Of a stretch of 64,000 nucleotides of DNA, positions 1 through 64,000 are shown piece by piece (the first letter of the stretch is position 1; each line of letters starts with the position of its first letter). The stretch is taken from NCBI GenBank assembly GCA_963792585.1, contig CAWBWI010000006.1, positions 160,001 through 224,000 on the forward strand, read 5' to 3'. The notes under the pieces were generated by a model. That model had not been told where the DNA came from. It was given only the letters and a program-made list of their open reading frames with translations, and did no database searches. The stretch is from Candidatus Eiseniibacteriota bacterium. GTDB taxonomy: Bacteria > Eisenbacteria > RBG-16-71-46 > CAIMUX01 > VGJL01. The position numbers and the translations under genes were made by a program.

Positions 1-15
1 TGCGCGACCGGTTGG

Positions 16-2094
16 ATGCGAAATAGGGGCGGGACCGTTACCTTGCTTTCTCAGTCCGCTCCAACGGCGCCGGCGATCCGGCACCTGCGTTACCTGTTTC
101 TCTCGCTCCTCGCCGCGGCCGCGCTGCTCCCCGTTTCCCTGCCTGCCCCGGTGGCGATCCCGATCCTCGCCATCGTGTTCGGCATTCTGCCGGGCGCGAT
201 CGTCGCGCGGATCATCATGCCTTTCGCATCCAGGACGGCGCGTCTCCTCGTCGCCCTGGCGATTTCCCCATTCCTCGCCGGGGGGATCGGCGCGCTGCTC
301 ATGGGAATCGGCGCCGCACCCGCCGCCGCAGGACGCATCGTCGCGGCCATCCTCGTCCTGGGCGGGGTAGGGATCGCCCTCGATCGCCGATCCCCCGACA
401 CCACACCGACCCACCCCGACGAAAGCGATGCGGTGCGGCGGGGCGATCGATGGATCCTCATGGTCGCGGGCGCCTGGACGGTCTTGATCGCGGCCGTCCT
501 CCTCGGAAATCGCGCATTGATGTTCCGCTCGGACGGCTGGTTCCACGCGGCCGTCAGCACGCAGATCGCGCAGCGGGGGCTTCCACCGGAGGATCCATTC
601 TTCGCCGGACTTCGCCTTTTCTACTTCTGGGGTCCGCATGCGTGGGCCTCTCTCTGGAACGCCCTCCAGCCGGAGCTTTCGGTCTGGGCTCCGCTTGTGG
701 TGATGAACCTCTCGGGGGCCTTTGCATCGATTCTCGGCATCGGCCTCCTCGCGCGCCGCCTGGGCGCCGCACCCGCAGGAATGGCCGCTGCCGCCGTCGC
801 CGCGATCCTGGGAAACGCCCCACTCGCATGGGGGTGGGTCGTCGGGCGGGCGTGGACCGGCGAGGTCCGGGGGTTCGAGGAGCTCGCGCGTCTGACCGGG
901 AACGGTCTGGAGCCCGCGCTCTCGGCGATGAGCACCGGGATGCTCCACGTGTCGATGGTCTTCTTCGGGGGGAAGTTCCTCGTCTTGACCCCGTTCGGTC
1001 TCGGCTTCGGGATCTTCGCGGCGTTTCTGATCCTCTTCCTGGACTTCGTGCGGGACCGATCGCCGCGGCAGGGAGTCGGCATGGCGCTGTTCACCGGCGC
1101 GGCGCTCTTCGTTCACACGGTGATCGGTATCTGCTGCGTCGCACTCGCGGCCGGATGGTGGGGCTGGACGCTCTTGCGATCGCTCGTCACGAAGCAGGCG
1201 GATGCGCGGCGTCCGCTCGTTCCCCTTCTCCTGGCCATCGCGGCCGGCGGGGCGATCGCGTCTCCCTACCTCGCCTCGATCCTCGGCGGCGGCGGACGGC
1301 AGATGGGGATCGGCGTCACCCGCGAGGCGATCGTCACATGGATTTGGGGCGGCGCCATCGTGGTCCCCGCGGGAATGCTCTGGCTCGCCCGCGCGGCGCG
1401 CCGGGATCCGATCAAGCGCGACCTCCTGATTCTCGCGATCCTGTTGACCCTGCCGGGACTCGTCCTCGTCCTGACGGACAACAATCAGTCGAAGTTCTTC
1501 AACCTGCTCTTCTACATGCTCTCCGCCCCCGCAGGGATCGCGTGGCTCGAGATCTGTCGTCGCAGGCGGGGGGTGCTGCGGATTGGACTGATCCTCGCGC
1601 TCGCGATGGCGACGATTCCCACCGCGGGGCTCTCCCTGTGGGCCTATGCGACCGAATCGGGGAGCTTCGTGAGCGGCGCGACCAAGCTCACCGCGGGGGA
1701 ACGGTCGGCATTCGCGTGGGCCCGCGCCCACACCCCGTCCGACGCGATCTTCGTCGAGGAGACGGCGGCGCGGGACGCGACGGTCCTGGCGGGACGCAGC
1801 GTGCTATGGGGCGGGCCGGGGTGGGCGCACAAATGGGGATACCCGGACGAGGCGCTCCGCCTCCGGGAGCAGGCGAATCGGGAGCTGTCGGCGGCCACGG
1901 TCTCGCCGGAAACCCGGACATTCCTCGCCAGCCTCCACCGCCCCGTCATCATCGTGGCGCGCAGGCGCGCGGAAACCGGCGTTCTCTCCGCTTGGATCAC
2001 CATCCCGCAGGCTCCGGAATCGTATCGGCCGATCTACATGGGGGAGGACGTCAGGCTCTACGAGTGGGATCAGACGACGTCCTGGCGCCGGTAG
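16..2094 (+). CDS. Polytopic membrane protein, possibly a GT-C-type envelope glycosyltransferase
   Basis: 692-aa ORF with many hydrophobic helices, an early loop 'FRSDGWFHAAV...PPEDPFFAG..YFWG' and a soluble C-terminal 'AWARAHTPSDAIF' region. The exact start is uncertain. Confidence 0.6.
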   Translation: MRNRGGTVTLLSQSAPTAPAIRHLRYLFLSLLAAAALLPVSLPAPVAIPILAIVFGILPGAIVARIIMPFASRTARLLVALAISPFLAGGIGALLMGIGAAPAAAGRIVAAILVLGGVGIALDRRSPDTTPTHPDESDAVRRGDRWILMVAGAWTVLIAAVLLGNRALMFRSDGWFHAAVSTQIAQRGLPPEDPFFAGLRLFYFWGPHAWASLWNALQPELSVWAPLVVMNLSGAFASILGIGLLARRLGAAPAGMAAAAVAAILGNAPLAWGWVVGRAWTGEVRGFEELARLTGNGLEPALSAMSTGMLHVSMVFFGGKFLVLTPFGLGFGIFAAFLILFLDFVRDRSPRQGVGMALFTGAALFVHTVIGICCVALAAGWWGWTLLRSLVTKQADARRPLVPLLLAIAAGGAIASPYLASILGGGGRQMGIGVTREAIVTWIWGGAIVVPAGMLWLARAARRDPIKRDLLILAILLTLPGLVLVLTDNNQSKFFNLLFYMLSAPAGIAWLEICRRRRGVLRIGLILALAMATIPTAGLSLWAYATESGSFVSGATKLTAGERSAFAWARAHTPSDAIFVEETAARDATVLAGRSVLWGGPGWAHKWGYPDEALRLREQANRELSAATVSPETRTFLASLHRPVIIVARRRAETGVLSAWITIPQAPESYRPIYMGEDVRLYEWDQTTSWRR

Positions 2095-2555
2095 GGACCG
2101 CTCTTGCCCCCCCACTTCTCATCCAGATAGACGGCCTCGATCACCATTCCGCGATCGATCGACTTGCACATATCGTAGACCGTGAGGGCCGCGACGGACG
2201 CGGCCGTGAGCGCCTCCATCTCGACGCCGGTGCGCGCGGTGCAACGGATCTCCGCGCGGATGTGGACGATTCCAGCCTCGACCGTGAGATCGACGGAGGC
2301 GAGATCGAGCGCCAGGGGGTGACAGAGCGGGATCAGCTCGCCCGTTCTCTTCGCCGCCTGGATGCCGGCGATGCGCGCGACATCCAGAACCCGTCCTTTG
2401 GAGACGGCGTCCGCCGCGATCGCGGCGGCGACCTTCTCGCCGATGCGCACGCGCGCCTTCGCGATCGCGCCGCGGCCCGTCACGTCCTTGTCCGAGACGT
2501 CGACCATCCGCGCCCCCTTCGGGCCGAGATGGGAGAAGGAGGGATCGAGGGTCAT
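2070..2555 (-). CDS. moaC: Cyclic pyranopterin monophosphate synthase MoaC
   Basis: Motifs RMVDVSDK, AAKRTGELIPLCHP, TGVEMEAL, YDMCKS and GGKSG. The ATG at 2555 overlaps the moeA stop (ATGA). Confidence 0.95.
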   Translation of the reverse strand: MTLDPSFSHLGPKGARMVDVSDKDVTGRGAIAKARVRIGEKVAAAIAADAVSKGRVLDVARIAGIQAAKRTGELIPLCHPLALDLASVDLTVEAGIVHIRAEIRCTARTGVEMEALTAASVAALTVYDMCKSIDRGMVIEAVYLDEKWGGKSGPYRRQDVV

Positions 2556-3802
2556 GGCTCCTCCGCAACCGGCGCGCAGCCGGGAATCGGATCGACTTCG
2601 AGGATGCTTCCCTCCGGGATCATCCCATCTCCCCCCTTTACGCGGAGGAAGGCGCGGGCGGCGGCGACCGAAACGAAGTCGCCGCTGCCGTGAGAGACGA
2701 TCTCTCGTGCGCGCAGGGCTCCCTCGCCGTCGACGCGCAGGTCGCACGGAACGAAGTGAAGAAAGCCGGCGGGACGCTGCAGCGGTGTGTCCGAGCGCGC
2801 CCGCAACGGCCGATGGGTCTCCCCGCGCCAGGCGCGGATGAAGGGCACGAGGAACTCGACCGCGGTGGCCAGGACGCTGACCGGATTGCCGGGAAGACCG
2901 AAGACGGCGGTTCGCCGCCCTCCCTTCGTGTCGATCCCGAAGAGAAACGGTTTGCCCGGCCGGATCGCCACGCGGTGCAGAACGATCCGCACCCCGAGTT
3001 CGCGCAGGATGTCCGGCACGAGATCGAGCCGGCCCGCCGAGACGCCGCCGGTCACGACGAGGATGTCGTGCCCGAGTCCCCGGCGCAGCGCGCGCCGCAG
3101 CGGCGCGGGGTCGTCCTCGATGATCCCGAGACGGCTGACCCCGCTCACGCCGGCCGCCTCCACGATCGCCGCGACCGTCGCGTCGTTCGCGCTGCGGACC
3201 TGCACGCTCGTCGGCTTCGAGGAGGGGGGAACGAGTTCGTGGCCCGTCACGACGATCGCCACCTCGGGCTGTGTGTAGACGGGAACCGCTTCGACCCCCA
3301 CCGATGCGAGCAGCGCCGCCTCGGCCGGGGTGATGCGACGTCCGCGGGGAACGAGCAGCGCCCCACGGCGGGCATCTTCACCTCGATCGGCGATCCCCTC
3401 GCGTCGCGCCCGGCCTCGCTCGAGGGGGCCCTCGAGGTAGGCGCGCCCCGCGGCCTCCCGGGCGCGTTCGACGGGGATCACCCCCTGGGCCCCGGCAGGC
3501 ACGGATGCGCCGGTCCAGACGCGCACGCAGGTGTCGGGCGCCAGAAGGCGGGGCGGCTTCTCGCCCGCGGCAACCTCGCCCACCACGGGCAAGACCTGCA
3601 TCCCGCCGAACTCCCCGCTCACGCGGACGGCATAGCCGTCGAGCATCGAGCGGTCGAAGGGGGGCAGGTCCCGGTCGGCGCGGACATCGCGCGCGAGCAG
3701 GCGTCCCTGCGCGCCCGCGAGCGTAACGGTCTCTCGTTTCGGCGCCGGCGCCGCGGCGAGCACGCGCCGCAGCGCTTCATCGAAGGGCAGGAGCGGCTTC
3801 AT
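2552..3802 (-). CDS. moeA: Molybdopterin molybdenumtransferase MoeA
   Basis: Motifs PPFDRSMLDGYAV, VWTGA, TGHEL, TGGVSAG, IRPGKP and GLPGNPVS. Adjacent to moaC. Confidence 0.95.
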   Translation of the reverse strand: MKPLLPFDEALRRVLAAAPAPKRETVTLAGAQGRLLARDVRADRDLPPFDRSMLDGYAVRVSGEFGGMQVLPVVGEVAAGEKPPRLLAPDTCVRVWTGASVPAGAQGVIPVERAREAAGRAYLEGPLERGRARREGIADRGEDARRGALLVPRGRRITPAEAALLASVGVEAVPVYTQPEVAIVVTGHELVPPSSKPTSVQVRSANDATVAAIVEAAGVSGVSRLGIIEDDPAPLRRALRRGLGHDILVVTGGVSAGRLDLVPDILRELGVRIVLHRVAIRPGKPFLFGIDTKGGRRTAVFGLPGNPVSVLATAVEFLVPFIRAWRGETHRPLRARSDTPLQRPAGFLHFVPCDLRVDGEGALRAREIVSHGSGDFVSVAAARAFLRVKGGDGMIPEGSILEVDPIPGCAPVAEEP

Positions 3803-3968
3803 GGGATTCCCTCACGGGCGGGGTTGTCCGCCATGTCGATGAGACTACCCCACGATGCGACTCCGTCCTACCCCCGGCGCGGTCCGCGGATGGGCGCTCG
3901 CGCGATCACCGGCCGATGATCACGCTCCCTCCATCGGGGATGATGCGCCCCGCGCACCGAGGAAACAC

Positions 3969-4631
3969 TCAATCGGCGAGCGGTCCGCCTTCGGGAAGGA
4001 ACTGCTTGAGGGGGCACGCGTCGCACCGGGGCCGAGGTCCACAATATCGGTGGCCCACCCACACGAACTGGGCATGGAAATCGTTGTACAGAGGGATCGA
4101 AGGGGAGATGTGGTTCTCCAGATAGGCACGGGTTTCCTCGTACCCGCCACGATGGAGTCCGTGCCGTCCCAGGACGCGGTGCGTGTATGCGTCCACCACG
4201 AATACAGGGCGATCGAAGACGTAGAGGAGCATCGAGTCTGCCGTCTCGGGCCCGATCCCCCAGATCCCGAGCAGCTCGGTGCGCAATTCGTTGGTCGGGA
4301 CACGGCCGGCACGCGCAAGACTCCCCCCGTGTCGGGTCTGCAACCATGCCAGGAAGCTCTTGAGCTTGCGCGCCTTCTGGCGGTACGAACCCGATGCCCG
4401 GATCGCCTCCGCGAGTTCGGGTTCCGTGATGGCCGCCATTGCGCGCGGGCTCAACCAACGCTTCGCGCGAAGCGACGCAATCGCTTTCTCGACGTTCGCC
4501 CAAGCGGTGTTCTGGGTCAGGATCGCGCCGGTCGCGACCTCGAAGCGGGTCCTTCCGGGCCACCATCCGAGCGGACCGTGATCGTCGCGAAGGGTCTCGT
4601 AGATGGCTCGGAGACGGTCGTCGTGCCGCAT
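3969..4631 (-). CDS. Endonuclease III-related HhH-GPD DNA glycosylase
   Basis: Motifs GAILTQNTAWANV, LLGIWGIGPETADS (HhH), VVDAYTHR and C-terminal C-x5-C-x2-C. Confidence 0.9.
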   Translation of the reverse strand: MRHDDRLRAIYETLRDDHGPLGWWPGRTRFEVATGAILTQNTAWANVEKAIASLRAKRWLSPRAMAAITEPELAEAIRASGSYRQKARKLKSFLAWLQTRHGGSLARAGRVPTNELRTELLGIWGIGPETADSMLLYVFDRPVFVVDAYTHRVLGRHGLHRGGYEETRAYLENHISPSIPLYNDFHAQFVWVGHRYCGPRPRCDACPLKQFLPEGGPLAD

Positions 4632-4778
4632 CGCGCCGGTGCGAAGTTGCTTCACCGGAGGCACTGGGAAGCGATGAACGGAGGCGACGGAGAGGATCGA
4701 CTCCCCCCCGTCGCCCGTAAGTCCGATGCGATCATCCCCGTCTCCCGTGCCGCCACGGAGGTCGGACGAGCCCGCTCC

Positions 4779-5402
4779 CTACTTGCTCGCGGGAGCGATG
4801 ACCTTGACGCTCTTGATCAGGATCGGGTCGATCGGAACGTCGCTATACGCGCCCTTCGTGGTCGTCGGCACGGCGACGATCTTGTCGGCGATGTCCATCC
4901 CCTCGAGGACCTTTCCGAAGACCGCATAACCGTTGCCGTCCGGCTTCGGATAATCGAGGTTCGCGTTGTCCTTCACGTTGATGAAGAACTGCGAGGTCGC
5001 GGAGTTCGGATCGCCGGTCCGCGCCATCGCGATGGCGCCGCGGGCGTTTTTCAGACCGTTCTGCGACTCGAGCGGGATCGGAGGCTTCCCCTGCTTCTGG
5101 TCCATGTTCTTGCTGAAGCCGCCTCCCTGAATCATGAAGCCCGGGATGACCCGGTGAAAGATCGTATCGGTGAAGAAGCCTTCCTTCACATAGGTCAGGA
5201 AGTTTTCCACCGTCTTCGGCGCCTTCTCCGGATACAGCTCGATCTTGATGTTGCCCATCGTCGTTTCCATCAACACCACAACGGCCTTCCCTTTCGTCAC
5301 GGCGGGCGTCGACGCCTCCGTGGGCTTCTTCTCATCGGCCGCGCCCGCCAGACCTGCCGTGAGCAGGCACAGCAGACCGGCAAGCAGCATCTTCCTCGAC
5401 AT
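4779..5402 (-). CDS. Exported cyclophilin-type peptidyl-prolyl cis-trans isomerase
   Basis: Signal peptide ([14 protein letters not shown]...AGA), then [28 protein letters not shown] and GYAVFGKV. Strong GAGGAGG RBS upstream of ATG 5402. Confidence 0.93.
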
Positions 5403-5597
5403 TGTCCTCAACCTCCTCGCAACTCGGGTTCGGGTGATCGGAACCCGAACCGACGGCCCCCGCGGTGGGGTGGCGTCCGGTTCGGTCCGCCTCGTACACG
5501 GGACTCTATCAGAGGGTTCCTCGGCGCGGCAACGCAGGGCTCCCCCTGGCGCACCGGCGCGGAGGTGGTACGATCCCCTTCGAAGGGAGAACTGCTG

Positions 5598-6197
5598 ATG
5601 CGACGTTGCCCCTTTGCGCCCCTCCTGGGGGGCCTCTTGCTCGTCCTCGCCCTCCCGTGCTGCTCTCCCAAGGGGGGAACCCCCCAGGAACCGGCCATCG
5701 ACTTCAATGAGGAACTCCAGCGGGCCTGGGGCCAGTTCCGGGCGCACGACTTCCCCGCCGCCTCGGTCTCCTTCCGCCTCCTCTCGCGGCGATTTCCCGA
5801 GGCCGCCGAAGGGCGGGTCGGGCTCGGCTGGTGCCAGATTGTCGCCGACAGCCTGGAGGCGGCCTACGCGAGCTTCGGGTTGGCGGGCGGTCTGCGGGGC
5901 GACGACAACGCGGTCGCCGGCATCGCGGTCGTCGCTTCCGCGATGGGATGGGATTCGATCGCGGTCGAGGCGTCGTCGAAAGCGACCGATCCGACCTGGA
6001 TCTTCGGAGGCGACCCGCAATTCGGCTACCCCGACCTCGTCTTCATCAAGGCGCTGGGAGAGTTCCATCTCCTCCATTACGAGGACTGCTACGCAACGCT
6101 TCTCATCCTCATCCCGGATCTTCGGATCGATCTCGGGGCGTTCGACTTTCGCGAGGAGCTCTTCTCTGCGCTCGAGTCGCTGCGGGGGCAGGTATGA
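5598..6197 (+). CDS. Putative TPR-containing lipoprotein
   Basis: ATG after a GGGAG RBS, a hydrophobic signal ending LALPCC, and TPR-like helices (AWGQF...EGRVGLGW). Its stop overlaps the next ATG. Confidence 0.65.
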
Positions 6198-8821
6198 TCC
6201 GCCGCGCGATCGTTCTCGTCTTGCTCTGTCTTGGTCCGGTCACGGGCCGCGCCTCCTCGAGCTGGCAGGTCCGCACCTTCCCCGAGGGATCGGGTCGATG
6301 GGTCACGACAACCAACTCCGACGCGCTTCGCGTATTCGGATCCTTCGAGGGGGGCACGGTCTGGGACACCCGCAATGCGGGGCTCTCGGGGAGTCTCCTG
6401 GGCGCTACCGTCCCGTTCCCCGTCGACAGCATCGCGTCGGTCGCGGATGAAGGCGAAATGCTCGTGTATGAAGGGCGTGCGTGGCGTCGCGACTATCCGA
6501 CGTGGACTCCCTTCATTCTCGCCGACTCGATCGGAGCGATCACCGCCGCGGGGGGCAACCCGTGGGTCGGATCGGCTTACACCTTCGGCAACGCGGCGGG
6601 AGTCGTCTTCCGCGGCAACGGCACCAGCACCCAGCAGCGCATCGGCGATTTTCAGGGAGTCACGGTCCGCCGGTTCTTCGGCCGGGGCGACGAGGGCGTG
6701 CGGCTCCTTCTGGCCGACGGAAGGCTCTTCGTGCAGAACGATGGGTGGACGGAGTCTCCCATGCGCGCCTCCGTGGCCGGATTCTGGGACGACCGCCTCG
6801 GCTACGCGATCGAGAAAGAGACGCTCCACCTCTGGAATACGACCGACGCGGGGCTCCACTGGACCGCGCTGAGCGAGACGCTTGCGACTCCGACGTTGGC
6901 CGTGTGGGCCGCCCACGCCCGCAGCATCTCGATCGACGACAGCGGCCACGGGGTGATCCCGTGCGGAGACGCGATTCTGATGACCGGGGACGGAGGGACG
7001 AGCTGGATCGTCGCCGCCGTCGGCGAGGAGATGTTCCTCGACGCCGCGATCGACTCGGAGGGACATGTCCTGACCGTGGGCCGGCGCCTGCACCGCTGCG
7101 CGGGCGGTTCGTTCGACTTCGAGCAGGTCGCGGGCGCTGATTTCGGCCGCGTCATCATGGGCTCCAACGCCACGTTCTGGGCACACGACGACGGCCTACT
7201 CCTCAGCGTCGACCAGGGAAGTCGCTGGTTCCGGCAGGCGATCCCCGACGCGCCGGGACGGTTGCGTCGTATCGCCGCGCTGGGAGACTACGACTTGTGG
7301 CTGCACTTCGACGGGCAGGACGGAAGTCGCACGTACCGCACGCGGGATCGGGGCAATTCCTTCGTTCCCCTCGATCTTCCCGGCCTCCTGCACGGAGCGA
7401 TCGCCTGGTCGATCCCCGATTCTCTGTCCGCGTGGGCGGCGACGCGCGAGGCGGTCCTGCGCAGCGTCGATGGCGGCGCCCATTGGAGCGTGACGCGTGA
7501 TCGTCTCGACGGGATCCAGGTACTGGCCGCGATCGACTCGCTGCATGCCGCGGTGCGCACCGCGACAGCGTTCGTCTACACGGCCGACGGCGGGGTCAGC
7601 TGGATCGAAGGTCCCACGCCCCCCGCCGGACCGTTCACGGCGATCGACTTCACCCCCGACGGCGGGTGGGCCGCCGCCGGAACCGGACTCTATCGCGCCT
7701 CCCCCACCGATCCATGGAATCTCACCGCCTCGATCTCCGCGGGCGACACACTACGGGACCTTTCGATCGCCCCGGATGGAACCGGATGGAGCGTCGGCAG
7801 CTCCGGGTTGGTCCTGGGAACCGATGATTCCGGTCGATCGTGGAATCCTTACCGCGTGAACCTCGAGCTCAACGCGATCGACACGACCTTCGTCCAGTTG
7901 TGCCTCCTCGACTCGGGCGATGGCGTCACGGGCGCGGGGACGAAGCTCATCCGCTTTCTTCCCGATCGCAGCGGGCCGATCTTCCGCATCGGCGTCTCGG
8001 CGAATCCGTTCCTACCCCGTCGCGTCGATATCCACGTCACCGCCCTCGAGCGCCTGCGCGACGACTCGCTCCGCGTCAGAGTCGACGGCGTCGATCTGCC
8101 CGCTACGCTGATCGATCCGGACGGCTTCCTCTATCGCGCACGCTTCGAGATCCCGGCGGACCCGACCGAGCAGCTGCTCACCGTGAGCGGGCGCGACTGG
8201 GAAGGCAACGAGCGAAGCGACGCGCGCGCGCTCCTCGCGCTCGTCCTCGACCGCGACGGCCGCGCGGATGCGCTTTGGAACGGCCAGCCCATCCGCATCG
8301 CCGGCGGGGCCGCCGCAGCGGTGGTGTTCCTCGGCGGAGACGGCGAGTTCGGGATACCGCCGCCGGACGCCTCGATATCGGGGGCCCCCTTCGCGGTCGT
8401 TGCGATGACTCCCACGACGCTGGCTGCGCGGGATTCCGGCATCGGAATGATCCGATGGGATGGCGACCGGTGGGTTCCGGCCGATGGGGATATGGTCACA
8501 CCCGGCGCGCGGGAGATCCGCGCTTTCGTCCGCCGCGGGGGAGGATCGGCGAACACCGAATTGCTCCGCGTCTTTCCCGTTCCGAGCCGCGACGAATGCA
8601 CGATCCAGTGGAACGGATCGACGGCGATCGCGGTGCGCTGGGAGCTGTTCGACCTCGCGGGCCGGAAGGTCGCCTCGGGCATTCTCCCCGCCGGGGCCGG
8701 GCGCACGATTCACTGGCGCGCGGTCGATGCCGCCGGGCGTGCGCTGCCCACGGGCGTCTACTGGCTGCGCGCTTCGGCGGACGGGGAACGGGCGACCCGA
8801 AGGATTCTCATCGAACGATGA
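6194..8821 (+). CDS. Secreted BNR/YCF48-like beta-propeller protein with C-terminal FlgD-Ig/T9SS-like sorting domain
   Basis: Signal peptide, repeated Asp-box motifs ([48 protein letters not shown]), and C-terminal 'VFPVP...LFDLAGRKV...GVYWLRA'. Confidence 0.8.
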
Positions 8822-8828
8822 GGGGACG

Positions 8829-9527
8829 CTAGAAGCGGCGAACGCCGACCGGGTCGACGGAGCCGACCAGAACCGATTCCGCCATCCCGACGAACAGGCC
8901 GTTGTCGAGCACGCCCGGAATCTCGTTGATCGCGCGTTCGAGCGACGCCGGATCGTCGATGCGGGCAAACCGCGCATCGACGACGAAGTTACCCTGATCG
9001 GTGATGACGGGACCGTCCTTGCGGATCCCCATGCGGATCTCGGGGACCGCGCCGAGATCGCGGAGCCGGAGAAGGACGGCCGAGACCGCCATCGGGATCA
9101 CCTCAACGGGCACCGGCATCTTCTCCCCGAGACGGGAGACGAGTTTCGTCTCGTCGGCGACCACGACGAATCGGGCCGCGGCGGATGCGATCACCTTCTC
9201 GCGGGTATGCGCCGCGCCACCCCCTTTGATCAGATTCCTCCGTGGATCCACCTCGTCGGCGCCGTCGATGGCCAGATCGATTGATGCGACGTCATCGAGT
9301 GTGGTCAGGGGGATGCCGCCATCGCGGGCGAGGATCGCCGCGGAGAAGGAGGTGGGGATGCCGACGATCGAGAGGCCTTCTTCCCGAATCCTGCGCCCCA
9401 GCTCGGCGATCGCGAAGGCCGCGGTCGACCCGGTCCCGAGTCCTACCACGAAGCCGGACCGAACCAGGCCGGCCGCCTCGATTCCCGCCAACCGCTTCGC
9501 CTCCCGCGCCGAATCTTCGTTCTTCAT
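8829..9527 (-). CDS. rpiA: Ribose-5-phosphate isomerase A
   Basis: Motifs GLGTGST, DGADE, IKGGGAA..REK, PVEVIP, ITDQGN and [10 protein letters not shown]. Confidence 0.96.
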
Positions 9528-9679
9528 CGCAACGGACGCTAGCAGGCCCCGCAACGCGTCGCAAGCGGCGCGGACCGATCGCGCCCCTGATGATAGCGCC
9601 CTCTACGATCCCATCCGAACGATCGGAGTTGACGGGATCGGTCAATGCGCCGACGCTCCCCCGGAAAAGGAGACCACCC

Positions 9680-11017
9680 ATGAAACCCGTCATCGCCCTC
9701 TGCCTCCTGGTTCTCTGTTCCATGCTCCCGGTCACCCCCACCCTCGCCGCGGACCCCGCCGGGGACGTCGCCGCCGGGGACGTGGATTGGAAGGGTGGAA
9801 CCCTCACATTCCTGGGCCTGATCCGGGACGGCAAAGTGGATGACGCGGCCGCCTACTTCGACGACAACGTCTCCAAGGCGCTCTCTCCCTCGGACCTGGG
9901 GAAGTTCTGGGCGAAGATCCAAGAGCAGGTCGGCGCCTTCAAGACATTCGGAACGCCCCGGGTCACGTTGAAGGAGAAGATGCACGTCGTCGACGTGCCC
10001 ACGAAGTTCGAGTGGCAACCGCTCATGATCCAGGTCGCGTGGAACGAGGAAGGGGCGGTCGCTGGATTCCGGATCCTCCCCGCGCCCGCCGACGCATTCC
10101 CGAGCGACGAGAAGCCCTCTCTCTACCCCGAGGAGAAGGTGACGGTCGGCGTCGACCCGTGGGCGCTTCCGGGCACCCTCACCCTGCCCAAGACGGGAAC
10201 GGCTCCGATTCCGGCGGTGATCCTTGTCCACGGCAGCGGCCCCAATGATCGCGACGAGACCATCGGCGCGAACAAGCCGTTCCGCGAGATCGCCGAGGGT
10301 CTGGCCGCGCAGGGAATCGCGGTGCTGCGTTACGACAAGCGAACGCGCGTCCACGGCGCGAAGATGGTCGGGAGCAAGATAACGGTCGACGAAGAGGTGC
10401 TGCAGGACGTCGCCGCCGCCATCGCATTGCTGAAGACCAAACCCCAGATCGATCCGAAGCGGATCTACGTCGTCGGGCACTCGCTCGGCGCCCTGCTGGC
10501 GCCGCTCATCGCCGCGCAGAGCCCGGACCTCGCCGGGATCGCGATGCTGGCCGGCGCCGCACGGCCGCTCGGCGAGGTTCTGATCGACCAGCTGGGTTAC
10601 ATCCGATCCGTTTCGGCCGACTCGGTCTCGATCGCCGCACTTACCGACATGGAGAACCAGGCGAAGGAGGCCCTGAAGCCGACGGCCCCCGACTCGCTCA
10701 TGATCATGGGAATGTCGGTGGCCTACCTTCGCGACCTCGATCGCCGGGATGTCGTCGGCGCCGCCACGAAACTTACGATGCCGGTGTTCGTCGCCCAGGG
10801 CGGTCGCGACTACCAGGCGACCCCGGAGGATCTCGATCTCTGGAAGAAAGCCCTCGCGGCTAACCCCAAGGCGACCTTCAAGCTCTACCCGGACCTCGAC
10901 CACCTGTTCCACAAGGGGACGGCCAAGGCGCGGCCGGAGGACTACATGAAGCCGGCTCCGGTCGCTCCGGAGCTGATCCAGGACCTGGCGGGATGGATCT
11001 CGGGGGGAACGAAGTAG
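9680..11017 (+). CDS. Secreted alpha/beta hydrolase with N-terminal DUF3887-like domain
   Basis: Signal peptide after an AAGGAG RBS, then VHGSGPNDRD, LRYDKR, GHSLG nucleophile elbow, GGRDYQ and LDHLF. Confidence 0.85.
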   Translation: MKPVIALCLLVLCSMLPVTPTLAADPAGDVAAGDVDWKGGTLTFLGLIRDGKVDDAAAYFDDNVSKALSPSDLGKFWAKIQEQVGAFKTFGTPRVTLKEKMHVVDVPTKFEWQPLMIQVAWNEEGAVAGFRILPAPADAFPSDEKPSLYPEEKVTVGVDPWALPGTLTLPKTGTAPIPAVILVHGSGPNDRDETIGANKPFREIAEGLAAQGIAVLRYDKRTRVHGAKMVGSKITVDEEVLQDVAAAIALLKTKPQIDPKRIYVVGHSLGALLAPLIAAQSPDLAGIAMLAGAARPLGEVLIDQLGYIRSVSADSVSIAALTDMENQAKEALKPTAPDSLMIMGMSVAYLRDLDRRDVVGAATKLTMPVFVAQGGRDYQATPEDLDLWKKALAANPKATFKLYPDLDHLFHKGTAKARPEDYMKPAPVAPELIQDLAGWISGGTK

Positions 11018-11117
11018 CCGGCCTCCCCCGGCGTTCCCCACGCAACCCTGCCCCCCGACCGCGCGTATAGCCCGGTCGCGTCCGGCGTTCGCCGGGCATA
11101 GGGGGAGGGTCCATTCG

Positions 11118-12213
11118 ATGAAGCGCTGGCTCCTAGTCGCAACGGTCATCATCGCCGCAGCCGCGGTCCTTTTCGTCACCCGCCAGAACAAGCTGCGCGC
11201 CGAGCAGACTCCGCAGACGGTCACCATCACGCGCGGGACGATCGTTCAGGAGGCGCTCGCGATCGGCAACATCGTCCCGGAGCAAGAGGTCTCGGTGAAA
11301 TCGAAGATCGCCGGGATCGTGGCCGAAGTCCATGTGGCCGTCGGGGATCGGGTGCGCAAGGGCGAGCCGCTGATGGATATCCGTCCCGACCCGACGCCGC
11401 TCGAGCGGGCCGAGGCGCGGCGGAATCTGGAGATGGCGCAGGTGACCGAGGACGGCGCCCGCCGCGACCTCGAGCGTGCCCAGGAGTTGTTCACCCAGGG
11501 ACTCCTGTCCCAGAAGGAGCTCGACGACCGCAAGAGCGCCTACGACTCGGCCCACCTCCGCGCGCAACTCGAACAGGAGCGGCTCGACCTGCTCAAGGAA
11601 GGGCGCGCGCGCATCGAGAACCGCGAGGTCAGCAACCGGATCGTCTCTCCCGTCGACGGAACGGTCCTCACGCTCGAACTCCATCCCGGCGACCCGGTCG
11701 TGCCGCTCACCTCCTACCAGGCCGGGACCGTGCTGATGACGATGGCCGACATGAGCGACCTGATCTTCCGCGGCACGGTGGACGAGGTCGACGTGGGGCA
11801 AGCCTCGAGGTCGGACAGCCGGTCCGATTCACGGTCGGCGCGATCCCCGACGCGAAGGTCGAGGGAACGCTGCGGCGGATCTCGCCGAAGGCGCGCAAGC
11901 AGGATTCGGCGACGCTCTTCGACGTCGAGGCGACGATCGCCGCCGGCCGGTTCGACCGTGCTTCGGGCCGGCTACTCGACGAACGCCAAGATCGCGATCG
12001 CGCGCGCCGACAGCGTCCTCGTGCTCCCCGAGCGGGTCGTGAAGTACGAGGCGGGCAAGGCCAGCGTGCGTGCGCCCGGCAAGGACGGCAAGCCGGAGAC
12101 GCGCGAGATCGACGACCGGGCTCTCCGACGGTCTCATGGTCGAGATCAAGAGCGGGCTCGACGAGGGAGCGGTCGTCCTCGAACCGCCACGCAGCACCCT
12201 CGCGAAGAAGTAG
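11118..12213 (+). CDS. MacA-like efflux periplasmic adaptor subunit (frameshifted as assembled)
   Basis: N-terminal TM anchor, VKSKIAGIV...VGDRVRKGEPL, IVSPVDGTV and VDEVDV. Homology continues in other frames after about 11795, 11940 and 12110, ending ...GLDEGAVVLEPPRSTLAKK at TAG 12211-12213. Confidence 0.8.
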
Positions 12214-12217
12214 CGTC

Positions 12218-13453
12218 ATGCAACTGCGCATCGTTCTCGTTCAGTTCTGGCGTGACCTGAAAGCTCAGCGACTGCGCACCGCCCTGACTCTGTTCGGTCT
12301 CGCGTGGGGGACCTTCTGCGTGGTCGTGCTCCTCTCCTTCGGAGAAGGGCTTTCCCGAAAGCAGATGAACACCATGCAGGGATTGGGCACGCGCATCATC
12401 CTGCTCTGGGGTTCCCGCACCTCGGTCGCCCACGAGGGACTTCCCCGCGGGCGGTACATCCGTCTCGAAGACGCCGACGCCGACCGCATCGCGCGTGAGG
12501 TTCCCGGCGTGACGCAGGCAAGCCCCGAGTACTCGCGCGGCGTGATGCTCACCGGCCCCGGCGGACAGGCGGCCGCCAATCTCTCGGCGGTGCGGCCCGG
12601 CTTCGGAGCCATGCGCCGGATCGAGCCCGAGCCGGGCGGGCGATTCCTGAACGAGCGCGACGAGACGGAGCGCCGGCGCGTCTGCGTCCTCGGCTCGCGC
12701 GTCCGCAAGGAGGCGTTCGGCGATCGTGCCCGCGATCGGTCAGAACCTCGAGATCTCGGGGATCCCGTTCACCGTGATCGGCACCCTGCCCGAGAAGGAA
12801 CAGGACAGCAACTACAACGGTCCGGACGACGGACAAGGTCTTCATTCCAGCGGCCGTCGCCGTCGCGTCCTTCGGCGATCGCTATCCGGACAACCTCGTG
12901 GTCGAAGTCGCCGAGGGGGTCAAGAGCGCCGACGTCGTCACGGGGATCTACGAGGCGCTCGGTCGCGCCCACCATTTCGATCCAACCGACAAGGAGGCGC
13001 TGCTCGACCTGGGACGTCGGCGAAATGATCGCGATGATCTCGACGGTCTTCATCGGCTTCCGCGTTTTCTTGGGACTGATCGGCGTTCTGACCCTGGCGG
13101 TCGCCGGAATCGGCGTCGCGAACATGATGAGCATGGTCGTCGAGGACCGCACCTCCCAGATCGGGATCTCGATGGCGCTCGGCGCCCGTCACAGCTGGGT
13201 CCTGGGGCAGGTCCTGCTGGAGACGCTGCTCGTCACCGCCGCGGGAGGCCTGATCGGCGTCACATTGGCGGGCGCGATCGTCGTCGGCTGCCAGTTCCTC
13301 CCTCTGGAAAACAGCATCGGCGACCCGGTCTTCTCCGGCCAGATCGCCGCCTTGACCGCGGGAATCCTCGGGTTGATCGGCATCGCCGCCGGCGTGGGGC
13401 CCGCGCGCCGCGCCGCCTATCTGAATCCGGCCGAAGCGTTGAGGAGTCGCTGA
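12218..13453 (+). CDS. MacB/FtsX-like ABC transporter permease (frameshifted as assembled)
   Basis: Motifs RTALTLFGLAWG, GRFLNERD, GIGVANMMSMVVEDRTSQIGISMALGA and PARRAAYLNPAEALR. The internal segment ~12725-13005 reads in other frames. Confidence 0.8.
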   Translation: MQLRIVLVQFWRDLKAQRLRTALTLFGLAWGTFCVVVLLSFGEGLSRKQMNTMQGLGTRIILLWGSRTSVAHEGLPRGRYIRLEDADADRIAREVPGVTQASPEYSRGVMLTGPGGQAAANLSAVRPGFGAMRRIEPEPGGRFLNERDETERRRVCVLGSRVRKEAFGDRARDRSEPRDLGDPVHRDRHPAREGTGQQLQRSGRRTRSSFQRPSPSRPSAIAIRTTSWSKSPRGSRAPTSSRGSTRRSVAPTISIQPTRRRCSTWDVGEMIAMISTVFIGFRVFLGLIGVLTLAVAGIGVANMMSMVVEDRTSQIGISMALGARHSWVLGQVLLETLLVTAAGGLIGVTLAGAIVVGCQFLPLENSIGDPVFSGQIAALTAGILGLIGIAAGVGPARRAAYLNPAEALRSR

Positions 13454-13455
13454 CG

Positions 13456-14711
13456 ATGACATCGTGGATTCAGGGTCTCGGCTACATGCTCCGGTTCGTG
13501 GGCCGGCGCAAGGGTCGCTCGGCGCTGATCCTGCTCTCGGTCGCCTGGGGCACCCTCTCGATGATGCTGCTCTTGGGCTTCGGGGAGGGTCTGAAGCTCC
13601 AGATGCAGAAGGGAAGCATGGGGCTCGGGACGAGCCCGCTCATCATGTGGCCGGGTTCGACGACCCGCGCCTGGGAGGGAATGAAGCCGGGGCGTCCGAT
13701 CCGTTTCGTGGAGGAGGATCTCGTCGCCCTCTCCCGGGCGGTGCCGGAAATCGACCAGATCGCGGCCGAGAATGTTCAGTGGTCGGTCGATCTGCGCTGG
13801 GGCGCGCACTCCGTCTCCACCCGCGTCACCGGGGTCATGCCCTGCTACGAGACGGTTCGCTCCCACCATCCGCAGCCGGGCGGACGTTTCCTCAACAACG
13901 TCGACCAGGCGAGCTCGCGCAGGGTGATCTTCATCGGTCCGGCGCTCAAAGAACGCCTCTTCGGCGCATCCGAGTGCATCGGCCAGACGGTGTTCTTGAG
14001 CGGCGTGCCGATGACCGTCGTCGGTGTGATGGTCGACAAGCAGCAGATGGGGATGTACGGCGGCCCCGACGTCGAGAAGGCGTCGATCCCCCTGTCGACC
14101 TTCGAAGCGCTCTATCGGCAAGAAGCCGTACAACAATGTCCTGTACACCCTCAAGGCCGGTTCGAACCCGGAAGCGGTCGAGAAGTCCGTACGCGAGGCG
14201 CTCGGGCGCCGCTTCCGCTTCGATCCGGAGGACGAGAGCGCGGTCCACATCTGGAACGCCGCGAAGAACAACGTCGAGGGCAGAGAAGATCTTCAAGGGG
14301 ATCCAGGCGTTCCTGGGCGTGGTCGGCGCGATGACGCTCCTCGTGGCGGGCGTCGGGCCTCGCGAACATGCTCTTCGTCATGGTCCACCGGCGCACGCGC
14401 GAGATCGGCATGCAGATGGCGATCGGAGCGCAGCGCTCGATCGTGACGGCCCAGATCGTCGGCGAATCGCTGCTTGCTCGCGGGGATCGGCGGCTACCTC
14501 GGAATCGGATTCGCCTGGCTGATCGTGGAGGTCCTGCAACGGATTCCGGTCAAGAGCGAGGGGCTCCAGTTCCTGGGCAAGCCGACCCTATCGATCCCGC
14601 TCGGCATCGTCACCGTGCTGATCCTGGTCGGGATCGGCTGTCTGGCCGGCTGCGCTCCCCGCGCGACGCGCGTCGCGCCTGGATCCGGTGGAGGCACTGC
14701 GCCATGAGTGA
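13456..14711 (+). CDS. Second MacB/FtsX-like ABC transporter permease (frameshifted as assembled)
   Basis: Starts MTSWIQGL...RSALILLSVAWG and contains GRFLNNVD and NMLFVMVHRRTREIGMQMAIGA. Ends LDPVEALRHE at TGA 14709-14711. Several frame switches after ~14118. Confidence 0.75.
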
Positions 14712-15438
14712 GAACCGGTCCCGCCGTGCATCCTCGATGCAGCAGGTCTCGAAGACCTATCACTCCGGCGCGATCTCGTTCGAGGCGCTGCGCGAGATCG
14801 ATCTCACGATCCGCTCCCACGAGATGGTCGCCGTCATCGGCGCTTCCGGTTCCGGCAAGTCGACCCTGATGAACCTGATGGGTTGTCTCGACACGCCCAG
14901 TCGCGGAATCTACGAATTCGGAGGACGCGACGTCTCCCGGCTGAAGCCGGCGGAGATGGCCGATCTGCGGAATCGCTCCATCGGCTTCGTTTTCCAGTCG
15001 TTCCACCTGCTTCCCTACGCGACGGCGCTCGAGAACGTCGAGATGCCGCTTCTCTTCGCCGGCGTCCTGGCGCGCGCCCGCCGCGAGCGCGCCCTCGAGA
15101 TGCTGGACCGTGTCGGTCTGGCCGAGCGCGCTCACCACCTCCCCACGCAGCTATCCGGCGGTGAAATGCAGCGCGTCGCGGTAGCCCGGTCGATGGCGAA
15201 CAATCCGAAGGTGATCCTCGCCGACGAACCGACCGGAAACCTCGACAGCAGGACCGGCCGCGGCATCCTCGATCTCTTCGTCAAGCTCTGGAACGACGGC
15301 GGAACGATCGTCCTGATCACCCACGATCTGAGCCTCGCCCGGTCATGCTCCCGGATCCTGAAGATCCAGGACGGCCGGATCGTCCACGACGGGACGGACA
15401 TCCCTCTGGACGAGGAGGTCGGCGCGGTCGTTCCGTAA
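14704..15438 (+). CDS. ABC transporter ATP-binding protein (LolD/MacB family)
   Basis: Walker A GASGSGKST, signature LSGGEMQRVAVAR, Walker B ILADEPTGNLD and H-loop ITHD. Confidence 0.93.
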   Translation: MSENRSRRASSMQQVSKTYHSGAISFEALREIDLTIRSHEMVAVIGASGSGKSTLMNLMGCLDTPSRGIYEFGGRDVSRLKPAEMADLRNRSIGFVFQSFHLLPYATALENVEMPLLFAGVLARARRERALEMLDRVGLAERAHHLPTQLSGGEMQRVAVARSMANNPKVILADEPTGNLDSRTGRGILDLFVKLWNDGGTIVLITHDLSLARSCSRILKIQDGRIVHDGTDIPLDEEVGAVVP

Positions 15439-15521
15439 CGCGATCCGCACGGTCGATCCGTAACGAGATCCGCGCAGTCGCTCCGTTGCGCGATCCGCGC
15501 GCTCGCTCCGTAGCCCGATCC
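15423..15521. repeat. Degenerate 25-bp tandem repeat (about 4 units)
   Basis: Units TAACGCGATCCGCACGGTCGATCCG (15436), TAACGAGATCCGCGCAGTCGCTCCG (15461) and TTGCGCGATCCGCGCGCTCGCTCCG (15486), with partial copies on both sides. Confidence 0.85.
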
Positions 15522-15633
15522 TCGAACGCCCGCACTCCGGCCGGCCGTCGGCATGCCGACCCGCCGCGGACGTCGCCTCTTTTGCTCCCGAGGAGGCCGA
15601 ATGCTGGTAGGATGGCGGGCGCGGAGGGATCTC

Positions 15634-16437
15634 ATGAACACGAACCGAGCGCTCCTGCTCCGGCGTCCGCTGATCGTCGTCGATACCGAGACGACGGGCG
15701 CGCGCCCCCACATCGACCGGATCGTCGAGATCGCCCTGGTGACCCTTCACCCCGACGGGCGCAGGGAGACGTGGGTACAACGGGTGAATCCGGAAACCCG
15801 CATCCCTGTGGAGGCGACGGCCGTCCACGGGATCCGCAACGAGGACGTCGAGCTCTGCCCCACCTTCCGCAAGATCGCGGGGGAACTCGTGCAGAGAATC
15901 GGCGAGGCCGATCTCTGCGGCTTCAACATCCACGGCTTCGATCTGAGGATCATGCAGGCCGAGTTCGCGCGCTGCGGTGAGATCTTTTCGATGGACAACC
16001 GGCAGATCGTCGACGCCCAGGTGATCTTCCACAAACACGAGCCCCGCGACCTCTCCGCCGCCGTCCGCTTCTACCTCGATCGGGACCACGCCGGCGCGCA
16101 CGGCGCCGCGCCCGATGCGGAAGCGACGCTGGACGTCCTCCTCGCGCAGCTCGCCCGCTACGGCGACCTCGAGCCGAACGTGGCCGCGCTCGCCGCCGCC
16201 TCGCGGCGCAAGGACGACCGCTACGCGGATCCGGACCGCAAACTCGAATGGCGGGACGGAGAGGCTTGTTTCACCTTCGGAAAGCATGCGGGACGAACCC
16301 TGCGCGACGTGGTCAGCTCGGATCCCGACTACATCGATTGGGTCATGAAGAAGGACTTCCCCGAGCCGCTCCGGGAGATCCTGCGCAACGCCCTCGAGGG
16401 CCGGTTCCCCACGCCGAACATCGAGAGCTCGGACTGA
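15634..16437 (+). CDS. DnaQ-like (DEDDh) 3'-5' exonuclease with ExoX-like C-terminal domain
   Basis: Motifs VDTETTG, VHGI, GFNIHGFDL and HGAAPDA, plus C-terminal FTFGKHAG...DPDYIDW. GGAGG RBS. Confidence 0.9.
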   Translation: MNTNRALLLRRPLIVVDTETTGARPHIDRIVEIALVTLHPDGRRETWVQRVNPETRIPVEATAVHGIRNEDVELCPTFRKIAGELVQRIGEADLCGFNIHGFDLRIMQAEFARCGEIFSMDNRQIVDAQVIFHKHEPRDLSAAVRFYLDRDHAGAHGAAPDAEATLDVLLAQLARYGDLEPNVAALAAASRRKDDRYADPDRKLEWRDGEACFTFGKHAGRTLRDVVSSDPDYIDWVMKKDFPEPLREILRNALEGRFPTPNIESSD

Positions 16438-16461
16438 GACGCCCCACGCGCGGCGGAGCTT

Positions 16462-17010
16462 CTAGATCTTCCGCGCGACGAAGAGGTTGTTGAACCCGAA
16501 GTCGAACCGCTCGTGCCGCTCCACCTTGAAGCCGTGGCGTTCGAGGAGCCGGCGCATCTCGGCGTTCGAGATCCCCCAGACCTCGCCTTCGTGAAGATGA
16601 CGCCCGTGCTGGTCCGGGTCCCAGGGTCGGATGATCCGGTGCCAGAAGGCGCTCAGGCCGGGGGGGAGCATGGTGACAATCACCAGGCCATCGGGGGCGA
16701 GGACGCGATACACCTCGTCAAGCACGGCCTCTCGATTCGGAATGTGGTTCAGACACGCCACGAACGTCGCGGAGTCGAAGGCACCGATCTCGAACGGAAG
16801 GTGGCTTGCGTCCTCGATGACGAGATCTACATTGCCCCACTGAATGATGTCGACGCCAACCCCGTTGCCATGCTTTCGAACGAGCCGATTCTCGCCGCAA
16901 CCGAAGTCGATCACGCGCCCCCGGACACACTTGAGCGCAGCCTCGAGCCGCTTATCGGCAAGCCAAGCGACGACACGATCCCCCAAAGAAAACCATTTCG
17001 CATCACTCAC
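16462..17010 (-). CDS. Class I SAM-dependent methyltransferase
   Basis: GTG 17010 overlaps the tenA stop and has an AAGGAG RBS. Motifs VIDFGCG, GVDI, LPFE..AFD, LNHIPN and RVLAPDG. Confidence 0.85.
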   Translation of the reverse strand: MSDAKWFSLGDRVVAWLADKRLEAALKCVRGRVIDFGCGENRLVRKHGNGVGVDIIQWGNVDLVIEDASHLPFEIGAFDSATFVACLNHIPNREAVLDEVYRVLAPDGLVIVTMLPPGLSAFWHRIIRPWDPDQHGRHLHEGEVWGISNAEMRRLLERHGFKVERHERFDFGFNNLFVARKI

Positions 17011-17690
17011 GTGCTCACTCCTTGGAGAGGCCACGCCTCCATCCGATAGGACATCTCCCAGAACATCCACTCGTAGCGGAAGCTCGTCATGTAATGGTCG
17101 CCGCAGCGTTCCCTCTCCTCGGGGCCGGCGAGCGCCTCGAGTCGATCGAAGGCCCGCTCCGCGCCTCGCACGATCTCCTGGAACGGTTCGGAGGCGTAGG
17201 CCTCGATCCACCGGATGTAGAGGGGCGCATCGGTCGGCGGCTTGACCGCCAGACGCGCGCCGAGTTCCGCGTATGTCGTCATGCAGGGAGCAAGCGCGGC
17301 CATGATCTCCGCCTCGGTGCCCAGCGCGCCCACGCTCAGGAGATGCCGCGTGTACGCGAAGGTGGTCGGAGCGAGGCGGGTTGATTCCAGTTGCGCTTCG
17401 GTGATTCCGAAATCGGCGCAATAGCCCCGGTGGAGCGCCATCTCCGTCTGCAGCGTGCCGTGCGCAAGCTCGGCGAAGAATGCCATCTCCCGCAACCGCC
17501 CCCCCTTCGAAACCGCCAGGGCGAGGACGCGCGCGAACTCCTTCAGGTAGGGGTAGTCCTGCATCAGGAAGAAGCGGAAACGTTCACGCTCGAGCGTTCC
17601 CCGGCCGAGCTCCACGATGAAAGGGTGCGCGACGATCTCTTGCCAGATGGGATCGGCGGCCGCGCGCAGTCTCCGGGACCAAGGCATCAC
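17007..17690 (-). CDS. tenA: Thiaminase II / TenA family protein
   Basis: Motifs HPFIVELGRGTL..ERFRFFLMQDYPYL, AYTRHLL, ALAPC...Y, YIRWIEAY and YEWMFW. Confidence 0.92.
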   Translation of the reverse strand: MMPWSRRLRAAADPIWQEIVAHPFIVELGRGTLERERFRFFLMQDYPYLKEFARVLALAVSKGGRLREMAFFAELAHGTLQTEMALHRGYCADFGITEAQLESTRLAPTTFAYTRHLLSVGALGTEAEIMAALAPCMTTYAELGARLAVKPPTDAPLYIRWIEAYASEPFQEIVRGAERAFDRLEALAGPEERERCGDHYMTSFRYEWMFWEMSYRMEAWPLQGVST

Positions 17691-17699
17691 GTCGCGCCC

Positions 17700-18494
17700 C
17701 TACCCGAAGATCCCGCGTACGCTGCCGCCGTCGACGGAGAGGGATGCGCCGTTGACGAATGCGGCCTCCTCGGAGGCGAGGAACGCGATCGCCCGACCCA
17801 GTTCGATCGGCTGACCGAACCGGCCCGTGGGGACCCCCTCGACGTAGCGCCGTCGCGCCTCGGCGACGTCCGTGCCCGCCTTCTTCGCCCGGGACTCCAT
17901 CAACTCATCGATCCGCGCCGTCTCGTAGGGCCCCGGACAAACGGAGTTGACCGTGATGCCGTGCCGGCCGACCTCGCCGGCGAGGGTCTTCGCGAGTCCG
18001 ATCACTCCGGGTCGAAGGACGTTGCTCAACAGCAACCCGTCGACCGGCTGCTTGACGGATGTCGAGGTGATGAAGACGATCCGCCCCGATCGGCGCTCGA
18101 TCATGCCCGGCAGCGCGGCGCGGCAGAGCCGGACCGCGCTCATGAGCGTCATCTGGTATGCCGCTTCCCAGTCCGCTTCGGCAAGCTCGAGGAGGGAACC
18201 CGGCTTGGGTCCCCCCGCGTTGGCGACGAGAATCGCGAGCGGGCCGATCGCGCGCTCCGCCTCGCGGACGAGCCGCTCCGGCTCTCCCGGAACGGCGACG
18301 TCTCCCGTGAGACCGACCACGCGACCGCGGCCGAGCGCAGAAAGCGTCTTCACCGCGTTCTCCAGACGCTGAGGGTCGCGAGCGGCCAGGACGGCGTTCG
18401 CGCCCTCTTCGACCAGGGCCCGCGCGGCGCCGAATCCAAGCCCGGCACTCGCGCCCGTCACCAATGCGTTCTTGTTCTCAAGACCCAGGTTCAT
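17700..18494 (-). CDS. Short-chain dehydrogenase/reductase (SDR)
   Basis: Motifs VTGASAGLG, LVANAGGP, GITVNSVCPG and VNGASLSVDGG. Confidence 0.9.
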   Translation of the reverse strand: MNLGLENKNALVTGASAGLGFGAARALVEEGANAVLAARDPQRLENAVKTLSALGRGRVVGLTGDVAVPGEPERLVREAERAIGPLAILVANAGGPKPGSLLELAEADWEAAYQMTLMSAVRLCRAALPGMIERRSGRIVFITSTSVKQPVDGLLLSNVLRPGVIGLAKTLAGEVGRHGITVNSVCPGPYETARIDELMESRAKKAGTDVAEARRRYVEGVPTGRFGQPIELGRAIAFLASEEAAFVNGASLSVDGGSVRGIFG

Positions 18495-18817
18495 AGAGTT
18501 CTCCCAACGTCGATCGAGACAGCAATCTATTGACTGTACACCGTACTGCGCAGCCCGCAAATCGCGGAGGGGGCAGGGACCTCTAACCCTCGGGCCAGTT
18601 CACGGGAATCGAGGTCAGTCTGACAGGATGCGCTTCGACCACATCCAGCGCGGAGGGAGGTGCCTCGGGCGGTCCGGGGTGCACTTGTGGACGGGCCTTC
18701 AGGGGCGTAACATGTTAGCGGTTCGTTGATATGCCCTTCTGCTAACGGGACGCGACCAAATGAGCGCCGAACCTGACGAAACTGGGCAGTCAACAATGAC
18801 CCAAAGGAGGAACCGTC

Positions 18818-21646
18818 ATGAACGCCGCCAGCCGCGTTGTCGTTCTTCGCGTCGGCCTTCGCCTCGTCGCTCAGTCTTTCGCACTCTTGCTCTTCCTCCC
18901 CGCCACCCTTTGGGGAGTGACCTGGTCTCCTGACGAGCGTCTCACGAACGACCCGAGCAACTCCGCGGCTCCAACGATCGCAGCCGACTTGTCGGGCAAT
19001 CTCCACGTCGTATGGCACGACGAACGAGATGAGAACTCGGAGATCTACTACCGTCGTTGGAGTTCTGGCATCTGGAGCAATGAAGAGCGGCTCACATTTG
19101 ACAACGCAACCTCCGCCTGGCCTGTAATTGCGAGCGATCGACTGGGCAGAGCTCATGTTGTCTGGTACGACTATAGGCTTGGATCTGACCACCCTCAGAT
19201 CTTCTGCAAGCACTGGGACGGACTCTCGTGGTCAACGGACGAACTGGTCTCCCAAGGCAAAGGCTGGGCAGTGGTTCCAACAGTCATCGCCGATCCTCTG
19301 GGTAACATCCATGCTATCTGGTACGACAATCGGAATGAAGAGGATTGGGAAATCTATCATCGCCGTTGGGACGGCCAATCGTGGGGACCGGAGGATCGCC
19401 TGACCGAGAGCCAGGGCGAATCCCGATACCCGGCTGCCATCGCAGATGAGATCGGAAACTTGTATGTCGTTTGGCAAGACCGGCGTGACGGCAATTGGGA
19501 GATCTATCTGAAACGGTGGGATGGTTTGGCTTGGGGCCCGGACCAACGCCTGACCGCGGAATCTCACAACAGCTTGCGCCCCGCCATCGCCGCCGATGTA
19601 CTGGGGAATGTCTGGATCGCATGGTACGACTCACGAGATGGTCACTCTGAGATCTACTACAAACGATACGACGGTGTCTCGTGGACGCCGGACACTCGTT
19701 TGTCGGACGCGGACGCATTTGCGTCGATCGAACCCACGATAGCCGCCGATCGGATGGGCCACGTTTACGTAGCGTGGCAGGATGATCGAGACGGAGCTTC
19801 TGAGCTTTACTTCAGAGCGTGGGACGGGATCTCATGGTCCGTGGACGAACGCGTGACGAACGACCCCGCGTTCTCAAGCTACCCGGCGCTCACTGTCGAC
19901 CCGCTTGGCGCTGCCCAACTCGTTTGGCAGGATACCCGGGATGCCAACTCCGAGATCTACCGCAAGGAGCGATCGGCTCCTGAACCTCCGGGGCCCCCAC
20001 CCATCGTTGAGGGCGCCAGCCCGCCCATCGTCTCCAATTTCGGTACGCGAGAGGTGACCGTTCTCGGCAACCATTTCGGAGTTCCTGCGGTCGTGAAACT
20101 GCTCCCCGAAATCGGCCCTCCGCTTGTGGGCACGACCGTCCAGGTGACGGCAACTACCGTAGTAGCCCGATTCGACATGACGGATGTGCCCGTGGGTTGG
20201 TTAGCCGCGGTAGTCGCGAACGGAGCCGGCCAGGCGGACACCCTCGGAAATTGCATCCAAGTAATACAGGGTCCTTGGGGCCAAGAAACCAGATTGACCA
20301 CGAACTCGGGAGTATCCTCTCTGGCGTCCAACGGCGGCCGTGCGATGGTGCGCGATTCGTCAGGTAGACTCCATCTCTTCTGGCTCGATAGCCGTGATGG
20401 AAACCAGGAGATCTACACCAAGACCCGGGAGGATGAGAACTGGTCTGCGGACGAACGTCTGACGGAAGACACGGGGCAGTCGTTGAACCCGGTGACGGCC
20501 TTGTCCGGCGATGGGACCGTCGTGGTCATTTGGCAGGATACAAGGGACGGCAACGCTGAGATCTACTCGAAGTCGCTCAACGGCGGTGTTTGGACCGCCG
20601 ACACGCGACTGACCTCAAATGCAGCTCCATCACTCTATCCTTCGGTAGCACGAGATCCTTCGGGGAACCTCCACCTCGTCTGGCAGGACGGCAGAACGGG
20701 CGCGTACCAAGTCTTCTACAGTCGCATGTCGAACGGTGTCTGGAGCGATCCGGTCAGAATTACCCAAACCATTGCACCCGCGGTCTATCCCACGGTCGAC
20801 TGCGATTCTCAAGGCAGGGTTTACGTCGCTTGGACCGATGGTAGGGACAATAACTGGGAGATCTACTTCACGAGGTTCGCCGAAGGAGCATGGGAGACCG
20901 AACGGCGCGTCACGTTCGACATGATGACCTCAGCCTATCCTTCGATGGCCACTGACGGGGAAGCTGCCTACTTGGTTTGGCAAGACCAGCGGAACGGCCG
21001 AGAGGAGGTCTTCTTTCGGCGGCTGGACACCGAGGACACCGACCACCGATTGGTTTCTGATCAGGGCGACTCGAAGTCGCCGATGCTCGCCGTAACCGAG
21101 GACCACGAGATCCATATTGTCTGGAGTGACACTCGTACAGGACTCGAGCAGATCTGGTACAAGGTGTTCAACCCCACGGATGGTGCATGGTCACTGGAGC
21201 ATCGAATGACTGGTTCAAGCCAAGAGGCAGTTCTCCCATCGATCCTCGCCGGTCCTGAGAACTCCGTCGACGTCGTCTGGCGCGATTCTCGCGACGAGAG
21301 CACGGAGGTCTATTCCCGGACAAGGAGGGAGATTCTCCCCGCGGAGACCAACGGTCCATGGGCTGCCGGCGACTTGTCCACTATTCGCTGCATGCCGAAT
21401 CCCTTCCGTGATTCGATGGTGTTGGGCTTCCGCCTAGCGATGGAACAGCAGGTCATGATTCAGATCTTCGATGTGCAGGGGCGAAGGATTCGCACGCTGC
21501 ATGACGGCAGACTTGGTGCTGGGTCCCACGAGATCCGTTGGGACGGGTTCGGGGATGGCCGCCGCGACCCCGGTCCGGGTGTCTATTACTACCGCCTTGT
21601 CGTCGACCGGCGCAGCGAAAGCGGCCCGGCTGTAAGGCTTCCCTGA
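18818..21646 (+). CDS. Secreted double beta-propeller repeat protein with Ig-like linker and FlgD-Ig/T9SS-like C-terminal domain
   Basis: AAGGAGG RBS and signal peptide. Two blocks of seven ~50-aa repeats (W.p.eRLT...S..P..a.D..G..hvvW.D.RDGn.EIY). C-terminal 'PNPFRDS...IFDVQGRRIRTL...GVYYYRL'. Confidence 0.85.
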   Translation: MNAASRVVVLRVGLRLVAQSFALLLFLPATLWGVTWSPDERLTNDPSNSAAPTIAADLSGNLHVVWHDERDENSEIYYRRWSSGIWSNEERLTFDNATSAWPVIASDRLGRAHVVWYDYRLGSDHPQIFCKHWDGLSWSTDELVSQGKGWAVVPTVIADPLGNIHAIWYDNRNEEDWEIYHRRWDGQSWGPEDRLTESQGESRYPAAIADEIGNLYVVWQDRRDGNWEIYLKRWDGLAWGPDQRLTAESHNSLRPAIAADVLGNVWIAWYDSRDGHSEIYYKRYDGVSWTPDTRLSDADAFASIEPTIAADRMGHVYVAWQDDRDGASELYFRAWDGISWSVDERVTNDPAFSSYPALTVDPLGAAQLVWQDTRDANSEIYRKERSAPEPPGPPPIVEGASPPIVSNFGTREVTVLGNHFGVPAVVKLLPEIGPPLVGTTVQVTATTVVARFDMTDVPVGWLAAVVANGAGQADTLGNCIQVIQGPWGQETRLTTNSGVSSLASNGGRAMVRDSSGRLHLFWLDSRDGNQEIYTKTREDENWSADERLTEDTGQSLNPVTALSGDGTVVVIWQDTRDGNAEIYSKSLNGGVWTADTRLTSNAAPSLYPSVARDPSGNLHLVWQDGRTGAYQVFYSRMSNGVWSDPVRITQTIAPAVYPTVDCDSQGRVYVAWTDGRDNNWEIYFTRFAEGAWETERRVTFDMMTSAYPSMATDGEAAYLVWQDQRNGREEVFFRRLDTEDTDHRLVSDQGDSKSPMLAVTEDHEIHIVWSDTRTGLEQIWYKVFNPTDGAWSLEHRMTGSSQEAVLPSILAGPENSVDVVWRDSRDESTEVYSRTRREILPAETNGPWAAGDLSTIRCMPNPFRDSMVLGFRLAMEQQVMIQIFDVQGRRIRTLHDGRLGAGSHEIRWDGFGDGRRDPGPGVYYYRLVVDRRSESGPAVRLP

Positions 21647-21761
21647 GGAATCGACCGGGAGGGCCGGTGAACCTGCCGCCCTCCCGACCCCTCTGGATCT
21701 CTGCCGTGCGCCGAGAGAGACTGGCGGCGGCGGCTTCCGCTTTCCGGTAGAATCCCAACCT

Positions 21762-22631
21762 ATGATGATGGAATCGATTCCGAACAAGCAGGGCTTGTCT
21801 CAACATCTACTCTCCGTGGATGTGGATGATCTTCTGATTGCCAATGCAGACTTCTATGGTGAGTCGGTGGAATCCGGCTATGTGTCCCACATCGAAGAGG
21901 AGGTCGCATCCGCCCTCGAAGTTCTGGGCGAGACCCCTGCCCGAGCGACATTCTTCGTCAACGGACAGTACTGCCATCGACTGACGGATCTTCTGAAGGA
22001 GATCGTCGCCAAGGGGCATGTCATCGCATCGCACGGTTTCAGACACCAAAACGTGACAAGCCTCTCCCTGGACGAGTTCGAGAGGGATCTATGCCTGTCC
22101 CTCGATCAGCTGACCCGAATCCAGCCGCAGGTCCTTGGCTACAGGCCCCCGGCATTCTCCATGCCATATGACGACGATCACCTGGGCGTGCTCGTCAAAC
22201 ACGGTATCCGCTATGTTTCCTCGGGAGTCGGTGTCGCACGCTCCGATGCTCCCCGCCTGAACACACCCGTGGAGGTCCGCGCTGGACTCCTGCACGTACC
22301 CATTTCGACCGCGCATGCCCTTGGTGGACGCCTCAAGTATCCGATCGGGTACGGCATCACATCGAGGCTCATGCCCGAGGCGATCTATCGACTGACCATG
22401 CGGGAGTGGCTAAGGAAGAACTCATACTTCCATTGGTACTGCCACTCGTTTGAGTTGAGTGGGCTCTCACGCGGGTTCCGGATACCTTATCGTGGGTTCT
22501 TTGCCAAGCTAACCACATCGATCTATGCCACCCGGTGCCGCAATCGGGGCACGTATCTCGCGTCCTTGCTCAGGAGCGCAAATTTCCGCTCCATCGAGTC
22601 GAACTTGTTCAACGGCGGCCAATCCCTCTAG
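21762..22631 (+). CDS. Polysaccharide deacetylase (CE4/NodB-like)
   Basis: Motifs LSVDVDD, ATFFV, HVIASHGFRH, GYRPPAFS and WYCHSFE. Confidence 0.8.
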   Translation: MMMESIPNKQGLSQHLLSVDVDDLLIANADFYGESVESGYVSHIEEEVASALEVLGETPARATFFVNGQYCHRLTDLLKEIVAKGHVIASHGFRHQNVTSLSLDEFERDLCLSLDQLTRIQPQVLGYRPPAFSMPYDDDHLGVLVKHGIRYVSSGVGVARSDAPRLNTPVEVRAGLLHVPISTAHALGGRLKYPIGYGITSRLMPEAIYRLTMREWLRKNSYFHWYCHSFELSGLSRGFRIPYRGFFAKLTTSIYATRCRNRGTYLASLLRSANFRSIESNLFNGGQSL

Positions 22632-22656
22632 AGATCCCGGGGAGGAGTTATCGAGC

Positions 22657-23655
22657 ATGACAGCGACTACTCCTCAGGTTCAGGCATCATCCTTCACGTA
22701 TGAGAAGTTCGACCCTCGTCACTACGACCTTTTCACTCGAACGTGGGGAGGCTACGTCGCCAAAGGGACCGCAAAACCCCTCCGCCTTGAGCAACTCAAA
22801 CTTCTCTACGAAGCAAACCCGGCAGGAAGCTCCGTAATCACGACAATCGAGGAAGACGGGGTTTGGATCGGCGCAATATCCGCCATCGCGACCAACATCC
22901 TCAGGCCCGATGGCGGGACTACGAAGGGTTACCAGATTGGTGATTTCATGGTGGACCCGAGGTATCAAGGGCGCGGATTTGGCGGCAAGCTTCTTCGAGA
23001 CTTGACGCGGTCCCTGCTCGGGATGCGGGTTGCGGTGTACACCTTTCCAAACACGCGATCGGTCGGGGTTTTTCTTAAACAATCCTATCTTGAACTGAAG
23101 TGGATTCCGGCCGTCACATATCCGCTCTTCCTGTCCCAGGTTGTCGACAGGATGAGCTCGAAGTCCAAAGTGCGGGACATCCCGATCGACACCGCGTGCC
23201 ATCTTGCGGACGAATTGATTCGCAAGTCACGTCCGAATGCGATCATCGAGAAGTCCGGGGCGTACATGCGATGGCGATACGCACTGATGCGCGATGCTGC
23301 CGACTATACCTTCACCTTCGTTGAACCGAAGGGGGACGGAGCCCGATCGCTCCTCGTTTGGACCCTCTTCCGTTACAGGAGCATTCCGGTTCAGGTCGTC
23401 GTGGACGTTCTCTCTGAAGGGGGAGCCTGTCCCCCGTTGCGCGAGATTGGACCCTCCGGATTGAGCCAGGGGGGGTGGATCGGAATCAACAACGTGGAGC
23501 GGCGGCCCGGGTGGAAGCTGCCTCCCTTCGCCATCAGGATCCCAATGCGCTACGATCCACGGCCCGGGCGGCTTCTCGTCCCACCTGACGATCCGGATTC
23601 GAGAGACTTGTTCTCCCCCTGTCACTTCACGACCGGCGACTGGATGGGCTTCTAG
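22657..23655 (+). CDS. GNAT-family N-acetyltransferase
   Basis: GGAGGAG RBS, acetyl-CoA motif DFMVDPRYQGRGFGGKL, YTFPN and a second-half YMRWRY motif. Confidence 0.8.
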   Translation: MTATTPQVQASSFTYEKFDPRHYDLFTRTWGGYVAKGTAKPLRLEQLKLLYEANPAGSSVITTIEEDGVWIGAISAIATNILRPDGGTTKGYQIGDFMVDPRYQGRGFGGKLLRDLTRSLLGMRVAVYTFPNTRSVGVFLKQSYLELKWIPAVTYPLFLSQVVDRMSSKSKVRDIPIDTACHLADELIRKSRPNAIIEKSGAYMRWRYALMRDAADYTFTFVEPKGDGARSLLVWTLFRYRSIPVQVVVDVLSEGGACPPLREIGPSGLSQGGWIGINNVERRPGWKLPPFAIRIPMRYDPRPGRLLVPPDDPDSRDLFSPCHFTTGDWMGF

Positions 23656-23795
23656 GACTCGATCCCATCGACCGCAGCCTCCCAGGGTTGCGCACTCGAC
23701 CCTTTGGATGCTAGTTTCTAATGTTTCGCCGTACCCATTCTTCTGAGGGGTTTTCAAAAGGGTCCTGCGCGATCCTGCGGGACCGGTGTGAGGTC

Positions 23796-25658
<1,863 letters not shown>

Positions 25659-25662
25659 AGCC

Positions 25663-26688
25663 ATGAGCGTCATTGCACAGCCGGGCGGATTGACGAAGAA
25701 GGATTTCCAGACCGACCAGGAAGTCCGGTGGTGTCCGGGATGCGGCGACTACGCGATCCTGAACGCCGTCCAGATGGTCTTCCCCGAACTGGGAATCCCG
25801 AAGGAGAACTTCGTTGTGGTGTCGGGGATCGGATGCTCGAGCCGCTTCCCCTACTACATGAATACCTTCGGATTCCATACGATTCACGGCCGCGCGCCGG
25901 CGATCGCAACCGGGATCAAGCTCGCGAACCCCGAACTCTCCGTCTGGATCGCGACGGGCGACGGCGACGCGCTCTCGATCGGCGGCAACCATTTGATCCA
26001 CGCGTTGCGCCGCAACATGGACCTGAAGATCCTGATGTTCAACAATCGGATCTACGGGCTGACGAAGGGGCAGTACTCGCCCACGAGCGAGCAGTTCAAG
26101 AAGACGAAATCGACGCCGTACGGTTCCCTCGATCGTCCCTTCGAGCCGCTCTCGCTGTCCCTCGGCGCGGGCGCGACCTTCGTCGCCCGATCGGTCGATG
26201 TCTTCGGCCAGCACCTGCGCGAGGTGCTCCGCCGCGCGGCCGCGCACAAGGGCAGCGCATTCATCGAGATCCTCCAGAACTGCAACATCTTCAACGACGG
26301 CGCCTGGGACCAGTGGACCGATCGCGAGGTTCGTGACGATCAGGTCGTCCAGATCGAGGACGGCAAGCCGCTCGTCTTCGGCAAGGGGCGCAACCGCGGA
26401 ATCCTTCGGGTCGAGAACGACCTGCGGGTGGTCGACCTCGGGGCCGACTACTCGGAGAAGGATCTGGTCGTCTACGACTCGCACAGGGCCGACCCCGCAC
26501 TGGCCTTCGAAATGGCGACAACCATGACCCGCTCCGGTTTTCCGCTCCCGATCGGGATCTTCCGCGACGTTGCCGTCCCCAGCTTCGAGGTTCTCGCGCA
26601 CGACCAGATGCGACAGATCAGGGAGAAGCAGGGGCCCGGTTCTCTCGAGTCGGTCATCTCGGCCGGAGAGACCTGGGAAGTTTCCTAG
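25663..26688 (+). CDS. korB: 2-oxoacid:ferredoxin oxidoreductase beta subunit
   Basis: Motifs WCPGCGD, SGIGCSSR, HGRA, TPP-binding GDGD...IGGNH...NN and YGLTKGQYSPT. Confidence 0.95.
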   Translation: MSVIAQPGGLTKKDFQTDQEVRWCPGCGDYAILNAVQMVFPELGIPKENFVVVSGIGCSSRFPYYMNTFGFHTIHGRAPAIATGIKLANPELSVWIATGDGDALSIGGNHLIHALRRNMDLKILMFNNRIYGLTKGQYSPTSEQFKKTKSTPYGSLDRPFEPLSLSLGAGATFVARSVDVFGQHLREVLRRAAAHKGSAFIEILQNCNIFNDGAWDQWTDREVRDDQVVQIEDGKPLVFGKGRNRGILRVENDLRVVDLGADYSEKDLVVYDSHRADPALAFEMATTMTRSGFPLPIGIFRDVAVPSFEVLAHDQMRQIREKQGPGSLESVISAGETWEVS

Positions 26689-26725
26689 ACGGTCGGTCGA
26701 CGGCCGACTTTCAGCCGCTCCCAGG

Positions 26726-26755
26726 AGGCGGATCCCGACCGGGGATCCGCCTTTT
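26726..26755 (+). terminator. Intrinsic terminator after korAB
   Basis: AGGCGGATCCC-GACCG-GGGATCCGCCT followed by TTT. Confidence 0.75.
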
Positions 26756-26912
26756 GCGCGCTCCACGAAAACCAGTCCAACCCTTCATCCGGAGTCAACG
26801 ATCTTTGTTCTCCCTTAACAGTCATCCGCTAGGGTCCGGAATCATTGGGTGCGTAGAACTCGAGACGAACCGTGTGTGGTTCACGGTTTCTTCACAAAGG
26901 GAGGGATATCCG

Positions 26913-28046
26913 ATGGTTTCCAGGAAGTTGACGGCCGCGATCTTCCTGCTTCTGACGGGGTGCGCGACTGCGTCCGCGTGGGCGGGCGAGCCGGTGGAGG
27001 GAAAGAACAACAAGGTGACCTTCGATGGTCTGGTCTGGGCGGGATACAAATACGTCCTCGAGGATGCGAGTCCCACGAACGAGCAAAAGGACTTCAATGC
27101 CTTCGCCCTCGACCGGGTTTACCTGACGCTGACGAGCCAACTGGCCGAGCGGTACACGGCGCGCGGTCGCGTCGAGATGGGAAACCTGAACGCCGGCACG
27201 CCGACGGCTTTCGTGAAGACCGCGGACATCCAGGTGGCCGATCCTTTGGGGGCCAAGGGGACGAAGCTGCGCTTCGGGCAGACCGAGGGAGTCGTCACCA
27301 ACTTGTACGAGAAGATGATGGGTTACCGGATCGTGAGCAAGGTTCCGACGGAACGCTACCTCGGGATCGGCTCGACGTACCTCGGGGCGGGGTGGGCCGG
27401 AAAGTGGGCGTCGGGCATGCTCGAGACCGACCTGCTTGTCGCCAACCGGGTGGCCTATGCGAACGACATCGCTGAGGGCGGAAAGGCCGACCCGAAATTC
27501 AAGACCTTGAGCGCCCGCGCCTATCTCCGCCCGATCAAGGAGGGCGCGGCGAAGGGTCTCGGTCTCGGCGGCTATGCTCAGTACGCCCCGCGAGCCATCC
27601 CGTCGGGTGACAACAACGATCTGTGGTTCGGCGGCCACGCTTACTTCGAGGCTTCGAGGGGGACCTTCGGGCTGGCCTACGACACAAAGAAGACGACGGC
27701 GGCAGGCGAAGATGTGACGGCTGCGGTCATCACCGGCACCGGGCGCTATGGCGTGTCCGACAAGGATGCGCTCTTCGCCCGCGTCGATCTCGTCGATTTC
27801 GACAAGGACCGCAGCGACGTCACCCTCGCGGAGGGCGCGAAGGTCTCCGACGCAATCGACAAGAAGCTCGCGCAGACCGTCGTGATGGCGGGTCTCGCCC
27901 ACTCGTACTCCAAGACGCTGCGGAGCATCGTCGATGTCTCGGCCCGCAGCTTCCAGGACAAGCTCTACGGCCCGTCTCCCGCGGGCGAGGAAATCAAACC
28001 GGACACCGAGTTCGTGATCACCGTGCGACTCGACGCGACGCTTTAG
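26913..28046 (+). CDS. Putative outer-membrane beta-barrel porin (OprO/OprP-like)
   Basis: GGAGG RBS and signal peptide ending ASAWA. FNAFALDRVYLT and LRFGQ motifs, alternating amphipathic strands and a C-terminal strand ITVRLDATL. Confidence 0.7.
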   Translation: MVSRKLTAAIFLLLTGCATASAWAGEPVEGKNNKVTFDGLVWAGYKYVLEDASPTNEQKDFNAFALDRVYLTLTSQLAERYTARGRVEMGNLNAGTPTAFVKTADIQVADPLGAKGTKLRFGQTEGVVTNLYEKMMGYRIVSKVPTERYLGIGSTYLGAGWAGKWASGMLETDLLVANRVAYANDIAEGGKADPKFKTLSARAYLRPIKEGAAKGLGLGGYAQYAPRAIPSGDNNDLWFGGHAYFEASRGTFGLAYDTKKTTAAGEDVTAAVITGTGRYGVSDKDALFARVDLVDFDKDRSDVTLAEGAKVSDAIDKKLAQTVVMAGLAHSYSKTLRSIVDVSARSFQDKLYGPSPAGEEIKPDTEFVITVRLDATL

Positions 28047-28065
28047 GGACGGAAGCAGAAGGTCG

Positions 28066-28099
28066 AAGGCCGGTCGCCCATCCATGGGCGACCGGCCTT
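28066..28099. terminator. Perfect hairpin between convergent genes (bidirectional terminator)
   Basis: AAGGCCGGTCGCCCAT-CC-ATGGGCGACCGGCCTT, a 16-bp perfect inverted repeat. Confidence 0.75.
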
Positions 28100-28122
28100 G
28101 CTGCAGACAGCTGCCTGCCTGA

Positions 28123-28665
28123 CTAGTTGTTCGGGAACAGGTAGAAGTGGAAGCCGAGGCTGGAGATACCGAATGCCTCGGAGCCCAGGGTCGTCGAGCT
28201 GTCCGAGCCCTTGGTGCCCGGGTCATAGCTCTGGAAAGCGATGCCGTGGGCGACCTGCAGGCTGAAGCGGTTGGAGAAGAAGTGCTCCACACCGAGGGAG
28301 CCGCGAATCCGGATCGTCGTCGAGCTGTCGTCGGCGTTGACCGGATCATTGGCAAACTCGAAGCCCGGGCGGATGAAGAAGAAGGTGTTGTCATCGCTCG
28401 CGACGACAAACGGAACGCCCGCCTCGAAGGTGAAGCCGGTCTTCGTCTCGGTGTTGCCCTCGAGGTCCGTGACGATTTCCCGCTGCGAGAAGCCGATGCC
28501 GATGTCGAGAGCGGCCTTCGGCGTGAGCCAGTAGCGGATGCCGACCGGAGCGTCCGGCGTGAAATAGCCCGGCCCCCACATGCCCTTCATGTCCTTGGCG
28601 GCCGCCGGGCCGACGAGCGCCAGCGCGAGGGCCAAAACGCTGAGTACGAGAACTGCCTTCTTCAT
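28123..28665 (-). CDS. Small outer-membrane beta-barrel protein (8-stranded OMP-like)
   Basis: GGAGGAG RBS and signal peptide MKKAVLVL...AAA. Strands GIRYWLT and LGVEHFF, with C-terminal LGFHFYLF. Confidence 0.8.
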   Translation of the reverse strand: MKKAVLVLSVLALALALVGPAAAKDMKGMWGPGYFTPDAPVGIRYWLTPKAALDIGIGFSQREIVTDLEGNTETKTGFTFEAGVPFVVASDDNTFFFIRPGFEFANDPVNADDSSTTIRIRGSLGVEHFFSNRFSLQVAHGIAFQSYDPGTKGSDSSTTLGSEAFGISSLGFHFYLFPNN

Positions 28666-28798
28666 CGATCTCCTCCGTGGTTGGAGCGGCCCAGACTCCG
28701 AGCCGGACCGCCTGCTCTTGCAGATGCCGAATTGCCTCTGCATCCTCTTTCGAACCGCACAGATCCCCCTCCAGACTTCGAAGGGCAAAATCGGATCT

Positions 28799-28826
28799 AA
28801 CCTAGTGAAACGGTGGACGAAGTCAA
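28799..28826 (-). promoter_or_regulatory. Candidate sigma70 promoter for the small OMP gene
   Basis: Minus strand reads TTGACT-N16-TAGGTT, with an AT-rich tract just upstream (28845-28880). Confidence 0.4.
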
Positions 28827-28861
28827 GAGTTACCTATCGCTGGGGTTCTATATATTCATCA

Positions 28862-30007
28862 CTATTGACTAAATATTGGATGAGGTCGGGACCGCCTCGT
28901 CCCTTCGAGGGCTTCCCCGTACAGCCGTAGAACCTGATCCGCAACCGCCGGCCAGGCGAAACGCGCGGCGTGCGCTCGCGCCTGCGTTCGGAATGGAGCC
29001 CGCGGAATCAGATCGACGACTTCGACGAGGCGGTCGGCCAGCGCGCGCGCATCTCCCGGGGGAAAGAGACGAGCGCTGCCGCACGACGCCAGGACCTCGC
29101 AGAACCCGTCGATCGCCGAGGCGACCACCGGCAGACCGCTCGCGAGCGCCTCGATCAGGACGATCCCGAAAGACTCCCCGTAGAGCGCGGGGGCGATCAG
29201 GAGATCGGCGGCCTGATAGAACCCGGCGATCTCCTCCGGCCTCACGGCTCCCGCCCACTCGATGTCGATTCCGGCTCGGGCGGCGCGATGAAGAAAACGG
29301 TGCCGCATCGACCCATCTCCGACAACGATGAGGCGCGGTCGGGTGCCGAGCCGCGGCTCTGCGAGTCGGATCCCATCCACGAGGACCTCAAGGCCCTTGC
29401 GGGGTTCGAAACGTCCGACGAACAGGAAGGTGGGCCGCCCGGCGAGGGGAGCGCGGCCGTTCGGACAGAATCGATCCAGGTCGACCCCGTTGGGGACGAT
29501 CCGGTAGTCGCCGGGGAAATGGCGGCCCGCATAGGCCGCGGCACTCCGGGAGACGGCCGTGCGCACGGCAAGCCGTCTCGCCAGCGGCGCGAGCGCGGGG
29601 CCGAAGAGGCGATAGCCCCACGGGACCGAGCCCGCGTTGTGGAAGGTGCCGACGCACGGCGCCCGCGCCTCCCGAAGGACGGCCCACGGCAGGAACGGCT
29701 CGAGCGGGGAGTGGATGTGGATGATGTCGTAGCCGTCCCGCACCACGCGCCGCACCGCCCTTCGGTAGGCGGGATGCAGCGCGATCGCTGCGCTCGATCC
29801 GTTCGACGGCACGCGGAATCGCCGGCCGATCCGGAGGACCTCCAGACCCGGCAACTCCCCGTCCTCAGGGGCCGGGCCCGATGTGAGGACCCGAACTTCG
29901 TGGCCGCCGGCGCGAAGCGCCAGCCCGAGATGCCGGACATGCTCCCCGATCCCGCCGTAGACCGGGTGGTAGGACTGCGTGACGAGGAGGACGCGCAGCC
30001 GCCTCAC
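28862..30007 (-). CDS. GT4 glycosyltransferase, PimA-like
   Basis: Motifs GGIGEHV, VPSNGS, HIHSP, VGTFH, PNGVD, FVGRFEPRKG and GESFGIVLIEALASG. The GTG start overlaps the upstream stop. Confidence 0.85.
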   Translation of the reverse strand: MRRLRVLLVTQSYHPVYGGIGEHVRHLGLALRAGGHEVRVLTSGPAPEDGELPGLEVLRIGRRFRVPSNGSSAAIALHPAYRRAVRRVVRDGYDIIHIHSPLEPFLPWAVLREARAPCVGTFHNAGSVPWGYRLFGPALAPLARRLAVRTAVSRSAAAYAGRHFPGDYRIVPNGVDLDRFCPNGRAPLAGRPTFLFVGRFEPRKGLEVLVDGIRLAEPRLGTRPRLIVVGDGSMRHRFLHRAARAGIDIEWAGAVRPEEIAGFYQAADLLIAPALYGESFGIVLIEALASGLPVVASAIDGFCEVLASCGSARLFPPGDARALADRLVEVVDLIPRAPFRTQARAHAARFAWPAVADQVLRLYGEALEGTRRSRPHPIFSQ

Positions 30008-30789
30008 GCGCTCCCCCACAACGGCCTGAAGAGGGTCCATTGCTCGGGGCGTTCCCGCACGAGATCCCGCAGGAGCCTCTCGAGATCCTCCGCACGCGGG
30101 GCGATCGTTCCCCCGCCGCAGGGGGGGCGGAACTCCACCACGAATCGCCCTACCCCTTCGCGCAGGCAGACCGCCGGCAGGATCGTTGCCCCGGTTCGGC
30201 GCGCGAGCGACGCGATGCCGCGCGTGGCGGGTCCGGGGAGCGCATGCTGATCGCCGTCGAGGTGGAGTCCCACGATGCCCCCTGCCCGAAGAATGCGCGT
30301 GAACCGCGCGACGACGCGCCCGCGCGGGTGGATACGCAGGCCGGCGCCCCGGAGCGCAAGCCGCCAGGAACCGGTCAGTCTGCGCGCGAGTTGAATGCCC
30401 GCGATCGAATGGACCGGCTGGCCGCTGCGCGAGGCGACGAACTGCGCGCCCAGGTGCCAGTTGCCTACGTGCGCCGTCACCAGGAGCACGCCGCGACCAA
30501 GGGCGAGGGCCCCATCGAGCCGCTCGGTCCCCGCTGCGCGAATCTCGAAGCGGCGCCCCCCCAGCATCGCGAGCGATTCGTAGAGCATCATCAAGTGATG
30601 ATAGGCAGGGCCATCGGCCGGAGAGCGGCCGGATGGAACCGCGATCTCCGCCTCACGTAGATTCGCCGCCCAGGAGCGACCACGTCCTCGAGCGAAGAGG
30701 TTCAGAATGGGCGAGGCAGTCCCCGCCGCCGCCCCGGCGGCGCGCGGCGGAACTCGTGCGATGAGACGGGAAACATCGGCAAGGCGCAT
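30004..30789 (-). CDS. LpxL/PatA-family lipid acyltransferase
   Basis: GRGVLLVTAHVGNW acyltransferase motif, GIVGLHLDGD, LARRTGATILP and VRERPEQW. The start is uncertain (30789 or 30876). Confidence 0.75.
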   Translation of the reverse strand: MRLADVSRLIARVPPRAAGAAAGTASPILNLFARGRGRSWAANLREAEIAVPSGRSPADGPAYHHLMMLYESLAMLGGRRFEIRAAGTERLDGALALGRGVLLVTAHVGNWHLGAQFVASRSGQPVHSIAGIQLARRLTGSWRLALRGAGLRIHPRGRVVARFTRILRAGGIVGLHLDGDQHALPGPATRGIASLARRTGATILPAVCLREGVGRFVVEFRPPCGGGTIAPRAEDLERLLRDLVRERPEQWTLFRPLWGSA

Positions 30790-30854
30790 CGCGGCATTTT
30801 GCGCGCATCGGGCCTCTCCTTGCCAGAAGCTTCTCTGCGGCGGATGATCCATCC

Positions 30855-31943
30855 ATGGGTGACCGAATCGCCGCATGGGCCGCGGTTTTCCTCCTCCTCG
30901 CCGTGGGCGCCGCCGCGCAGTCCCCGGCCGGGCTGGGGCATCCCCAACTCGCCGAGAGCCTCCCCCGCCCCACGGATCCCGCCCGTGCCGCCGTGTGGAC
31001 CCCCGATCCGGGAAGCTGGGTGACCCTCGAGCGTCAGGCGATCCATGGCGCGAAGGGGTGGGATTGGCTGATCGAGTCGGGACGACGTCGGTTGGGCAGT
31101 CTCACCGGCGAGCGGAGCGCGGTCGAGGTCGATCTCCCGCGCATCGTCATCGGACGCATCGAACGCGGCGAGACGACGCTCGTCTGCGTCCTCCTGCCGG
31201 ACGGAAACCGCGATCTCATCCTCCGCCCACCCGGCAGCGGCGATGAGTCGGCCCAGCCGTCGGAAGCGACCGAGGACGCGTACGGCCGCTGGCCCAATCC
31301 GTGCAGCTTCGCGATCCATGACGCCTCCGGAAACCTGGATCTCGATGACGACGGAACGCCCGAGATCGCGATCCGACGCTTCTGCAGCTGCGCTTCGGTC
31401 CCCTGCTCGGGGATCGTCTTCATCGAGCTGGACCCGAAGGAACCCCGATTGCTCGACATCCCTTCGATCATCGGGAATGCAGACGTCGGATCCATTACGA
31501 TTCGCGAGACCGATGGGAGGAAGGATCCGGCGCGGCCGATCCTGACCATCGCTCCCGACCTGCTCGAAGGGTGCCGCTTCATTGCCATGGCGGGAGTGCG
31601 CGGCGCCAGCGAGTGCGACCATTGCTGCGTCATCCCGGTCCTCGCCGGGCCGCTGAGGGGGGGCTACGCGCTCTTCTACGACCCCGACCGGCAGAAGGAA
31701 CAGCTCAGACAGGCGCAGAAGGACATCGGCTACGTCTCCGCGGGGGCGCCGGGTCCGTTGCGGTCGAACGAAGAAGCGCAGATTGCGCGGGCCGCTTCGT
31801 TCTATTATCTGACAGGGTTGGGTTCGAAAACGCGAGACCTCCTGACCGACGAACTGGGCGCGCGCGGGCGCGATCCCCGCGCCCTCGAATTGCTGGAGCG
31901 TCTCGATGAGATCTTCCTGGGCGCGTCGCGCGGGAGTCGTTAG
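30855..31943 (+). CDS. Secreted Cys-rich hypothetical protein
   Basis: Signal peptide (...AVGAAAQ), a DxDxDG Ca-binding-like loop DLDDDGTPE, and Cys clusters FCSCASVPC and ECDHCC. Confidence 0.6.
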   Translation: MGDRIAAWAAVFLLLAVGAAAQSPAGLGHPQLAESLPRPTDPARAAVWTPDPGSWVTLERQAIHGAKGWDWLIESGRRRLGSLTGERSAVEVDLPRIVIGRIERGETTLVCVLLPDGNRDLILRPPGSGDESAQPSEATEDAYGRWPNPCSFAIHDASGNLDLDDDGTPEIAIRRFCSCASVPCSGIVFIELDPKEPRLLDIPSIIGNADVGSITIRETDGRKDPARPILTIAPDLLEGCRFIAMAGVRGASECDHCCVIPVLAGPLRGGYALFYDPDRQKEQLRQAQKDIGYVSAGAPGPLRSNEEAQIARAASFYYLTGLGSKTRDLLTDELGARGRDPRALELLERLDEIFLGASRGSR

Positions 31944-31981
31944 GGCTCGGAAGTCGTTAGGACCCGGAAGTCGTTAGGAAG
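31931..31981. repeat. 17-bp tandem repeat x3 immediately upstream of selD
   Basis: CGGGAGTCGTTAGGGCT / CGGAAGTCGTTAGGACC / CGGAAGTCGTTAGGAAG. Confidence 0.85.
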
Positions 31982-31991
31982 GGAGAGTGCC

Positions 31992-33041
31992 TTGAGCGAG
32001 GAGCAGCAGAAGCGGCTCACCGAAATGGCCGCCTGCGCGGGCTGAGCTGCGAAGATCGCTCCAGGGGACCTGGAGCAGGTACTCGCGACCCTGCCACGCA
32101 CGAAGAACCCTGATCTCCTCGTGGGGACCGAAACCCACGACGATGCGGGAGTTTTTCGTCTCTCGCCGGAACTTGCGTTGATCCAGACCGTCGACTACTT
32201 CACCGCAATCGTCGACGACCCATACACCTTTGGTGCGATCGCGGCGGCCAATGCCCTGTCCGACGTCTACGCCATGGGTGGCGTGCCGCGGACGGCCCTG
32301 AACATCGTCGGTTGGCCCCAGGGACAGCTCCCGTGGGAGGTCCTCGGGCAGATCCTCCGTGGCGGCTACGACGTCGTCCACGAATCGGGCGCCGTCCTCG
32401 CGGGCGGCCACTCGGTGAAGTCTCCTGAGCTCTTCTACGGACTCTCGGTAACCGGGACGATCCATCCCGATCGGATCGTTACGAATGCGGGGGCCAAGGT
32501 CGGCGATCTGCTTTTCCTGACGAAGCCGCTCGGCACGGGAATCCTCTCGACGGCCCTGAAGAAGGGCACGCTCGAGCCCGAACTCCTGACCATCGCCACG
32601 GCGACGATGCGCCGGCTCAACGCGGGCGGCGCGCGCGCGATGGTGTCGGTCGGCGTGAGCGCCGCGACCGACGTCACCGGCTTCGGATTCCTCGGCCACC
32701 TCCTCGAGATGGCCCGCGGGGCGGGCGTGACGGTCGAGATCGACGCGGCTCATGTTCCCGCGCTCCCGGGCGCGCTCGAACACGCCCGTGCGGGTGACAA
32801 ACCGGGTGGGCTCACATCGAACCGGCGTTACGTCGAATCGAGTATCCAGGTCGACGGCGGAGTCGATCCGGCCGTCCTCGACCTGCTCTTCGACCCGCAG
32901 ACTTCGGGCGGTCTGCTCATCTCCGTCCCCGAAGCGAAGGCCGATCTGCTCTCCGCCGCCCTGCTCAAGGAGGGGATCGCCGATGCCGCACGGGTCGGGA
33001 GGATTTCCGGTACCGGCCCCGGCTCCATTCGGGTCCGGTGA
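31992..33041 (+). CDS. selD: Selenide, water dikinase SelD (selenocysteine-containing, TGA at 32043-32045)
   Basis: TTG start after an AGGGAG RBS gives ...RLTEMAACAG-U-AAKIAPGDL, in frame with the 32121 ORF (DDAGV, QTVDYFT, ANALSDVYAMGG, GGHS, LTKPLGTG, TDVTGFGFLGH, DPQTSGGLL). Confidence 0.95.
32058..32076 (+). promoter_or_regulatory. Bacterial SECIS element of selD
   Basis: GCTCCAGG-GGA-CCTGGAGC, a perfect 8-bp stem starting 12 nt after the in-frame TGA, with a G-starting apical loop. Confidence 0.8.
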
Positions 33042-33068
33042 GTCTTCATCCGAACCCAGCGAGGAACC

Positions 33069-36000
33069 ATGCGTATTCTTGTGATGTCCGCTCTGTGCTG
33101 CCTGCTGTCGGCCGGCGTGATCGTCTCCGCCTCCGCTGAACCGACCCCGCAGTTGCTGTTTCGCCCCGATATCCACGGGGATCAGGTCGTCTTCACCAGC
33201 GAAGGCGACCTGTGGCTCGGCTCGATCGCGTCGCACTCCGCCTCGCGGATCACATCCGACGACGGGGCGGAGGGGCCGGCGCGCTTCTCGCCGGACGGAC
33301 GGAGCATCGCCTTCACGGCGCATTACGACGGCGGAACCGATGTCTACCTGATGGACGTCTCCGGCGGCATGCCGCGCCGCCTGACCTGGGATCCCGCCGG
33401 CGCGACCGTCCAGGGTTGGACGCCGGACGGTCGGAACGTCGTCTTCAAATCCCAGCGCAACGGAGGGACATGGCGCAGTCGTTTCTGGAGCGTTCCCGCC
33501 GCGGGCGGAAGCCCCGCCCTGCTGCCGGTGCCGTACGGGGAGTTCGCGTCGATGAACGCGGACGGCAAGCGCCTGGCTTACGTGCCGGTGAGCGCGGAGT
33601 GGCAGCACTGGAAGCGCTACCGCGGCGGAAACGCCGATGACATCTGGCTCGCCGACCTGGCTGCCCACACCTTCCGGCGGCTCACCTCCGATCCCCAGAT
33701 CGACACGGAGCCGGTCTGGGTGGGGAACGAGATCTACTTCGTCTCCGATCCCGACGGGCACGCAAACCTCTACAAGTGTGACCCGGAGACCGGCGCCATC
33801 ACGCAGGCGACGCGGTACAACGACTTCGATGTGCGCTATCCGGGAACCGACGGCGCGCGGCTCGTCTTCGAGCACGGCACCGGTCTGGCGCTGTACGATC
33901 CCGCCGCCGACCGGACCGAGGAGATCCGGTTCGACCTCCACTCCGACAGGATCCACGCGCGCGAGCGGCGCGTGCCTGCGCTCAAGAACCTGTTCGGCGT
34001 GGCCATCGGTCCGACCGGAAAACGGATCCTCGTCTCGGCGCGCGGGCAGATCCTGAGCGCTCCCGTGGAGCAGGGTGAAGTGCGACCGCTGGCCGCGATC
34101 GCCGGCAGCCGCTGCCAGTATCCCGCCTGGTCCGTGGACGGCAAGCAGGTCGCCTACGTCTCGGATCAATCCGGTGAGGAACAGATCTACGTCGTCTCAT
34201 CGACCGGCGGCGCGGCCCGCCAGGTGACCAAGGACCACAAGGGCCCGCTTGGACCGCTTGCCTGGTCTCCGGACGGCAAGCGGCTCGCCACGAGCGACCG
34301 CGAGATGCGCATCTTCCTCGTCGACGTCGAGAGCGGCGCGATGACCCTGGTGGACCAGGCGGATCGCGGCGGCTCGTACGACGTCGTTCTCTCGTCGTAC
34401 CGCTTCAGTCCGGACGGGAAGTGGCTCGCCTACTCGAGGCTCGAGCCGAACTGGAACTCCGTCGTCTATCTCTACGACATCGCCGGAAGGAAGAGCACCC
34501 CGATCACGACCCCCGAGATGGGCAGCTACGCCCCCGCGTTCGATCCCGCCGGCAAGTATCTCTGCTTCCTCTCGGATCGGGTATTCAACGCGCGCGTCAC
34601 CAACACGAACCGGTTCTTCTCCTTCGACAAGGTCACCAAGGTCTCCATGGTCACGCTCTCCGCCAAGGAGAAGTCCCCCTTCCTGACGCCGAATGATCAG
34701 GAAGGCGTCGCGCCCGACTCCGCCGCGAGCGCCGAGAAGGAGGAAAAGGAGAAGAAGGTCGAGAAGGACGGAGCCGCGAAGAAGGCGCCCGAGCTTCCGA
34801 AGATGAAGGTCGACGTCGAGGGGTTGGCCGCGCGGATCGTCGAGGTGCCGGTGCCCGCGGACAACTACGTGCGCGTGGAACCGCTCGAGGGTCGTATTCT
34901 GCTCGAAACCTACGGGGCCGGCGGATCCGACGGCCCGTTCCCCGCACCTTGCCAGCTCCGAGCTTTCGACATCAAGAAGAAGGAGACCAAGGTCGTCGTC
35001 GACTCTCTCACCGATTTCCAGATCTCCGCCGATCACCTGAAACTGCTCCTTCAAGTCCGCCAGGAGTTCAGCGTCGTGGACGCCGCCGTCGATGCGGTCA
35101 CCCCCGACGACAAGAGCAAGATCACCGTCGACACGAATTCATGGATCGTCCAGGTGGATCCCGTCTCCGAGTGGCGGCAGATCTACGGAGAAACCTGGCG
35201 GGTCGGCCGGGATTTCTTCTATGACCCCGCGATGCATGGCGTCGACTGGCAGGCAGCCGGAAAGAAGTACGAGACCCTGCTGCCGGCCATGGCCGACCGG
35301 AGCGATCTGAACTTCGTCATCGGCGAGTTGATCGCGGAGTTGAACTGCGGGCACGCGTACGTCGGCGGTGGGGATCTGACCTCCGGGCGGAGACTGCCCA
35401 TGGGATACCTGGGCGCGGATCTCGAGCCGGTTTCGGGGGGGACGCCTGCGTACCGCGTGATCAAGATCTACCCTGGCGACGGTTTCGATCTCCAGGCGCG
35501 CTCGCCCCTGCTCGCTCCGGGAATCGACGTCAAGCCGGGCGACTACATTCTTGCCGTCGCAGGGCAGCCCGTCCGCGCGGATCAGGACATCCAGGCGATG
35601 CTTGCCGGAACGGCCGACCGGCAGATCACGCTCACGGTGAATGCCAAGGCATCGATGGACGGCGCCCGCGAGGTGCTGATCCGACCGATGGACAGTGAGT
35701 ATGCCGCGCGCTACTACGACTGGGTCGCAGGCCGGGTCGCCTATGTGCGCGAGCGTGGCGGCGAGAGATTCGGGTACCTGCACCTTCCCGATATGAGCGG
35801 AGCGGGACTGCGGGAGTTTGCGAAGCACTATTACGCGAATCTCGACAAGGACGCGTTGGTCTACGACGTGCGCTTCAACGGAGGCGGCTTCATCGACGGG
35901 ATGATCCTGCTCCAGATGTCATCGAAGCCCTACACCTACTTCAAGCCCCGCTACGGCGCCTCATGGACGCGCCAGGACTGGGCCTTCGCGGGCCACAGCG

Positions 36001-36392
36001 CCGCCCTCGTCAACGACCAGAGTTACTCCGACGCCGAGGAGTTTTGCGACGCCTTCCAGCGGCTGAAGATGGGGCCCGTGATCGGGGTCCGCAGTTGGGG
36101 CGGCGAGGTCGGGAGCGGTGGCGGCTACCCGCTCGTCGACGGCGGAAAGGTCTTCATCCCGAACTACGGCGAGTGGTCGCCCGACGGCAAGTGGCTGATC
36201 GAGGGAGCCGGCGTCATTCCCGACATGGTCGTCGAAGACGACCCAGCCGCGCTCATGGCCGGACGGGATCCTCAACTCGACAAGGCGATCGAGCACCTCA
36301 AGCAGAAGCTCCTCGCGGAGCCCGTGGCGCGGCCGGGTCCGCCGCCGTTCCCGGTCAAAGCGAATCGCGGGTCGGATACGGGAGGACGTTAG
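33069..36392 (+). CDS. Tricorn-like S41 protease (PD40/beta-propeller, PDZ, S41 catalytic domains)
   Basis: Signal peptide and repeated FSPDG/WSPDG motifs. Also ELNCGHAY, GYLHLPDM, DVRFNGGG, SYSDAEEF, IGVRSWGG and EGAGVIPD. Confidence 0.92.
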   Translation: MRILVMSALCCLLSAGVIVSASAEPTPQLLFRPDIHGDQVVFTSEGDLWLGSIASHSASRITSDDGAEGPARFSPDGRSIAFTAHYDGGTDVYLMDVSGGMPRRLTWDPAGATVQGWTPDGRNVVFKSQRNGGTWRSRFWSVPAAGGSPALLPVPYGEFASMNADGKRLAYVPVSAEWQHWKRYRGGNADDIWLADLAAHTFRRLTSDPQIDTEPVWVGNEIYFVSDPDGHANLYKCDPETGAITQATRYNDFDVRYPGTDGARLVFEHGTGLALYDPAADRTEEIRFDLHSDRIHARERRVPALKNLFGVAIGPTGKRILVSARGQILSAPVEQGEVRPLAAIAGSRCQYPAWSVDGKQVAYVSDQSGEEQIYVVSSTGGAARQVTKDHKGPLGPLAWSPDGKRLATSDREMRIFLVDVESGAMTLVDQADRGGSYDVVLSSYRFSPDGKWLAYSRLEPNWNSVVYLYDIAGRKSTPITTPEMGSYAPAFDPAGKYLCFLSDRVFNARVTNTNRFFSFDKVTKVSMVTLSAKEKSPFLTPNDQEGVAPDSAASAEKEEKEKKVEKDGAAKKAPELPKMKVDVEGLAARIVEVPVPADNYVRVEPLEGRILLETYGAGGSDGPFPAPCQLRAFDIKKKETKVVVDSLTDFQISADHLKLLLQVRQEFSVVDAAVDAVTPDDKSKITVDTNSWIVQVDPVSEWRQIYGETWRVGRDFFYDPAMHGVDWQAAGKKYETLLPAMADRSDLNFVIGELIAELNCGHAYVGGGDLTSGRRLPMGYLGADLEPVSGGTPAYRVIKIYPGDGFDLQARSPLLAPGIDVKPGDYILAVAGQPVRADQDIQAMLAGTADRQITLTVNAKASMDGAREVLIRPMDSEYAARYYDWVAGRVAYVRERGGERFGYLHLPDMSGAGLREFAKHYYANLDKDALVYDVRFNGGGFIDGMILLQMSSKPYTYFKPRYGASWTRQDWAFAGHSAALVNDQSYSDAEEFCDAFQRLKMGPVIGVRSWGGEVGSGGGYPLVDGGKVFIPNYGEWSPDGKWLIEGAGVIPDMVVEDDPAALMAGRDPQLDKAIEHLKQKLLAEPVARPGPPPFPVKANRGSDTGGR

Positions 36393-36403
36393 CCAGGCGC
36401 GCC

Positions 36404-37543
36404 TCAGGCCCCACCCTCGGTGAGCGCCATCCGTCGCAGCCACCGGTAGTGAGATGCCACACCCGTCCAGAAGGTCCGGTGCTCCGCATAGCGGATGCCG
36501 TAGTCGCGACAGGTCGATTCGACGACCTTCGAGAGCTCGGGGTAGTGGATGTGGCAGATTCGAGGGAAGAGATGGTGCTCGACCTGGTAGTTGAGGCCGC
36601 CGAGGAACCAGGTGGCGAGTTTGCTCCCCCGCGCGAAGTCGACGGTCGTCTCGACCTGGTGGACGGCCCACGCCTTCTCCATCTCGGTCGTCCCTTCTCT
36701 CGGGAGTGGGAAGTCCGCTTCCTCGACGCAGTGAGCAATCTGAAAGACCACGGCGAGGATGATCCCCATCACGATGGCAACCACGCCATAGAACAGGAGC
36801 ACGGTCCAAATCGGATGGACGAGCACGGGGATTCCGATCATCAACGTGAAGAAGACAAGCTTGCCCGCAATGAAGGTCGCGAGCTCTCCGCCCTTCGGGC
36901 GAGGAAACCGGTGCGCCTGGATCTTGCCGACGATCACATCGCGAAAATCGCTGATGAGATGCCACTGCACGACCATGAAGCCGTAGATCGGCCATAGGTA
37001 GTAGTGCTGCCACCGGTGGAACGGGAGCTTCTTGCTCGCGGGCGCCATGCGACCCAGGAGGCCCACATCGATGTCCGTGTCGAGACCCGCGACGTTCGTG
37101 TACGTGTGGTGGAAGGTCGTGTGTCTTCCCCGGTAGAGGTACGAACTGCCGCCGATGAGGTCCAGCGTCATCGCCGCCAGCCGGTTGATCCACGGGCGGT
37201 CCGAGTAGGCCCGATGTCCGCCATCGTGCTGGATCCCGAGCCCGATGCCCGCCGTCGCGAGCCCGAGCATGATCGCCGTGGGAATGGCCTGCCACCAGGT
37301 GCGGACGACGAAGACGAGCAGGATGTAGAGGGCCGCGAAACTCGCCAGGAGGACGGCGCTCTTCAAGTACATCTGCCAGCAGTCCCGGCGGGACTTCCCG
37401 GTCCGATCGAAATAGCCGTCCACGCGTCGCCGGAGTTCGGCCTGAAATGCGTTGTCCCGCTGGTACTTCACCCGGTCCCCCGTATCCGCCACGGGGCGTA
37501 TCTGTGCGTTCATCAGTTTATGCGAAGCTCCTACGTTGCTCAT
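36404..37543 (-). CDS. Membrane fatty acid (acyl-CoA) desaturase
   Basis: His boxes QHDGGH, HTTFHHTYTN and QVEHHLFP, plus FQIAHCVE. Confidence 0.92.
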   Translation of the reverse strand: MSNVGASHKLMNAQIRPVADTGDRVKYQRDNAFQAELRRRVDGYFDRTGKSRRDCWQMYLKSAVLLASFAALYILLVFVVRTWWQAIPTAIMLGLATAGIGLGIQHDGGHRAYSDRPWINRLAAMTLDLIGGSSYLYRGRHTTFHHTYTNVAGLDTDIDVGLLGRMAPASKKLPFHRWQHYYLWPIYGFMVVQWHLISDFRDVIVGKIQAHRFPRPKGGELATFIAGKLVFFTLMIGIPVLVHPIWTVLLFYGVVAIVMGIILAVVFQIAHCVEEADFPLPREGTTEMEKAWAVHQVETTVDFARGSKLATWFLGGLNYQVEHHLFPRICHIHYPELSKVVESTCRDYGIRYAEHRTFWTGVASHYRWLRRMALTEGGA

Positions 37544-38321
37544 TGCACCTCAACACTTTCGATTCTGAAGAGAATATGCCCATCGAGAGTGCCCTTCAGG
37601 GGGTTGCCTCTCGACGTCGTCCCTCGAAATCGCCTCTCCAAGCCGCCCTCAGATTCGCCCTTCGAGTCCGCCCCTAGAGTTCGATACTAGCCGCCCCTGA
37701 CCGGGAAATCCGCCAGGGAACGCCCCGGAAAGATAGGGACAAAGTCGTATTGACGAAGGTGATTCCATAAGGGCAAAGCGGGCGGCGTCAGGAGTCGACA
37801 GGATGTCTCGTTCCCACAAGGGAACCCTCCCGACCAGGGCCTTGGTAGGTTCGGCCCAGCGCCTGATCGGCCCAGAACATCTTCTGATCAAGATACATAA
37901 GACTGCGCTCGAATTCCAGCGGAGGCGTGGCATGAGTCGCGGTAACTGACCTATGAATAACAGGTTACCGATAACAGCAACAAGAACGATTTGAGTTGCA
38001 CCTCCTGACATTCCGGCCGTAAGATGCTTGGTCACGATCCAAGCGGATCGTCCTCGATCCTCGAGCGTGATCGGCATGCTAGAGGCGACGAGGCTGCCTC
38101 CAACGAGGGGACCCGATGCGCAGAGTCATCCAGATCTCATGGGAACGGCTCCCGTTCACCTGAGTGCGTTGCCAATCGCGGCAGCGTGACTGCGCCTCGT
38201 TGAACCTCTAGCCCCCACATCGCGCCCCTTCGGTTCACTTCGCGCCACCCTGCCGCTCTCTTCGCCGGGTCCGCCGAAGTCATGAAACCTAAGACCTAAC
38301 CAAAGGGGAGACGAAACCGTC

Positions 38322-39344
38322 ATGAACAGAGCATGGATACTGTTGCTACCGCTGGTTCTCATGGGGGTGCCCATTCGCGCGCTCGCCGGCGGCTGTGGCT
38401 GAGTGCCCGTCTCGCTCCCCGTTGGGGAGCAGATCACGACCCACATCCCCGGTACGCTCCGGGCCGGCTACGGATTCGCCTATTCGGATACCGATCACTA
38501 CTACATCGGCGAGGAGCGCGATGCACCGACCGAGACGAATGTGGCGCCGGCCACTCTCGGCATCGAGCACATCCTCGGCCTCGAGTACGATCTGGCGCGG
38601 AAGTTCACCCTCGTCAGCGAGATCCCCTTCGTCCATACCGAGCAGAGCCGCAAGTTCGGCGGGGTTGCGGGGACCATGAAGGCAAGCGGGCTCGGCGACG
38701 TCCGCCTGCTTGCCCGTTACTGGATCTCCGACCAGAATCCCGGGCTTCGCTGGTATACCGCGATGGGGGTGCGCCTGCCGACCGGCGACTCGGACGGCAC
38801 GTTCCGCGCGAAGAACGGAATGCTCGTGACCAAGGACCTGGCCGCCCAGGCGGGGACCGGGAACCCGGCCGGGATCGTGGAGATCGGCGGCGGCGCCATG
38901 CTCGGCGATCGTATCGGCCTCGGCTTCTCGGCCCGGTACATCTTCACTCCGGATGCGACAACGGTGAACAATTTCCGCAACGAGTTGACGGGCAACGGCC
39001 CGAAGATGAACTCGGATTCGGACGCGGCAACGGCCCGTGTCAGGTTCAGTTCACCCCTGAGCATGGGGGACGGGGCCCTTTCCCGCGTGGCCGCCAGCGT
39101 CATCGCCGACGTGGCTTGGGTTCCCAACGACGATCTGATTGGTGAGACAGAAGGCTTCCGTCGTGCAGGGCCGATCGTCCTCCTAGGCCCCGGGCTCAGC
39201 TGGGCGCCACGCCAGGCCTTCGCCGTGTCGGCCGCCGTGCCGGTCGCGGTCTACAGGAACGTCCAGGAGAACGGGGGCAACGTGCAGGAGTGGATGCTCC
39301 AGCTTTCGCTCTCGTACAACATCCTGAATGGAGCAAGTCGGTAG
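38322..39344 (+). CDS. Putative selenocysteine-containing outer-membrane beta-barrel channel (COG4313/MetA-pathway-like), TGA at 38400-38402
   Basis: AAGGGGAG RBS, then ATG 38322: MNRAWILLLPLVLMGVPIRALA-GGCG-TGA, in frame with the 38403 ORF (GLGDVRLLARY, GVRLPTG, QAGTG, terminal strand LQLSLSYNI). A SECIS-like hairpin follows. Confidence 0.8.
38414..38430 (+). promoter_or_regulatory. Candidate SECIS element of the beta-barrel gene
   Basis: GCTCCCC-GTT-GGGGAGC, a perfect 7-bp stem 11 nt after the TGA, with the same flanks as the selD hairpin. Confidence 0.72.
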
Positions 39345-39355
39345 CGGGAGACGCT

Positions 39356-39406
39356 GAGGATGGTGGCGGGCAGACATCTCCAGCGGGAGATGCCGCCATC
39401 ATCCTC
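39356..39406. terminator. Hairpin between convergent genes
   Basis: GAGGATGGTGGCGG pairs with CCGCCATCATCCTC (G-U allowed), enclosing CATCTCC-AGCG-GGAGATG. Confidence 0.5.
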
Positions 39407-39492
39407 GGCTGCACTCGGAACCGAAGGCTGCGCGACGAGCGGCCGTTTTTGTGGGCGGATTCCCCACTCGATTGCCGCAGCCACTCCGAATG

Positions 39493-42400
39493 TCAGTCGC
39501 CCGATCCGGGGATCCGAACCTCGACGGTGTGTTCGCGCCGGTCATCGACCAGAGGGATGCCGGCGTCCGTGCGCGCGACGCCGTCCATGGTCACCACCGC
39601 GCCGACCTCCGCTGCAGGCAGTTGCAGAATCGTGATGTGGTAGAGAGTTTCCCGATAGCGGTAGTGGATCTTGAAGGACTTCCAATCCGCGGGAATGCAC
39701 GGAACGAGCCGCAGCGTCTCCCCTTCCCGCCTGAGCCCCAGGAGCGACTCGACGATCAACCGGTACATCCAGCCCGCCGAGCCGGTGTACCACGTCCAGC
39801 CGCCTCGACCGGTGTGTGGAGGGTAGGCATAGACGTCGGCCGCCATCACGTACGGCTCCACCCTGTAGATCGCCGTTTCCGCGGGAGTCCTGGAGTGGTT
39901 CACGGGATTGATCATGCCCAAGAGGTCCCAGGCGCGCCTGCTGTCCCCCAGGGCCGCGAATGCCATCGCCGCCCAGACGGCCGCGTGCGTGTATTGCCCA
40001 CCGTTCTCCCTCACACCCGGGGGGTATCCCTTGATGTAGCCCGGGTTCAAGGCCGAGCGATCGAAAGGAGGGTCCAGGAGTTGGACCAGCCGAGCCTCCC
40101 GCCGAACGAGCCGCAGGTCCAACGCTTCCATCGCCTCGCGCGATCTCGCGACCTCGCCGGCCCCGCTGAGAACGGACCAGCTTTGAGCAATCGAGTCGAT
40201 CTGGCACTCGTCATTCTCGGCGGACCCGAGGGCCGATCCATCATCGAAGTACGCACGGCGATACCACCCACCATCCCAGCCGGCCGATTCTGCGCTGTCC
40301 CGCATCCGCTTCGCATCGCGCCCGCAGCTCTCCGCGAAAGGCAGATCGCCGCGCCTTCGGGCGAGTTCCGCGAACCGCACATACACTTCATGGCGGAAGA
40401 AGGCCAGCCAGACACTCTCGCCCTTTCCACCTGCCCCAACCATGTTCATGCCGTCGTTCCAGTCGCCGGAACCCATGAGTGGCAGGTCGCGTTCTCCCAC
40501 GCTCGAGCCATACCGAATCGCGCGGACACAGTGGTCGTACAGGGATGCGGTCTCATCGGACTGGGTCGGCAGATCGTAGTAGGAGTCCTCTTCGGCCTTG
40601 AGGGGTCGACCCACGCGGAACGGTATCGATTCCTCCAGCACTCCGGTATCTCCCGTGGCCAGGACGTATCGGGACGTCGCCAACGGAAGCCAGAGGTAGT
40701 CGTCCGAGCAGTGTGTACGCACCCCCCTGCCCGATGGCGGGTGCCACCAATGCTGGACATCTCCCTCTACGAATTGACGCGATGCGCAGAGAATCAACTG
40801 CTCCCGCAACAGGCGCGGCTCGGCATGAACGAGGGCCATCGCATCCTGCAGTTGATCGCGGAAGCCGAACGCGCCCCCCGGCTGGTAGTACCCGGTGCGC
40901 GCCCAGATCCTGCACGCCAGAGTCTGGTACAGAAGCCAGCCATTGGCCATCACATCCAGGGACGGCTCCGGGGTCTCGATGCGGACAGCGCCGAGGGTGT
41001 GATTCCAGTATTCACGCACTTCTTCGAGCGCGCCGCGCGCCGCATCGGATCCTCGGAACCGCTCGGCCAACTTTCCGGCATCGTCGGCGTTCTGTCCCAC
41101 GCCGAGCCTGAAGACGAGCTCGCGCTGGCGGCCATCGGCCAGGTCGAATGGAACCTGGATCGCAGCGCATGGGTCCAGGGCGACGCCGACTTTCCCCGAT
41201 AGGTGCGATCGCGACATGGCGGCCGGACTTCGCAGCGTTCCATTGCGGCCGATGAACTCGGTCCGGTCACAGCTGATCGTGCGCGACATGTCATCCGCGT
41301 CGAAGAAGGCGACGCGTCCCGCGAACTCCGTATTGTAGGGATTCCACGCGAACAGCGCCCCGGTCTTGGCGTCGATCTCCGTGCCGACATGCATCGCCGA
41401 CTTCGGACGAAGATCTCCGAGTACCCATTCCACGTATCCCGTCACGGAAAGCCGGCGGGCCCTTCCCGACTCATTGAGCACTCGCAGCGCCATGAATTTC
41501 ACCGGAGAGTCCGGAGCCACGTAGATCCATAGCTCCGAACGGATCCCATCCTCCGCGTGCTCGAAGACGCTGTAACCGAATCCGTGCCGGCAGATGTGGG
41601 TTCCGATTGCCGGACCGGGCAGCAACGTCGGTGACCAGAAGCGGCCGGTCTCCTCGTCCCGGATGTAGAAGGCCTCACCGCCGGTCTCGCTGACGGGATC
41701 ATTCGCCCACGGGGTCAGCCGAAATTCCTGGGCATTCTCGCTCCAGGTATAGCCGGGGCCGCTCTGCGAAACGACGGTCCCGAATTGCGGGTTCGCCAGA
41801 ACATTGACCCACGGCGCCGGCGTGGTTTGCCCTTGTTCGGTCTTGATCACATACTCACGGCCATCCGGCGAAAACCCTCCCAACCCGTTGAAGAAGGTCA
41901 ACTCCCTGCGCTCCTGCTCCGCGCCCGGGGGTGCGGCCCGACTCGCGCGCGTCATCGCGAATCGTGGGACGGGCAATTGCCCTTCGGCCGGTCGGCTCAT
42001 TTGATCCGCAAGCGTCCCCCGCCCATCGATGATGATGGCGCGCGCGACCGATTGGAGGAGGATCCGATCTTCATCGGAGATCTGCTCCGCAGATCGGACG
42101 AGAATGGTGCCGGAGCGATCGGAGGCGCCGGTCTCAATCCCTGCGGCGATGAATCCCATGATCTGCTCGTGCAGGACCTGCCGGTAACCTGCCTGATCTT
42201 CGTTCCAGATGACCAGGTCGACCGCCAGACCCTTCAAACGCCAGTACCCGTGCGCCTGAACGAGCTGGCGGACCAGATCGATATTCGATGGATCCCCGAT
42301 CCGCAGGAGCACGATCGGCAGGTCGCCGGAGATGGAGTACCCCCACAGCCCGGATTGGCCCCGATGATTCTTGATGAGGATGCCGGGCTCCGCGCGTAGC

Positions 42401-45400
42401 GACGCGTTCGCATAGATCACGGATCCCGCGAGGCGCCCGTAGACCTGCGCGTCGGCCTCCGTGGCGTTGAGCTGCCGAAGGACCACCTCGCTGTGCGTCC
42501 ACGCCAGGTCGAAGACGCGGTTCGCGAGGCGACGATCGTGATACTTCTCGACGAGACCCACGCAACCTTCGCGGGTCTCTCCAATTCCGAAGACGACATT
42601 CACGGTCACGGATTCCTCAGGATCCAGGACAATTCGATGCCGGATGGAGGCGATCGGATCGAGCACGCACCCGTGGCTCCCGGAGAGCCCGCGCCGGTCC
42701 GTCATGGCGACCGGATCGGCAGGGGTGTTCCCCCGACCGATGAACCGCTGCCGATCGGTTTCATAGGAGGTCTCCCCGACGGTCGCCCCGTGCACGGCCA
42801 TCAGGTGAAACATCCACGGCGACGATTCGTCGACGGAACGAGGGCGGCGGCTGCAGAGGATCGCCTGCCGTTGCGGAAGGATCTCCGTCTGAACGAACAG
42901 GTTGCTGAATGCGGGGTGGAGCGCGTCCGACGCGGACGGGGCCAGGACGACCTCCGTGTAGCTCGTCACCTCGATCTCTCTGCGTTCACGGGAGTGGTTC
43001 GTGATGCGCACGCGGCGGACCTCGACGTCATCCTCCGGAGAGACGGCAACCTCCGTGTGGGTCTCGAGGCCATAGTCGCGGCGGCGGAACTCCGCCCTCG
43101 CCTCCGACAGGATCGCTTCGTAGTACTCCGGCCTCTTGAGCGTCGGCTGATACGCGCTCGACCAGAACCGACCGGTCCGCACGTCGCGGATGTAACAGAA
43201 TGTCCCCCAGTTGTCACACGTGGCGTCCTCGCGCCACCGCGTGAGGGCGAGGTCCTTCCAGCGGCTGTAGCCGCCCCCCGCATTCGTGATCATCACGTGG
43301 TATCTGCCGTTCGATAGCAGTTGCACCTCGGGCACGGGAGTGTCCGGAGTGCCGAGCACGCGCGCCGGGGTCTGAAGGTCCCCGGAAGGCTTCGTGGCGG
43401 CAGATAGCTCGGCCGAGCGGGAATAGAATACCGTGCTCTTCGGCACCCTCTCCTGCAGCAGCAGTGCAGTTGCCCGGAATCCCGGATCCGACTCGAATCG
43501 CCTCTGCATTGGACGATCCAGGATCAGGTAGGCAATCGAGAGCAGGCTCATCCCTTGATGGTGCGCCATGAAGGAACGCACGATGACACTCGACTGTCCG
43601 CGTGAGAGACGGGTGGGCGTGTAGTCGATCGCCTCATAGAAGCCGTATCGTCCCTCACACCCGTTCACGGCGAGCCGTTCGAGGTTCGAGCATGCCTCTT
43701 CCGGCGCCACCATCAGCGCCAGGGCCGAGGCATAGGGTGCAATGACCAGGTCCGCTGCCAACCCTCGCCTGAGACCCAGACCCGGCACCCCGAATGCGAG
43801 GTATTGGTAATTGAGTTGGGCATCAATCGTGTTGTAGCCGGATTCGGAGATTCCCCACGGTACGCGACGCTGCCTGCCATACTCGATCTGCCTCTCGACC
43901 GCCGCTTTGTAGGTCCGATCGAGCAGCGTCTGCTCATGGGTCGGCATCACGAGAAGCGGCATGAGATACTCGAACATCGAGCCGCTCCATGAAAGGAGAA
44001 CGGGCGCTCCGCCGTTGGCGCCAAGTTGGCGTCCTAACGCGAACCACGTTTCTTGCGGAAGCTGCTCCTGCGCGATCCCCACAAAGCTCGCGAATCGCGA
44101 CTCCGACGCCAGAAGATCGTAGTAGCTTTCATCCCGCCGGCGCTGGGTGACGTTGTACCCGACCGCCAGCAGACGGCGGGCCTTGTCGTAGAGGAAGTCG
44201 TACTCCACGTCGGCGAGCTTTTCGGACCGCAGGGCGAGGGCCTCGATTGCCGCAATTCGGGCCGCCGCGCGGTCGCGGGCCCCCGCGATGCCGCTGCGAA
44301 GCGCTTCGAGGCCTTCCGTCTCCGCGGGCCCTGCACCCGAGGCACGCAGCCGCTCGATTTCCTGGAGTCGACCCCCGGCGAGCGTTTCGACTTCTCGAAG
44401 CGTGGGAATCCCCTCCATGCCCTGGATCGCCTCGGCGAGGCTCTGCGGGATCGGCAGCGCCGTCCACGGCGCGAGGGAGTCGAGTTCGTCGAGGGCCGCC
44501 CTGCATTGCCGGCTGAAGGCATTCGCCCAGTACTGGGCCTCAGCGGTCGGCTCATCCTCGTGACCGGCCACAACCTCCCCCATGGAATCGATCAGACGTT
44601 CGAGACACGCCCGGGCCGCCGTGAGGGTCGTGGGCTTCGCATCGCAAAGGGATTCCAGTTCCGCCTGCAGTCGGGTCGGGCGGATCGCATCGGACTTCCG
44701 GTCGGATTCCCCGTCGAATTCCCGATCGGCCTTCATGTGAATTCGGAGTGTGTCGCACAAGCCCTCGAACAACCGGGCGCCCAGGATGCTCTGATCGGGG
44801 ATTTCGAGAAGCCCCGGGCGCAGGGTCAGCAGATGACCCGCCAGGTTTCCGCTGTCCACGGTCGAAATGTAGAGGGGCGGCAGCGGGTCCAACGTCCGGG
44901 TGTCGTACCAGTTGTAGAAGTGGCCCCGGTACCGTTCCATGGCTTCCATCGCGTCGAAGGCGTCGGCGGTGCGTTTGATGAGCTGTCCTGCGGTGATGTA
45001 GCCGAAGTCGTACGCGGAGAGGTTCGAAAGCAGCGCGAGCCCCATGTTCGTCGGCGACGTCCGGTGCGCGATCCTGGGGGCGGCGAGTTCCTGGAAATTG
45101 TCAGGGGGCAACCAGTGGTCTTCGGGCCCGACGAACGTCTCGAAGAACCTCCAGGTCCTGCGCGCGGTCCTTCGGAGGAAGAAGCTCTGGTCGGAAGTCA
45201 GGAGCGGCTCGCGACGGGAGAGTGGACGGCTGATCCACCACGCGATTGCGGGCGCGGCGATCCAGAGCCCCAAGATGGGCCCGGCCACGGGCAGCGCGGA
45301 CGGCTTCACGATCGCCAGGACGACGAACGCTGCGATCGCGACGGCGGGCGCAATACCCATCAGCCGATACGAGGCGCCAATGCTCGTACGGTTGCTATCG

Positions 45401-45417
45401 GATTCCTCAGTCCTCAC
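39493..45417 (-). CDS. ndvB: Cyclic beta-1,2-glucan synthase/phosphorylase (Cgs/NdvB-like), C-terminal part incl. GH94 domain
   Basis: Motifs LPPDNFQE, RTSPTNMG, STVDSGNL, SWSGSMFEYLMP, PWGISES, MAHHQGM, GGAFGFRDQLQD, GDWNDGMN, GVRENGGQYTH and WYTGSAGW. Confidence 0.88.
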   Translation of the reverse strand: MRTEESDSNRTSIGASYRLMGIAPAVAIAAFVVLAIVKPSALPVAGPILGLWIAAPAIAWWISRPLSRREPLLTSDQSFFLRRTARRTWRFFETFVGPEDHWLPPDNFQELAAPRIAHRTSPTNMGLALLSNLSAYDFGYITAGQLIKRTADAFDAMEAMERYRGHFYNWYDTRTLDPLPPLYISTVDSGNLAGHLLTLRPGLLEIPDQSILGARLFEGLCDTLRIHMKADREFDGESDRKSDAIRPTRLQAELESLCDAKPTTLTAARACLERLIDSMGEVVAGHEDEPTAEAQYWANAFSRQCRAALDELDSLAPWTALPIPQSLAEAIQGMEGIPTLREVETLAGGRLQEIERLRASGAGPAETEGLEALRSGIAGARDRAAARIAAIEALALRSEKLADVEYDFLYDKARRLLAVGYNVTQRRRDESYYDLLASESRFASFVGIAQEQLPQETWFALGRQLGANGGAPVLLSWSGSMFEYLMPLLVMPTHEQTLLDRTYKAAVERQIEYGRQRRVPWGISESGYNTIDAQLNYQYLAFGVPGLGLRRGLAADLVIAPYASALALMVAPEEACSNLERLAVNGCEGRYGFYEAIDYTPTRLSRGQSSVIVRSFMAHHQGMSLLSIAYLILDRPMQRRFESDPGFRATALLLQERVPKSTVFYSRSAELSAATKPSGDLQTPARVLGTPDTPVPEVQLLSNGRYHVMITNAGGGYSRWKDLALTRWREDATCDNWGTFCYIRDVRTGRFWSSAYQPTLKRPEYYEAILSEARAEFRRRDYGLETHTEVAVSPEDDVEVRRVRITNHSRERREIEVTSYTEVVLAPSASDALHPAFSNLFVQTEILPQRQAILCSRRPRSVDESSPWMFHLMAVHGATVGETSYETDRQRFIGRGNTPADPVAMTDRRGLSGSHGCVLDPIASIRHRIVLDPEESVTVNVVFGIGETREGCVGLVEKYHDRRLANRVFDLAWTHSEVVLRQLNATEADAQVYGRLAGSVIYANASLRAEPGILIKNHRGQSGLWGYSISGDLPIVLLRIGDPSNIDLVRQLVQAHGYWRLKGLAVDLVIWNEDQAGYRQVLHEQIMGFIAAGIETGASDRSGTILVRSAEQISDEDRILLQSVARAIIIDGRGTLADQMSRPAEGQLPVPRFAMTRASRAAPPGAEQERRELTFFNGLGGFSPDGREYVIKTEQGQTTPAPWVNVLANPQFGTVVSQSGPGYTWSENAQEFRLTPWANDPVSETGGEAFYIRDEETGRFWSPTLLPGPAIGTHICRHGFGYSVFEHAEDGIRSELWIYVAPDSPVKFMALRVLNESGRARRLSVTGYVEWVLGDLRPKSAMHVGTEIDAKTGALFAWNPYNTEFAGRVAFFDADDMSRTISCDRTEFIGRNGTLRSPAAMSRSHLSGKVGVALDPCAAIQVPFDLADGRQRELVFRLGVGQNADDAGKLAERFRGSDAARGALEEVREYWNHTLGAVRIETPEPSLDVMANGWLLYQTLACRIWARTGYYQPGGAFGFRDQLQDAMALVHAEPRLLREQLILCASRQFVEGDVQHWWHPPSGRGVRTHCSDDYLWLPLATSRYVLATGDTGVLEESIPFRVGRPLKAEEDSYYDLPTQSDETASLYDHCVRAIRYGSSVGERDLPLMGSGDWNDGMNMVGAGGKGESVWLAFFRHEVYVRFAELARRRGDLPFAESCGRDAKRMRDSAESAGWDGGWYRRAYFDDGSALGSAENDECQIDSIAQSWSVLSGAGEVARSREAMEALDLRLVRREARLVQLLDPPFDRSALNPGYIKGYPPGVRENGGQYTHAAVWAAMAFAALGDSRRAWDLLGMINPVNHSRTPAETAIYRVEPYVMAADVYAYPPHTGRGGWTWYTGSAGWMYRLIVESLLGLRREGETLRLVPCIPADWKSFKIHYRYRETLYHITILQLPAAEVGAVVTMDGVARTDAGIPLVDDRREHTVEVRIPGSGD

Positions 45418-48196
45418 TGGATGGATTCCACTCGAGAAGTCGCCTGCGCATGATCAGCCGCACGATCGTGCGGGCGATCGCGTCGATGCTGAAGAACGCC
45501 TCGTACGGAAGGCAGACGAGGCTGAATGTCGCCTGGAAGAGGCGACGGCCCGCCGAGCGTACGGTTGAGACGAGGTGCTGCATCAAGGTCGTGTCCTCCG
45601 CCTTCTGAAAGAGATCCAGAATGGAGGCGACGAGAGGAGGGATCATGATGATCCCTACCACCGATAGGGTCCAAAACCATGCGGGCGACAGAACGATCCA
45701 CCCTGCGAGCAACAAGAGGGTCAACGATGGGGGGACGAGGCTGCGCCTGAGGTTGTCGAAGAGCTTCCATATCGACAGCCCCGACATCGGGTTCCTCTCC
45801 GGGCGCCGCCCGGGGCCCGGAACGCGGGGGAAGAGCCACCCCACGAGTTGCCAATCTCCACGGATCCAGCGATGCCGGCGGCTGACGTCCGCGCTGTAAC
45901 GGGAGGGATAGTCCTCGAACAGCTCCACATCGCTCAACAATCCCGATCGGGCATAGCAGCCCTCGAGAAGATCGTGGCTCAGGATTCGATTCTCGGGAAA
46001 GCGCCCGCCGAGCGCCCGCTCGAACGCATCGACGTCGTATATCCCCTTGCCGATGAACGAGCCTTCGTGGAAGAGGTCCTGGTAAACATCCGATACGGCG
46101 CGCGTATATGGGTCGATCCCTGGCTCGCCGCCATAGAGCCGAGCATATCGCGACCGGTTCGTGCCCGGCAGGCTCACCGCCACGCGCGGCTGGAGGATTC
46201 CGTAGCCCTCGGTGACGCGCCGCTTGCTCTCGTCGTACTGGGGACGGTTCAGCGGATGCGCCATTGCCGCGACGAACTGCCGAGCCGCGTCGCGCGGAAG
46301 CTCGGTGTCCGTGTCGAGGGTGATCACGTATCTCACGTTCGCGAGGACGTGGATCCCGCCGACGACGAGCGAGAACGGCTCGGTGGAGCCGCTCTGGAGC
46401 AGGGCATTCAGATCCGTGAGCTTCCCGCGCTTGCGCTCGTGTCCCATCCAGATTCGTTCAGCGGGATTCCAGCTCCGTGGGCGGTGGAAGAGGAAGAAGG
46501 AGCCCCCGTCACCGCGCAGGTACTTCTCGTTGAGTTCCTCGACCCTGTTCCGTGCGTACTGGATGAGGGACTCGTCCTCCGGCATCGTCTGCCGGCGCGC
46601 GTCCGAGAAGTCCGTCAACAGGGCGAAGTGAAGGTGTTCGTCCCGATTGGCAAGGAACCGCACCTCCAGCGCCACCAGCAGTTCATCGATGTTCTCCGGA
46701 CTCGTCATCATGGTCGGGATCACGACGAGCGTGCGCGCCTCCGGCGGAATCCCCGTCGAGAAGTCCATCCGCGGCAGCAGGTGCGGCCTGGCGAGCAGGA
46801 CGGTCAGCCAGTTGACCAAAGCGACGGCCAGCTGGCTCGTACTCAACAAGGAGAGGAGCCCGATCAACGCCCATGGCCAACCGCGCAGCCCTGAGCTTGC
46901 GGCCACCGCGAGCAGCCCCCCCGTAAGGGACGCCGTAGTCAGAACGATCGGGCACAGGTAGGCGATGAGCGGATGCCGGCCCGCGATTCGGCGGAGCGTC
47001 CCCGCGAAGCTCATGCGAGCTTCCGCCAATCGTTGAAGCTCGGGCAGGCCCTTGTCGATCAGGTAGAATCCCACGTGCGCCGATCGAGCGCGGATGCCGT
47101 CGGCGTTTGCGCGGGCCTCCGCGAGATGGACGGCGAGGCGCGCCACCTGCTGCTCGGACGACGGGGAGTGGTCCGCGACGCGCTCCACCGTGTGGCGGTA
47201 CCGATCCCGCGTGCCGAAATCCATTCGGCTGTAGGCGCCGGCTGGGTCCTCTCGCAACGTGGCCTCGACGACACTCATGGTCTCGACGAACTCGCGCCAG
47301 TCCATCGCCCCCAGGAACCGGAGACTGCCGATGCTGTTGCTCATGGAGACCTGATCCGCCGCCTGCTGCTGGTTCTCCGACTGAATCAGCTGCTCGATGG
47401 TCAGGCCGGACTGGGAGAGCCGCTGCTCGATCCAGGTGAGCGGCAGCGCCAGGGCGGAACTCTGGCCCTGAAGGCGGCGGACGAGTTCTGCGACGAACGA
47501 ACTGACCATGGGCGGATTGGAACGCGTCATGTCCGCAACCACGAGGATGAGGTTGTTCGGATCCCGCTCCGCGGTCTCGGTCATCAGGTCGGCCCAGTGG
47601 TCCGCGCGGTTTCTGTCGATCCTGTCCGTGGCGATGCGCGCGGCGACGCGTCGCAGATTCTCGATGAGCGCCAGGCGCAGCATGATCGGGATGGCCCATA
47701 GCTCACCGAGCTTCAGCACGGTGACCGTCTGGTAGGCTGCCACGAAACTGCTCAGATTCTCCGGATCGACCCGTCCATCGCCGTGCGAGATCGTCTCCAG
47801 GGCGATGTCATACACGCGCGGAAGTCCGGAGGACGCCCCTCCGCGCAAGGACGGCAACTTCCGGCTGTAGTCCCTCGGCAGGTGCCGCCTGGCGGTGCGA
47901 ATCTGTTCTTCGATCAGGTAGAAGTTGTCGAGCAGCCACTCGCCGGCCGGCGTGATGCGGCGGTCCGTCCTGACCGCCTCCGTCACGAGAACGCGGGTTT
48001 CCAGCAGGACCCGTTCGTTCTCGTCCAGGCGCGGCAGAAGACGATCCGAAGCCCCACCGAGAGCCGACTCGTGCAACCCGGCCAGGATCTTGCCGTGCAG
48101 CTTCATCTGCTCGGCGCTGAAGAGCTCCGATCGTAGCGGCTGCTCATCGGCGGAGAACCTGCCGGTGGACCGCGGGAATCGTACCGCTGGGACCAT
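45407..48196 (-). CDS. ndvB: Cyclic beta-1,2-glucan synthase (Cgs/NdvB-like), N-terminal part (GT84 region)
   Basis: Motifs EWLLDNFYLIEEQ, GELWAIPIMLR, ERKRGKL, VITLDTDT, GKGIYDV, LSHDLLEG and RRHRWIRGDWQL. Ends at RRLLEWNPSSED, with the continuation in another frame. Confidence 0.88.
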   Translation of the reverse strand: MVPAVRFPRSTGRFSADEQPLRSELFSAEQMKLHGKILAGLHESALGGASDRLLPRLDENERVLLETRVLVTEAVRTDRRITPAGEWLLDNFYLIEEQIRTARRHLPRDYSRKLPSLRGGASSGLPRVYDIALETISHGDGRVDPENLSSFVAAYQTVTVLKLGELWAIPIMLRLALIENLRRVAARIATDRIDRNRADHWADLMTETAERDPNNLILVVADMTRSNPPMVSSFVAELVRRLQGQSSALALPLTWIEQRLSQSGLTIEQLIQSENQQQAADQVSMSNSIGSLRFLGAMDWREFVETMSVVEATLREDPAGAYSRMDFGTRDRYRHTVERVADHSPSSEQQVARLAVHLAEARANADGIRARSAHVGFYLIDKGLPELQRLAEARMSFAGTLRRIAGRHPLIAYLCPIVLTTASLTGGLLAVAASSGLRGWPWALIGLLSLLSTSQLAVALVNWLTVLLARPHLLPRMDFSTGIPPEARTLVVIPTMMTSPENIDELLVALEVRFLANRDEHLHFALLTDFSDARRQTMPEDESLIQYARNRVEELNEKYLRGDGGSFFLFHRPRSWNPAERIWMGHERKRGKLTDLNALLQSGSTEPFSLVVGGIHVLANVRYVITLDTDTELPRDAARQFVAAMAHPLNRPQYDESKRRVTEGYGILQPRVAVSLPGTNRSRYARLYGGEPGIDPYTRAVSDVYQDLFHEGSFIGKGIYDVDAFERALGGRFPENRILSHDLLEGCYARSGLLSDVELFEDYPSRYSADVSRRHRWIRGDWQLVGWLFPRVPGPGRRPERNPMSGLSIWKLFDNLRRSLVPPSLTLLLLAGWIVLSPAWFWTLSVVGIIMIPPLVASILDLFQKAEDTTLMQHLVSTVRSAGRRLFQATFSLVCLPYEAFFSIDAIARTIVRLIMRRRLLEWNPSSED

Positions 48197-48427
48197 GGGG
48201 AGACTCCCGTCGAAGATCCCGGAGGCTAGGAAAGGCCTATGCCGGCGGCGTGAACACGGTTGGGGACGCGCAAGACCCAACTTGCGTCTCCCCCGCAAGC
48301 TAGCGGCAGGCGGCGGCGCGCTCTATGGGCCTTTGGTCCAACAGGGACTCCGGACGGGAAGGTCGGCCGCAAGGAAGGTCAGCAGTCTGGCAAGTCCGCC
48401 ATCTGGAAGGCCAGGTGCAGTGGACGG

Positions 48428-49909
48428 CTACGCGGCGAGCAGCTCCTCCGTGTCGACATCGATCTCTTCAGGTTGCAGCACGCGGATGACCTTCTCTGAG
48501 GAGGGCATCGGGGCCCATATGGCGCCGGGATCGGTCGGCCCGATGCGGTCCCCGTTGGGTCGCATCAGAACTCGGCAGAACGGCCGGGAAGAATCCGCCG
48601 GATTGGGACTGGTGGTGAGGGCCGCATGACCCGTTCCCGTCAAGACGAGCGTGCCGGCCGGGTAGTCGCCCACGGTTCGAACGAGGGCACACACGACTGC
48701 AGGGTCGAACCGCGATCCGCTCAGCCCCTTGACATGTTGCAGACTGTCGAAGGGCGTCCAGGGCCGGCTGCGATAGGCGCGATGGGCTGTGAGCGCATCG
48801 AAGCAGTCGGCGACCGATACGATTCTCGTCGTCGTCGACAGCGGCAGTTTCGCAGCGCTCTTCGGGTAGCCGGAGCCGTCATATGAGATGTGGTGCTGAA
48901 GGCACGCCGCCATGGCGCCCAGCAACAGGCTCGACAACCCGGGCATCCGGGCGATCTGCTTCGCGCCCGCCAGCGGGTGCTGTGCCAGGACCTTCCACTC
49001 ATCCTCGAGGAGAGCGTCCGGCTTCATCAGCACCGCCTCAGGCACTTCGATCTTGCCGATATCGTGGAGGAGCGCCACGACCCCGAGGTCCGCGAGTTCC
49101 ACCCTCTTCAAGCCAAGCGATTGCCCCATCGCCACCGACAGCACACCGACGTTCACGCAGTGATGGAACGTGTACTCGTCGTGTCTCTTGAGCGCCGTCA
49201 GACCGATGAGTGCGTGTTCGTTGCGCACGACCATGTCTACGAGAGGCTGCATCACGCGTCTGGCTTCGCGGAGGTTTGGGTAGCCGGTTCTCTGCGTCCT
49301 CTGGAGAAGCCTCATCGCGCCCGATACGGCGGTGAAGTAGGCTCGCTTCGTCTTCCCCTGTTCCTCGATTTGCGCGGTCCTAACCTCGATGGACGGAACG
49401 CTATCCCCCGCGGCGATGGTGCTGACCGGCACCAGCGTCACCCCTGTGACTCCGGCCCAGCCCATCGTGGACGTCAGCGCCTTCACCCCGACAGGCCCGT
49501 TGGGGACGACGAAGATGGACAGAAAGCAGATGAGATCCCTCTCGGTGAGACCCGTCTGGAAGACGATCCCGCCTAGCTGCCGGCTGTCGAGCAACTCGAT
49601 CAGCATCCGGCTCACGACGGACGGAATGGCCTTGGGAGGCAGCCGAACGCCGTTGAGATAGAAATACTCATCCACCGTCGCGAGGACCACTTCCCCTTCC
49701 TCGCGGGACAGGTCCCTGATGATCTCGACGAACGCGGGTATGGCCCTCTGAAAGGCAACATTCGTGACCTGGTGCGTGCGCGCGATCCGCATCATCGCCG
49801 CCAGCTGCACGAGAATGGCGACCCCTCGCTCCTGAATGCGCGATTCCCGATCCTGCGTCACTGGCTGAGAAGGAACGGCGCCGACACGGTCCCCGTTTGC
49901 ATCAGGCAT
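48428..49909 (-). CDS. HD-GYP domain cyclic dinucleotide phosphodiesterase
   Basis: Motifs HDEYTFHHCVNV, ALLHDIGK, QHHISYDGSGYP, VADCFDALT..RAYR and FDPAVV. Confidence 0.9.
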   Translation of the reverse strand: MPDANGDRVGAVPSQPVTQDRESRIQERGVAILVQLAAMMRIARTHQVTNVAFQRAIPAFVEIIRDLSREEGEVVLATVDEYFYLNGVRLPPKAIPSVVSRMLIELLDSRQLGGIVFQTGLTERDLICFLSIFVVPNGPVGVKALTSTMGWAGVTGVTLVPVSTIAAGDSVPSIEVRTAQIEEQGKTKRAYFTAVSGAMRLLQRTQRTGYPNLREARRVMQPLVDMVVRNEHALIGLTALKRHDEYTFHHCVNVGVLSVAMGQSLGLKRVELADLGVVALLHDIGKIEVPEAVLMKPDALLEDEWKVLAQHPLAGAKQIARMPGLSSLLLGAMAACLQHHISYDGSGYPKSAAKLPLSTTTRIVSVADCFDALTAHRAYRSRPWTPFDSLQHVKGLSGSRFDPAVVCALVRTVGDYPAGTLVLTGTGHAALTTSPNPADSSRPFCRVLMRPNGDRIGPTDPGAIWAPMPSSEKVIRVLQPEEIDVDTEELLAA

Positions 49910-51689
49910 TCTTGCTCAACCTCGCGAGCGCGTCGACACACGCTTTCTTGACACTGCCCTGCCATGCATGCGTTCCGCGCTCCAGAATGGCCCTCGCCTG
50001 CGGGGTGCCGATCTGTGCGAGGCATATCGCCAGGAGGTCGCTATCCGTCGTCTGGCTTCGGGCGAAGAGCTTCCCCTTGAGGAGCTGCGTCTCGAGTACC
50101 GGCAGGGTCTCCTCGTTGGCCGTCGCGCTGATGGCGGCGAGGATCGCGCCCTTCTCCTCCGGAGGGCGCCGGGGAAAATCCGGGGCCGTCAGGTACCCTG
50201 CGAGCTTCCGGCTGACCTCCGGATCGCGATCCAGCGATAGGGCTTCGAGAACCATGGGAAAGATCCCGGCGCATTCATCCGCCAGCATCTGGAGGAGCAG
50301 CGGACGCGCCGCGCGCGGGGCCACGCCCTTGAGGGCGATGACCACCTGCCGCTTGACGCGATAGTCCCGATGGTGGATCACCGTACGCAACAACTCGACG
50401 GGACGGTCCCCACCGATCATCCCGAGCACATAGATTACGTTTCGCACCACGTACCAGCGCGGGTCCGAAGCCCAAGGTTCGAGGCGAAGCGGATCTTCCC
50501 GACAGTGATCTGCCACCGCCTGGGCGAATATCCTTCGATTGCGCCGCTCCTGGCTCTCCGCCATGGCGACCATGAGCCAGTTCAATGCCTCACGACCCAG
50601 CGATCCCGTGAACAGGACGAAGTCATTGACCTCCGCCGCGGATTGCCCGTCGAGACGCTTCACGAGATCCTGCATGGAGACGGATCCCTGAAGGTGCCGG
50701 CTGACGCTCTCACTCGAGCTCTGGAGACCGCGAAGACGGTGGTGCATCTTCATGCATGCGAGAGCCTCCGTCCACGAACCCAAGACGACGGCCTCTCTCA
50801 AGAGGCGCGTGAGGAACTGCTCGAAGACTCCGGCTTCGGAAACCGTCCTGCACCCGGCAAAGCACGATTCCGTGATGGCGATGGCGTTCCCGAGGAGCGG
50901 CGCACCCTGCTCCTTCTCGCGTTCTTCCAGGAATCGTCGCGCTTCCGCCGGCCACTGCGTATCCACGATGACAGGCGCTCCCGGCCTTGGCGCGTTCGAG
51001 TCGGAAGTGACCCAATCGTCCGATCGACCCAGGCGACCGCCCGGCTCCTCGCCTCCCTTGGTTCGCTCCGCGCCCGCGCTGATCGCCGCGCCATCCATCG
51101 AGGCGCCTCGGGCGGGCCATGGCAAGAACGACCCGGGCTCCACGGGGGGCAAATCGGATTCCTCGAGGAGTTCGCCCTCCAGCGGAATGACGTCGATATC
51201 GATGTGGGGGAGGTCCGCATCCCAGAGCATGGTGACGAGGTCGTTCTCGTCGTTGCCACGCGTGCCCGACAGCACGATGGCGTCCAGGAGGCCCACGAGT
51301 TCCCTTTGCTCAATGCCCGGGCTGAAACAGACGGCGCGGACCCCATCGCGGTGGAAGACAACGGCGAGCGTCTCCTTCACATCCTGTTCCGCGACGAGGG
51401 GCTGCTGCTCGAGCAGGATATCCTGAGCCGTGAACTGCAGGATGAGGGGGCCGTGCCTGTCCAACAGGAGGCGGAGGGCGTCGGTGAGTTCCCCGCAGAA
51501 GCGGTCCGCGATCGAGCCCTGTCCCTTGTAGAGGCGCCAGTTCTTGAGCGTCTTGCCGAGCGCGTTGATCCACAGGGATGCGGATCGCGGCAGTTCGCCC
51601 GAGGAGACGGAGGAGCAAGAGGGGACAGAGGAAGTCGCGAGACGACCGATCTTCGGGTCATCGATCTTGCTTTGCGGGTGGCTGGACAT
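49902..51689 (-). CDS. HEAT-repeat protein partnered with HD-GYP gene
   Basis: N-terminal 'KTLKNWRLY...FHRDGVRAVCFSPGI...DLVTMLWDADLPHI' and C-terminal HEAT repeats (DPRWYVVRNVIYVLG, DYRVKRQV). Its stop overlaps the HD-GYP start. Confidence 0.8.
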   Translation of the reverse strand: MSSHPQSKIDDPKIGRLATSSVPSCSSVSSGELPRSASLWINALGKTLKNWRLYKGQGSIADRFCGELTDALRLLLDRHGPLILQFTAQDILLEQQPLVAEQDVKETLAVVFHRDGVRAVCFSPGIEQRELVGLLDAIVLSGTRGNDENDLVTMLWDADLPHIDIDVIPLEGELLEESDLPPVEPGSFLPWPARGASMDGAAISAGAERTKGGEEPGGRLGRSDDWVTSDSNAPRPGAPVIVDTQWPAEARRFLEEREKEQGAPLLGNAIAITESCFAGCRTVSEAGVFEQFLTRLLREAVVLGSWTEALACMKMHHRLRGLQSSSESVSRHLQGSVSMQDLVKRLDGQSAAEVNDFVLFTGSLGREALNWLMVAMAESQERRNRRIFAQAVADHCREDPLRLEPWASDPRWYVVRNVIYVLGMIGGDRPVELLRTVIHHRDYRVKRQVVIALKGVAPRAARPLLLQMLADECAGIFPMVLEALSLDRDPEVSRKLAGYLTAPDFPRRPPEEKGAILAAISATANEETLPVLETQLLKGKLFARSQTTDSDLLAICLAQIGTPQARAILERGTHAWQGSVKKACVDALARLSKNA

Positions 51690-51784
51690 ACCGCGTACCT
51701 CTGCCCCCTCGGAGCCGGCTCCTGGGCTGGGATTGAACCGAAATGTTCCTACATATCTGATATCGACCCCGCAGGAGGCGCGGA

Positions 51785-53131
51785 TTAGAGAAGTTTCGCT
51801 GGGGGACGCTGACCCGCCCCAAGGAGAAGAATGAACGGCAGGACCGGCATGCGAAACCGGCTGTTGGAGTCGAATCCCGCGCTCGCCAGGGCCAGGAGGA
51901 GCGCTGAGACCAGCCAGATCGCGCACAACCCATCCCTCCGGCGCCAGGCGCGGAAAGCCCCGATCGCCCCGAGTGCGTAGATGGCCGCGAGCGAGACCAC
52001 GCTCCACGCCAGGAGGAGCCAGCATGCCGAATCTCGATCGCGGGCGGCCGAGGGCATGGTGAACCGTGGGAATTGCAGTCCCGTCTCGCCGGCCTCGATC
52101 CGGTAAGTGGACGCAACCGTGCTGGCATCGCGGTATCCGGATTCGCCAAGCAGAATGCGGCGGAGGGTCCACTCCCCCGGGCCCAGGAGCGTTCTGGCCA
52201 TCCCAACGCCGAGGGTGCGGGCGACGCGCAGAGGATGTCGCGCGATCGCGCCCCCTGCGTCTGCCAGTCCGGAAGCGAGGCCCCGGGTGTCGTAGGTGCT
52301 CGTCTTCATCGGGGCGATCCCGTCCTCGAGATACTGGCTGCCGTGGACGGAGCTCAAGAAGGAGGGAAGGGTCTTGGAGATCTCCCAGAATCCTCCTTCG
52401 ATCCCGTTGCGAACCGACCAGGCTGCCGGCGCGAGGCAGGCCGCGAGCGACCAGACGATCACCTGTTTGCGGTAGATGGGTCGACGCATCACGCAGACGA
52501 GAATCAGGAGCCCTTCGAGACAGGGAACGATGCCGATGGGGCGCACGAGGGTTGCGATTCCCGCGGCGATCCCGGAAAACGCCAGCGTCGGCGTCGAGGG
52601 CCGTCTGATGCCGAGAACGAGCAGCCATGCCGCAGCGACGGTTACGAGGACGTACAGAGGCTCGGTGCCGATGGACATCGTGAGTGCGAGGACAACCGGA
52701 TTCGTGAGGTAGAGGACCCCGATCCCCCAGGGGATGCGCGACCCTTGCCCGCGGGCGGCGTGACCGATCCCGATCGCCGTCGCCAGCCCCATGGCCATCT
52801 GGAGAATCATCGCCAGCCTCAGATTCGCCGGGGACCGCCAAGCGTGCAGGCCGGCTAGCATCAACGGGTAGATCGGCGTGCGATAGAGTTCGGGCTCGCC
52901 GGGATGGTAGTGCGAGAGGAAGCGGTGATCGACGTTGAGAGTGCGGGCCAGGCCGAGATACTCGACCCCGTCGGCGGTGATCGCTCGGGACGGCTCTCGG
53001 ATCACGACCCAACCGACGGCGAGGAGGGCGATGAGCGCCAGGGCGCACATCGTGGCTGAGCCGCTGATTGGCCTCCTGCAGATTTGATGATGCACGGTCG
53101 CCTCCCGTCGATCCGGTGAGAGAGAAGTCAC
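51785..53131 (-). CDS. GT-C (ArnT/PMT-like) membrane glycosyltransferase
   Basis: Motifs DGVEYLGLA, RTPIYP, TEPLY, ATLVRP, WSVRN and RFRMPVLP, with multiple TM helices. The start is uncertain. Confidence 0.7.
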   Translation of the reverse strand: MTSLSPDRREATVHHQICRRPISGSATMCALALIALLAVGWVVIREPSRAITADGVEYLGLARTLNVDHRFLSHYHPGEPELYRTPIYPLMLAGLHAWRSPANLRLAMILQMAMGLATAIGIGHAARGQGSRIPWGIGVLYLTNPVVLALTMSIGTEPLYVLVTVAAAWLLVLGIRRPSTPTLAFSGIAAGIATLVRPIGIVPCLEGLLILVCVMRRPIYRKQVIVWSLAACLAPAAWSVRNGIEGGFWEISKTLPSFLSSVHGSQYLEDGIAPMKTSTYDTRGLASGLADAGGAIARHPLRVARTLGVGMARTLLGPGEWTLRRILLGESGYRDASTVASTYRIEAGETGLQFPRFTMPSAARDRDSACWLLLAWSVVSLAAIYALGAIGAFRAWRRRDGLCAIWLVSALLLALASAGFDSNSRFRMPVLPFILLLGAGQRPPAKLL

Positions 53132-53188
53132 GGCGATGAGGCGATCAGGGTGGAGAAGCGGGATGGGTGCAGCCCATTCGAGGATTGT

Positions 53189-54292
53189 TCAGGGGCCTGT
53201 CAGAATGGATGCATAGACGTTCCGTAACCTTACGGCCCCGCTCTGAATCGAGAATCGATCCGCGATCCGGATCCTCCCCCGGCGGCCCATTTCCTCGGCT
53301 TCCGCCCGGTTCGACAGCAGGCGCACCACCGCATCCGCCAGCGCCCGGGGATCGTCCGAAGGGACCAGAAGTCCGGTCGTGCCGTCTTCCACGACCTCCG
53401 CGAGTCCTTCGACACGAGAAGCCACCACGGGAAGTTCCATCGCCATCGCCTCCGCCGCAGCGATCCCAAAGCCCTCCCACAGCGATGGGAACACTGCCAG
53501 GTCCCAGCTCGCCATTTGCCGCGCGATGTCCGCGTGGGAAACGGAACCGTGGAAATGAACCCTGCCGGCGATCCCGAGTTCCCCGGCTTCCCGCTCGAGC
53601 GATTCTTGGAGATCACCGCGACCGATGATCTCCAGTGAAGCGTCCGGATGGCGATGCAGAATGGTGGAGAAAGCCCGCAGCCCCACGGAATGTCCCTTCT
53701 GGGGATGCAATCGACCCACCATACCGATCCGGGGCGCGCTCGCGAGATCGTCGCGATGAAACCGTATCGCGGATGGATCGAATCGTTCGAGGTCCACGCC
53801 GTTGGGAATGGTGACGATCCGGTCCGCGCGCGCGATCTTCCGATCGATGAGATACGCGCGTACGGCGTCGGAGACGGCGACCACCGTCGCGCAGCGTCGC
53901 GTGAGCCGATTCTCGAGCCGGTACAGGAACGTCTCTTCCTTGTGATCCCACGCGTAGTGGCGCGTCGTGACGACCGGCGTCGATCCCCTCAGCGCGGCGA
54001 CGAGCTTGCCGGCGATCCCGGCGTGAACGAGGTGCGTGTGGACGATGTCGTATCGATGAGCCCGCAGCAGGTGCGTCAATCGACCCAAGAGCATCGGATC
54101 CGGACGCCCACCCCGCGAGAGGTCGAGAATTCGGCACCCCGTTGGCTCCCGTCCCTCCAGCGCGCGCGGGCGGCCCACGAGATAGCCGACGGTGAAGTCA
54201 TCCGACGCGGTTCGCGCATGGCGGAGCAGGTCAAGCAGAGCCGTCTGCGCGCCGTCCGGCTCCAGATTCGTGATGAGGTGGAGGACCCTCAT
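53189..54292 (-). CDS. GT4 family glycosyltransferase
   Basis: Motifs DIVHTH, IPNGVD, VGRLHPQKG and EGFGIAAAEAMAM. Confidence 0.9.
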   Translation of the reverse strand: MRVLHLITNLEPDGAQTALLDLLRHARTASDDFTVGYLVGRPRALEGREPTGCRILDLSRGGRPDPMLLGRLTHLLRAHRYDIVHTHLVHAGIAGKLVAALRGSTPVVTTRHYAWDHKEETFLYRLENRLTRRCATVVAVSDAVRAYLIDRKIARADRIVTIPNGVDLERFDPSAIRFHRDDLASAPRIGMVGRLHPQKGHSVGLRAFSTILHRHPDASLEIIGRGDLQESLEREAGELGIAGRVHFHGSVSHADIARQMASWDLAVFPSLWEGFGIAAAEAMAMELPVVASRVEGLAEVVEDGTTGLLVPSDDPRALADAVVRLLSNRAEAEEMGRRGRIRIADRFSIQSGAVRLRNVYASILTGP

Positions 54293-55521
54293 CGACCGGC
54301 ATCCCCGAGAGATGCCCGGGACGATCGATCAAGCACCTGTCCGGACAATCGCCCGTTCGGACGACCAAGCAATCGATCGTAGAGATCCAGCAGTCGCGCG
54401 GTCCAGTTCGACATCGGGAAGTCGGCAAGGGCACGCGCGCGCCCTGAGCGACCCAGCGCGCGCCGTAGCGTCGGCTCACGCACAAGGCGTGCGAGCGCGG
54501 CCGCCAACGCGCCGGCGTCCCCCGGCGCGGCGAGCAGTCCGTCGACCGAATCGCGGATCGTCTCTCGGATGACCGGCAAGTCGGTCGCCACGACCGGGAG
54601 GCCACGCGCCATCGCCTCGAGAAGCACGAGTCCCTGCCCCTCGAAGTGGGTCGAGAGGACGAAGATGTCCATCTTCGCGTACGCGACCGCCGGGTCGCTC
54701 ATGAATCCCGGGAACGCGACGCGATCTCCCAGGCCGAGCCTGCCTGCGAGATCTTCCGCGGCGACTCGGGTCGGGCCGTCCCCGATCAGGATCAGGCGCG
54801 AGGTGGGATGTTCCTTCAACAAGAGCGCGAAGGCGCGCAGAAGCGTCTCGTGATCCTTCTGCGGTCGAAACCCCGCGATGGAGCCGATGACCACGCCTTC
54901 GCGGCCGGCTGAGGATTCGGGGTTCATTTCCGCATCGGTTGGGATGAGCGGCAGCGCGTTCGGCAGGTGGAGGATCTTCTCCGGGCGCGTCCACCCGCGC
55001 GCCAGCAGCCGGTCGGAGATGTCCCGGCTGACGACGACGTGCGCGTCGACAACCCGCCGGTCCGTGAAGCGCGCGGCGATGCCGGCGGCGATCACCACGG
55101 CGCTCCTCCCGGTGAGCGGCGACAGTGTCTCCCCGTACGCACTACGCACACGGGACGGCGGAAGCAGCAGGCGGGGTGGATTGTGCCAGTGAAAGACGAT
55201 GGGCACGCGCGGGCGCGTCCATCCGCAGGCGAGCGCGAAGGGAAGCGCAAACGAAAAGGACAGGTGGGCGAGATCGATGCGGCGATCGCGCCGGATCCTG
55301 TCGAACTCCCGTGCGAAGCCGTTGCGGGTCGGTCGACGGATCTGGGGGACGACCAGCGTCTCCACACCGTCGCCGACGTCGCGGAGCCATGGCCGCGCCC
55401 GTGGGAAGGCGACGACGAGCCGATCGCCTCGGGCGTGTAGGGCTTTGCCCAGAGCCGACAGATGGTCCACGATGCCGCCGGGGAAGGGCGGCGAGTAATC
55501 GAGGACGTGCAGGATTCTCAT
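54289..55521 (-). CDS. GT4 family glycosyltransferase
   Basis: Motifs PGGI, LPNA, PQKDH and EGQGLVLLEAMARGLPVVAT. ATGA overlap with the next GT. Confidence 0.9.
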   Translation of the reverse strand: MRILHVLDYSPPFPGGIVDHLSALGKALHARGDRLVVAFPRARPWLRDVGDGVETLVVPQIRRPTRNGFAREFDRIRRDRRIDLAHLSFSFALPFALACGWTRPRVPIVFHWHNPPRLLLPPSRVRSAYGETLSPLTGRSAVVIAAGIAARFTDRRVVDAHVVVSRDISDRLLARGWTRPEKILHLPNALPLIPTDAEMNPESSAGREGVVIGSIAGFRPQKDHETLLRAFALLLKEHPTSRLILIGDGPTRVAAEDLAGRLGLGDRVAFPGFMSDPAVAYAKMDIFVLSTHFEGQGLVLLEAMARGLPVVATDLPVIRETIRDSVDGLLAAPGDAGALAAALARLVREPTLRRALGRSGRARALADFPMSNWTARLLDLYDRLLGRPNGRLSGQVLDRSSRASLGDAGR

Positions 55522-55560
55522 GCTGAGGCGACCACTCCCCGTACGACCGATGCCTCCCGC

Positions 55561-56550
55561 CTACAGGCTCCCCAGCAGTTCCTCGTTCGTCTTGAATCGC
55601 TGAAGGAGACCAAGTAGGCCGCTCATCGCCTCGTCGACCTTCTTGCCGGCAAGGACGCGTCGCAGCATGTGGAGTCGCGGGAGCAGATCGGGCCGGACGA
55701 GCTTTTCTTCCTTGCGGCTGCCGCTCTTGGCGATATCGATGCAGGGGAAGATGCGCTTCTCGAATAGGTCGCGCGAGAGGACGAGCTCGGTGTTTCCCGT
55801 CCCCTTGAATTCCTGAAAGATCACCTCGTCCATCCGCGAGCCGGTGTCGACGAGCGCCGTGCCGAGGATCGTGAGGCTCCCGCCCCCTTCGATCTTGCGG
55901 GCCGCGCCGAAGGTCTGCCGCGGGCGCTGCATGGTCGATGCGTCGAGTCCGCCGCTCAGGGTGCGTCCGGATCCCTCGAGAACGTTGTTGTAACCGCGCG
56001 CGAGACGGGTGATCGAGTCGAGGAGCAACAGCACGTCCTCCCCCACCACCACCCGCTCGAGAACCACGGCCATCGCCTCCTCGGCCTTCTCGATGTGCTC
56101 CTGCGCCGAGAGATCGGACGAGGCCGCGTAAACCGTCGCCTTCACGCCCCGCCGGAAGTGGGTCACTTCCTCCGGCCGCTCGTCGACGAGCAAGACATAG
56201 ACGGCCATCTCCGGGTGGTTCTTCTCGACGGAGTTGGCGACGTCCATGAGAAAGGTCGTCTTGCCCGCCTTGGGAGGGGCGACGATCATGCAGCGCTGAC
56301 CCTTTCCGATGGGGGCGATCAAATCGAAAGCCCGCATGGATATTCCGTCGGGGGTCGTCTCGAGAACGATCCGCTCGTAGGGATCCACGCTGGTCCCCTG
56401 CTGCAGTTCCCGGAACAGGCCGTCGAGCACGTCGCGCCGCGAGCGGGCCTGTCCACCACCGCGACGATCACGGTGGTGCTGGGGAGACCCGGCGTGGGAG
56501 CCCGAGCGATTGTGTGGGGGGCGTCTGCGGGGAGGCCGTCCATCAGGCAT
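55561..56550 (-). CDS. rho: Transcription termination factor Rho, short form lacking the N-terminal RNA-binding domain
   Basis: Motifs [51 protein letters not shown] and SGSRKEE. Only 329 aa. Confidence 0.9.
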
Positions 56551-56668
56551 GGCCCGAGGCTAGCAGCCACGGGCGGGATCTCCAAGCGGAACAAGCCGCC
56601 TGGCACGAGCAACCATGCGGAGAAAGCGGCCTGTGGCGCCGGTCCCCCAGCGGTTCTAAGCTCGGGCC

Positions 56669-58153
56669 ATGGCATCCCCGCGAGACGATTTGACCGATGT
56701 CCCCGGGTTCCGCGCGGGGAGCGCAGAGGATTCGGATGCCTGCACGGGTTGCACGGTCGTGCTCACTCCCCCGGATGGGGCGGTCGGCGGCGTTCATCAG
56801 ATGGGGGGCGCTCCGGGCACCCGAGAGACCGACCCCCTGCGTCCTCTTCATCTCGTCGATCGGTGCCATGCCGTCCTGTTGGCGGGTGGAAGCGCCTTCG
56901 GTCTCGATGCAGCGGGCGGGGTCGTCCGCTATCTCGAACGCAGGGGGATCGGCTTCGATACGAGCGCGGCGCGGGTCCCGATCGTCCCCGCCGCGGTGAT
57001 CTATGACCTGGGTCTCGGCCGCGCGAACGTGCGTCCGGATGCGGCGATGGGGGAAGCGGCATGCGTCGAAGCGGATCTCGGCGGCCCCGTCCGGCAGGGG
57101 AATGCCGGGGTCGGCTGCGGGGCGAGCGTGGGGAAGATCCACGGCATGGCGTGCGCGATGAAGGGGGGGCTGGGATCCGCGAGCGCCGAGGCGACCTCGG
57201 GCATCTTCGTCGGCGCGCTCGTCGCGGTCAACGCCTTCGGCGATGTGACCGACCGCGAAGCGGGCAGGATTCTCGCGGGCGCCCGGATCCCCGGATCGCG
57301 GGCGGACAAGCCGGCCTTCGCGGACACGGTCGCCGTCCTGAAGGCGCGCGGCGCGCGTGCGCTCGCATTCGGCCCCCAGGCGACGAACACGGTGCTCGCC
57401 ATCGTCGCGACCAACGCCCGCCTCGACAAGGAGGGGGCGAACGTGCTCGCGCAAATGGCCGGTTCGGGTCTGGCACGCGCGGTGCGACCGGTCCACACAC
57501 AGGTCGACGGCGATACGGTCTTCGCGCTCGCATCGGGCGAGCGTGAATGCGACGTGAACCTCCTGGGTGCGGTCGCCGCCGAGCTCGTCGCGTTGGCGAC
57601 GATGCGCGGAGTTCTCACCGCGCGACCTCTCGGCGGCCTCCCCTGCGTGGGAGACTTGCGGAACCCCACCTCGAGCCTGCGCATCCGGAGCGGGAGCGCC
57701 GACGACGCCGGCGCGGCTACGGAGATCGCGCGCGATCTCGGCGAGTGGCTCATCGGTTCCGCGATCGAGACGATCGGGGAGGAAATGGGACGGCACGCGA
57801 GCCTGGTCGCGGAGTCCGCGGGCCGGCCGGTCGGATTCCTGATCCACGGTGAAAGCGACGACCACCACGAGCCCGGCCTCGTGGAGATTCGGTGGCTCGC
57901 GGTGGCGCGCGGAAGTCGCGGGCAGGGGATCGGGCACGCCCTGCTTCGCGCTCTGGAGGATGACGCGCGCGCGCGCGGCGCGACGATGGTCGAGCTGTGG
58001 ACGGTCGCGGAAACCGAGTTCTATCCTCCCTACGCCGACACCCGTGCCTTCTATCGAGCGTGTGGATACGAGGTGTTCTACACCGACGACATCGCGCGGG
58101 AACGCAAGAGCGGCAGCGCGGTCTTCTTCCGCAAGAGGATCGCGAAGGCCTGA
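56669..58153 (+). CDS. P1/DmpA (S58) family peptidase fused to C-terminal GNAT domain
   Basis: Peptidase motifs LTDVPG, GGAPGTRETD, GGSAFGL, GNAGVGCG, MKGGLG, NTVLAIVATNA and DGDTVF, then GNAT motifs RGQGIGHALL and RAFYRACGY. Confidence 0.85.
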   Translation: MASPRDDLTDVPGFRAGSAEDSDACTGCTVVLTPPDGAVGGVHQMGGAPGTRETDPLRPLHLVDRCHAVLLAGGSAFGLDAAGGVVRYLERRGIGFDTSAARVPIVPAAVIYDLGLGRANVRPDAAMGEAACVEADLGGPVRQGNAGVGCGASVGKIHGMACAMKGGLGSASAEATSGIFVGALVAVNAFGDVTDREAGRILAGARIPGSRADKPAFADTVAVLKARGARALAFGPQATNTVLAIVATNARLDKEGANVLAQMAGSGLARAVRPVHTQVDGDTVFALASGERECDVNLLGAVAAELVALATMRGVLTARPLGGLPCVGDLRNPTSSLRIRSGSADDAGAATEIARDLGEWLIGSAIETIGEEMGRHASLVAESAGRPVGFLIHGESDDHHEPGLVEIRWLAVARGSRGQGIGHALLRALEDDARARGATMVELWTVAETEFYPPYADTRAFYRACGYEVFYTDDIARERKSGSAVFFRKRIAKA

Positions 58154-58154
58154 G

Positions 58155-59411
58155 ATGCGCCGCGCGACGCTTGCGCTGATCGCCCTCTCGATCGCTCCCG
58201 TCGCGCACACGGGCGCACCCAGCGTGCAGGCGGTCGCAACCAGCGTGCACGCGGACGCTCCCATCCCGCATGCGGTCACACCCAGCGTGCAGGCAGTCTC
58301 AACCGTCGCGCACGCGGTCGATCCTCTGAACGAGACCTTCGTGCAGGAGAAGCTGGGCGAGCGTGTCGATCGGCTCCTGACCGATTGCGCTGCGGCGGGG
58401 TTCTCGGGCGCGACGCTGATCTATGCCAATGGGATCATCGTCCTGAACAAGGCCTACGGGATCGCCGATCGCGGGAACGGGGCGCCCAACACCGTCACGA
58501 CCCGGTTCCCGCTCGGCACTCTCTCGGAGCAGTTCACGGCGGCAGCGATCCTCCGCCTCGAAGATCTGGGCAAGGTCGCGACCACGGATCGTCTCGAACG
58601 CTACTTTCCCGACGGTGGGGGGCGGCCGGCGCGCGCGACGATACAGGATCTGCTCGCGGATCCTGCCGGCGGTTACGGCGCCCTGGCGGAGATCGTGGAG
58701 CAGGTCTCGGGGCGCTCCTTCGAGGCGTTCGTGACCGATGAGCTGCTCGTCCCCGCGCGGATGCTCGATTCGGGATTCGCCCCACTCCCGCCCGGTGCGC
58801 GCGCGGCGGGAAGGTACACCGACGATCGGAAGGCCTTGGGGACCCGCGTCCACTTCCCCACCTTCCCGCGCGGCGTGCGCCTCTTCGCCGCCTCGTTGTG
58901 CAGCCGCGCGGCGGCCCTGCGCCCTGCACCCGAGCCGGACTACGAGAAGGGGGTCAACGGCATCTACAGCACCACCGCCGATCTCTTCCGATGGGACCTG
59001 GCCCTTCGCGGGACCGCGCTCCTCTCGGAAGACGCGAAGGCGAAGCTCTTCAACCCGTTCACCAACGAACGCGCCTATGGCTGGCGATTCGAGCGGATCT
59101 CGCAGGGCACGCCGCGTCTGAGCGCGACGGGAGGCCGGTCGGGGATCGAGTGCGGGATCTACAGATATCCCGATCGCGGGCTCGTGATCGTGCTGCTCGC
59201 GAACAATGACATGGGATGGCGGGACCCGATCATCCGATCGATCGAGGGTTCGTCAGGTGGTCCGCGGATCGACTGGATCGTCACGGCGGTCGGGGTGATC
59301 GTTCTCTATTTGGTATTACAGGGAGCGCTCCACCGGCGCGTTCCCGACCCCGTGAAGCGGATCCGCCACAGAATCTTCCCGATCGACCGGAGGAAGGGCG
59401 GGTGGCAATGA
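58155..59411 (+). CDS. Beta-lactamase/serine-hydrolase-fold protein, probably catalytically inactive, with C-terminal TM helix
   Basis: Motifs FSGATL, KAYGIAD..PNT..TRF, IVEQVSG, GIYSTTADLFRW, YGW and VIVLLAN. The SxxK site reads TLSE. Confidence 0.75.
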   Translation: MRRATLALIALSIAPVAHTGAPSVQAVATSVHADAPIPHAVTPSVQAVSTVAHAVDPLNETFVQEKLGERVDRLLTDCAAAGFSGATLIYANGIIVLNKAYGIADRGNGAPNTVTTRFPLGTLSEQFTAAAILRLEDLGKVATTDRLERYFPDGGGRPARATIQDLLADPAGGYGALAEIVEQVSGRSFEAFVTDELLVPARMLDSGFAPLPPGARAAGRYTDDRKALGTRVHFPTFPRGVRLFAASLCSRAAALRPAPEPDYEKGVNGIYSTTADLFRWDLALRGTALLSEDAKAKLFNPFTNERAYGWRFERISQGTPRLSATGGRSGIECGIYRYPDRGLVIVLLANNDMGWRDPIIRSIEGSSGGPRIDWIVTAVGVIVLYLVLQGALHRRVPDPVKRIRHRIFPIDRRKGGWQ

Positions 59412-60946
59412 GCTCCCCGAATCCGCCCGATCGGGGCTCGGGGTTCTTGCGGGCGCTCGCCCTCGCGTTCGGCCTGGCGTATGTCGGCGTCTATCTCTTC
59501 CTTGCCGTGCGACGGATGAGCTATCCGTTCGAACTCGAGTGGATGGAGGGCGGCGCGGTCGACCATGTCCGTCGCATCCTGGCGAGCGAGCCGCTGTATG
59601 TCGCACCGTCCCTCGACTTCGTCCCGTACACCTACACGCCGCTCTATTTCTACATCTCCGCCGTTGTGTCGAAGTTGACGGGAGTGGGACTCTTCCCCCT
59701 GCGCCTGGTCTCCTTCCTGGCATCGATCGGATCGCTGGCACTGATTGCGGCCATCGTCCGGCGCCGCACCGGTGGCCCGACCGGCGGTCCAACCGCGCCG
59801 ATTCTCGCGGCTGCACTGTTCGCGGCCACCTTCCGCGCTTCGGGGGCCTGGTTCGACATCGCGCGTGTCGACTCGCTCTTTCTGGTCCTGATTCTCGCCG
59901 CCGTCGCGATCCAGCTGCGATGCGTCCCCGGAGGCGGGACTGTCGGAGCGCCTGCGACCGCCGCGAGCACCTCGAGGATCTCGGACCCTGCCGTGCGCGC
60001 CGGTATCGCGTCCGGCGTCCTCTTGGCCCTCGCCTTCTTCACGAAGCAGGCGGGGCTCTTCATCGGGATCCCGATCGCCGTCGGCGCGATCGTCCTGGAC
60101 CGGCGCATGGGGATCGCGTGCGCGGCGAGCGCCGCGGTTCTGATCGGCGGAGGGATCCTCCTGATCGATCGCGCGAGCGGGGGGTGGTTCACGTTCTATG
60201 TTTTCGATCTGCCCCGATTGCACGGGATCGTGCGCCGAATGCTCCTCGACTTCTGGACGCTCGATCTCGGCCGGCACCTCATCGTCGGCTGCATCCTCGC
60301 CGGATATCTTCTTGCGAGCCGCGTCCTCGGGCGACGGGAGAGAATCTTCTATGCCCTGCTGGCCGTGGGGATGATCGGCGGCACCTATGCGATCCGCGTC
60401 CGCGAGGGAAGCTACGACAATATCCTGATGCCCGCCTACGCACTGATCGCCCTGCTCGCGGGGATCGCGACCCCCGTCGCCGCCCGCCCGACGCGCGCGT
60501 TCCTCGTCTACGGCGCGTGGGTCGCCCAGTTCGCGCTCCTGATCTACAACCCGATCGAGCAGCTGCCCACCACGGCGGATGCGCGCGCCGGCCGCGCGCT
60601 GGTCGCGCGGATCGCGCAGATCGACGGGCCCGTGTTCATCCCCTGTCACGGCTATCTCGCGGCGATGGCGGGCAAACCGACCCACGCGCAGATGATGGCG
60701 CTCGGCGACGTCCTGCGCTGCGATCGCGTCGACGTGCGGGACCGCCTGAACACCGAGGTCTCACAGGCGGTGCGGGAGCATCGATTCGGAATGATCATCC
60801 AGGACGGCGAGTGGCTTCCCGAGATGGAACGTTACTACGTCCCCGTGGGACCGGTCTTCCAAGACGAAACCGTCTTCTGGACGCGAACGGGTCTGCGCAC
60901 GCGCCCCCAGCTGCTGTTCATCCCGCGGTCGCGGTCTTCCTCCTGA
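59408..60946 (+). CDS. GT-C (ArnT-like) membrane glycosyltransferase
   Basis: Motifs [28 protein letters not shown] and FFTKQ, with many TM helices. Confidence 0.7.
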
Positions 60947-63900
60947 AGATCCTCCGTGCCGCCTTCGGCAATCGATCCATGTAGATGTAGAAGACCGGCG
61001 TCACGAAGAGGGTCAGGAACTGCGAGAAGATCAGCCCACCCACGACCGCCAGCCCGAGCGGGCGCCGCGATTCCGCGCCCGCGCCGAGGCCGATCGCGAT
61101 CGGAAGGGTCCCCATGAGCGCCGCCATCGTCGTCATCATGATCGGCCGGAAACGGATCACGCACGCTTCGTAGATCGCCTCGGCGGGCGTCTTCCCCTCG
61201 TTGCGCTGCGCGTCGAGGGCGAAGTCGATCATCATGATCCCGTTCTTCTTGACCGAGCCCGACGAGCATGATGATCCCGACGAAGGCGTAGATGCTCACC
61301 TCGACGCGGAAGAGCCAGAGCGTCACGAGCGCGCCGAAGCCGGCGAACGGTAGCGCCGAGAAGATCGTCAGCGGGTGGATGAAGCTCTCGTAGAGGATCC
61401 CGAGGACGATGTAGATGACGATGATCGTCATGATGAGCAGCATCCCGAGCCCCTTCACCGAAGACTGGAACGCCTGCGCGGTTCCCTGGAAGCTCGTGGC
61501 GATCGTGGCCGGAAGCTCCGCGCGGGCGAGCTCCTGAACGCTCTCCACCGCGCCGCCGAGCGCGATCCCCGGCTTCAGGTTGAACGAGATCGTGACGGCG
61601 GGGAGCTGGCCGAGGTGGTTCACCGACGCGGGGCCGAGCGACTGGCTGATCGTCGCCACGCTCCCGAGCGGCACGAGGCGTCCCGAGGAGGAGCGCACGT
61701 AGAGCATCGAGAGGGCATGCGGATCGAGCTGGTACTCCGGCAGGAGTTCCAGGATCACCTGGTACTGGTTGTTCGGAGTGTAGATGGTCGAGATCTGGCT
61801 CGACGAATAGGAAGACTGCAATGCCGCTTCGATCTGTTGCGCGGTCACGCCCAGCGCCGATGCCCGATCCCGGTCGATCTCGACGTCCACCTGGGGGTTC
61901 TTGATCAGGAGGTCGCTGGTGACGTCCTGCAGCCCCGGGAGATCCCGCATCTTGGCCTCGAGCTTCTGGGCATTCTCGTAGAGCTCGTCGGTGTCGACCC
62001 CCTGCAGCGTGAACTGATACTGCGCCTTCGAAACGGAACCGCCGACGTTGATCGAGGGGGGCACCTGCAGGAAGGCGCGGACTCCCGGGATCTGCGCGAG
62101 CTTGGGTCGCAATCCCTCGATGATCTGCTCGGGCGTGCGCTTGCGCTCCCCGCGCGGCTTCAACCGGATGAAGACGTTCCCCTGGTTCGAGGTGCCGCCC
62201 CCCCGTCCGCCAACGTTCGACATGAAGGCCGCGATGTCCGGATCCTTCGCCAGGACCGCCGCGACCTCCTTCTGGTGCGCGACCATCGCGTCGAAGGCGG
62301 TCCCCTGCGCCATCTCCGTGCTCCCGCGGATCTGGCCGGTGTCCTCCGTGGGCAGGAAACCCTTCGGCGCGACCCGGAACATCACGAAGGTCAGTGCGAG
62401 GATCAGGCCGGAAAAGACCACGACGGCGCGCCGGTGGACGATCGACCACTTGAGACCGCGCTCGTAGGCGGCGAGGAGGGAATCGAAAACGCGCTCGCTC
62501 CAGGCGTAGAAGCGGCCGTGGTGCGCCTGGGCCGAAGGACGCAGCCAGCGGCTCGAGAGCATCGGCGTCAGCGACAACGACACGAATCCGGAGATCAGGA
62601 TCGCGAGTCCGATCGTGACGGCGAACTCGTGGAAGAGCCGCCCCATGATGCCGCCCAGGAAGAGGATCGGGATGAAGACGGCGGCGAGCGAGAGGGTCAT
62701 CGAAAGGATCGTGAACCCGATTTCGCGGGAACCGTTCAGAGCCGCCTCGAGCGGTTTCTCCCCCATCTCCATGTGACGAACGATGTTCTCGAGCATGACG
62801 ATCGCGTCGTCGACCACGAATCCCACCGAGAGGGTCAGGGCCATCAGCGACAGGTTGTCGAGGCTGAAGCCGAGCAGGTGCATCGCCGTGAAGGTGCCGA
62901 CCAGCGACATCGGCAGCGCGAGCGAGGGGATGATCGTGGCCGAGATGTTCCTGAGGAAGAGGAAGATCACCAGGATGACGAGGATCAAGGTGATCAGCAG
63001 CGTGGTCTTGACGTCGTTGACCGATTCGTGGATCGGCAGCGATCGATCGAAGAGGACGTTCATCGTCACCGAGGCGGGCAGCTTCTCACGGAACGTGGGA
63101 AGAAGATCCTGCACGGCCTTCGCGACCGCCACGGTATTCACCCCCGGCTGCTTCTGGATGGCCAGGACGATCGCCCGCTGGTCCACGAACCAGGCCGCGA
63201 CCTTGTTGTTCTCCACACTGTCGAATACCTTGCCGACCTCTTCGAGCCGCACCGGGTGACCGTTGCGGTAGGCGACGATCACCGGCTTGTAGGCGTCCGC
63301 ATCGTAGAGCTGGCCGCTCGCCTGGATTGCGAAGCTCTTCTCGGCGCCGCTCAGGACGCCCGTCGGAAGGTTCACGTTGGCGGCGCGGATCGCGCTCGTG
63401 ATCTCCTCGATCCCGATTCCCATGCTCGCAAGCGCGTTGGGATCGAGCTGCACGCGCACGGCGTATTTCTGCGATCCAAAGACAGAGACCTGGGCCACGC
63501 CGCTCACCATCGAGATCCGCTGGGCGAGCAGCGTCTGCGCGTACTCGTCGAGCTGATAGAGCGGCAGCGTCGCAGAGGTCATCGCGAGGAAGAGAATCGG
63601 CGAGTCGGCGGGATTGACCTTGCGATAGGAAGGTGGGCTCGGCATGTCGCGCGGCAGACGCGAAAGGGTGCCCGCGATCGCCGCCTGCACATCCTGCGCC
63701 GCGGCGTCGATGTCGCGGGAGAGATCGAATTGCAGTGTTACCTGGGTGTTCCCCTGTCCGTTCGTCGAGGTCATCGAGGTGATCCCGGCGATCGTCGAGA
63801 ACTGCTTCTCGAGCGGCGTGGCGACGGCCGCGGCCATGTCTTCAGGACTCGCGCCTGGCACGTTCGCGGACACCTGGATCGTCGGGAAGTCGACGTTGGG

Positions 63901-64000
63901 CAGGTCGCTCACCGGCAGGCTGCGGTAACCCATCACGCCGAAGAGCAGGATCCCGAGCATGATCAAGGTCGTCATGACCGGGCGACGGATGAAGATGCCG
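60918..64000 (-). CDS. RND multidrug efflux permease (MdtB/MdtC/AcrB family); start lies just beyond the window, one frameshift near 61254
   Basis: Motifs [36 protein letters not shown] and [11 protein letters not shown]. The C-terminus [11 protein letters not shown]...RFRPIMMTT...TPVFY is in another frame and ends at 60918. Confidence 0.92.

Follow-up and report, generated by a model that had tools for sequence, protein, structure and literature searches.

An uncatalogued candidate selenoprotein of a known outer-membrane barrel superfamily, and a candidate selenocysteine-sensing leader that would tie it to a selenium/sulfur-carrier operon

In leaders of the trp type, the progress of the ribosome at a sensitive codon sets the expression of the genes downstream; in E. 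coli, the SECIS-like element of selAB is bound by SelB and works without a leader peptide. Selenium-dependent coupling at a selenocysteine (Sec) codon has been shown for the fdhF(Sec) gene of Treponema primitia (available part of PMC3892789). There the codon lies inside the enzyme gene, whereas the candidate leader described below is a separate small ORF in front of the gene, with a UGA and a hairpin of its own. As for the uptake of the element, a specific high-affinity system for selenium transport has yet to be identified in any prokaryote, according to a 2026 review (PMC13188914).

The gene behind this leader would specify an outer-membrane beta-barrel. The described channels it can be compared with are those of the COG4313/PF13557 type (Pput2725, PDB 4RL8; SphA; TcpY), to which it shows 12% identity. 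These are associated with aromatic catabolism, and their solved members with hydrophobic cargo (accessible text of PMC4493636), whereas the context of the present barrel is selenium-linked. It also has an N-terminal Cys-Gly-Sec, while the word 'cysteine' does not occur in the main text of PMC4493636. With respect to the amyloid secretion channel FapF (PDB 5O65/5O67), the barrel and its relatives fall far below the cut-off of the FapF model, and the barrel, unlike FapF, has neither a fap operon nor a long N-terminal extension. Two families of Sec-containing outer-membrane barrels appear in Table 1 of PMC13188914, GSU2204/MtrB-PioB (NF041027) and the TonB-dependent receptors of FCYXU type (NF049945). 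They resemble the present protein in placing Sec in an outer-membrane barrel but differ in fold and size; the barrel scored 14 bits against NF041027 (cut-off 350) and did not match NF049945. The porin-like outer-membrane protein ExtI of Geobacter sulfurreducens, the loss of which lowers selenite and tellurite reduction, is tied to cytochrome-linked reduction, and the abstract does not report it as a selenoprotein (PMC5877670).

The original prediction did not recognise the barrel as a member of any described selenoprotein family, and the catalogues bear this out. No NCBIfam 20.0 model covers the barrel, its relatives or the Sec-containing MetE-like protein described below; Table 1 of PMC13188914 (119 families) lists no PF13557 or MetE-like family; and no PF13557 barrel or MetE-like entry was found in the accessible parts of PMC9312934, of BSepDB and of its supplement, or in the deep-Sep supplements. 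Searches of the largely open-access literature returned no report of the barrel family or of a Sec-sensing leader peptide.

Selenocysteine at codon 27 of the barrel gene

In the window (the whole stretch of 64,000 nucleotides analysed), the barrel frame runs from ATG 38322 to TAG 39342-39344 and specifies 340 residues, with a single in-frame TGA at codon 27 (38400-38402). The surrounding sequence reads L-A-G-G-C-G-U-V-P-V-S (codons GGC GGC TGT GGC TGA). The table-11 ORF begins at GTG 38403, right behind the TGA, and has no signal peptide. On re-reading, the ribosome-binding site, start codon, signal peptide, TGA position and protein length proposed in the original prediction all held. The features are as follows:

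38303-38310, + strand: ribosome-binding site of the barrel gene, AAGGGGAG, paired in the predicted fold
38322..38387, + strand: signal peptide of 22 residues, ending A-L-A (residues 20-22), read by eye
38388..39344, + strand: mature COG4313/FapF-type outer-membrane beta-barrel, 318 residues plus stop codon
38400-38402, + strand: TGA predicted to encode selenocysteine as residue 27, the fifth of the mature chain, within Cys-Gly-Sec
38414-38430, + strand: predicted SECIS of the barrel gene, 7 pairs with a GUU loop
39426..39444, + strand: weak terminator-like stem 3' of the barrel gene
31992..33041, + strand: selD, itself a predicted selenoprotein gene (TIGR00476, over cut-off), TGA at 32043-32045, not co-operonic with the barrel

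The terminator-like stem is no better than chance, since two such stems were found in the region against 1.0 expected. In this genome (G000) the barrel gene stands alone, flanked by a fatty-acid desaturase gene and by a GH94 gene encoded on the opposite strand.

The original prediction held that the UGA is read as Sec, and named the orthologues, the sequencing reads and the Sec machinery as checks. A DNA search of 206 genomes of the phylum yielded nine close orthologous copies in eight genomes. The Sec site is TGA in five copies (G000, G008, G013, G017 and G019) and TGC or TGT in four (G007, G010 and two in G009). Since the identical TGA recurs in four other genomes, whose barrel proteins are 59-73% identical to this one, it is not a sequencing error; in addition, the codon is covered by contigs from three public runs (one of them perhaps the source sample itself), and the differences listed, 73 others aside, all fall elsewhere. 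Forty-five protein-database entries matched the barrel. In 18 that are full length, a similar N-terminus with a signal peptide is followed by x-C-G-C, so that Cys occupies the Sec site in 18 out of 18. A further 17 start 1-3 codons past the site (15 directly after it, two two codons later), which is the truncation in databases that had been foreseen, and the remaining 10 are fragments or distant. On a quick tree the Cys and truncated forms were intermixed.

The hairpin behind the TGA gave a z-score of -2.59 over 43 nt; of the 1043 long coding-like ORFs of the genome that end in TGA, 11 fold equally well over that span, seven of them with a G in the loop. It is kept in all five TGA copies (6-8 pairs at +12 to +28, -10.3 to -13.9 kcal/mol) and gone in all four Cys copies (-4.4 to -7.0 kcal/mol), the p value from synonymous resampling being 0.01-0.10 in the former versus 0.14-0.71 in the latter. 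Its geometry is the same as that of the hairpin after the selD TGA, a likeness already pointed out in the original prediction. The genes selA, selB and selD and tRNA-Sec are all present in this genome, along with numerous further selenoprotein-like genes; tRNA-Sec and selB were also found in the other four TGA genomes, selA in G019 being a fragment only. Taken on Cys/Sec alternation, a SECIS tied to the TGA state and the Sec machinery, UGA27 is almost certainly read as Sec via the hairpin at 38414-38430, in an exported COG4313-type barrel with a flexible N-terminal Cys-Gly-Sec. That the TGA is instead a true stop (the gene being a pseudogene), a sequencing error or a Trp codon is extremely improbable: the Sec reading does rest on comparison of sequences, but the TGA occurs in five genomes with the frames intact on both sides, the 18 full-length homologues have Cys there, and the hairpin follows the TGA.

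In the structure model the barrel has about 12 long strands (by our own reading of the DSSP list), as does the 12-stranded 4RL8, which was, together with FapF, its best structural match; this agrees with the COG4313-type barrel proposed at the outset. The barrel itself gave no match to Pfam PF13557, the gathering cut-off of which three relatives pass (P0002, 95% identical to the barrel, P0010 and P0023). Model residues 10-312 align on residues 2-268 of the 4RL8 chain, and this superposition, from residue 10 on, suggests an N-terminal segment folded into the lumen. The model does not place the Cys-Gly-Sec that the original prediction took for a luminal plug, since mature residues 1-6 have a pLDDT under 50 and the superposition on the N-terminal segment of 4RL8 begins only at residue 10.

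More distant barrels also show such motifs. Two distant paralogues, L025 (G008:C55) and L020 (G124:C157), have a TGA at the first Cys (Q-G-U), and many of their database relatives start just behind Q-G-U, which suggests a widespread hidden selenoprotein group. In many distant PF13557-like barrels of the phylum (L069-L089) the signal peptide is followed by C-G-[SA]-E-x-C-P or G-C-C, in every case with Cys.

A UGA-containing leader and the operon it precedes

Alignment of the DNA upstream of six loci revealed a conserved block: an ORF of exactly 15 codons, closed by a TGA and with R-x-P-F-T as its last residues, and then GCGGCAG-x-G-x-G-x-CTGCG. Upstream of the barrel it comprises:

38116..38163, + strand: leader ORF, ATG and 15 codons ending R-L-P-F-T, TGA at 38161-38163; candidate Sec-sensing leader
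38164..38190, + strand: alternative hairpin right after the leader TGA, in which the leader-SECIS 5' arm is paired instead
38164..38211, + strand: read-through continuation of the leader, ending at TAG 38209-38211; neither its length nor its frame is conserved
38178..38195, + strand: SECIS-like leader hairpin, GCAG/CTGC stem with a single bulge and a G-containing loop, stem at +17/+18
38250..38256, + strand: CTGCCGC element, complementary to the leader-SECIS 5' arm; the C-rich tract around it can pair with the ribosome-binding site as well

Pattern and covariance-model searches found 11 copies of the leader in eight genomes, the 15-codon length and the TGA being invariant. They precede all nine barrel copies, whether Sec or Cys, and the barrel-less operons of G007 and G009, with one match per place and none elsewhere above noise. 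Rfam gave no match to the leader, and the scan found none before the G000 operon (see below) or before selD. The second stop lies at +12 to +66 after the leader TGA, and two copies are 1 nt shorter; since the frame past the TGA is not conserved, the downstream block would be RNA rather than peptide. A GCAG/CTGC core also occurs in the hairpin of E. coli fdhF, there at +16. Five of the seven pairs of the leader hairpin are invariant in 10 out of 10 copies, and covariation is lacking because these pairs never vary; RNAalifold preferred another pairing. The alternative hairpin beat shuffles of the first 13 nt at p < 0.06 in six of the 10 copies, though not in the other four, and the duplex between the 5' arm and an element of CTGCCGC type, at +85 to +99, reached -14.7 to -18.0 kcal/mol in six, being weaker in four. 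In nine of 10 copies, with one tie, opening the ribosome-binding site was 0.3-3.6 kcal/mol cheaper with a ribosome at the leader UGA than with one past the hairpin, a small and weak trend that may be trivial. Several copies have a poor ribosome-binding site of their own. The invariant TGA is weak evidence when taken alone, since TGA is the commonest stop (1043 of 1929 in this genome) and the eight genomes are kin from one order. All in all, the block upstream of the barrel is probably a Sec-sensing leader.

Four genomes, G008, G010, G017 and G019, have the barrel as the first gene of an operon that continues with a TusA-like gene, a DsrE family gene, a TusA-OsmC fusion and a MetE-like gene (PF01717); in G013 the barrel is followed by a TusA-like gene, where the contig ends. 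Barrel and operon lie apart in G007, G009 and G000, the operon of the latter being:

G000:C5:179139-181664, minus strand: TusA-DsrE-TusA/OsmC-MetE-like operon (loci L028, L029, L030, L031, L092-L094)

In nine genomes of the barrel's order, eight of them with the sequence listed, the MetE-like gene contains an in-frame TGA, at R-T-F-M-U-A, and in the 12 other genomes matched this position is Cys. At G009:C28:35748-36918 the gene for the MetE-like selenoprotein looks split in the assembly by a frameshift at the Sec codon. The TusA-like YedF and YedE are predicted selenium-handling genes (accessible part of PMC9312934); no yedE or selD neighbours were seen at the barrel and operon loci, and YedE was not found in G007 or G017.

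A second leader, unrelated in sequence, has the same two-hairpin layout: a short ORF ending G-F/Y-G-TGA, with a GGGTGGCGGG block. In other orders it precedes Cys-type MetE operons, in six of the six regions scanned, out of nine. The loose scan used fires in 47 of 400 control regions; the second-leader pattern gave nine matches in the 206 genomes versus two for its control (loci L096, L097, L100-L103, L181-L189). Six of the nine are Cys-type MetE operons, and one, in G064, heads the same kind of first gene as those operons. Another precedes a Cys (PCGC) UshA-like multiheme gene in G089 (PCGU family, E 6e-46, below cut-off), and the last a secreted protein without a family in G008. Among the genes of the Cys-type MetE operons behind this leader are one of acyl-CoA-dehydrogenase type and one for a binding protein that weakly matches a putative selenate-binding model. 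The finding of Cys versions of selenoproteins behind a UGA leader fits induction when Sec decoding is slow or selenium short.

Proposed function and its alternatives

The Sec codon, its SECIS, the fold, the common leader and the operon linkage are established by comparison; we infer the cargo, the chemistry and the direction of control. As the leader appears to sense selenium supply upstream of the barrel, the barrel becomes a candidate entry port for selenium compounds. A ribosome would translate the 15 leader codons and reach the UGA before the SECIS-like hairpin; whether Sec-tRNA arrives there would decide which of the alternative RNA pairings forms ahead of the ribosome-binding site, so that the time the ribosome dwells at the UGA would report Sec-tRNA supply. 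The common leader would govern the TusA-DsrE-TusA/OsmC-MetE(Sec) operon, headed by the barrel in four genomes, and the module would be switched on when Sec decoding is slow. At the cell surface, the Cys/Sec pair may bind an incoming selenol, diselenide or other organoselenium compound, possibly selenite, by thiol/selenol exchange and pass it inward, where the MetE-like zinc enzyme and the TusA/DsrE carriers would process it.

We regard the whole explanation, in which the barrel, with its Sec, leader and cargo, would be the outer-membrane entry step of a selenium-responsive module, as evenly poised between right and wrong. That the cargo is selenium is a possibility about which we are somewhat doubtful, and equally tentative is the fuller proposal of a dedicated selenium-compound channel, capturing with its own Cys-Sec pair and serving as the entry of a selenium-scavenging regulon (barrel, TusA/DsrE and Sec MetE-like enzyme) under the UGA/SECIS leader. 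Several facts count against it. The barrel and the MetE-like enzyme themselves need Sec, which would be odd for genes induced by its shortage, and four of the nine barrel copies have Cys and keep the leader. In G000 the barrel is separate from the operon, before which the scan found no leader. The lack of covariation in the leader hairpin, the kinship of the eight genomes, the lack of yedE or selD neighbours, the hydrophobic cargo of solved COG4313 members and a Cys/Sec segment that the model does not place weigh on the same side. Among the functions offered in the original prediction, selenium handling is favoured by the UGA leader and the TusA/DsrE/MetE(Sec) operon, while the neighbourhoods of the subfamily lend no support to redox gating or heavy-metal uptake.

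The same selenoprotein and leader might serve another end, expression being allowed only when selenium is present so that no truncated selenoproteins are made, with an organosulfur or hydrophobic cargo destined for the MetE-like selenoenzyme. The regulated genes in the barrel's order do include two selenoproteins, TusA, DsrE and OsmC are generic sulfur carriers, COG4313 channels carry hydrophobic molecules (accessible text of PMC4493636), and read-through of the Sec codon raises downstream transcription in T. primitia fdhF (available part of PMC3892789). However, the leader is retained before the Cys barrels that stand alone in G007 and G009, which have no need for Sec, and the second leader precedes Cys-only operons and the Cys UshA-like gene; we consider this explanation unlikely, if worth keeping in mind. 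Binding of soft metals (Cu, Hg, Ag) by the N-terminal Cys-x-Sec of a metal pore is distinctly unlikely. N-terminal motifs of the form CGxExC or CACGCG do occur in distant relatives within the phylum, and one plasmid relative adjoins a TlpA gene, but no metal-resistance genes were recognised beside the subfamily loci (by eye, some neighbours being scanned), and the leader links the barrel to selenium status and to the carrier/MetE operon.

TnaC exemplifies the ordinary arrest peptide that the leader might be, its UGA being a plain stop and the signal some other metabolite, in which case the Cys-Sec of the barrel could form a structural or redox-gating bond. In favour of this, the leader keeps R-x-P-F-T while its Arg and Pro codons vary synonymously, there is no conserved coding past the UGA, the tract downstream is C-rich, and the stop is of the commonest kind in the genome. 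Such a peptide would leave unexplained an invariant fdhF-like hairpin at SECIS distance, a set of targets made up of selenoproteins or their Cys forms, and an unrelated leader with the same UGA and two-hairpin layout before homologous operons, and it is therefore highly unlikely.

With selenium as the cargo, the locus is a named, testable candidate for the outer-membrane selenium step, with a predicted switch and partner genes. Even with another cargo it would add a selenoprotein family that is truncated in databases, a second uncatalogued selenoprotein (the MetE-like one) under the same leader, and a natural candidate Sec-sensing leader that a simple reporter could test.

Some further observations concern the rest of the genome. 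Near selD, the window contains two more outer-membrane barrel-like genes (26754-28046, + strand, and 28123-28788, - strand), with weak Porin_4 and OMP_b-brl matches, below cut-off. At G000:C3:1187450-1188582 a match to an EF-Tu-like translation GTPase is in three pieces, possibly through assembly errors. A read-through scan of the genome returned Prx-, TlpA-, SelW-, rhodanese-, HesB-, AhpC- and MerB-like TGA candidates, named by eye from their motifs. Secreted or thioredoxin-like U-x-x-C candidates with SECIS-like hairpins were seen, again by eye, at G000:C6:968110 and 900851 (minus), C1:242644 (minus) and C3:1081711 (minus).
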